Of a stretch of 49,612 bases of DNA, positions 1 to 49,612 are shown one piece after another. Within the stretch, counting starts at the first letter, position 1; each line of letters opens with the position of its first letter. The DNA is from a virus (taxonomy: Duplodnaviria > Caudoviricetes), in IMG/VR virus record IMGVR_UViG_3300036771_000020, positions 1-49,612 of that record; one strand, 5' to 3'. Made by a program: the position numbers and the translations under genes. The notes below the pieces were generated by a model that made no database searches, was not told the DNA's origin, and saw only the letters and a list, made by a program, of their open reading frames with translations.

Positions 1-381
1 CGATTTTTCTGGATCGAGGAAGATCTGATCGCCGTTAATTGGGTTGCGGAAATGCACGCCCGCTTCGGTGATCTTACGAATGTCGCCGAGGCTGAAGACC
101 TGGAAACCGCCGGAGTCGGTCAGAATGGGGCCTTTCCACTGCATGAAGTCGTGCAGATCGCCGTGCAGCTTCATAATTTCCTGGCCGGGGCGCAGCCACA
201 GGTGGAAGGTGTTACCGAGGATGATTTGCGCGCCGGTGTCCTGAACTTCTTCCGGCGTCATCCCTTTTACGGTGCCGTAGGTGCCAACGGGCATAAAAGC
301 AGGCGTTTCAACTACGCCACGGTCAAACACCAGGCGGCCACGGCGTGCGCGACCGTCGGTGGTATCTAATTCAAATTTCAC
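1..381 (-). CDS. tgt: tRNA-guanine transglycosylase (queuine tRNA-ribosyltransferase), 5' part; runs off the window
   Basis: Manual minus-strand translation from GTG at 381 (RBS GGAGG): [40 protein letters not shown]...[13 protein letters not shown]. Confidence 0.97.
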
Positions 382-390
382 ATTTCCTCC

Positions 391-413
391 AGCATCAGAG
401 AAACAGTCTGATG
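391..413. repeat. att core (tgt side), AGCATCAGAGAAACAGTCTGATG
   Basis: Identical to 48770..48792; CATCAGA/TCTGATG inverted repeats flank a 7-bp overlap GAAACAG, the typical tyrosine-recombinase core. Confidence 0.96.
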
Positions 414-514
414 ATCTACAAAAGCCGTACAGTCTAAACCAACAGCCAAAGCCGCACCACAAGCCAGTCGCTAAAGTTTCGCTTTGCTGATTTTTGTCAT
501 TATATGCATCCCTG

Positions 515-543
515 TGTCATTTCTTTGGCACAAATCCGTCACA
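515..543. promoter_or_regulatory. Putative integrase arm-type sites
   Basis: TGTCAT, TGGCACA and CGTCACA at 11-bp spacing (515, 526, 537); matching pair at 48656/48667. Confidence 0.55.
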
Positions 544-552
544 GTTTTACCT

Positions 553-933
553 TCACATCACCGGCACATCGTCGAACTCACCTGACCGCGCATCGTTCAG
601 AATCCACGTTACGACACCGAACACTCCATCATCCTCGAAATTGTTATCCATCACGAATTTTAGGTCTGGGTTGTCTATGTCTTCTAAATGCTCTTTGGGC
701 AGCGTCTTATATCGCAGAACTCGAAACTCAGCCTGTACCGTAGCTATCACGATAGAGCCATCGCAGGGCTTCTGGCCGCTGTCTACGACGAGATATGCAC
801 CACTCATGATGCCAGCTCGCCAGTGCGTGTCGCCTGATCGGACAAGGTATGTTGAGCTTGGGCTCGTGATGCACTTAGCGTCCAGGCTTACGCGCTGCTC
901 TGTGTAGTCTTTTGCCGGGGATGGGAATGCCAT
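553..933 (-). CDS. UmuD'-like (HumD-type) S24-fold protein lacking the catalytic residues
   Basis: Starts MAFPSPAKDYTEQRVSLD (compare UmuD' GFPSPAADYVEQRIDL); GDTH and VLRY replace GDSM and VKKL; ATG at 933. Confidence 0.85.
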   Translation of the reverse strand: MAFPSPAKDYTEQRVSLDAKCITSPSSTYLVRSGDTHWRAGIMSGAYLVVDSGQKPCDGSIVIATVQAEFRVLRYKTLPKEHLEDIDNPDLKFVMDNNFEDDGVFGVVTWILNDARSGEFDDVPVM

Positions 934-954
934 GGTGAGTACCTCTGATGAACA

Positions 955-970
955 CTGTATGCATAAACAG
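955..970. promoter_or_regulatory. LexA (SOS) box
   Basis: CTGTATGCATAAACAG matches CTGT-N8-ACAG, 21 bp upstream of the umuD'-like start. Confidence 0.88.
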
Positions 971-1059
971 TATTTCAAAAGTGATGGTTGATCAAGTGCT
1001 GATCAGATTCTTCCGTAGTGCTAAACTTCGCCATTACTCAAAACTATGTATACAGACAA

Positions 1060-1425
1060 ATGCTTAAGCTATTTTCGAAATATTTTACTGTCGGCGTTTT
1101 CAATACCGCGATCCACTGGGCCGTATTTGCCGCTTGTCTCTACTTATTTAATACAAACCAAGCACTAGCAAACTTCGCGGCGTTCTGTGTTGCTGTGACA
1201 TTTTCATTTTTTGCAAATGCAAGGTACACATTCAAGGCTCAGGCAACATCTGGGCGTTACATGCTTTACATTGTCTTTATGGGGCTGCTGAGCGCGGCCA
1301 CAGGCTGGCTTGCTGATGTATGCGGACTACCCGCACTGTTTACGCTGATTGCTTTCTCAGCAATTAGTCTCGTTTGTGGTTTTTTCTATTCTAAATTCAT
1401 CGTTTTCCGGAGTGAAAAGGCGTGA
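1060..1425 (+). CDS. gtrA: Bactoprenol-linked glucose translocase
   Basis: [23 protein letters not shown]..., about 120 aa with four hydrophobic segments, first gene of the gtr cluster. Confidence 0.93.
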
Positions 1426-2342
1426 ATATTTCTCTTGTTGTTCCTGTCTTCAATGAAGAAGACACAATCCCCATTTTCTATAAGACGGTTCGCGAGTTCG
1501 AAGCGTTGAAAGAGCACGATGTTGAAATCGTTTTTATCAACGATGGAAGCAAAGACTCAACGGAGGCGATTATCAATGCGCTGGCTTTGTCTGACAGTAG
1601 GGTAAAAGCCCTGTCGTTCACTCGCAACTTTGGCAAAGAACCTGCATTATTTGCTGGCCTGGATAATGCTACAGGCGACGCAGTAATCCCGATTGATGTC
1701 GATTTACAGGATCCGATTGAAGTCATTCCGCATCTGATTGAGAAATGGAAATCTGGGGCGGATATGGTGCTGGCTAAGCGCACTGACCGCTCTACTGATG
1801 GCCATCTGAAGCGCAAGTCCGCAGAGATGTTCTATAAGCTTCACAACAAGATAAGCAATCCGAAGATTGAAGAGAATGTTGGTGACTTCCGTTTGATGTC
1901 AAGGGAAGTTGTTGAGCACATAAAGCTACTTCCAGAGCGCAATCTCTTTATGAAGGGGATACTAAGTTGGGTTGGTGGTCGCACTGACGTTGTTGAATAT
2001 GCCAGGGCTGAACGTGTTGCTGGTGACTCAAAATTCAACGGCTGGAAGCTATGGAACCTTGCTTTGGAGGGAATAACCAGCTTTTCAACTTTCCCACTGC
2101 GCATCTGGACATACATCGGATTGGGCGTTTCTGCTTTCGCTTTCCTGTACGCTGCGTGGATGATCGTCGATAAGTTGATATGGGGTAACCCTGTTCCCGG
2201 CTATCCATCATTGATGACAGCAATCCTGTTCCTTGGCGGAGTTCAGCTTATTGGGATAGGCGTACTGGGTGAATACATTGGCAGAATTTACATGGAGGTT
2301 AAGAAAAGACCTCGATATATTTTGAAGGGAGATAAGAAGTGA
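1422..2342 (+). CDS. gtrB: Bactoprenol glucosyltransferase (GT2)
   Basis: [25 protein letters not shown] and DVDLQDP motifs; two C-terminal TM helices. Confidence 0.96.
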
Positions 2343-4006
2343 TATTCAAGAATAGAAGCACTTTCACTATATTTGCTTTGGTATTTTTTGCTATTTTCTT
2401 AGTTGCATTAAAAACGCCAATGCATTCTGATGACTATAGTTACTACTCTCGCGGACTGGCACTTGATACTCACATCGCAAACTATATGCACTGGAGTGGT
2501 CGTGTTGTCGCAGACTATGTATCTACAGGGATGCTATTTTTTGATGACTTCAATATTCGCGCCCTTGTTAATTCACTTGGTGTTGCATTCCTAATAGCTA
2601 TCATTGCATCGATGCCATCAGCTATTACCAAACAAAAAACAAGGCCAGAGGTACTTGCCCTTGTATTTTTTATCTACTGGGTGGCGAATCCAAACATAGG
2701 TCAAAATGCATTCTGGGTTGTTGGTACGGCTAACTATGCATTCACAACCTTATTTGCATTTTGTTATATCTATCTTTTCACTAAATGGATAGATAACTAT
2801 AATGCCAAGAAGATTGGCGCACTGTTACTTCTGGGAGTTATAGCGGGATGCTCTAACGAAAACACATCAGTGACAATGGCAGGCCTGGCATTTCTTGCAA
2901 GCGCATATCTCATGTGGCAAAAACGTACCAGTATCGCTTATGCTACGATTCCAACCGCAGGAGTCATTATTGGCGCTCTTATTATTATCCTTGCGCCAGG
3001 TAACTATGTACGCGCAAAGCATCCGTTTTTTGTTGAGTTTGGAAAATTAAGTATTTTTGAAAAGGTACAAATTCATTTAACACAAAGAATTGAGTTTGCA
3101 TTCACATCGGCATGGGTAGTGTTTCTCATAGCCGCTGTGATGTTGGCTTTCATCGTTATAAAGAAACCATATAAGAGCGATTCGCAAGTTAAAGTTCTTC
3201 TGGCACTAAGTGCTTTCTTCTTCATGGGGTTCTTTGTAGATAACTTTGTTTTGTTTGCAGCGCCATATACACCACCACGCTCATATAGCAGTGGCTTTTG
3301 TTTCCTTATGCTTTCCTTGTCATTCCTATTGTCCGCTACGGTTTCATCAAAAGATGAAACAGATAGAAAGATAGCTTTGCTTGCAGCGCTAACAGGTATA
3401 GGTTTTATTGTTTCTTACTACCTTGTCTATAGTTCATACTCTAGAACTTTTACGCAAAACACCCTTCGCATTTCATCAGTTATAACGGAAAGAATGAAAG
3501 GGGAAAAAATCATATCTGTGCCTACATTCCATTTTGCGAGATTACTCAAAGGTGATGATCAGTTTGACCGCTACCACAATGAAGACAGCATGGGGTCATA
3601 CTTTGGCGTAACTAAAATACCTTCTAAAATTGCCACTTTCGATTACTCTGGCTTAGCCAGTAAACCGCTATGGACTGGTGATGTAGAGGTAACTGAAGGC
3701 ATTAATGTTACGGCAATTTATGCATCACCTCAGCAACCTATGATATATGGTACGCTAGTCTTCGAATTCAGTAAGAATGCAGATGAAATTGTCAACTGGA
3801 CTTCAGACAGTAAAATGTTTACTCATGTTTATCTGAAATCAGGAGGCTCGGTAACGCGCGACTTCAGCCGACTGACAATTCCTCTTTTTGGAAAATATTA
3901 CGGCGGTGTATTAATGCGAGGCATTGATATGAATGACATTAAAAGCATCTCTTTTGGCTATGAGGTTAATGGTAGAGCTAAAACTGTCTTTAACGTCAAG
4001 ATGTAA
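2339..4006 (+). CDS. gtrC: Serotype-specific glucosyltransferase (GtrC-type multi-pass membrane protein)
   Basis: Third gene of gtrAB; PMHSDDY and WSGR motifs, about 11 hydrophobic segments, soluble C-terminus, AT-rich. Confidence 0.8.
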
Positions 4007-4038
4007 AAAAAAATGCCCACGAAAGTGGGCTTTTTTTT
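4005..4038. terminator. Bidirectional intrinsic terminator
   Basis: A-run, GCCCAC-GAAA-GTGGGC, T-run, between the convergent gtrC and tailspike genes. Confidence 0.9.
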
Positions 4039-5980
4039 ATTGGCTTAAAATGACCTCAAAGGCATATGTACCAGTATTAGGAGGAACTCCAGCCCCTGCA
4101 ATCGTATAAACAGATAGGGTGAATGTTTTAGACGCATTTGCAGTCACAACATACTGATGAGCCGAGTTCGATTGAACCCTGGCTGTATCGCAAGCTGCTT
4201 GTGTGACGTGTGGATGAAATGCAACAACAACACTTGAAGATGTCATTGTCACTCCGCTAACAAGACCCCAAACATCACTGGATATTGTAGCTACGCCTGC
4301 GGCTACAGAAACTTTCACTTTCCGTGACCAATCAACTGTCATATCAGTTACGTACTGTTGCAAGCTTGACAGACTAAAGAAACTACGAGGAGACTTAATA
4401 TTGCTTAGCTTAAGACCAGAGGTTGCCGCAAGGAATGTAAATAAGGTTTGTTTTCCACCAGTATCAGCGTCATCAACATAATCAAGAACATTTGATATGG
4501 TTATATCTGTGCACGCTCCAAGGTAAAATGGCCTTCCACCGCTGCCTATTTTTGTAATAATCCCATCAAACATACAGTTCTGTACGGCAGCACTAAAACC
4601 AATACAATCTCCATAGCTAAGACCTGCGCCTGGTTTTGGTTGAACTTCAATTATGAGGTTACTAATTCGTGACCCCTTAAGCATGTAACCTGAATTAACA
4701 CCAGATTGAAAGCCATAAACCAGTAATCCGTCTTGATACTTCTTAACATAAACAATTGCATTCGTAATGAGGCTGTTTAACACATTCCCATTCTCAGTAA
4801 ATACAGAGATTCCACTATTGCTTCCATCGCCGATGAACGTGCTTATGATATTCCTATCACTTTTCCTTATATTCATAAGGTGCATATTTCGATCATCTTT
4901 ATCTGTGTATCTAGCGATCATATGCGTAGCAATGGTGTTTATACATCCGTCATACGTATTACCATTACTACCACTCCGGGATACATACAGCATGTGACGG
5001 CCGTCATTTCCAGCCCCGGCTTCAAAAAATACTCCGTTAATTATGGCGTCTCTGGTTTCATCAAGAAGCACCGCATACCCTCCAGCAGCTCTATCAGGAT
5101 GATAAACAGTTCCTTTTGCTCTTGTATTTAATATAAATGAGCCATGACTATTACTTACACTCACACTTCCTGTGAAACCGCTGCTGTCTGTACCATTGAG
5201 TGTTGGGTAATTAGAATCCCTAACCCAAATTGCATAAGCCGGGGTTCCTGTAGCTAAGACGGCACCACCAGCCTTTAATGACCTAATGCTTATCGAGTCA
5301 GCATTACTTACATTGCCTGCGCTAGCTCTGGCATCAGCAGCAATAGCTTGTATCCCAGTCGAGCCAGGAATAGTTACAATACCTCCGCGTCCCTCGTAGA
5401 CTTGATCAGTAGACAGAGGAATTGCAGTCGTTCTTGTTAAATTTGTTCCTACCTCAACATCAAAGCCGGTTGCCAGCGCACCCTCAATTCCGGATGCGTA
5501 CCCGTCAGGCCTACGGTCAATCCTATCCAAATCTGCCTGCAAAGTACCCCTGTGGTTTGTGCCTATGAGCTGAGCGCCTGTTGACGATGCAAGCATTGAG
5601 CGCAGAAGTGAGTCGCCGATGCTTAACCACGCACCTGGACCGATGCCGCCCGTTGAATCGGGGGTTGAAGCAGCAGGAACTTCTTTCGGCAAATTACCCG
5701 TCCATTTGTAATATTCCCCATTGCTTTCCCACAACAGAGCCTGATTAGGGTTTGTCAGCGTTGCACCGTCCTCAAATGAACTAATTGTCACATAACCGAA
5801 GTTTGACATAGCATCGAAGGCAAGTTGCTTAATACCTTCGATGGTGTAATGAGCGCTACCGAATCGGTCGATGTACTGGAGTGCTAGAGAAGTGACAAAT
5901 TCATCAATCTTCCCCGCGTTATATTTCAAATCTTGCGGTAATTCAGATGCAACTGGGGTCTGACTCGGAGTGGTAGCCAT
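4037..5980 (-). CDS. Tailspike / receptor-binding protein (probable beta-helix depolymerase)
   Basis: N-terminal virion-attachment segment (MATTPSQTPVASE..DLKYNAGKIDEFVTS..YIDRFG), then a Gly/Asn/Ser-rich beta-type body; last tail gene. Confidence 0.82.
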   Translation of the reverse strand: MATTPSQTPVASELPQDLKYNAGKIDEFVTSLALQYIDRFGSAHYTIEGIKQLAFDAMSNFGYVTISSFEDGATLTNPNQALLWESNGEYYKWTGNLPKEVPAASTPDSTGGIGPGAWLSIGDSLLRSMLASSTGAQLIGTNHRGTLQADLDRIDRRPDGYASGIEGALATGFDVEVGTNLTRTTAIPLSTDQVYEGRGGIVTIPGSTGIQAIAADARASAGNVSNADSISIRSLKAGGAVLATGTPAYAIWVRDSNYPTLNGTDSSGFTGSVSVSNSHGSFILNTRAKGTVYHPDRAAGGYAVLLDETRDAIINGVFFEAGAGNDGRHMLYVSRSGSNGNTYDGCINTIATHMIARYTDKDDRNMHLMNIRKSDRNIISTFIGDGSNSGISVFTENGNVLNSLITNAIVYVKKYQDGLLVYGFQSGVNSGYMLKGSRISNLIIEVQPKPGAGLSYGDCIGFSAAVQNCMFDGIITKIGSGGRPFYLGACTDITISNVLDYVDDADTGGKQTLFTFLAATSGLKLSNIKSPRSFFSLSSLQQYVTDMTVDWSRKVKVSVAAGVATISSDVWGLVSGVTMTSSSVVVAFHPHVTQAACDTARVQSNSAHQYVVTANASKTFTLSVYTIAGAGVPPNTGTYAFEVILSQ

Positions 5981-5991
5981 AATTTTTCCAT

Positions 5992-6018
5992 AAAAAAACC
6001 CGGCGCATTGGCCGGGTT
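5992..6018 (-). terminator. Intrinsic terminator upstream of the tailspike gene
   Basis: AACCCGG-N-CCGGG followed by a T-run on the minus strand. Confidence 0.7.
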
Positions 6019-6039
6019 CGGAGTTGGATGAAGGTTTAG

Positions 6040-8523
6040 TTAGGGGTAAATCAGATCGCTATATTCGCGCACTGTGAGTGCGGTCGTGCCGTCTGTGCCT
6101 GGTGATTTGTCTGTTATCTCCCAGCGTGTACTGTCCAGCTCTTCCGTGGTCGCAATGTAGTAACGGGATGGTGACTGCACATCGAAGCCGTCAAAGATAT
6201 TCAGCTCAATATTTGGTATGGCCGCGCTAAATCCAAAAGAAGTATCGCTGAGCGGCTGAGCTGGGTATCGAGCCGTTGGCGTACCGTTGTAGTCGGTAAC
6301 GGTGACGAACATCGAACCAGAAAAATTAATGCGCTCGCTGGTTTCGAAGTTATTTCCGCTCCGTGAAATGATGTAGCCGGATTGCTGATTGGTGTCATAT
6401 GTATCCGGGATTTGTAACATATCCCCGACATTCAGCCATTCCCCATCAGCCAGTGCGGTAATGCTCATCCCCATGCGGCAATAGATAAGGCGCTTACACT
6501 CTCTGAGCGCTCGCTCATTAGCTTGATACTCGTCACGGATATACATCATCTCGAGCTTTTTCGGCTTCACGGCTGCACCGGCTACGATAGCGCCGTTGCT
6601 TATCCTGTAACGGATAAATGCCTGCTTGTTGTTCGTGGGGTTTCGGTACTGCAACTCAACCCCATCAAAACCACCCGGCAGCGTCATGTCATAGCTTAGC
6701 GAGTACCCCGTTTCCACTGTATTATTGCGGTTAAGGACTGTAGCCGGGGTTGTGCGTTTCTTATCTCGAGTAAATGAAAGGACATCGTCATCCCATCGAA
6801 CAGTGACTGATGCCGCATCACAGATGGTTTCAATGCGAGAACCAAGAGACACATCCTCGTCATCAAACGTATAGTTGAATCTACCCAGCCGCTCATCAAT
6901 CGCGTCGATCTCTGCCTGGATTTGATAAAGTCCATAAAGGTCGATGTTACTTTCAGACTGCTTACCCATAACAAGCCAGGTATGTGCTACAACATCAGCA
7001 AAACGTAGGGACGGCCTCAGAGTGTAGTCAACAGATTGGGTACTCAGCGAGTAACTTATCGTGTGCCGATTAATCATCGCGTTGTATTTCAATTCTCGAC
7101 CTGACGAGTTTTCCGTAGCTCTAACTTTAATGATTACAGTAGTGTCATTTGGATGACTGACATTTGTCCGAACGTTTATTGAGTGGATTTCCTCGACAAC
7201 CAGCTTACTCGCATCACTTGAGTTATCAGTTCTGTTGAAAGAGAGCGCATAACGTCCGCGCCCGGCTGCTGGCGTAATTTTGTCGGTTCTGTAGAACGTC
7301 TCGCTTATGTAGTCATGAGGCGTTGTTTGCCGGTATGTGAATGTCTGCGCGGTGCCAGGTATCTGGTTGTTATTGCTGTCCACCTTCCAGATTTGTAGCT
7401 GCCAGTTAGTTTCACTATTGCCGCCCAGACCGGAATTCGTATGCACCCACAGTTGGTCAGAATCAACAGGTGAAAAGAATGGGCCGGTAATCAGCGCTGC
7501 GTTGTCATTCAGAATAAACTTCGTGGTATTGATGGTTGCAGTGGTGATATATGACGCGCTTGAGCCGTTAATACTGTCGAATGTAAACGTGTACCAGTAT
7601 GTGGGATTGATAACGGCCCCGTCGCTGGTCTGCGCGGCACCGATTAAGTTAGCGAACAACGTCACATCTTCTGTCTTTGTGCCACCCGGAACGGGATATG
7701 TGATGTTCAGCACCATCGAAACAGCATGCGGAAAAGTCAGATCCATGAAGTAGTCAAACTCAGCCTGCTTCACAATTTTCACTGCTAATTGACCACCGGC
7801 ATAATTTCCGCTGACCATTGTTGTTGCGGTCGCAGTATAAAGCGGCGTTCCTGTATCTTCATTCTTACCCGGCACTTCCTGACCGTCCACATCGTCAAAC
7901 TCATACCCTTCGTAAAGAATCGGTATGACATCGCCTGGCTGCTGAATGCTGTAAGACGCTCCGGCCATGCTGCCAACGCTGGATTCTGAGTAGCGAACCT
8001 GGCTTACGTCATACTTTCCGATGCCAAAGTTCATGTATTGCGTGACTTCTTTCTTGTTGTCGATGTACTCAAAAAGAGACTGCTGGATCAGGTCTGGATA
8101 TGCACGGATAAGACCGTAGTTATCAGGCCTCGCTTCACCGTTGCGGGCAATGTTCGTTTGCCCCTTCAGGCTATTATTCGGTGATGTTTTGCTCTGCCCT
8201 GCGGCCCCTGATGCGTTTGGCTGCTTGATGAAGGAACTCATCACTTTTTGCGTAAACTTAATCGGGTTGAAGTGCTCTAGGGGATTGAGGAGTGTCTTTG
8301 CCAGATCGCCAGATTTCGGCTGGTCGAAAATGATAATTCGGTCGTCGGCATTGATAGTGAAATCTACATCATCATCGTCCTGCAACTCCCGCCCGTTAAT
8401 GATAGCTCGCACATCGCTGTGTACTCCCGCAGCTTCAAGCCACTCGCTGAACAGCAACCCCGCAGGTGCATGCATCCGTTGCTTCGGCAGCCCCGGCACT
8501 CTCTGTATTTCGATTACCGGCAT
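6040..8523 (-). CDS. Central tail tip / host-specificity (baseplate hub) protein
   Basis: About 827 aa from MPVIEIQRVPG; NIARNGEARPDNYG motif; follows NlpC/P60 in the tail module. Confidence 0.8.
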   Translation of the reverse strand: MPVIEIQRVPGLPKQRMHAPAGLLFSEWLEAAGVHSDVRAIINGRELQDDDDVDFTINADDRIIIFDQPKSGDLAKTLLNPLEHFNPIKFTQKVMSSFIKQPNASGAAGQSKTSPNNSLKGQTNIARNGEARPDNYGLIRAYPDLIQQSLFEYIDNKKEVTQYMNFGIGKYDVSQVRYSESSVGSMAGASYSIQQPGDVIPILYEGYEFDDVDGQEVPGKNEDTGTPLYTATATTMVSGNYAGGQLAVKIVKQAEFDYFMDLTFPHAVSMVLNITYPVPGGTKTEDVTLFANLIGAAQTSDGAVINPTYWYTFTFDSINGSSASYITTATINTTKFILNDNAALITGPFFSPVDSDQLWVHTNSGLGGNSETNWQLQIWKVDSNNNQIPGTAQTFTYRQTTPHDYISETFYRTDKITPAAGRGRYALSFNRTDNSSDASKLVVEEIHSINVRTNVSHPNDTTVIIKVRATENSSGRELKYNAMINRHTISYSLSTQSVDYTLRPSLRFADVVAHTWLVMGKQSESNIDLYGLYQIQAEIDAIDERLGRFNYTFDDEDVSLGSRIETICDAASVTVRWDDDVLSFTRDKKRTTPATVLNRNNTVETGYSLSYDMTLPGGFDGVELQYRNPTNNKQAFIRYRISNGAIVAGAAVKPKKLEMMYIRDEYQANERALRECKRLIYCRMGMSITALADGEWLNVGDMLQIPDTYDTNQQSGYIISRSGNNFETSERINFSGSMFVTVTDYNGTPTARYPAQPLSDTSFGFSAAIPNIELNIFDGFDVQSPSRYYIATTEELDSTRWEITDKSPGTDGTTALTVREYSDLIYP

Positions 8524-8902
8524 ATTCCATAAACTCCACTCTGGTAAATAATTTCTGGATAGTTCTGACCTGGTCTGAGCGAACGTGTCCATTCTCGCCA
8601 CGACTGTGCAGCGCCCTGCCATCGACAATCAGTCCGACATGCACCGGCTGCGCACCGTAGTGCGCAATGAAGATATCGCCGTCTTTGAAGTGCTCTGTCG
8701 ACTGCCAGTAAACGACCTCGCTCTCAAAACATGTCATGAAGTCAGCGCCGGATTCGTAGCCCGGAGAATTGTGCAGCTCAATGCCGAGTACGTTCCTGTA
8801 GTAGAGAACGACCAGGCCCCAGCAATCTACGGCATCAAACGTGCATGCGCGGTTTCGCCAGGGCTTACCGATGACATGATGCAGGAATTCTTGTTTACGC
8901 AT
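8435..8902 (-). CDS. NlpC/P60 tail-tip protein
   Basis: GKPW...DCWGLV...HVG..HS catalytic Cys/His pattern. Confidence 0.88.
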   Translation of the reverse strand: MRKQEFLHHVIGKPWRNRACTFDAVDCWGLVVLYYRNVLGIELHNSPGYESGADFMTCFESEVVYWQSTEHFKDGDIFIAHYGAQPVHVGLIVDGRALHSRGENGHVRSDQVRTIQKLFTRVEFMEYAGNRNTESAGAAEATDACTCGVAVQRVA

Positions 8903-9365
8903 TTTGCAGTCCGGGAAACTCTTCGACGTTGTAGAGAATGCCGATGTTGGCGTTGAGAGGGTTTTTGATAGTCAGCGATACAGTCACATCGCTGGCGTCC
9001 ATGCTGATATCACTAACGAACAGCGTCCAGGGCTTAAGGGGTGTGTTCATATCGCTGGCATCAAAGCGCTGATACGTGAACTGGATAGGCACAATCCTGT
9101 CGAATGCTTTCCATTGCTTAAGCTGCGTCTTAAAGTCGGTCGCCAGCCGGCTGAATTTCACTGTCGAGGCGATCACCGGCGTAGAACTCTGCTGGCTCTC
9201 TGCAATCTCCATCCTGCACGGCTGATATAGCTGGCCTGCAAACGTTTTTGCAAATACCTGGTCTTTCACTAGGCGGATATAGCCAAAGGTTTCGCTGTAA
9301 ATGGTTATTGTGTCGTAGAGAATGCGATTTGGTCTGCGGCTCTTGTACTCTCTAAATGTCGCCAT
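8895..9365 (-). CDS. Minor tail protein
   Basis: 156 aa between the distal tail protein and NlpC/P60; ends in FPGL. Confidence 0.7.
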   Translation of the reverse strand: MATFREYKSRRPNRILYDTITIYSETFGYIRLVKDQVFAKTFAGQLYQPCRMEIAESQQSSTPVIASTVKFSRLATDFKTQLKQWKAFDRIVPIQFTYQRFDASDMNTPLKPWTLFVSDISMDASDVTVSLTIKNPLNANIGILYNVEEFPGLQNA

Positions 9366-9859
9366 TAAGGAACCCTCGGCAAAGATTCCGGGTCGCGATT
9401 ATCTGGATACCCGGTCACGATAATATCAAGCCAGCTTGCCCACGGTGGCGGTAGCTCTACAACTATGTCGTCGTAGTCATCATCTGAGTTCATGAGCTTG
9501 CGAGTTATCACGTCTCCGGTCCATGTAAACACTGAACCGCTCTGACTCCATGTCGGATAAGCAGTAAAATGAAGCTCTTGCACTTCTGCTTCTCCACTTG
9601 GGCCCGAACCAATACCAACACGCATCGTGAACCACTGATTACAATTGTCCAGATAGTTAGGGCTGCGTAACCACTGTATGAAGGCGCGGTGCTGCGCCAG
9701 AGTGAAAACCCATGTCAGCGAAAAACCGGTTTTCAGATCGTCGGTTAACTTCTGGAATATTGGCGCACCGACTACTGGCAAATCAGTTCTGAATCCCGTA
9801 TCTGGCTTGGGTGTTTTCGACTTCTGAGCCAAGGGCAACCAGTCTGGGTAATCAATCAT
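9365..9859 (-). CDS. Distal tail protein (putative)
   Basis: Directly after the tape measure gene; IDYPDWLPL N-terminus. Confidence 0.65.
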   Translation of the reverse strand: MIDYPDWLPLAQKSKTPKPDTGFRTDLPVVGAPIFQKLTDDLKTGFSLTWVFTLAQHRAFIQWLRSPNYLDNCNQWFTMRVGIGSGPSGEAEVQELHFTAYPTWSQSGSVFTWTGDVITRKLMNSDDDYDDIVVELPPPWASWLDIIVTGYPDNRDPESLPRVP

Positions 9860-12636
9860 CCTCTCGCCTTCCTCGGTGCCTGGTGATATTGCTGGATAGC
9901 CTGGCTGGCTGGGCCGCCGTTGCTGATGTCATAAACAAACGCATCCACAGTCCATCCTCCGTTTCCGTCTGGTGTTGCCTGCGCGTCGACAGCCGATGAT
10001 GTGTAGTTATTGATATTCACTACAACACCGCCACCTCCGTTTCCCTGCATATCCTTGTTGCTGATGACCTTCCCGTTGTCGCCGGGGATCATGTACTGGC
10101 TGCCGTTGCTGGCCTGATAGATTTCAGGCATGCCGCCTTCGCCAACCTGATACATCGAACCAGCGGATACCGGGCCACCATTCTTACGCTTGCCAGCAAT
10201 CGAGCCAGATAGTGCCATTGCTGCAACAACTGCGCCGATACCGATGGCGGCCGCTCCACCAAATGAGCCGATCGAAGCAACGATAGCTGCGGGTGTCCAT
10301 GCAGCGGTAGTAGTGGCGGCCGCTGTTGTGCTGGCCGCTGTCGTTGTTGCAGTACCGGCGACGGAAGCAGCGGTTGTTGCGGCTGTGGCAGCAATCTGCG
10401 CTGTTTGGCCCATGATTGCTGACTTAACCCACTCAACGCCCATCTGAGTGAATGACTGCACTACGCTGCTTAAAACGGTGTTGGCTATATTACCAAGAGC
10501 TTCATTGACGCTTTGAGTGCCATTTAAAATGCCGGTAATACTGCTGGATACGGTGTTCATTGAGGTTTGTAGTGTGTCAGCGAAAAGCTGTGTGGCTACT
10601 GTCTGCTGAGACCATTCTTCCCACATCGCGGCCATGCGCTGATCACGATATATCTTTTCTATCGCCGCACGTGTCGCTTCAACCTCGGAAATTTTTTGTG
10701 GGTATAAGGCTGCGTAGGCATTTAGATCAGCCATTTGCTGTTGAAACTGGTTATCAACAGAAGTAACTGGCGATACTTGTGCACGAACTCCCTTATATGC
10801 CTTTTCTGTATCCTGCCGGGATTTCTCCGCAGCAGCCTGCGCCTTTATTGCCTGAGCGTTATCATAGGTTTTAGCTGCATAGACGCCCGCCAAAGCTATC
10901 TGCTCTTGGGTGGCATTTTTTCCCAAGGACTGTTGGGCGGTGAGGATTGCCTGCTCTTTACTGAGTTCCTGAGTAGATGCCGCAGTTATCTCTGATTGCT
11001 GCTTCAACTTATCAAGCTTTTGTGCAATTGATTCGCTTTGACTGACAGATTTCTTCCTTTCGGTCGTCAACCCTTTTTGTGCCTGGGTGTTTTTGTACGT
11101 CGCTTCGGCATCAGCTTGCATCTGCACTGCATGCGGATCGTCTTTAGAAAATCCTGCATCTTCTGCTGCGTATTGCGCCTGTAGCCTGGCTCTGGCCTCA
11201 CCCTGCAATTTCGACAGCGCCAGATTTCTCTCCGATTGTTGAATGAGGTTCTTCTGGCCTGCTGTAAGGTTGTCTGTTTCCTGTTTAAGCGCTGCTACGT
11301 TTCCTTTTGCAACGACAGCCTCACGGGAAAGATTAACAAGCGTCCCTATGAAAGACGTGAGGGCTGTCTGCCCTTTTTCAGTAGAGCTCTGCGTGTTCTG
11401 AAGCTCGGATGCAAGCTTCTGTAGTGCTTCCGGCGAGGGGTTCTTTGCAATATCGGAAAGCTGTTTTGCAAAGTTAAACGCCTGCTGTTCAGAAATGGCG
11501 AACTTGTCAGCCACCGCACCAACAGTATTACCGATGCTTAATGTTGTGGAATTAAATGCCTGCCCTGCACCGAACGCTTGTTTCATCGCTTCGGTATAGT
11601 CGTTTGTGGTGATATTTAACGAAGCCAGTCGGTCATTGAAGCCTTGTACTGTTGCATATCCACCAGAAAATGCAGATAGGGCCTTGTCACCAAACGACAG
11701 CAATGAGCCAGAGGCATCACTAATTGCCTTCGGTATTTTGTTGATGGCCTCGTTGTACTCCAGAAGCGCCTGATTACGCATCAGCGTAGCTACTTCTGCG
11801 TTAGTCTTGGCGAGAAGAGCGTATTTATCGGAGAGAGCGGCCACGCCATTTTGGGAGACGGTGATGACTTTATCCATCGCCTCGGCGGCATCTTTTAACG
11901 CATCCATGGCGTTCTTACCGCCATTCAGAGATGTAATAAGTGTTCCAGCTATCACGGTACTTAGGGCTATGACGGCCCCTATAACTGCGCCTCCGGGTCC
12001 AAATGCCCCGGCCAGCTGAGAACCCTGTTGCGAGAAGGCAACTAATGCAGATTGCCCGCCCTGCACCTGTACAATGAAATCCTGCACCTGATAGCCTGCT
12101 TGCTGCATGCTACCTTTCCACTTACCCGTACCTTTTGCGCCATTTTCGACGCCAGTTTTCATGTCATAAAGACGACCGGTTAGCTCACCAATCTTCTGTT
12201 TCTCTTCGTCCGACGCTTTAGATCCAGCCCGTAATTGTGCCGCCAGAACCGCAGCGCTCCTTGCCCCACCCTCCTGAGCTTCATCTAGTACAGCAATCTG
12301 ATTACCCAGCGCTTCAATTATTGACTCTGCGCGACTGAACTCACTGCTTGCCCCACCGGTGCCACTTCTGGCCTCAGCCATGGCTCGGGCTATGCCGCTT
12401 ACATTAGTGTTAAGCTTTTTGAGTTGGTTATCCATGGAGTTTGCATAACCCGCCAGCTCGGTAAACGCAGTACCTGTAGCAGAAGTGCTCTTATCAAGCC
12501 CGTCCAGTTCTTTGCCAGTGTTACTCGATGAGTTGTCGATCTGGGATAATGCGTTCTGAACATCTTTCGCTCCGTCCAGTAATTGGGCGGTATCCAGCGA
12601 GATGGTGATATCAATACCACCTAAATTTTCCGACAT
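9856..12636 (-). CDS. Tail tape measure protein
   Basis: 926 aa, Ala/Gln-rich and helical; QQAGYQVQDFIVQVQGGQ and GGPV..Y.VGE.G.PE motifs. Confidence 0.93.
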   Translation of the reverse strand: MSENLGGIDITISLDTAQLLDGAKDVQNALSQIDNSSSNTGKELDGLDKSTSATGTAFTELAGYANSMDNQLKKLNTNVSGIARAMAEARSGTGGASSEFSRAESIIEALGNQIAVLDEAQEGGARSAAVLAAQLRAGSKASDEEKQKIGELTGRLYDMKTGVENGAKGTGKWKGSMQQAGYQVQDFIVQVQGGQSALVAFSQQGSQLAGAFGPGGAVIGAVIALSTVIAGTLITSLNGGKNAMDALKDAAEAMDKVITVSQNGVAALSDKYALLAKTNAEVATLMRNQALLEYNEAINKIPKAISDASGSLLSFGDKALSAFSGGYATVQGFNDRLASLNITTNDYTEAMKQAFGAGQAFNSTTLSIGNTVGAVADKFAISEQQAFNFAKQLSDIAKNPSPEALQKLASELQNTQSSTEKGQTALTSFIGTLVNLSREAVVAKGNVAALKQETDNLTAGQKNLIQQSERNLALSKLQGEARARLQAQYAAEDAGFSKDDPHAVQMQADAEATYKNTQAQKGLTTERKKSVSQSESIAQKLDKLKQQSEITAASTQELSKEQAILTAQQSLGKNATQEQIALAGVYAAKTYDNAQAIKAQAAAEKSRQDTEKAYKGVRAQVSPVTSVDNQFQQQMADLNAYAALYPQKISEVEATRAAIEKIYRDQRMAAMWEEWSQQTVATQLFADTLQTSMNTVSSSITGILNGTQSVNEALGNIANTVLSSVVQSFTQMGVEWVKSAIMGQTAQIAATAATTAASVAGTATTTAASTTAAATTTAAWTPAAIVASIGSFGGAAAIGIGAVVAAMALSGSIAGKRKNGGPVSAGSMYQVGEGGMPEIYQASNGSQYMIPGDNGKVISNKDMQGNGGGGVVVNINNYTSSAVDAQATPDGNGGWTVDAFVYDISNGGPASQAIQQYHQAPRKARG

Positions 12637-12663
12637 TGTGATTCTCCATGGATACTTTGCCTG

Positions 12664-13350
12664 TTAATGCTGGGCTCTTTGTTGTTGCTCGCGCATCATT
12701 TTTTCCTGCCAGCGCCGTTCGTCGTCATCCATGACCTCGTCGTATTCTTCTCGGGTCAGGCCTTTCTGGTTCGGGTATTTGGCATTAAGTAGAAGAGCGA
12801 ACTCCGTCATCGTCAGGAATGCGGCATCGTCTCGCGTCATTTTGAAATGGGTTCGTGCTGCATTTATGTATTCGATGGCATGGAACTCTGCCGTGGTCGT
12901 GGAACTTTCATGTCTTTGAAGCTTTCTAACCCTCGCCTTGCCAATAACCCCATGCGTCATTAAGTGCTGAGCAATAATGATAATGTCGTTGCGGCTTAGC
13001 TTTCCGGGGCGATAAACGATGTATCTTGACCATCCTTTCCATTCGCCAATCATTGTGGTTATGTCTTCTTCGCAGCAGGCTTGAATAACCTGCATTGAGA
13101 TAGAAAGCACTTTCTCGGCCATGCGATAAATCTGTGGTGACAGCCAGTCAGGCAGTCGTCCGAGATGAGCGGCGCATAAAGCCAGAAGATTTTGAACGTC
13201 ACTGCCATGAATAGTTGCATATGCAGAGACTATGTCTTCTGGCGAACCAATTCGCGTCATTGCTGCGAAGGACGGCCGTAATACATATTCGCGGCCGCCC
13301 TCTTCTCTGTTTGTCAGGACGACTTCGCCTATCTCTGTTAAGGGGATCAT
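12664..13350 (-). CDS. Tail assembly chaperone (putative)
   Basis: Position between the tail tube and tape measure genes. Confidence 0.65.
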   Translation of the reverse strand: MIPLTEIGEVVLTNREEGGREYVLRPSFAAMTRIGSPEDIVSAYATIHGSDVQNLLALCAAHLGRLPDWLSPQIYRMAEKVLSISMQVIQACCEEDITTMIGEWKGWSRYIVYRPGKLSRNDIIIIAQHLMTHGVIGKARVRKLQRHESSTTTAEFHAIEYINAARTHFKMTRDDAAFLTMTEFALLLNAKYPNQKGLTREEYDEVMDDDERRWQEKMMREQQQRAQH

Positions 13351-13406
13351 CTGAGTGCCTTAAATGGTTATTATCAAGGGCAGCAAGCTACCCTTTGGGA
13401 TAGCCA

Positions 13407-14171
13407 TTAGCTGACGGTTACAGAGCAGGCGTTTGAGGTAATCTTTACAGGAGTGGATGCAGAGTCGGTTACTTCGCAGGTATACGAGCCAGCATCACCA
13501 GATGCAGCGCTGGCCTTATTGAATGTGGCGGCTGTTTGTCCGCTAACCGCCGATCCATCTTTTTTCCAGGCGTAGCTATATGGCGCAGTGCCTCCCGTGA
13601 CCGCTACTGTCATTGTCAGCGCAGAACCGGTAGCTACTGTTTTGGTTGTAGGGAGGTTTGTAGTAAATGCCAACGCGTCGCCAGCAATCTCGAATACAAC
13701 GGTATCAGCATCGTAAACCTTCCACTCTCCAGAGAATGTGGAGATATCACTCGTTCCAAAATCACCAGACCATGAAGTTGTATTGAAATACCCCATGATG
13801 TAAGTGCCAGCATCCTCTCCTGCAAAGTCGAATCGAACCCACACAGTTGGTTGGCGGCCCGCCTGCACTTCGTCGAAAATATATTTCGACATGTGGATAG
13901 CGCCGATCTCAACCGTTTTGTCATTCTTGCGGAACTCACCGTCACCAGAAATAGTGAAGTCCATATTGTTGACAAGATTCTCAACGAGCCCCTTTGAATC
14001 ATCAGCCTCAGAGCTGACAGTATTCATCGAATAGTCGAAACCTTTAGTGGTCATCGCACCTAGTCGCTTCCATTCAGAAAGCGCAGGTACAGCATCGGGA
14101 CAGCCAAAGGCCATGCGGAGCACAGCTACTTTCCCGATCAGCTTGCCAAAATCGTTAGCACAGCCTTGCAT
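13407..14171 (-). CDS. Major tail tube protein with C-terminal Ig-like domain
   Basis: C-terminal VTGGTAPYSYAWKKDG...DAGSYTCEVTDS Ig signature; synteny. Confidence 0.88.
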   Translation of the reverse strand: MQGCANDFGKLIGKVAVLRMAFGCPDAVPALSEWKRLGAMTTKGFDYSMNTVSSEADDSKGLVENLVNNMDFTISGDGEFRKNDKTVEIGAIHMSKYIFDEVQAGRQPTVWVRFDFAGEDAGTYIMGYFNTTSWSGDFGTSDISTFSGEWKVYDADTVVFEIAGDALAFTTNLPTTKTVATGSALTMTVAVTGGTAPYSYAWKKDGSAVSGQTAATFNKASAASGDAGSYTCEVTDSASTPVKITSNACSVTVS

Positions 14172-14184
14172 GTGTTACCTCTCA

Positions 14185-14212
14185 AATAAAAAAGGCCGCC
14201 CGTAGGCAGCCT
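14185..14212 (-). terminator. Intrinsic terminator-like hairpin
   Basis: AGGCTGCC-TACG-GGCGGCCT followed by a T-run (minus strand). Confidence 0.65.
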
Positions 14213-14231
14213 GGATGGTGTGAAATTTAAT

Positions 14232-14612
14232 TTAATCGCCGTAAACGCAGCGGAATCTAAGGGAGAAAACTATTCGGCCTTCAGTTGTTGGCATGGGGCT
14301 GGGGACGCCCATAGATTCGATATAGTTCAGGCACTCGTCTTTAATGGGGTTAGCCTGTACATAGTCGATGATTTGCTGCATGCGTTCCGCTGTAGCAATC
14401 CGCTTATCGCTTGCGCCTACAATTGTTACATCAACGTAATAATTAGAAGACAAATCGTCTCGAATTGACGTGCCGCCGCCAGGGGAAAACACAATAAATG
14501 AGTCCGTTTTTTTGTTGGTATCTGTCCAGAGTAGAGTTTGCACAACATAACCCACGGTCAAGCCTGCATCGACGAACATGTTTTTGACGCGTTCGTACAT
14601 TGATGGAGTCAC
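14232..14612 (-). CDS. Tail terminator protein (putative)
   Basis: 126 aa immediately upstream of the tail tube gene. Confidence 0.65.
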   Translation of the reverse strand: MTPSMYERVKNMFVDAGLTVGYVVQTLLWTDTNKKTDSFIVFSPGGGTSIRDDLSSNYYVDVTIVGASDKRIATAERMQQIIDYVQANPIKDECLNYIESMGVPSPMPTTEGRIVFSLRFRCVYGD

Positions 14613-15073
14613 GGCTTAAGTTCCTTCTTGTAGATGTCCTTGATAGTGTCCTTGTTCTTTTCTAACGCCTTTACAAGGAATTGCGGCTCTCCGTGCGGAT
14701 CCCAATAATTTCCCTTCCCTGTGCCGCCCCCAAATGCCTTTGGCTTTTGTGGGCCAACAGATGAGCGGTTGCTGGTCATGCCAAAGTCTGCTCGCGGCTG
14801 CCCTTTAAGTTTGCCGGATGCGTTATGAACAGCTTCTGCATACTCAGCAGTGTATCCAAGCCTGCCAACCACTCCCCCTGAACTGATGTCCATGTCTTTA
14901 AACTGTGAGTTTATTAGGGTGGAGGTGTCAACTGGGGTTATTGCTGCTGCATCCACTCCGACGACACTGAGAGCCGCATATGTTGCCCTGGCAGCCTTTT
15001 TCCCTTGAGTATCATCAATGAACTTATTAAGTTTTCTGACAACCTGCCCCACACCCTTAACCTTCATGCCCAT
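14609..15073 (-). CDS. Tail completion / neck protein (HK97 gp10-like)
   Basis: MGMKVKG start; TPVDTSTLINS and YAEAVH motifs; PQFL near the C-terminus. Confidence 0.72.
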   Translation of the reverse strand: MGMKVKGVGQVVRKLNKFIDDTQGKKAARATYAALSVVGVDAAAITPVDTSTLINSQFKDMDISSGGVVGRLGYTAEYAEAVHNASGKLKGQPRADFGMTSNRSSVGPQKPKAFGGGTGKGNYWDPHGEPQFLVKALEKNKDTIKDIYKKELKP

Positions 15074-15074
15074 G

Positions 15075-15422
15075 CTAAACCCCCGTGATAATGGCAATGT
15101 CTTCAGCAATGCGCTCGAACGTATCGGCATAGCGGATAACCTGCCGTACCTCATCAGCGCCAGCATTAAGCGGGTCAGCGTCGGTAGATGTGCCAATCAG
15201 GATATAGTCGCCAGCTTGTGCGTCGGTGTACTCTGTCCAGATGGTGCTCTTCACGACTATTTCAGCGCCAAGGCTGCCAATGCGCTTCGACAGGCCTCCT
15301 TCGTAATCGCAGAGAATGACCATCGGCTCCGAGTAGCCGAGATTATCTCCGCTTTCGCTGATACCGAGGCTTTTCCATACCGTGGCCGACGCTGTGTATG
15401 ACCAGCGAGCTGCTTCTGACAT
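15075..15422 (-). CDS. Head closure protein (putative)
   Basis: 115 aa in the head-tail joining block. Confidence 0.6.
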   Translation of the reverse strand: MSEAARWSYTASATVWKSLGISESGDNLGYSEPMVILCDYEGGLSKRIGSLGAEIVVKSTIWTEYTDAQAGDYILIGTSTDADPLNAGADEVRQVIRYADTFERIAEDIAIITGV

Positions 15423-16072
15423 TAGATGACCCTCCGATACGTACGCCCCTGCTTAATATGCGCAATTGCTCCTTTTGAAACGTTGTAACGCTCAGCTAAA
15501 GGCCGCAATTCTTCCCCATTAGCAAGCAATGCTCTTATTTCTCTAACCTGGTCGTCTGTTAATTTTGCGTGAGGCGGTGTTACTCCGTGCATAGGGTTAC
15601 CTTTTCCGGAATGGCGAGCCGACATTTTCGCCCTAACTTCCAGCCTCTTGCTTGCACCTTGGCACGGTAACCTCTTACCGAACCAATAGTTTCCGCTTCC
15701 CTTAACTCTTTCACTGATTTGTTTTTTGCGTTCATCTGAAAATTTCAGACCTGCACAACTTCCGGCGTTTGGCGCAATATTGAAAGATGGCTTTAGCAAA
15801 TCAAAGTAAGATTGCTCAGCAGGAACAAGTCCCGCCCTGTCTTCCACGATAGCCAGAACAGAAAACTCAAAGCATGTGTGGTCATATTCATTCCACGCAG
15901 TTTGCAAATTTCTATTGCCGTGAGTGCCTTTTCGCAGTTGATATTTATGAACCGCCCAACGGTTAGCTATATTTGTCGCTGAGCCAATATATAAATCACC
16001 TGTGGCAGCGTTACGAATTTGATAGACTCCGGCAACATTGCTATATGATGAATTATCATTATTTGCTTGCAT
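15422..16072 (-). CDS. Free-standing GIY-YIG homing endonuclease with NUMOD3-like repeats and a C-terminal HTH
   Basis: GVYQI..LYIGSA...RW..H motif; KFSDERKKQIS and RAKMSARHSGKGNPMHG repeats; C-terminal AKLTDDQVREIR...LAERYNVS. Confidence 0.88.
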   Translation of the reverse strand: MQANNDNSSYSNVAGVYQIRNAATGDLYIGSATNIANRWAVHKYQLRKGTHGNRNLQTAWNEYDHTCFEFSVLAIVEDRAGLVPAEQSYFDLLKPSFNIAPNAGSCAGLKFSDERKKQISERVKGSGNYWFGKRLPCQGASKRLEVRAKMSARHSGKGNPMHGVTPPHAKLTDDQVREIRALLANGEELRPLAERYNVSKGAIAHIKQGRTYRRVI

Positions 16073-16239
16073 CACTCTCGCCACCTCTCAACCTTTGCCC
16101 CACTCTCACGAATGCGCTTGCAATTAATCACCCACTCACCGTTGCTGTTGACGTAGCCGGTTGTCTCGCGGCCTGTGTCGGTGCGAACCCAGACTCGGGA
16201 GAAAGGTTTAGGCAAGCTTTCAGTTATGAGCTTCCACAT
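16072..16239 (-). CDS. Small hypothetical protein, 55 aa (below the ORF-track cutoff)
   Basis: MWKLITESLPKPFSRVWVRTDTGRETTGYVNSNGEW...; TGATG overlaps at both ends. Confidence 0.7.
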   Translation of the reverse strand: MWKLITESLPKPFSRVWVRTDTGRETTGYVNSNGEWVINCKRIRESGAKVERWRE

Positions 16240-16619
16240 CAGCAGCCACCCACGACGAGAAATAACCCCACCGAACTACCAGCGCTAATCGGCAACTCGC
16301 CAGTGCAACCGCTGGCATCCAGCTTCGCCAGTGAATCACTGAGCCATTTGATGCTGTCATCACCGTAATCAAACGAGCGTGACGCCCCAGACGGTGCGCC
16401 CTGCGATTTGATGCGACGAGCGCCGGATGATGTCGCCATGAGAGCCGCTGCGTACATCTGGATTAGCTTCGATGTGCAATCGTCATAGCCAGCACCTTCA
16501 AGGCATGGAATGATTTTGTTTACCAAGCAGAGAATCGGCTCAAGCAGCGCACTCGGAATGGTGTAACCCAATTCACTGAGGAACTGCTGTACGTCCGCCG
16601 CCGTGATTGGGTCAGCCAT
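16239..16619 (-). CDS. Head-tail adaptor (putative)
   Basis: 126 aa after the capsid genes; IKSQGAPSGASRSF. Confidence 0.62.
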   Translation of the reverse strand: MADPITAADVQQFLSELGYTIPSALLEPILCLVNKIIPCLEGAGYDDCTSKLIQMYAAALMATSSGARRIKSQGAPSGASRSFDYGDDSIKWLSDSLAKLDASGCTGELPISAGSSVGLFLVVGGC

Positions 16620-16621
16620 GG

Positions 16622-16813
16622 TTACTTACCTTTTTTGGGTTTATCCGGCGTGGCAACTTCGAACTCTTTCTTTTCATCCATTGATTCAGCAAGGCCAGCA
16701 GCCACCCATCGGGCGGCAGTTTCGTCTGCAACCTCAACCTGCGCACCAACCCCCAACTTCTGGAGATTGGCACCGGAGAAAAGGTTATCGCTAATTACTT
16801 TTACCAGTGCCAT
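16622..16813 (-). CDS. Small virion-associated protein
   Basis: 63 aa directly after the major capsid gene. Confidence 0.6.
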   Translation of the reverse strand: MALVKVISDNLFSGANLQKLGVGAQVEVADETAARWVAAGLAESMDEKKEFEVATPDKPKKGK

Positions 16814-16822
16814 GTCGACCTC

Positions 16823-17917
16823 TTAGCTGTGCGCGTAGATGACTGATTTCTTGCTGTTGATGTCGGTCTTAACCATCAGACCAGCAGCGCCCCACGTGCG
16901 CCAGATGTAATCGCTGTTGTAGAACGGGCGAGGGTCGGCAACAGTGCCGAACGCCTGACCAACAATCGGAGCGATAACGCCAGCAGTCAGTGGAACAATC
17001 AGGATCTGATTACCAGTCAGCGCTGCATCTTCTTTGATTGCTGAAATGCCAGACAACTTCAGAAGCTCCTGCAAGATGGTGTCAGATTGATAGTTATCGC
17101 TGTAGTAGCGCTCAAGGTTAGAGATAATCGCGCTGGACACATACCAGGTTTGCTCTGCGTACTGGTTATTAGTCAGCTTCAGAGTGTCACGCAGCTTGAT
17201 AGCAGCATTACGGATTTGCTCAGCGGTCGCAGCAGAATCAGTGAAGTCGATGTTCAGACCGGAAGCACCGAGGTCAACCATCGCAACGCGTTCATCGTTC
17301 TTCAGGCCCTTCCAGGTCTTATCATCAAACTTGATGTAAGTGCCTTCAGAGTCGCGGTATCCGTTGTAGATGTAATCCACATACTGGCGACGCACTTCGT
17401 TGGTGGACTCAAACTGAGCATCAGCTACGATGTCGAATGCATCCGGGTTGTTCAGGCGAGGTTCGCGCCAGTGGAACTTGAATCCAGTGTCATGTACTGG
17501 AACCATGGTGCCGTCATACTGGTATTGCACTGCATCTAGTGCCCCACCAATCTGGCCGGACATAGAAGTGTGAGCCCACATGCGACCGCCAGACTTCGCG
17601 TATTCATACACGGTCTGATTGATACGCACGGAACGAGATAAAGGCATCAGATCGTTGAAGAGAGTGAACTCGGTGTTCGCCTCAAACTGACGAAGAACAG
17701 TCTGGTCAAACGCTTTGTACAGGTCAGCAGGTGAGCGCACGGCGTTGATGCCATTGAGCTCGTTGATGGTGTTAAGGCGATCTGCAAATTCCTGCATCAC
17801 GTTTACACCCTGATGGTTCATTGCCGCGCTACGTTCCTGCATCAGCATGCCGAACTGGTACTGATTGATTGCCAGGTTACCGGACTTCTCGCCCAGTGAT
17901 TTAGAATAAACAAGCAT
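16823..17917 (-). CDS. Major capsid protein
   Basis: 364 aa following the protease/scaffold and decoration genes. Confidence 0.82.
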   Translation of the reverse strand: MLVYSKSLGEKSGNLAINQYQFGMLMQERSAAMNHQGVNVMQEFADRLNTINELNGINAVRSPADLYKAFDQTVLRQFEANTEFTLFNDLMPLSRSVRINQTVYEYAKSGGRMWAHTSMSGQIGGALDAVQYQYDGTMVPVHDTGFKFHWREPRLNNPDAFDIVADAQFESTNEVRRQYVDYIYNGYRDSEGTYIKFDDKTWKGLKNDERVAMVDLGASGLNIDFTDSAATAEQIRNAAIKLRDTLKLTNNQYAEQTWYVSSAIISNLERYYSDNYQSDTILQELLKLSGISAIKEDAALTGNQILIVPLTAGVIAPIVGQAFGTVADPRPFYNSDYIWRTWGAAGLMVKTDINSKKSVIYAHS

Positions 17918-17928
17918 TAAGTGACTCC

Positions 17929-18357
17929 TTACTTAATCACTACGCGAATGAGGTCGCCAGCTACGGCGGTAATTGAGCGCTCTTCGTCGCAGTAGCAACG
18001 GTCAGACTCTCCAGTGGCCCATTTCTTAACCTGGCCGTTGACGATTGAAAGAGCATCGCCTTTTTTGTAGGTGCCAGCCGCCGCACGAACGTTCAGGAAC
18101 ATTCCCGGCAGTGGGTGAATTGCAACAAGCAGATCGTCAACCGCATAGGTGTCATCAACTGACTTGCAGCGAAGATAGTCGAAGTCTGCTACGTAGACGA
18201 CCGCCTGCTCTGCCCCTGCGACCGACGCTTTAAATACGCCAGCATCGAAGAAGCCAAGAGTGCCGGGCTTAACCGCAGTCGCTCGGCCTTCGCGGTTAAG
18301 GGTTGGGTTCGGGAATACGCCGCCCGCGTGGATTACATGCTTACCGTCTTTAGCCAT
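17929..18357 (-). CDS. Head decoration protein (putative)
   Basis: 142 aa between the scaffold and major capsid genes. Confidence 0.65.
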   Translation of the reverse strand: MAKDGKHVIHAGGVFPNPTLNREGRATAVKPGTLGFFDAGVFKASVAGAEQAVVYVADFDYLRCKSVDDTYAVDDLLVAIHPLPGMFLNVRAAAGTYKKGDALSIVNGQVKKWATGESDRCYCDEERSITAVAGDLIRVVIK

Positions 18358-18363
18358 TTCTAA

Positions 18364-19758
18364 TTACTCCGGCATTACGCTGATTGAATCGTTAGAGTTA
18401 ACCTGGCGGAATGCACCGCTAAGCCCGGTTGATGTCTGGCATTTAGCGAAAAGCTCTTTCAGCGGTTCACCGTCCAGCGAGTTAACTGCCAAATCGGTCA
18501 TACCGAACTTAGCTTTCACAGCAGTACGCATTGATGCGCGTTCCTGATCGGCGTTGGCAGTCAGGCCAGTTTCGATAGAGTTCAGCTTGTCAGCGAATGG
18601 TTGGAACCATGCTGGAGCTTCCGCGCTGTTGGTAGCGGTGTCTTTAGCTGCCTTTGCATCAGCTTCTTTCTTCAGGCGCGCCGCTTTTTCTTCTGGTGTT
18701 TCGGCTGCTTTCGCATCTTCTGCCACCATTGCGTTGTAAGCGTCCATCAGCTCGGCTTCGGTCTTGCCTTCAGTCGGCTTGCCTTTCGCTTTGAGCGCAT
18801 TTACGATCATGTCTTTCATCGGATTTTCTGCTCCGTTAGTTTTAATTTCGTACTCAGTGGGTTTGCGCACGACTTCTTGAGGTTCGCCGACGAACACGGC
18901 TTTGCCGCCCTCATCGATGAGGTACTTCTGTTTGAAATAGCGGGTGTCATCTCGATAGATGAACGTGTCAGGCCAGACCGTTTCAGGCCACAACCAGTTA
19001 TCATCACCGCGCCCCTCGCGAAGCTTGTCGCTGATAGCGCGGTTGATATCGTCGAATGAATAATTTGAGGCGTTAGTGAAGAAGAATTTCGCTTTGTTCA
19101 GGAGTCCTTCTCGGGTGCAGTCTGCCCCCTCCGCAAGATTAGCAATCTCAATTTCCTGCTCGCCACCGTCAGCATTTACAAAGATGCCTACACCATCATC
19201 TGGTGTACCTGCACCTAATTCATGAAGAAGGATGGCTGTGTGATCGAATACCTGGTTCGTGGCCGTCCAGTTGTGTTTTTTGCCTCTGGAAATGCCACTA
19301 CTATTAACTTTCAGCGTATCAAGACCGGTTGAAACATTGATTGGCGTAGTAGATGTGCCGTCTTTAAGCGCCTCTAATGCCGCAACAACCTCCGGCCCAT
19401 GCTTTGACGCCATGGCTACGCGCTTGTTGACGTACATGTCCATCTTCACCTTGTCGCCGTCTTTTCTGACGTTCTTCGACCAGGCTCCAACGTTGTATTG
19501 GTTAATTGCTCGCGGGTTATTAGCGCTGACGTGCTTACCATCTACCTTTGGATGCCCGAAAGGCATCGCTTTGCCCTCAAGACTTTTGTAGCTTTTGTTG
19601 ATTTCGGCTGCCGGATACAACCCGCCATTCATAACGATGTCATCAACAATAGGCACGATGTCGCGCACGATGATGTGCTCATCGCCGTCAATGACTTCTG
19701 TTGTGATGTTTGATGCGGAGTTGATGACGGTCAGCACATGGACGCTTTTACGCGACAT
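18364..19758 (-). CDS. Prohead protease / scaffold (DUF2213-like)
   Basis: GHP, VSTG and DHTAIL..GAG motifs; charged Ala-rich scaffold-like C-terminus. Confidence 0.78.
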   Translation of the reverse strand: MSRKSVHVLTVINSASNITTEVIDGDEHIIVRDIVPIVDDIVMNGGLYPAAEINKSYKSLEGKAMPFGHPKVDGKHVSANNPRAINQYNVGAWSKNVRKDGDKVKMDMYVNKRVAMASKHGPEVVAALEALKDGTSTTPINVSTGLDTLKVNSSGISRGKKHNWTATNQVFDHTAILLHELGAGTPDDGVGIFVNADGGEQEIEIANLAEGADCTREGLLNKAKFFFTNASNYSFDDINRAISDKLREGRGDDNWLWPETVWPDTFIYRDDTRYFKQKYLIDEGGKAVFVGEPQEVVRKPTEYEIKTNGAENPMKDMIVNALKAKGKPTEGKTEAELMDAYNAMVAEDAKAAETPEEKAARLKKEADAKAAKDTATNSAEAPAWFQPFADKLNSIETGLTANADQERASMRTAVKAKFGMTDLAVNSLDGEPLKELFAKCQTSTGLSGAFRQVNSNDSISVMPE

Positions 19759-19776
19759 GCTGAGTCCTCTTGCTTG

Positions 19777-19974
19777 TTATTTCTGAGTGGTCAGTAGCTC
19801 AATGAAATAGTCAGCCATGCGCTCTGGTTCATATGGGCCTTCTGGCTCAAAATCAGCAGGGTTGGCGTTGAAGTTGTTAATCCATTCATGCATAGCTTTG
19901 CGGATCCTTGCTTCGCTATACAAAGTCCCATGGTTAATATCTCTTGGCTGCTCGCTAGGTAGTGAAATGGTCAC
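19777..19974 (-). CDS. Hypothetical protein, 65 aa
   Basis: GTG start after a GAGG RBS; the longer ORF-track version runs through a terminator and the tRNA-like element. Confidence 0.55.
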   Translation of the reverse strand: MTISLPSEQPRDINHGTLYSEARIRKAMHEWINNFNANPADFEPEGPYEPERMADYFIELLTTQK

Positions 19975-20005
19975 AATGCGTCCTCGTTGGTGGATTTCAG
20001 TCAAT

Positions 20006-20030
20006 AAAAAACCCAGCACTGTGGCTGGGT
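20006..20030 (-). terminator. Intrinsic terminator just downstream of the tRNA-like RNA
   Basis: ACCCAGC-CACAGT-GCTGGGT followed by TTTTT. Confidence 0.85.
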
Positions 20031-20036
20031 CAGTAA

Positions 20037-20154
20037 TGGGTTGCGGCTGACGGACTCGAACCGGCACTCTCGTCAGGCGTCAACATCATGCCTTACCGAG
20101 CACGACCAGAAGGCCGCGTTGATGCGTTACTCTACCTATTGAGTTAAACCGCAA
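20037..20154 (-). ncRNA. tRNA-like RNA with an expanded, non-canonical anticodon region
   Basis: Acceptor TTGCGGTT/AGCCGCAA plus C-CCA; D arm ACTC-AATAGGTA-GAGT; T arm GCCGG-TTCGAGT-CCGTC; 63 nt between the D and T arms. Confidence 0.75.
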
Positions 20155-20184
20155 TTGAACAGACTACTGATGCGATATGTGTAA

Positions 20185-20385
20185 CTAAACTTTATTCAAA
20201 GCTGTGATGTGGACTAAGGAGCCACCGTTCATCTTTTCAAGCGAGTCATTTAATTCGATGATCACTTCTTCTGGTGGTGTACTTTCCGCAAACTCAGCAA
20301 TATTTGAGCCAGCTTTATACACTGTTGATCCGCCAGCTTCGTTGGACGTGTAGCAAACCCATGAGTAAAACCATTTCTGAGACAT
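20185..20385 (-). CDS. Hypothetical protein, 66 aa
   Basis: ATG with an AGGGG RBS; ends 30 bp upstream of the tRNA-like RNA. Confidence 0.65.
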   Translation of the reverse strand: MSQKWFYSWVCYTSNEAGGSTVYKAGSNIAEFAESTPPEEVIIELNDSLEKMNGGSLVHITALNKV

Positions 20386-20429
20386 AATTACCCCTTTGTA
20401 AGATGGATATTTATCATCCCATGAACTAA

Positions 20430-21404
20430 TTATTTCTGCCAGATTCTGCGCTCTTTCGCCAGCTTATCCGCCAGCCCCTCGTTAAATATGCTTCCGTCGT
20501 CGTTGAGTAGCACCGGAATCTGGCCGCAGTAGCAGTGATATTTGTTGCCGTTTATGGAGTACCATTCTCTCACCTCTGCAACAGTCCTAACCTTGCCGTG
20601 CCAGAATGCGTGAGTTTGTCGAGTTGTTGGCTTGAGAGCAGAAAGATGAAGTAATCCGGTTTTCAAACCAAGCCGGTCGGCAGCCCAATCAGTTTCATTC
20701 CAGTTAGCCTCACGCAAAGCACCGACTTGCTCAGTCTGTGCCATGTTTTTAGCGCGGCTCATGCTGACATCCAGACGCTTACTGATGATCCCCATCGTCT
20801 CGCGTGGATTTACTCCGCGCCCAATAGAATCGGCAATGATGTTAGCCAGGTCACCACGAGCCTTATCGCTCTCAAGCTTCCAGTCGCTGTACGTAGACAC
20901 GAAAGCAGATGCGACCTGATTCTGGTATGCCGGAGTGCTTAATAGCTGCTGTAGCGTTGTCTGGCTTGCGTAGATAGGTGACTGCACCGACAGATTGGTG
21001 TAAGCGTTCAACGTCCCGCGCTGGTATTCCTCGGCGACATAGTCGAATGCCCACAAGTTCTGGCTTCCACCATCGAGTAAGTGGTCATCGAGTATCGTCT
21101 GCACTACCTGCAACAGGTCGGCTAATTGTGCCGCTGTCATGTCGTAGATGTATGTGCCAGCGTTAACCTGGTAGAGCGTGTCGGCCTGATTACCGTTGCG
21201 GGCAAGGATATAACCGTACATCGAATTGGCTGCACGCTCACGACCCGTTAGACGCATGTCGAATAGCTGCTTTAGCGCTACTTTGATGCCGTAGTAGCGC
21301 TGCTCGATGTCGCGGTACATCTTGTTTACTGCGCGGTAGGACTGCGTCGGATCAGCTTTGTTGCGCGGAATTATCGGGCTGCCCGGTTTCAGTTGATTGT
21401 TCAA
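20430..21404 (-). CDS. Minor head / head morphogenesis protein (MuF, SPP1 gp7-like)
   Basis: RAKNMAQTE, TTRQTHA.WHG and YHCYC motifs; follows the portal gene. Confidence 0.82.
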   Translation of the reverse strand: MNNQLKPGSPIIPRNKADPTQSYRAVNKMYRDIEQRYYGIKVALKQLFDMRLTGRERAANSMYGYILARNGNQADTLYQVNAGTYIYDMTAAQLADLLQVVQTILDDHLLDGGSQNLWAFDYVAEEYQRGTLNAYTNLSVQSPIYASQTTLQQLLSTPAYQNQVASAFVSTYSDWKLESDKARGDLANIIADSIGRGVNPRETMGIISKRLDVSMSRAKNMAQTEQVGALREANWNETDWAADRLGLKTGLLHLSALKPTTRQTHAFWHGKVRTVAEVREWYSINGNKYHCYCGQIPVLLNDDGSIFNEGLADKLAKERRIWQK

Positions 21405-22818
21405 TTGGCTTACCTGTCAGCGGGTCAATGTTCTTCGCCGATTCATCAGCACCTTTTGGTTGATCCGCCTCTTTCATCGGCTCCAGTTCGCCTACAGCAC
21501 GAATTTCGTTTTCAGTAACAGAAGATGTGCCAAACGCTTGTTGAGTATCCTTGGCCACCTGAGCCATTGCTGCCATGTTAGCAATCTTCTCTTTCTCGCT
21601 AGGGGCAAGTAAGTCAGACCAGGCGAGCGTTACCTCACCGTTCTTTGGTGGTTCGATAATGCCCAGCGTCCAGAATCGCTCAATCACGCGAGTGATGTAG
21701 TCAGTGAGGAAACCCCAGCGACGACCATTACAGCGTTTGGCCCACTCATTCTTATCCTCATCCGATGCCAGTCGCCCGGTTTGTTGACCAAACTGGATGG
21801 TGAACGGACATTGAATAGATGCTGAAAACTCGTTGGCGGCCGCTGTCCAGGTTGGTGTAGGGTCAGCTGCCGCAACAGACAGCACGCTTGTTTTACCGGC
21901 CTGCATTGCTAAAGCCGAATCAGTGCCACTGTTTAGCTTTCTGACCTTGTCATTCATTGCTTCAGCAAGAGAGTCGTAGCCAGCTTCTTTAGCCTGCTTA
22001 ACGAGCGTTGAAACATCGGTCGTAGCATCAAACTCCATCGCCAGTTGTCGGCTGGCGTTCTTGAGGAAACCTTCTGCGCTCCCACCTGATGTCTTCTCAA
22101 TGTCGAGCAGCTTATTGAAGCCAGCGCGAAGCAACGGAACACCGGCGAGCATGTTTTCATCCTCCGAGCCTTCGCACAGGATAATCACGCGATCCGGATG
22201 GACGGAGACGCTGCGCACGGTTCCGTAAGTGCCATCATCTCCAACAGGCTGCTCGTTGAAGTTGTAGCTTACTGGCTGCCCGTAGGTATCAGACTGTGTG
22301 TCGATATCGAAATTACCTGGCTTAATCTGCGCTTCCCATGCAGGGATTAGCTTCACCAATGCTTTGTCGCCGAGAGCCTTTACAATGTTTTGATCAACCG
22401 GTTGCCACCACTCGCGGCCATCTTTGATTTGCAGCAGAACAGCAGAGTAGCGCCCTACCAAATTGCGGCGGTCAGCATCTTTAAGCTTTGCCCAGTGCTT
22501 GCTCAACAGCTTGGTCGTTGACTCTTCCCAATCCGTGGTTTCTTCGGCTTCATCTTTCTCCGGGCCGTCGATGATGGTCGGGTTGTCCGTCCAGCAGGAA
22601 TCCAGCAGCTTGTGCACTGCGGCGTGGGCTACGGCATTGCGCTCATATGCCCGGTAGTAGTTGTCGAAGTTAACTGTATCCGGGTAGCCAAATTCGTCCC
22701 ACAGTTTGGTGCGCTTGGTGTTACCGTTTGGCCCATGCGCGTACAGCATGCGCTGCCGACCTATAGCATCAGCAAGGGCATTCACGAGGAATTGTTCCCC
22801 GCTATTTAATTCACTCAC
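21352..22818 (-). CDS. Portal protein (DUF1073-like)
   Basis: About 488 aa from GTG after AAGGAG; VHPDRV motif; directly after terL. Confidence 0.85.
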   Translation of the reverse strand: MSELNSGEQFLVNALADAIGRQRMLYAHGPNGNTKRTKLWDEFGYPDTVNFDNYYRAYERNAVAHAAVHKLLDSCWTDNPTIIDGPEKDEAEETTDWEESTTKLLSKHWAKLKDADRRNLVGRYSAVLLQIKDGREWWQPVDQNIVKALGDKALVKLIPAWEAQIKPGNFDIDTQSDTYGQPVSYNFNEQPVGDDGTYGTVRSVSVHPDRVIILCEGSEDENMLAGVPLLRAGFNKLLDIEKTSGGSAEGFLKNASRQLAMEFDATTDVSTLVKQAKEAGYDSLAEAMNDKVRKLNSGTDSALAMQAGKTSVLSVAAADPTPTWTAAANEFSASIQCPFTIQFGQQTGRLASDEDKNEWAKRCNGRRWGFLTDYITRVIERFWTLGIIEPPKNGEVTLAWSDLLAPSEKEKIANMAAMAQVAKDTQQAFGTSSVTENEIRAVGELEPMKEADQPKGADESAKNIDPLTGKPIEQSTETGQPDNSAQQS

Positions 22819-22828
22819 TGAGTGCTCC

Positions 22829-24124
22829 TTAGAAGAATATTGCGCCTGAAGATTTGTGCTTGATATAGCCATCTAAGCCATAGCGCACACCATCCCAGCA
22901 GTGGTTATTTTTATCCTCGATAACCGGCAATACTTCGCCAGTAGTACGGTCTGTTTTATATGAGTAGAGCCGAGCCTCTTTCGCTGTCTCTTTGCAGCGA
23001 GGATGAATGATGATCTGCTTGAAACCACGCAAACAGGTTATTCCGTCCTCAACGCTACCTGCCCACTTCTGAGCGGACGCAATATTGAATCCCTGCGCTT
23101 TGATGTGGCTTATAGTTTCAGGGCGGGAGTTATCTGCCTTAATAGGCCACTTTCTGGCTTCAGGTATTCCTGGGAATTTAGCCTCATCAGTGACTTTCCA
23201 TTCCTCCAGCTGCTTAGGTTTAGCGCCATCCTTACCAGCGTAGAACTTCCACATATCATCTAACTCGACGCCGTGACCGTAGGACTCGTATTCGATATAA
23301 AGATTACTGTCGAGGATAAACATACGGATGAGAGTGCTTGGGTCTTTCGCAAATCCGAAGTCGGCACCGAAAAGCAGCCGCTCCGATTTCTTCCAGAGGT
23401 CATCTGCAAAACTCTGCACAACATACTTGTTAGCCAGCACCTGCTTATCGGAGTTCTCGAGGTAGGCACCCTCCCAGATCCATGCATAATCGGCATAGTC
23501 TAGGGTGGCAAGGTCATCCTGCCGCTCCTCTTCGAGTACTTCAGGGAACCACGGGTTATCTCCGTAGTTCATCTCGACAATCATCGAGTTTTTCGGTGGG
23601 GTCTTTCTGAATCGCTTATCTGTCGCGCTACCGTCTTTCTCAGGGTTCCATGTCACCCAGATTTCAGATCCTTTCTCACGAACTGTCGGGCGCAGTTTCT
23701 TCCATGCTATGTCAGAAACAGACTCTGCCTCATCAACCCAGGCAACAAGAACACGAGCTTTTGATTTGATACTATCTAAGTTATGCCGCAGCCCACAGAA
23801 AACGTAACTGACGTTGCGATTCTTGGTGCGAATATACTTTTCGCCAATATCGAAATAATCATCAAGCCATGGAACAGATCGTATCGCCTGTTTGATTTCC
23901 TCCATGGAGGATTCTTCCAGGGAGTTCATGTATTCACGGGCGCACAGGATAACGCCGCTTACTCCGCTTTCTGCGGCTTGGTACGCCTTAACTGCGCTCA
24001 TCAGTGCAAATGTTCTGGTCTTTGCTGAACCACGGCCACCATAAGCGCCTCGATAACGAACGCCTTCAGTGGAAAATACAGGAACTAACTTCGCTGGGAT
24101 GGGTAAGTCAACTTGGCTTTCCAT
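22829..24124 (-). CDS. terL: Terminase large subunit (PBSX-type)
   Basis: Walker A YGGRGSAKT, Walker B WVDEAE, nuclease GADFG..DP and NHCWD. Confidence 0.95.
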   Translation of the reverse strand: MESQVDLPIPAKLVPVFSTEGVRYRGAYGGRGSAKTRTFALMSAVKAYQAAESGVSGVILCAREYMNSLEESSMEEIKQAIRSVPWLDDYFDIGEKYIRTKNRNVSYVFCGLRHNLDSIKSKARVLVAWVDEAESVSDIAWKKLRPTVREKGSEIWVTWNPEKDGSATDKRFRKTPPKNSMIVEMNYGDNPWFPEVLEEERQDDLATLDYADYAWIWEGAYLENSDKQVLANKYVVQSFADDLWKKSERLLFGADFGFAKDPSTLIRMFILDSNLYIEYESYGHGVELDDMWKFYAGKDGAKPKQLEEWKVTDEAKFPGIPEARKWPIKADNSRPETISHIKAQGFNIASAQKWAGSVEDGITCLRGFKQIIIHPRCKETAKEARLYSYKTDRTTGEVLPVIEDKNNHCWDGVRYGLDGYIKHKSSGAIFF

Positions 24125-24539
24125 TAGTTGGCTCTACTCCTACCAGCCTGATTGTTGTCGGCTTGGTTGCCATGGTTCCATCGGATGAGGTATGGTCGAT
24201 AACCTGCTTATCTAGGCCAACCAACTTAGCCTTACCCATCGTTGCGGCCACGGCAGCAGATGATTGAGGCGTCTCAGCACTCAACGCTTTCTGTCTAGCC
24301 TCTTCAAGCTCAGCAAGTAGCGAATCAACAGTGACATTGTGACGCTGCTTAATCTCGCCCCTAAGCTCATTAAGTCTTAGGGCAATCTTAGGGTTATCCT
24401 GCAACTTACTTGCTTGAACATGAATGGCTTCCGGCTTCATCTTGTCAGCAGCATACGCCGTCCGATAAGCCTCTGAAGCATTACCCGTCTCGATGTATGC
24501 CTGACAGAAAGCCTCTTGCTTAATTGTCAGACCTGCCAT
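24108..24539 (-). CDS. terS: Terminase small subunit
   Basis: LTIKQEAFCQAYIETGNASEAYRTAY HTH signature; overlaps terL. Confidence 0.92.
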   Translation of the reverse strand: MAGLTIKQEAFCQAYIETGNASEAYRTAYAADKMKPEAIHVQASKLQDNPKIALRLNELRGEIKQRHNVTVDSLLAELEEARQKALSAETPQSSAAVAATMGKAKLVGLDKQVIDHTSSDGTMATKPTTIRLVGVEPTNGKPS

Positions 24540-24544
24540 AGCTG

Positions 24545-24742
24545 TTATTCCTTAATTTCTTCTTCCACTACCGGCGTAAACAAAATCTCGCTCAGTTCAT
24601 CCGGCTGAATGTAGCGCCACTCACCATCCTTGTTAGCCACGGCGAACAGACCATTAACCAGTTGAGGCTCTTTGACTGTCATGTTGCCTTCGTAGACAGT
24701 TCCGTCTTTCTTCCTGGCTGTTACGTTGTATTTGGTAGGCAT
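24545..24742 (-). CDS. Small hypothetical protein
   Basis: MPTKYNVTARKKDG... with a GAGG RBS. Confidence 0.65.
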   Translation of the reverse strand: MPTKYNVTARKKDGTVYEGNMTVKEPQLVNGLFAVANKDGEWRYIQPDELSEILFTPVVEEEIKE

Positions 24743-24762
24743 GGTGATACCTCGGCTTGTCA

Positions 24763-25020
24763 TCACGAATAGATAAAGCGGCGCTTTATAGCGTTGTCCG
24801 TACTTTCTTCATCACTTTTACGAACAGCTTCAATACTGAATCCATGAATATTGCAAATTGGTACGCCGTGAGTGTTTAACCCATTCTTGATTATTAGCAA
24901 ACCATCTCGAATGTCTGGGTCTGGGTGATCCTGCCAGCCAACCTGCTCTGGAGAAAAGCCACTAGCTTTCCCCTCCCTGGTAAGAAGCATTACCTTCCAG
25001 CCTTTGATTACACTAGCCAT
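24763..25020 (-). CDS. Hypothetical protein
   Basis: 85-aa ORF co-oriented with the late operon. Confidence 0.6.
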   Translation of the reverse strand: MASVIKGWKVMLLTREGKASGFSPEQVGWQDHPDPDIRDGLLIIKNGLNTHGVPICNIHGFSIEAVRKSDEESTDNAIKRRFIYS

Positions 25021-25250
25021 TTTTTTGCCCTTGAGTTTTTATGGGGTTCCAGTTTCATTCTGCCATGGCACTGGTTGCCACCATGAGCGCTCAAACCCTG
25101 CTGGTTGCAGCAGCAGGTAAACACGCGGCATTACTCGTTACGTGGAATACAGCACACTCGTCAGAGGGATTCCCCCTTGCGGGGCTGAGTCTTCGTTAAT
25201 GCTGTCACGCGTTAATGTGGAGACGAGTCGGCTCGCACATTTGAGGAAAT

Positions 25251-25273
25251 AAAAAAGGCCGCCGTGGCGACCT
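25251..25273 (-). terminator. Intrinsic terminator
   Basis: AGGTCGCC-AC-GGCGGCCT followed by TTTTT. Confidence 0.75.
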
Positions 25274-25295
25274 GTTCTGTTATTCTTTAGGCTTA

Positions 25296-25553
25296 CTATT
25301 TCTTTGTATTATCAAAAACAAGATCATCGCCAAACCACAGGCGGAATGGCAAGCGCTCAGCTTCCTGGCTCTCTGCGTGAAACTCGCCGGAAACCACAAC
25401 ACCATCGCGACCATCATTAGTGCGCCATAATTCCCACCCGCTCGTTCTTGTGAGCTGCAAAATCATATTAAATGGGAGATTTGAGAACTGGACTTTATCA
25501 CCTTCTATTTCCACGAAAACATCGTGATAGGTATTTATTGGTAGCATATACAA
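25296..25553 (-). CDS. Moron-like hypothetical protein
   Basis: 85 aa, GAGG RBS, upstream extended -10 promoter and downstream terminator. Confidence 0.62.
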   Translation of the reverse strand: MYMLPINTYHDVFVEIEGDKVQFSNLPFNMILQLTRTSGWELWRTNDGRDGVVVSGEFHAESQEAERLPFRLWFGDDLVFDNTKK

Positions 25554-25635
25554 CCTCGTCTTAGTTGCTCGTCAGATAATGAATGGCAGGCGGTGGCGAT
25601 GCCGCTTTTCAGGAGCTACCCTAGCCACTTATTAA

Positions 25636-25644
25636 TTATACCAT
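25636..25644 (-). promoter_or_regulatory. Extended -10 promoter element
   Basis: TGGTATAAT on the minus strand upstream of 25296..25553. Confidence 0.55.
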
Positions 25645-25781
25645 GTTCGATTGTCGCAGAGTTGCAGTGCTTCACAGCAGGACTTCCCCACTTACGGCTT
25701 ACCCGTCAGCAAGATGAGTGATCACCTCGTTTCCGCCACAGAATTGATAAGAGCCGTTGTGAAAGTGGCTCTAAATATTGA

Positions 25782-26357
25782 TTATGTTCGGGTCAATCTT
25801 CCTTTCCCGGTTTCAGCGAGGTACAGGTCAATCATCCCCACCGCCTCGGCAATCAAGCCTTCGATTCTGCTGATATGCCCAGGCTTTACAATCTTCCACT
25901 CGTTGAGCCCAGAACCATGCTTGCTGGCGATGCCTTTATCAAACTTATAATCGGCACACGCCTGGTTGAGCTCATCCATAATGGTCATGCGTCGCGGGTT
26001 TGCAGCTAAACCTTTTGCCCAGTAATCATGCAGAGCTGCAAAGCACTCTTCCTGATATGCGATTAGTTTATCGCGGACAGAATCTTTAACTTTCGCTGGG
26101 TTGATACTGAAGAGCCAGCCGTTGAGTTTGCGGAGTGGCATGCAAAGCATTTCCTGCAAACCGCCACGCGAAGGGATGGTCATATGACCACACCCGTATT
26201 TTTCCTTTTGGGACATCAACTTCCTGTGCTGTGACTTCCAGTCCAAGCCGATAGCCTCAATAACAGGTTTCATCGCAACATATTCAACACCGTCATTGCT
26301 GATGGTGGTCAACTTGTCACCTTTAAACTCTACTTCTGTGCTTACTGGATATTGCAT
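25782..26357 (-). CDS. P22 antirepressor N-terminal-domain protein
   Basis: YVAMKPVIEAIGLDWKSQHRKL...LCMPLRKLNGWLFSINPAKV...YQEECF..LHDYW. Confidence 0.85.
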   Translation of the reverse strand: MQYPVSTEVEFKGDKLTTISNDGVEYVAMKPVIEAIGLDWKSQHRKLMSQKEKYGCGHMTIPSRGGLQEMLCMPLRKLNGWLFSINPAKVKDSVRDKLIAYQEECFAALHDYWAKGLAANPRRMTIMDELNQACADYKFDKGIASKHGSGLNEWKIVKPGHISRIEGLIAEAVGMIDLYLAETGKGRLTRT

Positions 26358-26503
26358 GGTGATTACCTTCAAAAAAGAAACCTCTGTTCACCAGAACGCC
26401 CATACCCGATCGCACCATGCTTCGATGGAGTTCTCAGAGGTCGCTTTTGTGAATGGTTTCGGGTTTTACGATGCGCGGTGAATGCGCGGGGGATTTACTG
26501 CAT

Positions 26504-26528
26504 AAAAAAGCCCGACCGAAGTCAGGCT
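26504..26528 (-). terminator. Intrinsic terminator after Rz
   Basis: AGCCTGAC-TTCG-GTCGGGCT followed by TTTTT. Confidence 0.8.
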
Positions 26529-26552
26529 CTGTTTGCTAATAGGGGTGACGAA

Positions 26553-27014
26553 TTACTTAAGGCACTGATGCCGGATGTAGTCCTGCAAATACTTCACTTG
26601 CCCTGTCACTGTTTCGTTTGCGGTTCTGAGACGCCAATAATCCCGCTCAGCATCTGCTGTAAGTCCGGGGGTGGAAGCATCGCCCAGGCTGCCGGAGGTG
26701 GTGGAGCTGTTCTTACAGGTGGCGTTGAGCTGCAACCGGCGCTTGCCAGTAGTAACATCGCGCTCAAGCTGATTGATAGTTTCCTGAGCATCGGCAAGTT
26801 CCTGCGTGTATTTTGTGTCGAGTGCGGCAACGTCACGTTGACGTGTCTGCATGTCTTTAACCGTTGCCTGCGATAGCTTTAGCTCATTCTCTGCTAGCAG
26901 GGCGCGGTCGTAGTTGCTGCGGGCTATCTTGGCTGTGATTACGATAAGCAGCAGAAGTAACGCGCCGACTATTACTCGCCAGTGCTCTGCAATAGCTTTC
27001 GTGATGATGCTCAT
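26553..27014 (-). CDS. Rz: Rz-like i-spanin
   Basis: N-terminal TM, RQRDVAALDTKYTQELADA, GKRRLQLNATC, LQDYIRHQC. Confidence 0.92.
   Translation of the reverse strand: MSIITKAIAEHWRVIVGALLLLLIVITAKIARSNYDRALLAENELKLSQATVKDMQTRQRDVAALDTKYTQELADAQETINQLERDVTTGKRRLQLNATCKNSSTTSGSLGDASTPGLTADAERDYWRLRTANETVTGQVKYLQDYIRHQCLK
26606..26791 (-). CDS. Rz1: Rz1-like o-spanin lipoprotein embedded in Rz
   Basis: MLRKLSISLSAMLLLASAG-C lipobox followed by a Pro-rich segment, in a different frame inside Rz. Confidence 0.88.
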   Translation of the reverse strand: MLRKLSISLSAMLLLASAGCSSTPPVRTAPPPPAAWAMLPPPDLQQMLSGIIGVSEPQTKQ

Positions 27015-27496
27015 CGCTGGCCCCACATGCAGACTTCGTTTTCAATGTCGCGGCGATTCATGAGGCCTTTCCACTTCCTGCCCCCTGCATAAATCCAGAC
27101 TTGCAGGCCTTCACATGCTTGAGCGTTGTTGCCGGCATTGAGGTTCCGCAGGAGGGACGAATTCTCGAATGCGCGAACGCCGACGTTATAGCTGAAGCTG
27201 ATTAGCGCGGCTTTTTGATACTCTGATGCCGGTACTTTCACCGAGCGCTCAACCGATTTAGCGAATGGCTGCAGGTCTTTATCGAGCATCGCTCTGCATT
27301 CTTTCTCTGTGTACTTCTTGCCCTTGATGATGTCGCTACCCGTGTGGCCGTAACAAACAGTCAGCACGCCTGCGACATCGTAGTAAGGGGAGTAACGCAC
27401 ACCTTCCAGCTCAGGGATCATGACGCCTGCGATTGTTAACGCACTCGCTCCACCCATAGTTATAAGTTTGTTTCGTAATGCCGGAGACATTGCCAT
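27011..27496 (-). CDS. SAR endolysin (GH24 lysozyme)
   Basis: Gly/Ala-rich N-terminal SAR segment; E-x8-D-x5-T triad (EGVRYSPYYDVAGVLTVCYGHT). Confidence 0.92.
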   Translation of the reverse strand: MAMSPALRNKLITMGGASALTIAGVMIPELEGVRYSPYYDVAGVLTVCYGHTGSDIIKGKKYTEKECRAMLDKDLQPFAKSVERSVKVPASEYQKAALISFSYNVGVRAFENSSLLRNLNAGNNAQACEGLQVWIYAGGRKWKGLMNRRDIENEVCMWGQR

Positions 27497-27805
27497 TTAC
27501 TCACCTGCCTTTTCCAGGGCATCAACTGCAACTTTTACGGCTGCAGGCCGCTCTGATTGAGGCTTATCTTTCACCTCTCCCAGATACTGGCGCAGCATCT
27601 CTGTTCTCCGCTGGTCTTCTCTCCTGCCACGCCTTGCGTCAATCCGACCGTTTATATATGACGCCAGCGAGATAACGACCCCGATCAGGCCGAATATCAT
27701 GAAGACGACATCTTGTGTCGCAAGGCCAAGACCGGCTGCAATAGTTGCCAGCCACGCAAAGAACTGCGTGACAATATTTCCGGGCTGGTCATTCATACGA
27801 TGCAT
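27497..27805 (-). CDS. Holin, probably a pinholin, with a possible dual start (M-H-R-M)
   Basis: Two hydrophobic segments and a charged C-terminus; GGAGG RBS; directly upstream of the endolysin. Confidence 0.75.
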   Translation of the reverse strand: MHRMNDQPGNIVTQFFAWLATIAAGLGLATQDVVFMIFGLIGVVISLASYINGRIDARRGRREDQRRTEMLRQYLGEVKDKPQSERPAAVKVAVDALEKAGE

Positions 27806-27918
27806 TCCACACCTCCGTATTTCGGGGTGCTGTTCTGTGTAGTTGGGAAAGCGCCACTCATGCCACGGCACGTTATCTATGAGTGAAAGTGATTGCTGGA
27901 TGGTTGGCGCTAAATGTG

Positions 27919-27943
27919 AAAAAGGCCGCTCTTTGGCGACCTT
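27919..27943 (-). terminator. Intrinsic terminator upstream of the lysis genes
   Basis: AAGGTCGC-CAAAGA-GCGGCCTT followed by TTT. Confidence 0.65.
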
Positions 27944-27965
27944 GTTAATTTGTGATGTCTGTCGC

Positions 27966-27994
27966 TTGCAATATAATCATTTTTTGATTATATT
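27966..27994 (+). promoter_or_regulatory. Sigma70 promoter with an overlapping palindromic operator
   Basis: TTGCAA-17bp-TATATT; perfect inverted repeat ATATAATCA-N5-TGATTATAT at 27971..27993. Confidence 0.78.
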
Positions 27995-28023
27995 TATTTC
28001 ATTGAAACCGACAAGGAACGACT

Positions 28024-28323
28024 ATGAAACACTTCAAAAAAATCGAGTACAAAGGAAATACTCTTACTTTACAAACTGACAAGTCAGTCGATTGCATTGC
28101 TTACGAAATCGCTCTTAGCGAGCAAGTCATTGACTGGAGGGGTATTCCTGTATGCTTTATTGGTCTTTCATCAGATGACGCCAGTAAGTTTTATTGCCGA
28201 TCATTCAGCGATGAACAAATCGAATGTCTCATTCGCAAAGAGTATGATGATTGTCTTAATGGGCCAGACATAAAAGATTATGTCGCCACAGATGATACCC
28301 GCGCCTATTACGAAGATTTCTAA
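28024..28323 (+). CDS. Small acidic protein; candidate anti-CRISPR / anti-defence protein
   Basis: 99 aa, D/E-rich, AAGGA RBS, first gene before an Aca-like HTH gene; function inferred from context only. Confidence 0.55.
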   Translation: MKHFKKIEYKGNTLTLQTDKSVDCIAYEIALSEQVIDWRGIPVCFIGLSSDDASKFYCRSFSDEQIECLIRKEYDDCLNGPDIKDYVATDDTRAYYEDF

Positions 28324-28338
28324 TTACAGGCTTAAACC

Positions 28339-28521
28339 ATGAAGCTAATTGATTACATAAATCAAAATTTCAAATCAAAGGCAGAATTTTCCAGACTTAT
28401 GGGTGTTACGCCACAGCAGGTCACTAAGTGGATCAATGAAGATTGGATATTTGTAGATAATAAACTGTATAGCTTTCGCCGCTCAGTACCGCATTGCGAT
28501 AAAGGATTAAATGATGGATAA
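28339..28521 (+). CDS. Small HTH regulator resembling Aca5
   Basis: 60 aa, L.DYI..NF..KAEFSRLMGVTPQQVTKWI..DW....LYS.RR.VP; matches the Aca5 pattern as I recall it. Confidence 0.7.
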   Translation: MKLIDYINQNFKSKAEFSRLMGVTPQQVTKWINEDWIFVDNKLYSFRRSVPHCDKGLNDG

Positions 28522-28843
28522 CAGCATTGACATATCGGCATTCTCGACTAAGCAACTTTTAGAGTTCATGCGGAGAATAGTAAGCGAACTGGAGGTGCGA
28601 CAATCAAATCCCCAGTTCATACAAACACCAGAGCCTGTTATACCGACACTCTCCCCAGGCAGGATGGAATTAATTTTTATCAATAACTGTCTCTCTGTAG
28701 GCACAGTTAAATCTGAGATGAAAGACCGGTGGAGAGAACTCTACAATCAATATCCAGAGTGGTTCCAATCCAAGGGGTACCCTCATACATTGAGAGGTGC
28801 AGATTTCGACACATGGAAAAAATATTTCGCGCCGAGAGATTAA
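28511..28843 (+). CDS. Hypothetical protein
   Basis: 110 aa, AAGGA RBS, overlaps the end of the HTH gene. Confidence 0.7.
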   Translation: MMDNSIDISAFSTKQLLEFMRRIVSELEVRQSNPQFIQTPEPVIPTLSPGRMELIFINNCLSVGTVKSEMKDRWRELYNQYPEWFQSKGYPHTLRGADFDTWKKYFAPRD

Positions 28844-28847
28844 TACT

Positions 28848-29168
28848 ATGCAGGCAATAAAAATTGTAATTTCAGGAAGAAGCTTCCTTCTACCCGACGG
28901 ATTTGAGTTTCCCATGCCAGAATATATAGAACAACATATCGATATGATTAAGGCTTACATAGCGGCAGGAGATGAAATGCTCATGCTGGTTCCAAACTTT
29001 GATACCCCTGAAATGCAAAATGCAATGAATAGAATCAGGATTCTAAAGTCTGAGCTTACTGAATTTAAAGCCCGGACCGGAATTATCGGAACCCCATTTG
29101 ACTCCCGAGACACTGATCTTTACATCGCTGCAAATCATGTTGAGGTTATTTCTACAATTAACTTTTAG
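28848..29168 (+). CDS. Hypothetical protein
   Basis: 106 aa from MQAIKIVISG, 4 bp after the previous stop. Confidence 0.68.
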   Translation: MQAIKIVISGRSFLLPDGFEFPMPEYIEQHIDMIKAYIAAGDEMLMLVPNFDTPEMQNAMNRIRILKSELTEFKARTGIIGTPFDSRDTDLYIAANHVEVISTINF

Positions 29169-29183
29169 TTGTGCCCCTTACGC

Positions 29184-29213
29184 AAAAAGCCCCGAGCTAT
29201 TAACTCAGGGCTT
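29184..29213 (-). terminator. tR'-like terminator of the late leader
   Basis: AGCCCTGAG-TTAATAG-CTCGGGGCT followed by TTTT, about 200 bp downstream of Q. Confidence 0.75.
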
Positions 29214-29408
29214 CTTATACAGACCTCTCAGCCTGCTTTGGTTGGAGTCCCAGACTAATTATCGAGTCGAAGTTACCAACTAGGCGGTATCAGTGATTCA
29301 GGTGCCGCCTCTTTAATCCTGAATCACCGCGCTCTTTCGCTATTGCTCCCGAGCATACCGCTAATATGCCAGGTAGCTTGCCCTTTGTCTTTAGCTATTC
29401 GTGCTATT

Positions 29409-30032
29409 TTATGCCACCAGTAGAATTTCTTTCTCCATTTCTCGCTTACATGAGTAAAACAATTCCGCTTCAAGGATATTTTCAGACCATTCCATTCTAT
29501 TCCTCGCCTCTTTAGCAGTTAATCCTTTGCTCACTAGATAGCGAATCAGGTTTTGCGCGCTATTGCGGTTGCAGTATCGTAATCTGGCGACAGAACGGAT
29601 GGGGTTGCCCCTTCCAAATGTCGTTACCATTACCCGCTCCATGAAGGCGGCATCATCTGATTCTTTGGCGAGAGCGATGATGTTGCCTGCTGCGGATTTT
29701 GGAATGAAGATATCTCGAGCCTTTCGCATTAGCTCGTCGCCGCGATACCCCTGACAGTGCAATGATGTGACCGTTTTTTCTATCTGCCGGCTCTTATCTT
29801 CGCTCCATTCTGTGCGCATCATTAGTCGCCCGATAACATTAACTGCCCCCTGAGGTGCGTCTTCGCCGCCGAGGTAATCACCCCATACGGTAAGCATATA
29901 TCTGACCCACTTCCTCTTTGGCTCAATGATGGTCTTCCATCCGGTGCCAAAGAGCCGTCGCATATCGGCCTCGCTTCTAACGCCTGAAATGCGCATCAGA
30001 TTTTCGAGGTCCGATCTGTCTTGTTTCTTCAT
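29409..30032 (-). CDS. Late antiterminator Q (putative)
   Basis: 207 aa at the end of the nin region, followed by a structured leader and terminator. Confidence 0.72.
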
Positions 30033-30691
30033 GCTTCCCCCTGCAATTGGCGTAGTGTCAGGTTTCCGCAGAACACGGCACCGGTATCGATGTAATTCTG
30101 GTTCCAGTATTTGAGCGGCTTCTTCGCTGGGGTGTGACCGAAGATAAACTCATCAGCACCGGTTATCAGGCTGCCGACCCCATCCCACGCATTACTGACT
30201 CGCTCACGATTCCAGATAACCAGTGCAGGGTCTATGAGTCTGCCAAACGAGTAATCATTGGCTGGGTAATCGGCATGGCAAATAACTACTCTTTTACTTC
30301 CAACTTGAAGATCGATAACCAAGGGGAGATCGTCAGCTTTTCTGATGAGGTTTTTCGCCTGTTGATTATGGTCAGCATCCAGATAGTAAAACCAGTCGCC
30401 TCCATTACTCATCCAGTGCATGGCGCTTCCGTTGTGCAGGACAGCATCAATCATCATCTGCTCATGATTCCCGCGAACAGCCTTAAACCATGGGAAATTT
30501 ATAAGGTCCAGGCATTCGATGTTTTCCTTCCCTCTATCGATCAGATCTCCAACGGAGATAAGCAGGTCTTGCGTGGTATCGAACCTGATTTCATCCAGCT
30601 TATTCATCAGTATCGTGTAGCAGCCGTGAAGGTCGCCGACAACCCATACATTCCGATACGCTGAACCGTCTATTCGTTCATAGATATTCAT
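30029..30691 (-). CDS. ninI: Ser/Thr protein phosphatase (lambda NinI-like)
   Basis: GDLHG, GDLIDRG, RGNHE and FGHT metallophosphoesterase motifs. Confidence 0.93.
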
Positions 30692-31296
30692 GCTGCTTGC
30701 TCCTGTTGCTTTAAAAGTTGTCGAGTCTTTTCCCGATAAAGCTTCGCAAGTTCCTGCAATTCCTCTCGCGTCCACTTAATGGCCGGATGCGGCCCCATCA
30801 GGCGCTCGAAAGCTTCCTGCCCGATTTTCTTTATCAAGCGCGGAGTGTAGTTTTCGATGTTCCCGGATAGGTGCTGATTGCACGGAACGCACTGCTTATG
30901 GCAGTTGGTTTCGTCGTAGCGGGTTGATGGCGATGCGCCACGGGTTCGGTAGTGGCCTGCGTCGTATTTGCCTTCATGATGGCGACCGCAGCTAATGCAT
31001 GGTTCAGTGGCATCACGGGTGCGGATGTATTCGTTGAAGGCTGCTTGAGTTTGTTTATGGAAGTGGCTGAGGGGCTGTACTGCTAACTTGCGGACTTTTA
31101 AACTTCGTCGCTCTTGCTGGGCTTCATTCTTTCGCCGTCGTTCTGCTTTCTGTATCGCGCTCTGACGGTCTTTCTCTCTCTTGGCTAGTGCTATTACTGT
31201 TCCACATTCTGCGCTACACCAGATTTGATTTGAGAAGGCTGGGTGAAACCATTCCCGGCACTCAGGATTCTTGCACCGCTTTCTGGGCTTCCTCAT
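30688..31296 (-). CDS. ninG: NinG/Rap recombination endonuclease
   Basis: PCISCG, DAGHYR and [10 protein letters not shown] motifs. Confidence 0.92.
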
Positions 31297-31459
31297 CTCG
31301 CATTACTCCTTGGGGATCGGTTTCTAAATACGCCTCATGAGCGCACTCGTTACATGCGTAAACTTCGCCAGGCTGCAAAGGCTTTGTACATGCTGCGCAA
31401 TATCCTGCTGCTGCGTTGCTCTGGCGTTGATATGTGGTTATTTCAGATGGCTGGAGCAT
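31262..31459 (-). CDS. ninF: NinF-like protein
   Basis: MLQPSEITTYQRQS...CAAC...EVYACNEC. Confidence 0.75.
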   Translation of the reverse strand: MLQPSEITTYQRQSNAAAGYCAACTKPLQPGEVYACNECAHEAYLETDPQGVMRDEEAQKAVQES

Positions 31460-31667
31460 CGATAGCACTCCAGCAAATTTGCGTCTTGTAGACACTTTTA
31501 ACGCGTTGCACTCTCCCGGCTTTCTCCAGTTTTTTGAGTCTGCGCAGAACAACTGGCGTTTCGATTTTCTTGTCAAAGTCACGAAGCCAGTTAGCTACGA
31601 CATAGGTCATGCATCGACCGTGGTCGGTCAGTACTTTGATAATTTGCTCATCACTGATGTTGGTCAT
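31443..31667 (-). CDS. Small winged-helix-like hypothetical protein
   Basis: 74 aa, VLRRLKKLEKAGRV. Confidence 0.6.
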   Translation of the reverse strand: MTNISDEQIIKVLTDHGRCMTYVVANWLRDFDKKIETPVVLRRLKKLEKAGRVQRVKSVYKTQICWSAIDAPAI

Positions 31668-31677
31668 GCTTTTTTCC

Positions 31678-32127
31678 TTAGAAGTAGCTCTGTAGCTGGT
31701 TGAGTATTTGCTGGTCTTTAGTCCCGGCGAATACGTGTTTAATGGCGGCGTTAATCAGTGAGCTATAGCAACGCTCAAACTCTTCCTGTTCCATCTGCGC
31801 ATACGAAAGGCTCTTTGCCTCCGCTCTCACTTCCCCGCGTATGTTCGTCACGGTGTCGTAGAATCCTGCGAGTATCGTCAGGTCTTTGCGGAACCGGTTG
31901 AACTGTGTAGTTTCATCTGCACTGCCAAGCCCGGCACGTTCGGCGCACCAGTGCTCGAAGCAAAAGCCGAAGAAGGCCATCACTTTGCGATGAAATTTTG
32001 GATTACGGGTTAGCTTGATGTCGGCGGTGTAGGTTTCGCCGTTTCTGAAGCGCTGGAGTCGTTCGATGTCACTGTCATTTACTGGAGAGAATACGCCGCC
32101 TGGGTGTTTAACCAGGTCGATTTGCAT
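31678..32127 (-). CDS. DUF1367 / NinB-position protein
   Basis: RNPKFHRK..AFF, FRKDLTILAGFY and SLSYAQM motifs. Confidence 0.75.
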   Translation of the reverse strand: MQIDLVKHPGGVFSPVNDSDIERLQRFRNGETYTADIKLTRNPKFHRKVMAFFGFCFEHWCAERAGLGSADETTQFNRFRKDLTILAGFYDTVTNIRGEVRAEAKSLSYAQMEQEEFERCYSSLINAAIKHVFAGTKDQQILNQLQSYF

Positions 32128-32356
32128 CTGTTGCGTTTTCCGATGGTTGTGCAGTGAACATTTTCACTAAGCGCTCTTGTTGTATTTTCAATATTTTCCT
32201 GAGAACTCTATCCCTGCGGAAACTGCAGACTTTTGGCTGATTTCTTTGCCGCTCCCTGATTGATAGCGAAGATGAGCTGTGATATCTCCCCATCAATGCC
32301 TTTCCCTGCGTCAGGTCTGAACCTAGCAACTCCTGAATTGTGGTCGATTTACTCAT
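32108..32356 (-). CDS. Hypothetical protein
   Basis: 82 aa overlapping its neighbours in the nin region. Confidence 0.5.
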   Translation of the reverse strand: MSKSTTIQELLGSDLTQGKALMGRYHSSSSLSIRERQRNQPKVCSFRRDRVLRKILKIQQERLVKMFTAQPSENATDANRPG

Positions 32357-32684
32357 CCCCTTCTCCTTTAACGGTTATCCCTGCTGAGCGAATGGCGTCT
32401 ACCGTGTCGTCATAATCAAGCGCGGTTCCACTCGTATTTGGCACAAGATACCCTTCACCGTAATGTCCGCTTGATGTTGGCTCTTGTCGTTGAGGAAGCT
32501 CTACAACGATGCTGGCGCGGGAATTCTTCCACCATGCCCACCAACCATTAAGCGGCTGCAGGATATTCATGCTATCGAATGCGTGGTCGTAACCGTCGCC
32601 TTTCCGAGCCAGCTCTATAATCGAGGTCGGAAGACAAAGAGCTTGCCCGGCTTCATATTCAAACTGCTCTCGCGATGTTGCCAT
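32349..32684 (-). CDS. Hypothetical phage protein
   Basis: SREQFE...W..W..SRASIVVELP...AIRSAGITVKG pattern common in nin regions. Confidence 0.68.
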   Translation of the reverse strand: MATSREQFEYEAGQALCLPTSIIELARKGDGYDHAFDSMNILQPLNGWWAWWKNSRASIVVELPQRQEPTSSGHYGEGYLVPNTSGTALDYDDTVDAIRSAGITVKGEGDE

Positions 32685-32693
32685 GATGCCCCC

Positions 32694-33140
32694 TTAAACG
32701 TGCTGAATATCTGCAACGCCCTTAATGTCCGAGTTAAGAAAAACTACCATTTCAAGGCTGCTATCTATCATCCGAATAATCATGTTGTGCACTTGCTGAC
32801 CATCTACATGTCGCATTGTTGAAGAGTGATACTCAGCCCTGTAATGCATTGCATTGTCGTAACAGTTATCAACCAGATAGATCACGCCCTTTTCTAACTC
32901 AAAAGCCTTTAATTTCTCAGTCATAAATCCTCCATAAAAAAGGCCCGCGGTTTGCGAGCCTGTTATTCGATATGCCTGTTGATTTTGTGTCCGGGTGCAT
33001 AGCAGGCCATCACGAAACAGGTTCGATACTTGAGTACTCACGTAGCTGCGAGTTACTCCTATCGCCTCGGCTATTTCGTTTACTGATGTATTGGGATTGT
33101 TTGAGATGTATGTGTGTATGCGTTGTCTGGTAGTGGTCAT
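32694..33140 (-). CDS. HTH protein in frame with a second ORF (internal start 32924)
   Basis: N-terminal HTH (SVNEIAEAIGVTRSYVS); internal terminator hairpin and GGAGG RBS before MTEKLK. Confidence 0.55.
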   Translation of the reverse strand: MTTTRQRIHTYISNNPNTSVNEIAEAIGVTRSYVSTQVSNLFRDGLLCTRTQNQQAYRITGSQTAGLFYGGFMTEKLKAFELEKGVIYLVDNCYDNAMHYRAEYHSSTMRHVDGQQVHNMIIRMIDSSLEMVVFLNSDIKGVADIQHV

Positions 33141-35023
33141 GTTCCTTGCTTCACGTTGTCACCAGCCCACACCTCGTTATATTCAGAGGCTGGCATATTG
33201 GCGATGTAGTTGAATGGCGATGCGGTTCCGGTAGGTAAAAACTGGTGAGAATTAGCGTCAAGGTACAGTGGTATCCCACCCTCCCATCCTTCGCCGTTAC
33301 GCTGCTTCTCAAGCATCAGGACAGATGCAGGAGCGGCCAGCGCCTTGCGTTCCTTGTCGTCCAGTTCTTCTCCCTGCTGGTCTTTTTGTAGAGCTTTCTC
33401 ACGCACCTTGTTACGCCAGATGATAAACAGGTTGTCGGTAAGGTCGGTGATTGACCCTGAGCCTTTCACATCCATCTTTCCGGTCGGTTTCTCCTCGCTT
33501 TCACCCTTCCTGCTGTGAGTAACGAGAATAACGTGGCTGCTGGTCTTGTTCTTGAAGTCACATAGTGCATCAACAAACGCTTTCTGGCCGTTGTAATCGT
33601 CGTCACCAATGCCGCACTTCATGAGACTGTCGATGATGAACAGCTCGATGCCGTAGCGCTTCCAGGCATATGTGAATATTTCAATCAGGCGATCAGCTTT
33701 AGCCGTTCCCGTCAGGCCGAATAGCCATAACCGGTCATCGTAAAACTTGAATGCGGAGTCAATTTCTAGCGTCGGCGGGAGTTTCAGGCAGGTTGATTGC
33801 CGGGTTAGGCGTTTCAACAGGATGCCTGGTTTAATTTCCAGGGAAGCCACACAGGTTTTAACGCCCTGACGCATGGCTTCCAGTGCCATATGCCCGACTA
33901 CTTCCGTTTTGCCGTGACCGTTGACGCCGTTTACCAGTGAAAGCTCTGCCTGTCGGAAAGCAAAGTTATGGTTGAGTGATTCCCATGGGCTGTAGAACAG
34001 GCTCTGCTCTTTACCGTAGAAAGCGTTGATGGTGTCCTGATAAAACTCTCTGGCGCTGTACAACTCTTCCGGATCAAAGAAGGATGCTCTTTCGAGATAT
34101 CCGATAATGTCATCTGAAGATATGCCAGCCATCAGGCACTCGTTGATGTCTTTGTGTGGAAGCTTAACCAGGCGACAACGATGCTCACCAAGGCGAGTGG
34201 CAATCTCTCTTGCTGCCATCTGTCCTACTTCGTCGCTGTCCATGCTGATCCAGATTTCATCGAACCGGTCGAGATTGTGATATTCGAATTCAATCCACTG
34301 CTGTTTAGCCCCCTTGCCACCGCCGAACGGAACCGACAGCGCCGGGAGTCCATACTGGTAGTAACTCATGCAGTCGATTTCACCTTCGCAGATGACTACG
34401 ATCCGCATGTTCTTCGGGATAGCCTGCCAGCCATACAGACACGGCTCACAATCACCCTCGGCCATGATGACCTTCTTCCCGTCAGGACGCTCGGTGCTGA
34501 TACGCTTAACCTGCAACAGCTCACCATCGCGCTTGTAGGGGAATGCCAGCGCATCCAGTTCACGCTCGCCGTTCCAGACTTTCGCCGCTGCCACTTCGTA
34601 CAGCTTCGCCGTCTCTGCGGATATTCCACGGGAGGCAAAGTATTCGATGTGCTTTTCGGTTTTGGTGAGGTAGCGGGCTACTTTCTTGCGGTCTGGTCGG
34701 GAGAATTTCTTTTGCTGCTTAGCTGCGAAGTGGTGGTCGTCGTCCTTGATACCCAAAAACTCTTTGGCTTCGGTCATCGCCTGGTGCAATCCGCAATCCC
34801 TGACGGCTACCCATAAATCCAGAAGGTCTCCAGTGCTGCCCTCTGCAAAGTCTGACCAGACTTTTTTCCCTGCAAGATTAACCTTGAGGCTCTTGCCAGA
34901 TTCCCCGTTGATGCTCCCTGCAACCCATTCGTGACTTTCGCGCTTCCCGTTTGGTAGCAGGTACTTCGCCACCCTTTCGACCTGATTCCATAGCTGGTCG
35001 CTTAGTTCACTCGGCGTCATCAT
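33137..35023 (-). CDS. Primase-helicase (TOPRIM plus SF4 helicase)
   Basis: CEGEID and MDSDEVG TOPRIM motifs; GVNGHGKT Walker A; IIDSL; VKGSGSI. Confidence 0.92.
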   Translation of the reverse strand: MMTPSELSDQLWNQVERVAKYLLPNGKRESHEWVAGSINGESGKSLKVNLAGKKVWSDFAEGSTGDLLDLWVAVRDCGLHQAMTEAKEFLGIKDDDHHFAAKQQKKFSRPDRKKVARYLTKTEKHIEYFASRGISAETAKLYEVAAAKVWNGERELDALAFPYKRDGELLQVKRISTERPDGKKVIMAEGDCEPCLYGWQAIPKNMRIVVICEGEIDCMSYYQYGLPALSVPFGGGKGAKQQWIEFEYHNLDRFDEIWISMDSDEVGQMAAREIATRLGEHRCRLVKLPHKDINECLMAGISSDDIIGYLERASFFDPEELYSAREFYQDTINAFYGKEQSLFYSPWESLNHNFAFRQAELSLVNGVNGHGKTEVVGHMALEAMRQGVKTCVASLEIKPGILLKRLTRQSTCLKLPPTLEIDSAFKFYDDRLWLFGLTGTAKADRLIEIFTYAWKRYGIELFIIDSLMKCGIGDDDYNGQKAFVDALCDFKNKTSSHVILVTHSRKGESEEKPTGKMDVKGSGSITDLTDNLFIIWRNKVREKALQKDQQGEELDDKERKALAAPASVLMLEKQRNGEGWEGGIPLYLDANSHQFLPTGTASPFNYIANMPASEYNEVWAGDNVKQGT

Positions 35024-35127
35024 GATGCCCTCAAATCAAACTTGTTAAACCAGTACCGGACAAATCCATCGCTCAGTAAGCCGTGGTTGTACCCGGCAAT
35101 CAGCAGCGCCTTAATCCGTGATTTCAT
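35020..35127 (-). CDS. Small protein, 35 aa
   Basis: MKSRIKALLIAGYNHGLLSDGFVRYWFNKFDLRAS with GAGG RBS; fills the gap between O and the helicase. Confidence 0.55.
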   Translation of the reverse strand: MKSRIKALLIAGYNHGLLSDGFVRYWFNKFDLRAS

Positions 35128-35134
35128 CGTGACC

Positions 35135-35998
35135 TCAGAGGAAAACATAACCGCCCTTGCTGACAGTTACGGCGGGTTTCTGGCTGGATGAATCAGGATC
35201 TGCGCCAGGCTTCTCATCCTCCCATCGCTTGCCGTTCAGGTAGGTTGAGGGGTGAAGTTTGTCGAAGCCGAATTGCTTACCGATGCGGGAGGCAATGTCA
35301 CCTGCAAGGAAAATGGCGAATTGTTCCGGGGTGCCACCGTTAGCGCGTCGCCATTCCTGGCACTGAGTTCTGAATGCTGACTTCGCCGTTTTCTTTCCGG
35401 TCTTGTGCATTCCTGCACTCCAGAAAATAGATTCGAATGCTTCGTCTGCTGCCTGGTGTTTGTTTGAAGGCTGGGGGGGTGTTTCGCACTCCGCTCGAAC
35501 TTGTTCGGGCATAGTGTTTTTATCTTGTTTTTCTTTCTTTGGAATAATGTCTTTGGTGTCCCCCTGTTTTGAGGGATTGCACTCCCCTAAATTGAGGGAT
35601 GTTTTATCCCCTGTTTTGAGGGATTCCCTCCTGTTTTGAGGGATGCACCATTCAGACACGTTTTTATTAGGGCCAAACCGATTTCCTTGCTGCTTCAGAA
35701 TATTCATTCTGACCAGTTCCAGTTTCGCTTCGTTGCAACGCTTAACCGGTAATTTAGCGATAGCTGCTATCTGTGAATCGCTAATCCGATCCATTGCTTT
35801 ATTCCATCCGTAGGTAAGCCTGAGAACCGCGAGAAGAACCTTGAAGTGCCGCTTATTTATGTCAGCCCCTGCGTATTCTTCAACCAGCATATTGGAGAGT
35901 TTGGTATAACCATCTTCAAGCTCTGCCACCTTGCTCTCCACGACCATTAGATCAGGTCTGATTGGGGATACTTTATCGATATACGCAAGGTTACTCAT
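35135..35998 (-). CDS. Replication initiator (lambda O-like)
   Basis: LEDGYTKLSN..., R.TYGWNK.MDRISDSQ, GPNKNVSEW; contains the iterons. Confidence 0.92.
   Translation of the reverse strand: MSNLAYIDKVSPIRPDLMVVESKVAELEDGYTKLSNMLVEEYAGADINKRHFKVLLAVLRLTYGWNKAMDRISDSQIAAIAKLPVKRCNEAKLELVRMNILKQQGNRFGPNKNVSEWCIPQNRRESLKTGDKTSLNLGECNPSKQGDTKDIIPKKEKQDKNTMPEQVRAECETPPQPSNKHQAADEAFESIFWSAGMHKTGKKTAKSAFRTQCQEWRRANGGTPEQFAIFLAGDIASRIGKQFGFDKLHPSTYLNGKRWEDEKPGADPDSSSQKPAVTVSKGGYVFL
35561..35644. repeat. Replication origin: four lambda-type iterons
   Basis: CCCCTGTTTTGAGGGAT-like units at 35561, 35584, 35608 and 35628, next to an AT-rich tract at about 35515..35550. Confidence 0.9.
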
Positions 35999-36140
35999 GG
36001 CGTTTCTCCTGCTGCTTCTTGTTGACCTCCAGCGCTGCTCTCAACTTCTCGACAGCTTCCGGCTTGAAGGAACGGATGAAACGGTCACGGGCAACGTTCT
36101 TGTGTATTTCGTCCTGGTAAAATGTTTTCCGCTTTGTCAT
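35991..36140 (-). CDS. Small protein between cII and O (P22 orf48-like)
   Basis: 49 aa, MTKRKTFYQDEIHKNVARDRF..., AGGAG RBS. Confidence 0.7.
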   Translation of the reverse strand: MTKRKTFYQDEIHKNVARDRFIRSFKPEAVEKLRAALEVNKKQQEKRHE

Positions 36141-36216
36141 AATGACTCCTGTGAATTGATCCAGTTATTCGCACTAAGCGCTGAAGTGTTCCAAGCACTC
36201 CGGCGCTTTTTCTTTT
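36130..36216 (+). ncRNA. OOP-like antisense RNA to the cII 3' end
   Basis: TGGTAAAAT -10 at about 36115..36123; hairpin plus T-run at 36177..36216 antisense to the end of cII; 5' end estimated. Confidence 0.5.
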
Positions 36217-36452
36217 GTCAGCAGCCTGGCCACATGCTTAGCCAGATCCGCTAACTCCTCGTCTTCCACTCCCCACTCCAGAACTGCCAACAGCATCGAC
36301 ATGCGCGGCAACAGCGATTCCTTCCAGCGGGTGATTTGCGACTTGTCCACGCCGATTAACTCAGCGACGTTCGCAACACCACGAATTGCAATCTTGCTCA
36401 ATAACTTGCTTTCAATTGCACGGGCTTTATTGCGTGTTGTTGTAGTGTCCAT
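36174..36452 (-). CDS. cII: CII transcriptional activator
   Basis: VAELIGVDKSQITRWK...SMLLAVLEWGVED. Confidence 0.93.
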   Translation of the reverse strand: MDTTTTRNKARAIESKLLSKIAIRGVANVAELIGVDKSQITRWKESLLPRMSMLLAVLEWGVEDEELADLAKHVARLLTKEKAPECLEHFSA

Positions 36453-36462
36453 TTCGTATGAT
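36406..36462 (+). promoter_or_regulatory. pRE with CII boxes
   Basis: TTGC-N6-TTGT at 36430..36443, 13 bp, then TATGAT (lambda pRE geometry); a second TTGC-N6-TTGC at 36406..36419. Confidence 0.72.
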
Positions 36463-36539
36463 TTCCATATGTTGAATAAGTAGTTACGCGGCGAACCCTT
36501 AGCGGGTGCCACTAGTGATATGTAGTCTTTTGGATTACT

Positions 36540-36572
36540 GCCCTTCTTCAGGGCGGAGATGTGTAAAGAGCG
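36540..36572 (-). promoter_or_regulatory. nutR (boxA and boxB)
   Basis: CGCTCTTTACA followed by GCCCTGAAGAAGGGC, just after cro. Confidence 0.9.
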
Positions 36573-36578
36573 GGGTAA

Positions 36579-36812
36579 CTATGCTGCGGTGGACAATTCA
36601 GGCCAAATCTTGAACCAGTCATCCGGGTGTAGGTCTTTGCGGAGAACTTTGCAGTTTGAATTAACCTCAATCTGCACTGATAACGCCGCTCCTAGCTTTT
36701 GCTTAGTGCTAATTGCCTTACGAAGATACTCAACAGATGTTCCGCATTTAGTTGCGAACTCACGCTGCATGGAGATCGACAAGGCATTGAGATAATTTCG
36801 TAGAGTTTCCAT
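36579..36812 (-). CDS. cro: Cro-like repressor
   Basis: 77-aa HTH protein divergent from cI; ends DLHPDDWFKIWPEL. Confidence 0.85.
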   Translation of the reverse strand: METLRNYLNALSISMQREFATKCGTSVEYLRKAISTKQKLGAALSVQIEVNSNCKVLRKDLHPDDWFKIWPELSTAA

Positions 36813-36844
36813 ACGAGTTCCTTGCGTGATAATTAACTCAAGTA

Positions 36845-36895
36845 TACTCGCAAGTATAGACGTTGCAATACCCCCAAGTTATTTACCTGTGAGTA
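36845..36895. promoter_or_regulatory. OR operators
   Basis: TACTCGCAAGTA (36845), TACCCCCAAGTT (36869) and TACCTGTGAGTA (36884); consensus TACY-N4-RGTA shared with OL. Confidence 0.8.
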
Positions 36896-36915
36896 ATATT
36901 AAGTAAGATGAGAGG

Positions 36916-37641
36916 ATGAAAAATGATGATGGTTACGACATGTACGAACGCAGGCGCATAAAGCTGCAAGAGCTTGTTGATACTTATGGTTCTCAAAAGG
37001 CGCTTGCTGAAAAGGTAGGGATCGCTGAATCAGTGATTTCACGAATGCTTTATCCCGCTGGTAAGAAAAACAAAAGGAACATTGGCGAGAAGTCTGTCCA
37101 CCTTATCGAGGATGCTCTACAGCTTCCCCGTGGCACCATAGATGGCATTACCAGTTCAGACTCAAAGAATGAAGATGAATTTGAATATGCAGGAAAACTA
37201 AGAGCAGGGGCAATCCCCGTTATTGGAGAGGCCATCTTGGGAGTTGACGGCATGATTGACATGGTAGAAATTCATGCCGGATGGCTTCAAATCTATAGTT
37301 CTGACAAGGATGCATACGGACTTAAAGTTAAGGGTGACAGCATGCATCCACGCATACAATCAGGTGAGTTTGTAGTCATCGAGCCAAGCACACAAGTACA
37401 TTCAGGCGATGAAGTATTTGTAAGAACGCTTGATGGGCACAACATGATTAAGGTCATGACCAGGACAAGGGATGGCAGCCTCCAATTTTCCAGCATCAAC
37501 AACGAGCACAAGCCCATAACATTAGAACCTGGACAAGTGGAAAAGATGCATTATGTTTCAGCCATCGTAAAGGCTACTCGCTATGTCGATAACGATGAAG
37601 TTACCGAAAAAGGTCTACACAGTTTAAATCTTCACAACTAG
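36916..37641 (+). CDS. cI: CI repressor (HTH plus S24 autopeptidase)
   Basis: N-terminal HTH; VKGDSM catalytic Ser and MIK Lys; divergent from cro. Confidence 0.93.
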   Translation: MKNDDGYDMYERRRIKLQELVDTYGSQKALAEKVGIAESVISRMLYPAGKKNKRNIGEKSVHLIEDALQLPRGTIDGITSSDSKNEDEFEYAGKLRAGAIPVIGEAILGVDGMIDMVEIHAGWLQIYSSDKDAYGLKVKGDSMHPRIQSGEFVVIEPSTQVHSGDEVFVRTLDGHNMIKVMTRTRDGSLQFSSINNEHKPITLEPGQVEKMHYVSAIVKATRYVDNDEVTEKGLHSLNLHN

Positions 37642-37763
37642 CAGTGCCTGACCGAATTTTTAATTAACACCTAGACATAAAGTACATCATTACCAACCAA
37701 GCAACATTTGTCAGCGCCGCTGCAAGAGCTGCTGTGGCTAAAAGGTCTGAGAACGTGAACATA

Positions 37764-38189
37764 ATGGAATTGTTTACTCCCGAAAAGTACAGCGATACTG
37801 TTGCAACTATTGCATTAATAGTATCAGTCATTGCAGTTCCTGCAAGTGGTTACTTTAGCTACAAGTACGCCATTAAAGGAGAAAGACGGAAAGAATTTAA
37901 TGCGGTCGCTGATAGTTTGCGGGTTAAACTAAGAGAGCAGAAAAGCCTTCTTGGGCAAGATATTTACCCTGCGTCAGGTAATGATCGAATTGATAGCAGA
38001 GAATTTGATGCTCTTATTGATGTTGCTAAAAAGAATGAATCTATAGCAATTTCGCACTTAGTTGATAACTACCAACGAATCCTCTCTGAATGCTCATTAT
38101 GCTCTGAAAGCGGTGATTATAAAATTACTGACGGAGACCGTTTTAAGCAAAGTATTGAGGCGCTACTTCCTTACGTAGAACGAAAATAA
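37764..38189 (+). CDS. Membrane-anchored hypothetical protein (rex position)
   Basis: N-terminal TM VATIALIVSVIAVPASGYF; downstream of cI; start uncertain. Confidence 0.65.
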   Translation: MELFTPEKYSDTVATIALIVSVIAVPASGYFSYKYAIKGERRKEFNAVADSLRVKLREQKSLLGQDIYPASGNDRIDSREFDALIDVAKKNESIAISHLVDNYQRILSECSLCSESGDYKITDGDRFKQSIEALLPYVERK

Positions 38190-38232
38190 TCACAAACACT
38201 TCTTTAAATTATGTCTACAGGACAAAGGCTTA

Positions 38233-38715
38233 ATGAATAAAATATTGATGGTTGTTCTTTGTGCAACCCTGCTGTCTGGCTGTGTAAAAATGCCAAAACC
38301 TGTTGCTTTGCCTGTGTTTCCTCAATCTGAATATGATGCGCTAAAACTTACAGGAAAAGAGACTCTTTCAGGGCAGGCATTCTTAAAAACGATGGGTGGT
38401 GACGTTAAAGTAGCCGCTGGCAGCCAAGTTGTTTTGATGCCAAAAACTAGCTATACAGACTTCCAGTTTGCCACCTGCATGATGGTACGCTGCGAGCAGG
38501 AAGATATGCGAGCCGCTAAATTTGAAAAGGTAACGACGGCAGACGCAGAGGGTAAGTTTGAGTTTGATGATATTGCCGCAGGTGAGTATTACATCCAAAC
38601 AATCGTTACATGGATGAGGCCTTCATCGTCGGGCTTGAGGCAGGAAGGTGGCGCTCTAATGTCTAAAGCCACCGTAAAACCTGGCGCGAAAAACTCAGTC
38701 ATGGTGACCAAGTAA
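38233..38715 (+). CDS. Lipoprotein with a beta-sandwich (carboxypeptidase-regulatory-like) domain
   Basis: LLSG-C lipobox; TADAEGKFEFDDIAAGEYYI motif. Confidence 0.78.
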   Translation: MNKILMVVLCATLLSGCVKMPKPVALPVFPQSEYDALKLTGKETLSGQAFLKTMGGDVKVAAGSQVVLMPKTSYTDFQFATCMMVRCEQEDMRAAKFEKVTTADAEGKFEFDDIAAGEYYIQTIVTWMRPSSSGLRQEGGALMSKATVKPGAKNSVMVTK

Positions 38716-38728
38716 CAGAAATCACATT

Positions 38729-38752
38729 ACCTGGCCACCGAGCCGGTTTTTT
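38729..38752 (+). terminator. Intrinsic terminator
   Basis: ACCTGGC-CACCGA-GCCGGT followed by a T-run. Confidence 0.6.
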
Positions 38753-38887
38753 GTGCCTGCCGATCGGCACAGAGCAACACCATCAACCCAGCATAACCAA
38801 TTGATTAATATGGGATGCCGCTTCGTGCGGCATCATTAATCGGCCAAGCGGTCACCCCCCCCGATCCCCCTGGTAAGCGCTAGCACC

Positions 38888-39097
38888 CTACTCTTCCAGA
38901 AGCTTTACTGCCAACTTCATACACTGCAACTGATCTTCGCCCCATTTCTCGACACCCTTCGCCAGTTCCGTTCTTATCACATCGGCTATAGCGACTTTCC
39001 TGGTCTCGAGCCCCTCTGCAACCATAGCAAAAACGACATCACCAACGATGCGACACATCTCCTGATAGCGCAGCTGCGCTTCTTCTTCGTAATCCAT
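38888..39097 (-). CDS. Small protein (DUF2767-like)
   Basis: YQEMCRIVGDVVF..IADVIRT; GGAG RBS. Confidence 0.62.
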   Translation of the reverse strand: MDYEEEAQLRYQEMCRIVGDVVFAMVAEGLETRKVAIADVIRTELAKGVEKWGEDQLQCMKLAVKLLEE

Positions 39098-39193
39098 ACC
39101 CACTCCATAGCTTAAATTTCGACCACACCAACCTACCACATAGCCATTGAGATGGCATTTACAAAAATAAATAACTCTTAAATTCAAACATTT

Positions 39194-39257
39194 TACTCAT
39201 AAGTAGATAATTAATTTACCCACGGGTATAGACAGATAATTTACTTGCGAGTATATT
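39194..39257 (+). promoter_or_regulatory. OL operators and pL
   Basis: TACTCATAAGTA (39194), TACCCACGGGTA (39217) and TACTTGCGAGTA (39242); TAGACA-17-TATATT; lambda-like leader ATCAGCAGGACGCACT. Confidence 0.85.
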
Positions 39258-39297
39258 CACTCCATCAGCAGGACGCACTACTCACCAGGACGGTGAA

Positions 39298-39328
39298 TGC
39301 TCATTAACAGATGGCCCTGAAGAAGGGC
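39298..39328 (+). promoter_or_regulatory. nutL (boxA-like and boxB)
   Basis: GCTCATTAACA followed by GCCCTGAAGAAGGGC; a long stem at 39347..39418 resembles an RNase III site. Confidence 0.88.
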
Positions 39329-39435
39329 AAATACACCGAAGCAGTTTGTTTTGGGGAGGTCAGATTTTTGACCTGGCGGGATGAAAGATGTGGTGCCGCC
39401 CTGACCTCCACCAAAACACACTGACAGGAGGATGT

Positions 39436-39762
39436 ATGAACGCACAAGAACGCCGCCGCGAACGCCGTGAAGCTAAGCGAGCAGAATGGAAAGTTGCCAA
39501 TCCCCTGTTAGTGGGAGTGAGCGCTAAGCCACAGCGTCAGGTATTGACGTTAAGCCGCAAGGTTGACCGTGTACAGAAAGCAGCTACGCCGATTTGCAAT
39601 GAAATAGCCACACAGATAGCCAAAGCAGCTGAACTACACGAAGCGTTACGCGGGCAGATGGATAAACGAAATCAACGCATGTGGCATAAGAAACCTGGCG
39701 AGCAAGGAGTTACTTGTCACGGACGGCAGAAAATGAAAGGCCACAGCATTCCACTTATTTGA
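39436..39762 (+). CDS. N: Antiterminator N
   Basis: MNAQERRRERREAKRAEWKVANPLLVGVSAKP, close to the lambda N arginine-rich motif. Confidence 0.95.
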   Translation: MNAQERRRERREAKRAEWKVANPLLVGVSAKPQRQVLTLSRKVDRVQKAATPICNEIATQIAKAAELHEALRGQMDKRNQRMWHKKPGEQGVTCHGRQKMKGHSIPLI

Positions 39763-39770
39763 GGTGATAT

Positions 39771-39989
39771 ATGGAACCAGAATACATCTGCCGCATAACG
39801 TGCGAAAACACTCTTACACATCTTTTCAGACATGACGCTATTTATGATGTTATGGAAATTGACGGTGATTATTTCGTGTTTAATGACCGTTACGAGCATT
39901 CAGAGGTCTTTAAGTCTGACTATAACGAAAATGTCTGGTTAACCGCGGATGGTAAAACAGCGCGCTTTCTTGAGTGCAACGCAAGATAA
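39771..39989 (+). CDS. Hypothetical protein
   Basis: 72 aa, GAGGT RBS. Confidence 0.65.
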   Translation: MEPEYICRITCENTLTHLFRHDAIYDVMEIDGDYFVFNDRYEHSEVFKSDYNENVWLTADGKTARFLECNAR

Positions 39990-40095
39990 CCAACCCGCCC
40001 GGTTAGCCAGGTAATTCTAGAGGGGTATTGCGAGAGCGCTGCGGAGTTAAATCACAGGTCGCTTAGTCGGCCATTTTTATGCAGAGGAGAGAGTG

Positions 40096-40350
40096 ATGAG
40101 TGAGACGAAGCATTGGGATGCTGATGAGAATTATGTTGTCGACTTAAACACATCCGAAGTGCTGTTTCAGGCAGTCTACGCACAAGAAGATGATATGAGG
40201 ATGGCTATTGCAGCACCTGACCTTCTCGAAGCGCTGCAAGGTGCTCTCTATCGTCTTGATTTGCTCATATCTACCGGGCAAGAGGTTTATCTGGATGTTT
40301 TAACCCGCGACAAAGCAAGAGCAGCTATCAGCAAGGCTACAGGAGAATAG
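40096..40350 (+). CDS. Hypothetical phage protein
   Basis: IAAPDLLEAL...ARAAISKATG motif; GAGGAG RBS. Confidence 0.72.
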   Translation: MSETKHWDADENYVVDLNTSEVLFQAVYAQEDDMRMAIAAPDLLEALQGALYRLDLLISTGQEVYLDVLTRDKARAAISKATGE

Positions 40351-40352
40351 AT

Positions 40353-40616
40353 ATGGAGTGGATTAAGTGCAGCGACAGGATGCCTTCCATTCCTGATTGC
40401 AACTGGAGAACGGATGTTCCTTTGCTTGTTAACTGCGAAATGGGTGTTATCCCAGCTTATTTCGGCTTCACATGGTCAGGTGGGGCTAAGCATTACGGAT
40501 TCATGGAAAGCATTCGCTTCGGTGATGAGCGAGGAGATGGGCCAGTAGCGGATGGTAATGGGCTCATGGAAAATGTAAGCGAATGGTCTTTAATGCCCCC
40601 GCCACCTACCGAGTAA
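40353..40616 (+). CDS. DUF551-like protein
   Basis: MEWIKCSDRMP...VSEWSLMPPPP. Confidence 0.75.
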   Translation: MEWIKCSDRMPSIPDCNWRTDVPLLVNCEMGVIPAYFGFTWSGGAKHYGFMESIRFGDERGDGPVADGNGLMENVSEWSLMPPPPTE

Positions 40617-40710
40617 ATTCCGCATCAGCTTTCACTGAGAGCTGATTCCGAAAAACAATCGTTGTCCATATTGCCGCTTAACTGCGGCATTTTTTTAACT
40701 GGAGAAAAGT

Positions 40711-40857
40711 ATGGCGAAAATTGTTGAAGATGCATATGCCCCTCACCTGCGCGATTTTCTTGAAGAAAACTGGAGCAGTTTTGTAGATAAACTGGCAGAA
40801 AACTATGACGAAGAGGCGGAGGACATCGCCGAGGAAATAGTTAGCCGGCTCGCATAG
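40711..40857 (+). CDS. 48-aa highly acidic protein (below the ORF-track cutoff)
   Basis: MAKIVEDAYAPHLRDFLEENWSSFVDKLAENYDEEAEDIAEEIVSRLA; GGAG RBS; terminator-like hairpins on both sides. Confidence 0.68.
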   Translation: MAKIVEDAYAPHLRDFLEENWSSFVDKLAENYDEEAEDIAEEIVSRLA

Positions 40858-40945
40858 TAACAAGCCACCTTCGGGTGTTTTTTTATTGCGTCCATTCCTG
40901 AGCGCTATCCGCTGATGAATGAACACAAACCCAGCAGGAGAGAGC

Positions 40946-41914
40946 ATGAGCGAAGTAACGGATTTGACTGTAATCGAGATTAAGCCGGAACAAGCTCCGG
41001 CTCTGTACGCACCGAATGGCCTTGAGGATTATCTCTCGCAGATTCGCCAGCAGGTTAATGAAGTCCCTGACCTGTCTACGGCGAAAGGTCGCGCTCGGGT
41101 GGCATCACTGGCGGCGCAGGTATCCCGCAGCAAAACAGCCATCGAAAAGCCTGGTCGAGACTACCTGAAGCGCCTGAAAGAGCTGCCGAAGGAAGTGGAA
41201 GCCGAGCTGCGCCGGTTCGTAACTGAATGTGATTTGATTCGTGATGAAACCCGTCGCCCGCTAACTGAGTGGGAAGCCGAGCAGGAACGCATTAAGCAGG
41301 AAGAAGAGGCCAAGCGAGCTGCTGAAGAACTGGCTAAGCAAGTTGAAAGCGATCACGAAATGGCTCTGCTGCTGAATGAAAAGTTTGACCGTGACGCCGC
41401 AGAGGCTAAAGCAGAAGTTGAGCGCCAGCGCCTTGCTCACGAAGAGGAGCTGAAACGTCAGGCAGCAGAACAGGCCAAGCGTGAAGCTGAAGATAAGGCT
41501 GCCGCCGAATTAGCTACCTCACAAAAACGTGAAGCTGACGCTATTGCAGAGAAAGCACAGGCTGAATTGCTTGCTAAACAAGTGGCAGAGAAAGCCGAAA
41601 ATGACCGTCTGGCGGCCATCGCTAAGGCTGAGGCCGACAAGCAGGAAGCTATCGAGGCAGAGAAGCGCAAAGCACAGGCCGAAGCCGATCGCATTAAGCG
41701 AGAAGCGGACGAAAAGGAACGAGTTCGCCTGGCTGAAGAAAAGCGTATCGCTGATGAGAAAGCGCGACGTGAGAAAGACGTTGAACATCGACGCACCATC
41801 AACCGCCAGTCAGTTGCTGAACTGGTAGCTTCTGGCTTACCAGAAGACTGCGCTCAGAAATGTGTTGCAGCCATTGCTAAAGGCGAAGTAACCGCCATCC
41901 GCATCACCTACTAA
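40946..41914 (+). CDS. Coiled-coil early protein (often annotated TolA-like)
   Basis: PDLSTAKGRARVASLA N-terminus and a long EAKR-rich helix. Confidence 0.8.
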   Translation: MSEVTDLTVIEIKPEQAPALYAPNGLEDYLSQIRQQVNEVPDLSTAKGRARVASLAAQVSRSKTAIEKPGRDYLKRLKELPKEVEAELRRFVTECDLIRDETRRPLTEWEAEQERIKQEEEAKRAAEELAKQVESDHEMALLLNEKFDRDAAEAKAEVERQRLAHEEELKRQAAEQAKREAEDKAAAELATSQKREADAIAEKAQAELLAKQVAEKAENDRLAAIAKAEADKQEAIEAEKRKAQAEADRIKREADEKERVRLAEEKRIADEKARREKDVEHRRTINRQSVAELVASGLPEDCAQKCVAAIAKGEVTAIRITY

Positions 41915-41940
41915 TTCAAATCATATCTAAGGAAACGCCC

Positions 41941-42078
41941 ATGATTGTTGCAATCGCGGGAGGCGCTCGCATGGGTGCTTTCCAGCTAAATGAATCACAG
42001 CTAGACCGAATCACTCGCCAGCTACGTGCTGGCTGGAAGTGGTTAATCGACACCTTAAACCAGCCTGGGACACCGTAA
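41941..42078 (+). CDS. cIII: CIII protease inhibitor
   Basis: MIVAIAGGARMGAFQLNESQLDRITRQLRAGWKWLIDTLNQPGTP, close to P22 c3. Confidence 0.88.
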   Translation: MIVAIAGGARMGAFQLNESQLDRITRQLRAGWKWLIDTLNQPGTP

Positions 42079-42194
42079 TGAAAACTAACCGGTATTTCAC
42101 AAAGGCTCAGGAGCTTTCCCGGGCAGCGGTGCTTTATGGAAATTCAGTGCAGTGGGCTATGGCAATGCAACTTCTACGGAGGTCATTCAAATGA
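42078..42194 (+). CDS. 38-aa protein in the kil position
   Basis: TAATG and ATGA coupling to its neighbours; MKTNRYFTKAQELSRAAVLYGNSVQWAMAMQLLRRSFK. Confidence 0.55.
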   Translation: MKTNRYFTKAQELSRAAVLYGNSVQWAMAMQLLRRSFK

Positions 42195-42499
42195 AGTTAA
42201 CATTCGCAGACAAGCAGGAAATTAAGAACATCATTTCCTCGCTAGATGAGCAGGACAAAGAGCGGATTTACGCAGAAGTCGAACGCCTAGCTAAAGCATC
42301 AAACCCTATCACTTCCCTGCTCCGCAATTTCCAGCCTGACGAACACACAGGCGACGCCGTTGACTATCTCGAAGGCGATGATATCGGCTATCAAGAGAAC
42401 GTCGAGAAATGGCGCTGGGATGCATTAACGGCCCGGGTAACTACCGAATACGCCATAGGTCTTTTTAAGGCAAAGCATGAGCACAGGGAGGCCGCGTAA
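42191..42499 (+). CDS. Hypothetical protein upstream of the recombinase
   Basis: 102 aa from MKLTFADK; GGAGG RBS. Confidence 0.7.
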   Translation: MKLTFADKQEIKNIISSLDEQDKERIYAEVERLAKASNPITSLLRNFQPDEHTGDAVDYLEGDDIGYQENVEKWRWDALTARVTTEYAIGLFKAKHEHREAA

Positions 42500-43425
42500 T
42501 GGCTAACAACATCGTCCAGCGGGTTTTCGACATTGTTAACCCGCTCAAAACGGAATTCGAGCAAGTATGCAGCGAGCCGTCGATCAACTTTAAGCGAGAG
42601 TCTGAATTTGCTATGCAGATTTTCGCTAACAACGATTATCTGGCCGGAGTCGCAGCAAACAACACCGTATCGACCCGCAGCGCAATTATGAATGTCGCCG
42701 CCATAGGCATAACGCTTAATCCGGCGCAAAAACTCGCATATCTGGTTCCACGGAAAGGCGCTATCTGCCTCGACATCAGTTACATGGGCCTGATGCATAT
42801 CGCCCAGCAGTCAGGCGCTATTAAGTGGTGCCAGTCTGGCATCGTCAGGAAAAACGATAAATTCATGTTGGTTGGAATCGACAAGGCTCCAGCGCATGAA
42901 TACAGCGTGTTTGACACCATAGAGCAGCGCGGGGATATCGTCGGGGCATACACGGTAATCAAAACAGATGAAGGCGATTACCTGACCCACACCATGCGGG
43001 CAGAAGACATCTTCGCCATACGTGACCGTTCAGAAGCTTGGAAGGCTTATAAAACCAAAGGGAAATCCTGCCCGTGGTTGACCGATGAAGAACAGATGAT
43101 CCTCAAAACCGTAGTCAAACAGGCCGCCAAATACTGGCCGCGCCGTGAACGCCTGGATGCGGCGATTGATTACGTCAATACAGAAAGTGGTGAAGGCATC
43201 AACTTCAACCAGGAACGGGCGCCGGAACGCGATATCTCTCCCGCCACCGAAGAAACGCTGCAAACCATCACCGACCTTCTCATTCAGTTAAACAAAACGT
43301 GGGAAGAGGATTTGCTTCCGCTTTGCTCCAACCTGTTCCGGCGCAAGATAACTGAGCCGTCAGTGTTAACGGAAATTGAAGCCGTGAAAGCACTCGACTT
43401 CTTAAGGAAAAAGGCAGCGGCATGA
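42499..43425 (+). CDS. recT: RecT-family single-strand annealing protein
   Basis: [20 protein letters not shown] and [10 protein letters not shown] motifs. Confidence 0.88.
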
Positions 43426-44102
43426 CACCTGAAATCATACTGGAACGCACAGGAATAGACGTTCTGCATGTTGAGCAAGGAAGCGATGACTGGTTGCGGT
43501 TGAGGCTTGGCGTTATCACGGCTTCTGAAGTTTCGAACGTCATCGCAAAGCCACGGAGCGGCACTAAATGGACGGACATGAAGATGTCCTACTTCCACAC
43601 ACTGCTCGCTGAGGTCTGCACGGGCGTATCGCCGGAGGTAAACGCAAAAGCGCTGTCATGGGGCAAACAAAACGAGGACGCAGCACGGACGCTGTTTGAG
43701 TTCACAACGGACGTACAGGTGACGGAAGCGCCAATTCTTTTCAAGGATGAAACCTTGCGAACAGCATGCTCTCCCGATGGCCTTTGCAGCAATGGCTACG
43801 GCCTTGAGCTTAAATGCCCTTTCACCTCACGCGACTTCATGAAATTCAGGCTTGGCGGATTTGATGCCATTAAATCGTCTTACATGGCACAGGTTCAGTA
43901 CAGCATGTGGGTTACCGGGAAGGATGCCTGGTATTTCGCGAACTATGACCCGCGCATGAAGCGTGAAGGAATTCATCATGTCCTTGTTGACCGTGACGAA
44001 AAGTACATGAGCGACTTCAACGAAATGGTGCCGGAATTTATTGAAAAAATGGATTTGGCGCTGGCTGAAATTGGCTTTGAGTACGGTGAGCAGTGGAGGT
44101 AA
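43422..44102 (+). CDS. exo: Lambda-type exonuclease
   Basis: [34 protein letters not shown] and ELKCP motifs. Confidence 0.96.
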
Positions 44103-44302
44103 CGGTGGCAATCACTACTTTCAAAAAAATACGAGGCAGGCAAGTAACCCTTGGAAGAAACTGGACAACCAAGGAAATAGACCACGTCAGATTTATGGCC
44201 GGCAGGGTTAAATCGCGTCACCTCGCATTGGCACTCAAACGCTCCTACGAATCCCTTCGACAAATGGCTAAGCGCCAAAATATTAGCCTTCGTCGCCATT
44301 AA
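44093..44302 (+). CDS. Small basic HTH-like protein
   Basis: WTTKEI...[16 protein letters not shown]; start uncertain. Confidence 0.6.
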
Positions 44303-44311
44303 GGAACCCGC

Positions 44312-44608
44312 ATGAAACTCAATATCGAAATCGGTAAATACGTCATTACCGGGACTACTCACGACCTCGTTTTGCGCGAGAAAGTAATCATCGAAAAAGG
44401 TGATAACGCAGGGAAAGAAACTCTCAGCTCAGCACGTTATTACTCGAAGCTTGAGTATCTGGTGAAAGAGTTGTACCACCGGGAAATCCTCGCGTCAGAA
44501 GCGCAGACATTGCAGGCGCTCGTTCTGCATATCGAATACCTCAGCCAGACAGTCAGCAAATCCATAACTGAATATGAGGAGCGTGAAAATGCGCGGCAAT
44601 CAGTATGA
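44312..44608 (+). CDS. Hypothetical phage protein (DUF5405-like)
   Basis: IEIGKYVIT...GDNAGKE...YYSKLE. Confidence 0.7.
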   Translation: MKLNIEIGKYVITGTTHDLVLREKVIIEKGDNAGKETLSSARYYSKLEYLVKELYHREILASEAQTLQALVLHIEYLSQTVSKSITEYEERENARQSV

Positions 44609-44753
44609 CGCCAATTTAACACCGGGCGATTTAGTAGCAGGCCGCCGGGATAAACCGATGCCATCCGAGGCAGAACTTAAAGCACGGAACAGCTTCCCGT
44701 CGCCGGATGAGAACCGGCACATCGACAAATTTATTAAAGCCACGAAGCACTGA
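44589..44753 (+). CDS. Small protein, 54 aa
   Basis: MRGNQYD...KPMPSEAELKARNSFPS; GAGGAG RBS. Confidence 0.62.
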   Translation: MRGNQYDANLTPGDLVAGRRDKPMPSEAELKARNSFPSPDENRHIDKFIKATKH

Positions 44754-44763
44754 GGGATAAGAG

Positions 44764-45303
44764 ATGACACTTTACGAAATTGAAGGTTTCTTGCGCGGTA
44801 AATGCCTGCCAGGTGATTTGCTGGTTGGCGAAAGCAATGCTCAGTACCTTTACCGCAAACTGAAAGAGCGTGATGCGCTGGAGCGTGAACTTTGCATGTC
44901 GGAGGCAAAATGCAAGGGGTACTTTTCCGACGCAGCGGTTGCATCACTCAAGTGCTATGCGCTGGTTGCGGAGAATGTAGGGCTGAAGAAATTTGGAGAA
45001 AGACTTTCAGAAATGCACAGCGACCTAAACGGGACTGGAACTGGAATTCAGGGGTGCAAAGAGGCGCACATACAGCAAGTTGCAATTGAGGCGGCAATTG
45101 AGGCTTTCGACGAATTAGAAACCCCAGCCACAGACGCCGCTATTGCAGAGCTAAAGGCGCAGGGTGTGGATGAGTTAGCGACATTCGCCGGTAAGGAATA
45201 TCAGCGCTTTGTTGGCGATAAATCTACGCAGAGAAAGTGGAAAGGTGTGGTTTTGCTTTGTGTCGATTTCGCCGCACAGCTGCGCAAGGAGCAAGAGCGA
45301 TGA
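44764..45303 (+). CDS. Hypothetical early protein (Ea-region)
   Basis: ETPATDAAIAELKAQGVDE...FAAQLRK motif. Confidence 0.72.
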   Translation: MTLYEIEGFLRGKCLPGDLLVGESNAQYLYRKLKERDALERELCMSEAKCKGYFSDAAVASLKCYALVAENVGLKKFGERLSEMHSDLNGTGTGIQGCKEAHIQQVAIEAAIEAFDELETPATDAAIAELKAQGVDELATFAGKEYQRFVGDKSTQRKWKGVVLLCVDFAAQLRKEQER

Positions 45304-45503
45304 GAGATGAGGATTTAGACCGCTGCCCGCGGTGCAAAGAGGATATGTGGGCTGGTAATGCCATCTGCCGTAACTGCCAGCACGAAGATGACATGGATGA
45401 ATGGCCTGGTGGCGATGGCATTGAATGCGACATATGCGGGCATGTAAGCACAGCACCGGACGGACAGCACCACTGCGATGAGGAAAACAGCGATGAGCAA
45501 TAA
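45300..45503 (+). CDS. Small acidic Cys-rich (Zn-ribbon-like) protein
   Basis: Three CxxC pairs; ATGA coupling. Confidence 0.6.
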   Translation: MRDEDLDRCPRCKEDMWAGNAICRNCQHEDDMDEWPGGDGIECDICGHVSTAPDGQHHCDEENSDEQ

Positions 45504-45768
45504 CACCGAGGCGCTGGTAATACGCTGGCGCTGGAAAGCAGACGAGCACAGCAGCGCAGGTAGATGGAGTTATGTCGAGTCAGAATATTTCGACAGGTTC
45601 AAACCTAGTGACGATATGGACGTTGAGCTTTTGTATGGAGCGCATCAGGTCGCACAACACCAGGCCGACGCGGTGCTGCAATTTGGCCGTGCGATGCATG
45701 CGGATAGCACGGAACGGGAAGCTATTGAGTTTGCGGCGAAAATTTTACTGGGGGCCAGCGATGACTAA
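45493..45768 (+). CDS. Hypothetical protein
   Basis: GAGG RBS; overlaps its neighbours. Confidence 0.6.
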   Translation: MSNNTEALVIRWRWKADEHSSAGRWSYVESEYFDRFKPSDDMDVELLYGAHQVAQHQADAVLQFGRAMHADSTEREAIEFAAKILLGASDD

Positions 45769-46069
45769 ACAACTGCGTTTTTACGGCGGCAGCGATGACC
45801 TTTTTGAAGTAGAGGGCGCTATCCGTGAAGAGATTGGCTGCGCATCGGAGCCGGGGGTTTACCACCTTAAATCATCTGAAGGCGAAATGCTGGTTGTCGC
45901 CCACTATCTTCGTAACGGTTGTTGGTCTATCGGCATTGCGCAGGTTGATGAAGAAATTCCGGTGCCGAAATGGCCGGTTTCATTCAGCCTGGCGCACACC
46001 TATAGCGTGATGCTGACCATCGAAGCCCCTGACGATATTCATTTAGTGACTGGTGAAGATGATGACTAA
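45761..46069 (+). CDS. Hypothetical protein
   Basis: MTKQLRFYGGSDDLFEVEG. Confidence 0.68.
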   Translation: MTKQLRFYGGSDDLFEVEGAIREEIGCASEPGVYHLKSSEGEMLVVAHYLRNGCWSIGIAQVDEEIPVPKWPVSFSLAHTYSVMLTIEAPDDIHLVTGEDDD

Positions 46070-46874
46070 CTCACTCGAAGCGCTGATTGCCAGCATCAAA
46101 GACACAATCGACGATGCCGCTCGGCTGTACGGCGATAAATGGGATAGCGCCTTAGTGGGCGGCGAGCCGAACTATCACGCTATCACATCAGAAAAAACTA
46201 ACGATGTTGTTGTGCGCACAAGCGATGATAGCCGCGAATCGTCCTGGCTCTGTGACTACCTCGAATCCGTATCACCAGCGAACGTTAAAGTGCTGATAGC
46301 GGCGCTGGAGCAGGCGCAGCAGGAGCTACGCGATGTAGAGCGTAGCGGCTGCGGGTACATTTTCACCTGCAAGCCTGTTACCCCCGCTGCCGATGAGCGC
46401 CGCGTCATTAAGCTTTACACCATCCCGCCACTCCCTGCCGTGCCGGATGAAATTACATCAGACAATGCACCTGAAGTTTTCGAGATTGCCGCTGAAGCTG
46501 AGCGCCTGGGATTGCACGGTGCCTATGCATCCTACGCTGTAGGCTGGAACGCCTGCCGCGCCGCAATGCTTCAGGGTTCCGAACCTGTAACGACGGCTTA
46601 CAAGTTGCCGATGCAACCGCTGGTTGTTGATTCGCGCGGCACGCTACGTTTCAAAGAAAATACTCTCGTCAGAAAGCTGCTGGATTTCGGTACCGAGCAC
46701 GGTTACGGACTGAATCAGATGGCGGTTGAAGATTTCACGCCAGAAGACCGTATGCAACTGGCTCAGTTGATTGGGTACAGCCTGAGTGGGTACGGCACGC
46801 TGTCTTACGTAACGGATGAATCATATGACCGCGCAATAGCAGCATCACCGCAGTTACCCGGAAATACACGCTAG
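46059..46874 (+). CDS. Mosaic Ea/Eae-like protein
   Basis: SPANVKVLIAALE, GWNACRAAMLQG and QLAQLIGYSLSGY modules. Confidence 0.7.
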   Translation: MMTNSLEALIASIKDTIDDAARLYGDKWDSALVGGEPNYHAITSEKTNDVVVRTSDDSRESSWLCDYLESVSPANVKVLIAALEQAQQELRDVERSGCGYIFTCKPVTPAADERRVIKLYTIPPLPAVPDEITSDNAPEVFEIAAEAERLGLHGAYASYAVGWNACRAAMLQGSEPVTTAYKLPMQPLVVDSRGTLRFKENTLVRKLLDFGTEHGYGLNQMAVEDFTPEDRMQLAQLIGYSLSGYGTLSYVTDESYDRAIAASPQLPGNTR

Positions 46875-46913
46875 CCCCCTGCCCGCGGTATACTCTCTGC
46901 AACGGAGGGTTAT

Positions 46914-47162
46914 ATGACAGACTTCAACATTGCAGCAAAATCAGAAGATGAGCGCGACCGGGTTAACGTAGACTTAGCCGCAGCTGGCGTTGCTTACAAA
47001 GAGCGGATGAACATGCCCGTTGTTGCGGAAGTCGTAGCGCGTGAACAGCCGGAACATCTGAAGCAATACTTCATCGAGCGGCTTGCTAACTATCGCGAGG
47101 TATCAACGCAGTTGCCGAGTGGTAATGCGGCCGTCTATCAGAAAGTGGAGGAAGGGAAGTGA
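46914..47162 (+). CDS. holE: DNA polymerase III theta-subunit homologue (HolE / P1 Hot-like)
   Basis: [45 protein letters not shown]. Confidence 0.93.
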
Positions 47163-47416
47163 GTAGTCGATATTCGTCACTAGAGGAATCTGAAAGGGCA
47201 AGAGTTCGAAGGTATCAAGTTAGCGTTAACGGGAGCGACTTTTCCAGCACTAGAAAGGCTTTCAACATTCTTGATATCAAATGCAAAACTTATTCTCACA
47301 TCTCATTTAGAGCTAATGCGATAGCAGGCTCTAATGGTAGTTGGGAGCCTTTTAAAGCTGCATACGTTGATGAAGAAGGCAAGTCGTTTATTTTTACCTT
47401 TAAGCGCATCAGATAG
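47159..47416 (+). CDS. Hypothetical protein
   Basis: 85 aa, GTGA-coupled to the theta gene. Confidence 0.55.
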
Positions 47417-47436
47417 AGCACCATCACATTCAAACG

Positions 47437-47459
47437 AACCCGCTGCGGCGGGTTTTTTA
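47437..47459 (+). terminator. Intrinsic terminator
   Basis: AACCCGC-TGCG-GCGGGTT followed by TTT. Confidence 0.8.
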
Positions 47460-47475
47460 TTGCCTGGAGGAAACC

Positions 47476-47802
47476 ATGAGTGACGACTTCATGAAAATGG
47501 ATGAGTACGCAAGGAGGATAAGGGTCTCCAAGCACACTATCTATCGGAACCCTTACAAATACCACATGTTCAGAGTTGGTAATGGATGGCGGGCCAATAA
47601 TGAAAGCCTGGAAAAATTCACACAACCGAATAACAATGTCACCCGACTGGCTGTGGTCGGCGGTAAGGAGTCTAAAAAATGCCGATCATCAAAAGAGGTA
47701 AGAAGTACTGGGTGGACATCTCAGCGCCAGACGGAGAGAGAATTAGACGCTCTACTGGCACCGAGGACAAAGCAAAAGCACAGGAATATCACGACAAGCT
47801 GA
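47476..47802 (+). CDS. xis: Excisionase (putative)
   Basis: HTH/wing YARRIRVSKHTIYR...FRVGNGWR; overlaps the start of int. Confidence 0.72.
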   Translation: MSDDFMKMDEYARRIRVSKHTIYRNPYKYHMFRVGNGWRANNESLEKFTQPNNNVTRLAVVGGKESKKCRSSKEVRSTGWTSQRQTERELDALLAPRTKQKHRNITTS

Positions 47803-48725
47803 AGCATGAGCTATGGCAGGTGGCGAGGCTTGGAAAGATTCCAGACAGGACATTCGGGGATATTGTGGTACTTGCCTTGAGGGAGGCTGAGGGGCAATCG
47901 TGCTTCATCAACAAGCAGATTTATGCAAGATACTGGCTTTCTGTGTTTGGTGACCGGCTGATCACGAAAATAAGCGGGGAGGAAATTGCAGATAACCTCC
48001 CATCTTTTTCCCCGGCCAAGCGATGCAAGCTTTCTAATGCAACACGTAACCGATACCGTTCTTTTATTATGAGGGCTTTCTCGCTCGCTGTTAAGTCCGG
48101 CTGGATAACAACCATTCCTCACATTTCAACGCAGAGAGAGCCAAAGGTTCGTGTCCGGTGGATAGAGAAAGATCAGGCAAGGACTCTTATCGGCTCGCTT
48201 GAGTCTGAATGGATGAAGCGCATTGTATCTTTTGCTCTTCTTACAGGGGCAAGGAAAGGTGAAATTTTAAGCATGAAATGGGAAAGCGTGAATCTTTCTC
48301 GTCGCATTGCCGTGGTCACGGCGGATAACGCAAAGTCTGGGAAGGCTAGGCCGTTACCGCTTAATGATGAAGCAGTGAAGATGATCACATCATGTAACCG
48401 TAATTCTGATTACGTTTTCTCACTGAATGGAGAGCAGGCCAGCCAGATTCACAGGGGTGAGTTTTCCAGAGCATTAAATAGGGCTGGCATAACAGACTTC
48501 CGATTTCATGACCTCCGGCACACCTGGGCAAGCTGGCATGTTCAGAATGGAACCCCGTTGATGATGCTGAAGGAAATGGGCGGCTGGGAGAAGCTGGAAA
48601 TGGTGAACAAGTACGCTCACCTAAGCACCGAACACCTGAGCAAATTTAGCGGGATTGTCACATTTCTGGCACAGAGCGATGTTGATGAATCATCAAAGCC
48701 AGCGCTATCAGTCGTAAATTACTGA
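47679..48725 (+). CDS. int: Tyrosine integrase
   Basis: TGARKGE, KSG, FHDLRHT, GGW and KYAH catalytic motifs; ends 44 bp from att. Confidence 0.96.
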   Translation: MPIIKRGKKYWVDISAPDGERIRRSTGTEDKAKAQEYHDKLKHELWQVARLGKIPDRTFGDIVVLALREAEGQSCFINKQIYARYWLSVFGDRLITKISGEEIADNLPSFSPAKRCKLSNATRNRYRSFIMRAFSLAVKSGWITTIPHISTQREPKVRVRWIEKDQARTLIGSLESEWMKRIVSFALLTGARKGEILSMKWESVNLSRRIAVVTADNAKSGKARPLPLNDEAVKMITSCNRNSDYVFSLNGEQASQIHRGEFSRALNRAGITDFRFHDLRHTWASWHVQNGTPLMMLKEMGGWEKLEMVNKYAHLSTEHLSKFSGIVTFLAQSDVDESSKPALSVVNY

Positions 48726-48769
48726 TACATAGTAATTTTGTGAACCATTAAATTGCCGTGCGACTTTAA

Positions 48770-48792
48770 AGCATCAGAGAAACAGTCTGATG
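48770..48792. repeat. att core (queA side)
   Basis: Identical to 391..413. Confidence 0.96.
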
Positions 48793-48800
48793 GTTAAGAC

Positions 48801-48828
48801 AAAAACGCCGTCGGTTTACCCGGCGGCG
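48801..48828 (-). terminator. Hairpin and T-run after queA
   Basis: CGCCGCCG-GGTAAAC-CGACGGCG followed by TTTTT. Confidence 0.6.
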
Positions 48829-48840
48829 CAGAATGAGGCA

Positions 48841-49612
48841 TTAAGCGCCAGGGCGCTCATTAATCGCCTGCGGATTGTACGTGATGTACATCGCATCACC
48901 GTAACTAAAAAAGCGATATTCAGAATTCACCGCGGCCTGATAGGCATTCATGGTGTGTTTATAGCCCGCAAAGGCGGAAACCAGCATGATTAGCGTCGAC
49001 TCAGGGAGGTGGAAGTTGGTCACCAGCGCGTCGATAACTTTGTATTGATAGCCCGGATAAATGAAAATTTGCGTGTCGCCAAAGAACGGCTCAATCAGGT
49101 CGTTTTTCGCCGCCTGAGCCGCGCTTTCCAGCGAACGAACGGAAGTGGTGCCTACAGCAATCACGCGGTTGCCGCGCGCTTTACAGGCCAGCACCGCGTC
49201 TACCACATCCTGCGGCACTTCGGCATATTCGGAGTGCATGATGTGATCTTCAATGCTGTCTACGCGCACCGGCTGGAAGGTCCCCGCGCCGACGTGCAGC
49301 GTGACAAACGCCTGCTCAACGCCTTTATTACGCAGGGCTTCGAGCAGCGGCTCGTCAAAATGCAGGCCCGCCGTTGGTGCGGCAACAGCGCCAGGCTTCT
49401 GGCTGTAAACGGTTTGATAAAGCTCGCGATCCGCGTCTTCGTCAGGGCGGTCGATATAAGGCGGCAGCGGCATATGGCCGATGCTATTCAGAATATCCAG
49501 CACGCTGCGCTCGTCTTCGAACTGCACTTCAAACAGCGCATCGTGGCGCGCAACCATTGTCGCATGTACGCTTTCATCATCGCCCAGCAGCAGTTCGGCA
49601 CCCGGCTTAGGG
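48841..49612 (-). CDS. queA: S-adenosylmethionine:tRNA ribosyltransferase-isomerase, 3' part
   Basis: [35 protein letters not shown] and [10 protein letters not shown] motifs. Confidence 0.98.

What the first reader, a model, noticed from the sequence alone, without database searches (positions are those of the whole stretch)
27966..28521. Candidate new anti-CRISPR with acr-aca5-like architecture and a perfect operator
Seen: a plus-strand promoter (TTGCAA-17-TATATT) overlapped by the perfect palindrome ATATAATCA-N5-TGATTATAT. It drives a 99-aa acidic ORF I do not recognise, followed by a 60-aa HTH protein. Known: acr genes lie upstream of small HTH aca genes that repress through promoter inverted repeats, and Aca5 marks type I-F/I-E acr loci in Enterobacterales mobile elements. 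The HTH matches Aca5 in size and motif from memory (YI..NF..KA.F.R.MGV..Q.V.KWI...W....Y...RR..P). Inference: 28024..28323 is an Acr or other anti-defence protein.
Basis: partly seen in the sequence, partly recalled or inferred. Interest (0 to 1): 0.82.

Follow-up and report, generated by a model that had tools for sequence, protein, structure and literature searches.

The report
Short AcrIF21 bridging two anti-CRISPR families
This prophage carries a known kind of anti-CRISPR gene cluster, but its first gene is a shortened relative of the inhibitor AcrIF21 that also resembles the structurally solved AcrIF19, so both likely disarm bacterial CRISPR immunity by plugging the same DNA-cutting enzyme, which is predicted and untested.

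Summary
The HTH is Aca5 (50% identity to a listed Aca5), and the palindrome matches a published Aca5 operator letter for letter. The locus is a four-gene, low-GC insert between Q and the holin of a lambdoid prophage.

The 99-aa ORF is not a new family. Residues 1-78 are 42% identical to the validated type I-F inhibitor AcrIF21 (162 aa), about 63 aa shorter.

The new point is that the 99-aa protein also aligns end to end with an AcrIF19 homolog (28%, pairwise E 1e-7, shuffle z 10). AcrIF19 is the top PDB hit of an AcrIF21-family profile, but only at E 0.18. AcrIF19 and AcrIF21, published as separate families, are therefore likely one, which predicts that AcrIF21 and this protein plug Cas2/3. 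Structure models were low-confidence and gave no support.

Type I-F CRISPR is in 8 of 14 genomes of the nearest sampled genus, and 6 of 260 spacers match this phage. The scan has reported other aca5 loci on other DNA, but none naming AcrIF19 or AcrIF21.

The parts
27966..27994 (+). sigma-70-type promoter (-35 TTGCAA, -10 TATATT, 17-nt spacer)
   Evidence: same layout in aca5 loci and in published aca5 promoters
27970..27994 (.). Aca5 operator: perfect inverted repeat, 10-bp arms, 5-nt spacer, covering the spacer and the -10 box
   Evidence: 24 of its 25 nt (27971-27994) stand unchanged in locus L055 and, read by eye, in published Klebsiella acrIE8-aca5 promoters
28024..28323 (+). 99-aa acidic protein (P0001): short AcrIF21-family anti-CRISPR candidate with remote homology to AcrIF19
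   Evidence: AcrIF21 42% over 78 aa, pairwise E 3e-22; AcrIF19
28339..28521 (+). aca5, 60-aa HTH repressor (P0002)
   Evidence: 50% over 58 aa to WP_137741920.1, listed as Aca5 in the PMC9410906 supplement; weak HTH_28 and HTH_3 hits below cut-off
28511..28843 (+). 110-aa AcrIF17 homolog (P0019), overlapping the aca5 stop codon
   Evidence: 33% over 117 columns, pairwise E 4e-20, to P0011 = PLY37347.1 = AcrIF17.1; shuffle z 31
28848..29168 (+). 106-aa acidic protein of unknown function (P0020, phrog_10842); untested anti-defence candidate
   Evidence: phrog_10842, E 5.9e-20, on the 123-aa frame from the upstream GTG; 35% to the gene directly behind aca5 in the P. parmentieri acrIF21-aca5 locus L091
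29185..29218 (.). hairpin flanked by A and T runs; likely terminator closing the operon and facing the late transcript from the Q side
   Evidence: - strand -22.8 kcal/mol, z -3.7; + strand -12.3, z -2.6; function inferred

Best explanation
This is a four-gene prophage operon of the known acr-aca5 kind, whose first gene is a shortened AcrIF21 relative that likely inhibits type I-F CRISPR-Cas and is predicted to do so like AcrIF19, by plugging the Cas2/3 nuclease.

Step 1 (inferred from Aca5 membership and the published reporter result for Aca families): the promoter fires when phage DNA enters a cell without Aca5. Aca5 then accumulates, binds the palindrome over the -10 box and damps the operon.

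Step 2 (shown by sequence): the operon holds an AcrIF21 homolog, aca5, an AcrIF17 homolog and one unknown gene.

Step 3 (inferred, about 0.8): the 99-aa protein, the N-terminal 78 aa of AcrIF21, and AcrIF19 share one small fold of four strands and two helices with an acidic, aromatic C-terminal tail. AcrIF21 carries an extra block of about 63 aa between core and tail.

[quoted passage not shown] This blocks recruitment to the R-loop and DNA cleavage. AcrIF17 adds a second block downstream of target binding.
For: Aca5 and operator.

AcrIF21 homology: in a phmmer search of 1.84 billion representatives, the only plausible non-self hit of 7 was P0003 (E 3.3e-13). Four of the other five are 815-2537-aa proteins matched in short repeated stretches; I read only P0004. 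The 90% cluster of P0003 holds PLY37348.1 = AcrIF21.

AcrIF19 link: the 99-aa protein aligns with WP_121304167.1, an AcrIF19 homolog, at 28% over 89 aa, pairwise E 1e-7, and 0 of 3000 shuffles reached the score (z 10.1). Three AcrIF21 N-termini score z 6.6-8.7 against the same protein, while AcrIF16, AcrIF17 and AcrIF20 as controls score z -1.2 to 1.5 against the 99-aa protein. The AcrIF19 homolog ranks 5th of 5783 background frames, directly after four AcrIF21 copies (E 1.2e-5; 0.011 without the 99-aa protein in the profile). hhalign gives 86%, E 4.7e-6 over 78 columns. AcrIF19 (9x2f_B) is first of 177,635 PDB sequences for two profiles that hold no AcrIF19 (E 0.2 and 0.18, collinear from residue 1).

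Mechanism: D19 and D23 are invariant in 5 of 5 family members and align with AcrIF19 E19 and E23, whose charge reversal impairs inhibition (PMC13381967). AcrIF19 and AcrIF21 have the same published spectrum: Pectobacterium and Serratia I-F inhibited; Pseudomonas I-F, I-E and I-C not.

Selective pressure: 8 of 14 genomes of the genus nearest the host flank hold I-F Cas2/3. 6 of 260 spacers match the phage with 3-6 mismatches, against a best of 9 in the reversed control, and 3 of the 6 have the CC PAM.
Against: No activity was measured. The protein lacks about 63 of AcrIF21's 162 residues, and where AcrIF21's activity lies is unknown. No second short copy was found, so selection on it cannot be shown.

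The AcrIF19 link is below significance in the full PDB search (E 0.18-0.2, next hits 0.24-0.29). Direct BLASTP of AcrIF21 against the AcrIF19 homolog finds nothing (E 7.1).

The loop is less acidic and one residue shorter than in AcrIF19. E27, a third critical residue, aligns with A26; Y18, Y21 and D22 are not kept; and K20 adds a positive charge. The tail match is by eye only and, in the AcrIF21 register, lacks the final Asp (D92 in AcrIF19).

The shared inhibition spectrum discriminates weakly, since AcrIF17.2 shows it too. Both AlphaFold models are low-confidence (pLDDT 46 and 56.5), and the better one had AcrIF19 homologs in its alignment. The host species is not identified (nearest sampled flank 86-88%).
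Confidence: 0.55

Rival explanations
1. The 99-aa gene is an inactive or weakened deletion remnant of acrIF21. The missing block is needed, and the operon's anti-CRISPR activity comes from the AcrIF17 homolog.
For: All AcrIF21 homologs seen are 162 aa: 3 of 3 in the paper's list and those of 4 distinct loci here. acrIF17 copies with internal deletions occur in two Pectobacterium acr loci (L102, L095). The short form was found once.
Against: The frame is intact, with a ribosome-binding site, in the first position behind the promoter. It ends in an acidic, aromatic tail like AcrIF19 and AcrIF21. Its length matches the active 93-aa AcrIF19. At 42% identity it has diverged far from AcrIF21 without a stop codon.
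Confidence: 0.2
2. The 99-aa protein is an active type I-F inhibitor but does not work like AcrIF19. It binds the Csy complex or another Cas2/3 surface, and the AcrIF19 likeness is remote ancestry or chance.
For: The loop residues of AcrIF19 are only partly kept. The PDB-wide E-value is 0.18-0.2. AcrIF21's mechanism is unpublished (PMC13381967 introduction).
Against: The alignment is collinear and full length, keeps two of the three critical acidic positions, and beats shuffle and background controls.
Confidence: 0.17
3. The 99-aa protein has shifted target, to type I-E CRISPR or to a non-CRISPR defence, in a non-Pectobacterium host.
For: aca5 also marks I-E and dual inhibitors (PMC7648647). 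Aca operons hold non-Acr genes (PMC13551039). The host flank is only 77% identical to Pectobacterium polonicum.
Against: Both related families and the neighbour AcrIF17 are I-F inhibitors. I-F systems are common in the nearest genus and carry spacers against this phage. I-E presence in that genus was not tested.
Confidence: 0.08

Closest known systems
acr-aca5 operons of Enterobacterales prophages (Pinilla-Redondo et al. 2020, PMC7648647; Shehreen et al. 2022, PMC9410906)
   Same: Aca5 repressor, operator inside the promoter, a cluster of small genes, and the same position between Q and holin as in Erwinia phage Midgardsormr38, Cronobacter phage ENT47670, phiEt88 and PSTNGR2lys. acrIF21 and acrIF17 also share an operon in Pectobacterium.
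   Different: acrIF17 lies behind aca5 rather than before it. Genes behind aca5 do occur in published loci. The host flank is not Pectobacterium.
AcrIF21 (PLY37348.1, 162 aa, Pectobacterium; validated I-F inhibitor, mechanism unpublished)
   Same: Residues 1-78 are 42% identical. Both are acidic (pI 4.5 and 4.4), come first in an aca5 operon, and end in a similar acidic, aromatic tail (by eye).
   Different: 99 aa instead of 162, so a block of about 63 aa is absent. It lies outside Pectobacterium, to which AcrIF19-22 were reported to be mostly confined. Untested.
AcrIF19 (RJL39232.1, 93 aa; PDB 9X2F; Sa et al. 2026, PMC13381967), Cas2/3 ssDNA-channel blocker
   Same: Similar size, charge and aca5 context; collinear alignment (28% to WP_121304167.1); acidic residues at 19 and 23; predicted order of four strands, two helices and a tail (low confidence).
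   Different: Remote identity; the loop is one residue shorter and less acidic; E27, Y18, Y21 and D22 are not kept; the tail is longer and differs.
AcrIF17 (PLY37347.1; validated I-F inhibitor acting downstream of DNA binding)
   Same: The third gene aligns over its whole length (33%, E 4e-20).
   Different: 110 aa against 116 aa; pI 6.6 against 8.95; untested copy.

Membership tests
Aca5 | Sequence homology to listed Aca5 proteins, about 60 aa | tested here: met
   50% over 58 aa, pairwise E 5e-15, to WP_137741920.1; shuffle z 21
Aca5 | Helix-turn-helix domain (HTH_28/HTH_3) | tested here: met
   HTH_28 E 0.0057 and HTH_3 E 0.0085, both below Pfam cut-offs; these are the families PMC9410906 gives for Aca5
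Aca5 | Inverted repeat of the Aca5 type inside the operon's core promoter | tested here: met
Aca5 | In one operon with known acr genes | tested here: met
   AcrIF21 homolog 15 nt upstream; AcrIF17 homolog overlapping the stop codon
Aca5 | Binds the repeat and represses the promoter | not testable with these tools
   needs EMSA or a reporter
AcrIF21 | Sequence homology to PLY37348.1 | tested here: met
   42% over residues 1-78, E 3e-22; library-wide E 3.3e-13 to its cluster mate
AcrIF21 | Full-length 162-aa architecture | tested here: not met
   99 aa; about 63 aa absent. Filed as a short variant, not a canonical member
AcrIF21 | Inhibits type I-F interference | not testable with these tools
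   needs a plaque or plasmid assay
AcrIF19 | Sequence homology to AcrIF19 | tested here: inconclusive
   Significant pairwise and in a 5783-frame background; top hit but E 0.18-0.2 in the PDB
AcrIF19 | Fold of four antiparallel strands, two helices and a C-terminal tail | tested here: inconclusive
   Order of elements matches in a pLDDT-56.5 model built with AcrIF19 homologs in the alignment; the model without them gave five strands at pLDDT 46
AcrIF19 | Acidic beta2-beta3 loop (E19, E23, E27) | tested here: inconclusive
   2 of 3 kept as Asp; E27 aligns with Ala, with Glu two positions on
AcrIF19 | Binds Cas2/3 and blocks its ssDNA channel | not testable with these tools
   needs pull-down and cleavage assays
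AcrIF17 | Full-length homology to PLY37347.1 | tested here: met
   shuffle z 31
AcrIF17 | Inhibits type I-F interference | not testable with these tools
   needs an assay

The most novel reading that the evidence does not exclude
AcrIF19 and AcrIF21 are one superfamily of Cas2/3 channel plugs. This 99-aa protein is the missing link and the minimal active form of AcrIF21, retuned to the Cas2/3 of a non-Pectobacterium host. The 106-aa gene closing the operon is a further, unnamed inhibitor, so the phage stacks three blocks on the nuclease step of type I-F immunity.
Probability: 0.3. Interest if true: 0.65.

Novelty: new variant of a known kind. Interest (0 to 1): 0.45.

Why it matters
The operon type is known, so the locus itself is a modest find. 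Its value is the bridge. AcrIF21's mechanism is unpublished and AcrIF19's was solved in 2026. If they share a core, the AcrIF19 structure gives residue-level predictions for AcrIF21 (D19, D23, tail), says its middle block is dispensable or modulatory, and merges two numbered Acr families. A natural short form with a diverged loop is a ready probe of how these inhibitors adapt to Cas2/3 variants. The locus also extends AcrIF21 beyond Pectobacterium and flags one untested gene behind aca5, outside the upstream-of-aca5 search rule of the discovery paper.

Tried and rejected
Library scans: Pfam, PHROGs and NCBIfam gave no family for the 99-aa protein. A single-sequence PDB search gave no relevant hit. 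The Atlas gave no usable hit for it or for the 106-aa protein.

Homolog searches: the word-indexed search returned only the query for the 99-aa protein, the HTH and the AcrIF19 homolog. It is insensitive here, since it missed known Aca5. No further short copy was found in phages, IMG/VR (3 loci, all 162-aa AcrIF21), plasmids (one 162-aa AcrIF21), metagenomes (0 of 596 candidates), 151 genomes of the family (1, the 162-aa form) or 14 genomes of the nearest genus (0, with no positive control).

Rejected hits: the five hits below P0003 (short repeated stretches in long proteins); mucolipin, ALAD and S21; Erwinia phage H9/H10 at E 0.9; L151 (21-aa match).

Structure: fold searches with both low-confidence models found nothing (best Z 4.2 and 3.6). 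AcrIF19 was not listed, and 9X2F may postdate the structure library (entries to 2026-04-08), so this says nothing either way. The complex prediction of the 99-aa protein with P. atrosepticum Cas2/3 residues 385-1098 returned 'no answer' and is counted neither for nor against.

Expression and regulation: no RNA holder was listed. No stable 5' UTR hairpin (z -1.3). There is no convincing second operator: a degenerate pattern gave 8 matches against 3.9 expected, and 5 of 100 shuffles reached 8.

Considered and rejected: a wholly new Acr family (homology to AcrIF21), and a sequence error truncating acrIF21 (the downstream DNA is aca5, not the rest of acrIF21).

Full report
OBSERVATION. The palindrome has 10-bp perfect arms around 5 nt. 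It is the only perfect repeat with arms of 9 or more and a loop of 3-7 in the window, and 11 of 5000 shuffles of the upstream 200 bp reach 10-bp arms. The promoter scan alone is not above chance (6 sites against 4.0 +/- 1.9).

CONTEXT. The window is a lambdoid prophage with an integrase-like ORF at 47679-48725 and a host queA-like fragment at 48841-49557 (both named from my own knowledge of the sequences). The locus lies on the + strand between the - strand Q gene (29409-30032, phrog_753) and holin (27497-27871, phrog_1350). It is a GC dip of 0.38-0.43 against about 0.45-0.55 around it. Four ORFs follow one another tightly: 28024-28323, a 15-nt gap, 28339-28521, an overlap, 28511-28843, a 4-nt gap, 28848-29168, then a hairpin. 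One transcript is inferred, not shown. In 4 of 5 distinct phages with the same HTH, it sits between lysis genes and Q or nin genes, behind a different small gene.

THE HTH IS ACA5. It is 50% identical to WP_137741920.1, which the supplement of PMC9410906 lists under Aca5. Published Klebsiella acrIE8-aca5 promoters contain the same 24 nt, 27971-27994 (by eye; locus L055). An operator-like repeat lay within 1.6 kb upstream in 48 of 113 aca5-like loci. These loci are redundant, and my pattern misses the variant seen in L001 and L003, so 48 is a lower bound and not an independent count. Arms vary in a paired way between loci, as expected for a dimer-binding site. That paper's abstract reports repression of such promoters by the cognate Aca for each family; I could not see its motif figure.

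THE 99-AA ORF IS A SHORT ACRIF21 RELATIVE. Family libraries gave nothing. phmmer over 1.84 billion representatives gave 7 hits: itself, P0003 (162 aa, E 3.3e-13), and five long proteins matched in short repeated stretches, which I rejected. The cluster of P0003 contains PLY37348.1, the tested AcrIF21 of PMC7648647. Identity is 42% over residues 1-78. All other copies found are 162 aa. By eye, the last nine residues line up without gaps with AcrIF21 residues 152-160 (D, T, Y and F identical, one D/E pair; sequences). This was not tested statistically, and MAFFT aligned the region differently. The simplest reading is core plus tail without a middle block of about 63 aa.

TWO MORE GENES. The ORF at 28511-28843 is homologous over its length to AcrIF17.1 (PLY37347.1; 33%, E 4e-20). 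AcrIF17 inhibits I-F downstream of DNA binding. The ORF at 28848-29168 matches phrog_10842 and is 35% identical to the gene directly behind aca5 in a P. parmentieri acrIF21-aca5 locus. That was the only other full-length copy I found, so 2 of 2 copies seen are in acrIF21-aca5 operons.

THE LINK TO ACRIF19. A profile of the 99-aa protein and AcrIF21 ranked AcrIF19 (9x2f_B) first among 177,635 PDB sequences, at E 0.2 and then 0.18 with the N-terminal profile, collinear from residue 1. These values are not significant alone. I then recovered a natural AcrIF19 homolog (L102:2017-2298 = WP_121304167.1; E 1.5e-26 to 9x2f_B). The 99-aa protein aligns with it at 28% over 89 aa (E 1e-7), and 0 of 3000 shuffles reached that score. 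Three AcrIF21 N-termini scored z 6.6-8.7 (0-1 of 3000), and three unrelated Acrs z -1.2 to 1.5. Among 5783 frames from all fetched loci it ranked directly after the four AcrIF21 copies (E 1.2e-5, next hit E 1). hhalign gave 86% and E 4.7e-6. BLASTP of full AcrIF21 against the AcrIF19 homolog finds nothing, which may be why they were numbered apart. A Brenneria AcrIF19 homolog listed in PMC7648647 begins much like AcrIF21 (by eye).

IS THE LINK IN PRINT? Searches for AcrIF21, AcrIF19, either term from 2021 on, AcrIF17, and aca5 returned few papers. The main text of the AcrIF19 structure paper never names AcrIF21 singly and calls the functions of AcrIF15-22 unclear. I did not open two reviews that mention both once (PMC10328345, PMC11471075; search listing only). 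Subscription journals are not in the library.

MECHANISM. AcrIF19 has four strands, two helices and a 10-residue tail. [quoted passage not shown] In the 99-aa protein D19 and D23 align with E19 and E23 and are invariant in 5 of 5 family members. E27 aligns with Ala, Y18, Y21 and D22 are lost, and the loop is one residue shorter. Published plating data give AcrIF19 and AcrIF21 (labelled AcrIFE21 in the source file) the same spectrum, as for AcrIF17.2. AlphaFold models were weak: pLDDT 46 without, and 56.5 with, AcrIF19 homologs in the alignment. The latter shows four strands, two main helices and a low-confidence tail. My estimates: Aca5 operon 0.97; AcrIF21 homology 0.98; common origin with AcrIF19 0.8; active I-F inhibitor 0.7; Cas2/3 plug 0.5-0.55.

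TARGET PRESSURE. The host flank is 77% identical to P. polonicum and 86-88% to the best of 401 sampled genomes, so the host is an Enterobacterales outside Pectobacterium; the species is unknown. Four of the five best genomes fall in one 14-genome genus. Of these 14, 8 hold I-F Cas2/3 above cut-off and 13 hold the I-F repeat. From 17 fetched stretches of 11 genomes I extracted 260 spacers. Six match the window with 3, 3, 6, 6, 6 and 6 mismatches, where the reversed control reaches 9 at best. Three have CC directly 5'; the two closest do not. Relatives of this phage have therefore met type I-F immunity in that genus. Self-targeting could not be tested, as no host genome is held.

COMPARISON AND NOVELTY. 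The system is a member of the acr-aca5 kind. The third gene is a new AcrIF17 member by sequence. The first gene fails the full-length test for AcrIF21 and is filed as a short variant. It is predicted to work like AcrIF19, with membership inconclusive. Verdict: new variant of a known kind, interest 0.45.

PAPERS SEEN. PMC7648647: parts 1-3 of 7 of the text, supplements 4 and 7 whole, supplement 10 part 1 of 4, and search passages. PMC9410906: passages, and supplement parts 1 and 158 of 330. PMC13381967: parts 1-3 of 8 and passages; no supplement. PMC13551039: abstract and Results parts 1-2 of 3. bioRxiv 10.1101/2020.05.22.110304: passages. Unseen supplements, notably the homolog alignment of PMC13381967, could bear on the claim that the link is not in print.

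Noticed in passing
window 28848-29168 (+) and L091:3728-4051: 106-aa acidic gene (phrog_10842) closes the operon; both copies seen lie in acrIF21-aca5 operons behind aca5. Untested anti-defence candidate.
   Followed up: partly
L102:2308-2485 and L095:4512-4628: acrIF17 copies with internal deletions in two Pectobacterium acr operons.
   Followed up: no
L004:1367-2432 (Erwinia phage phiEt88): An unannotated aca5 (1367-1525) is followed by gp66, whose N-terminal part is 37% identical to AcrIF16 over 103 aa.
   Followed up: no
aca5 loci L001, L003, L055, L075, L084, L090, L105: Operator arms come in at least five paired variants across loci, alongside differences in the Aca5 recognition helix; possible operator-repressor co-variation.
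   Followed up: no
window 7501, 15106, 21210, 30973, 40622, 43123: Six protospacer-like matches (3-6 mismatches) to type I-F spacers of the nearest genus; the two closest lack the CC PAM.
   Followed up: partly
window 1018-4006 (+): Three genes that look like a gtrABC O-antigen glucosylation cluster (identification recalled, not tested).
   Followed up: no
window 15422-16084 (-): 220-aa ORF that looks like a GIY-YIG homing endonuclease inserted among head genes (recalled, not tested).
   Followed up: no
window 47679-49557: Integrase-like gene next to a host queA-like fragment, which marks one prophage end; attachment sites were not mapped.
   Followed up: partly
window 38793-38811: Operator-like sequence with one mismatch left of the repressor region; within chance.
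   Followed up: partly
L080, L138, L084, L085: aca5 with two operators only 50-170 bp upstream, so with no or a very small acr gene in between.
   Followed up: no
window 29239-29288: A short stretch shared with high-depth contigs of other elements in run X1, just right of the terminator hairpin; possibly conserved late-promoter sequence.
   Followed up: no
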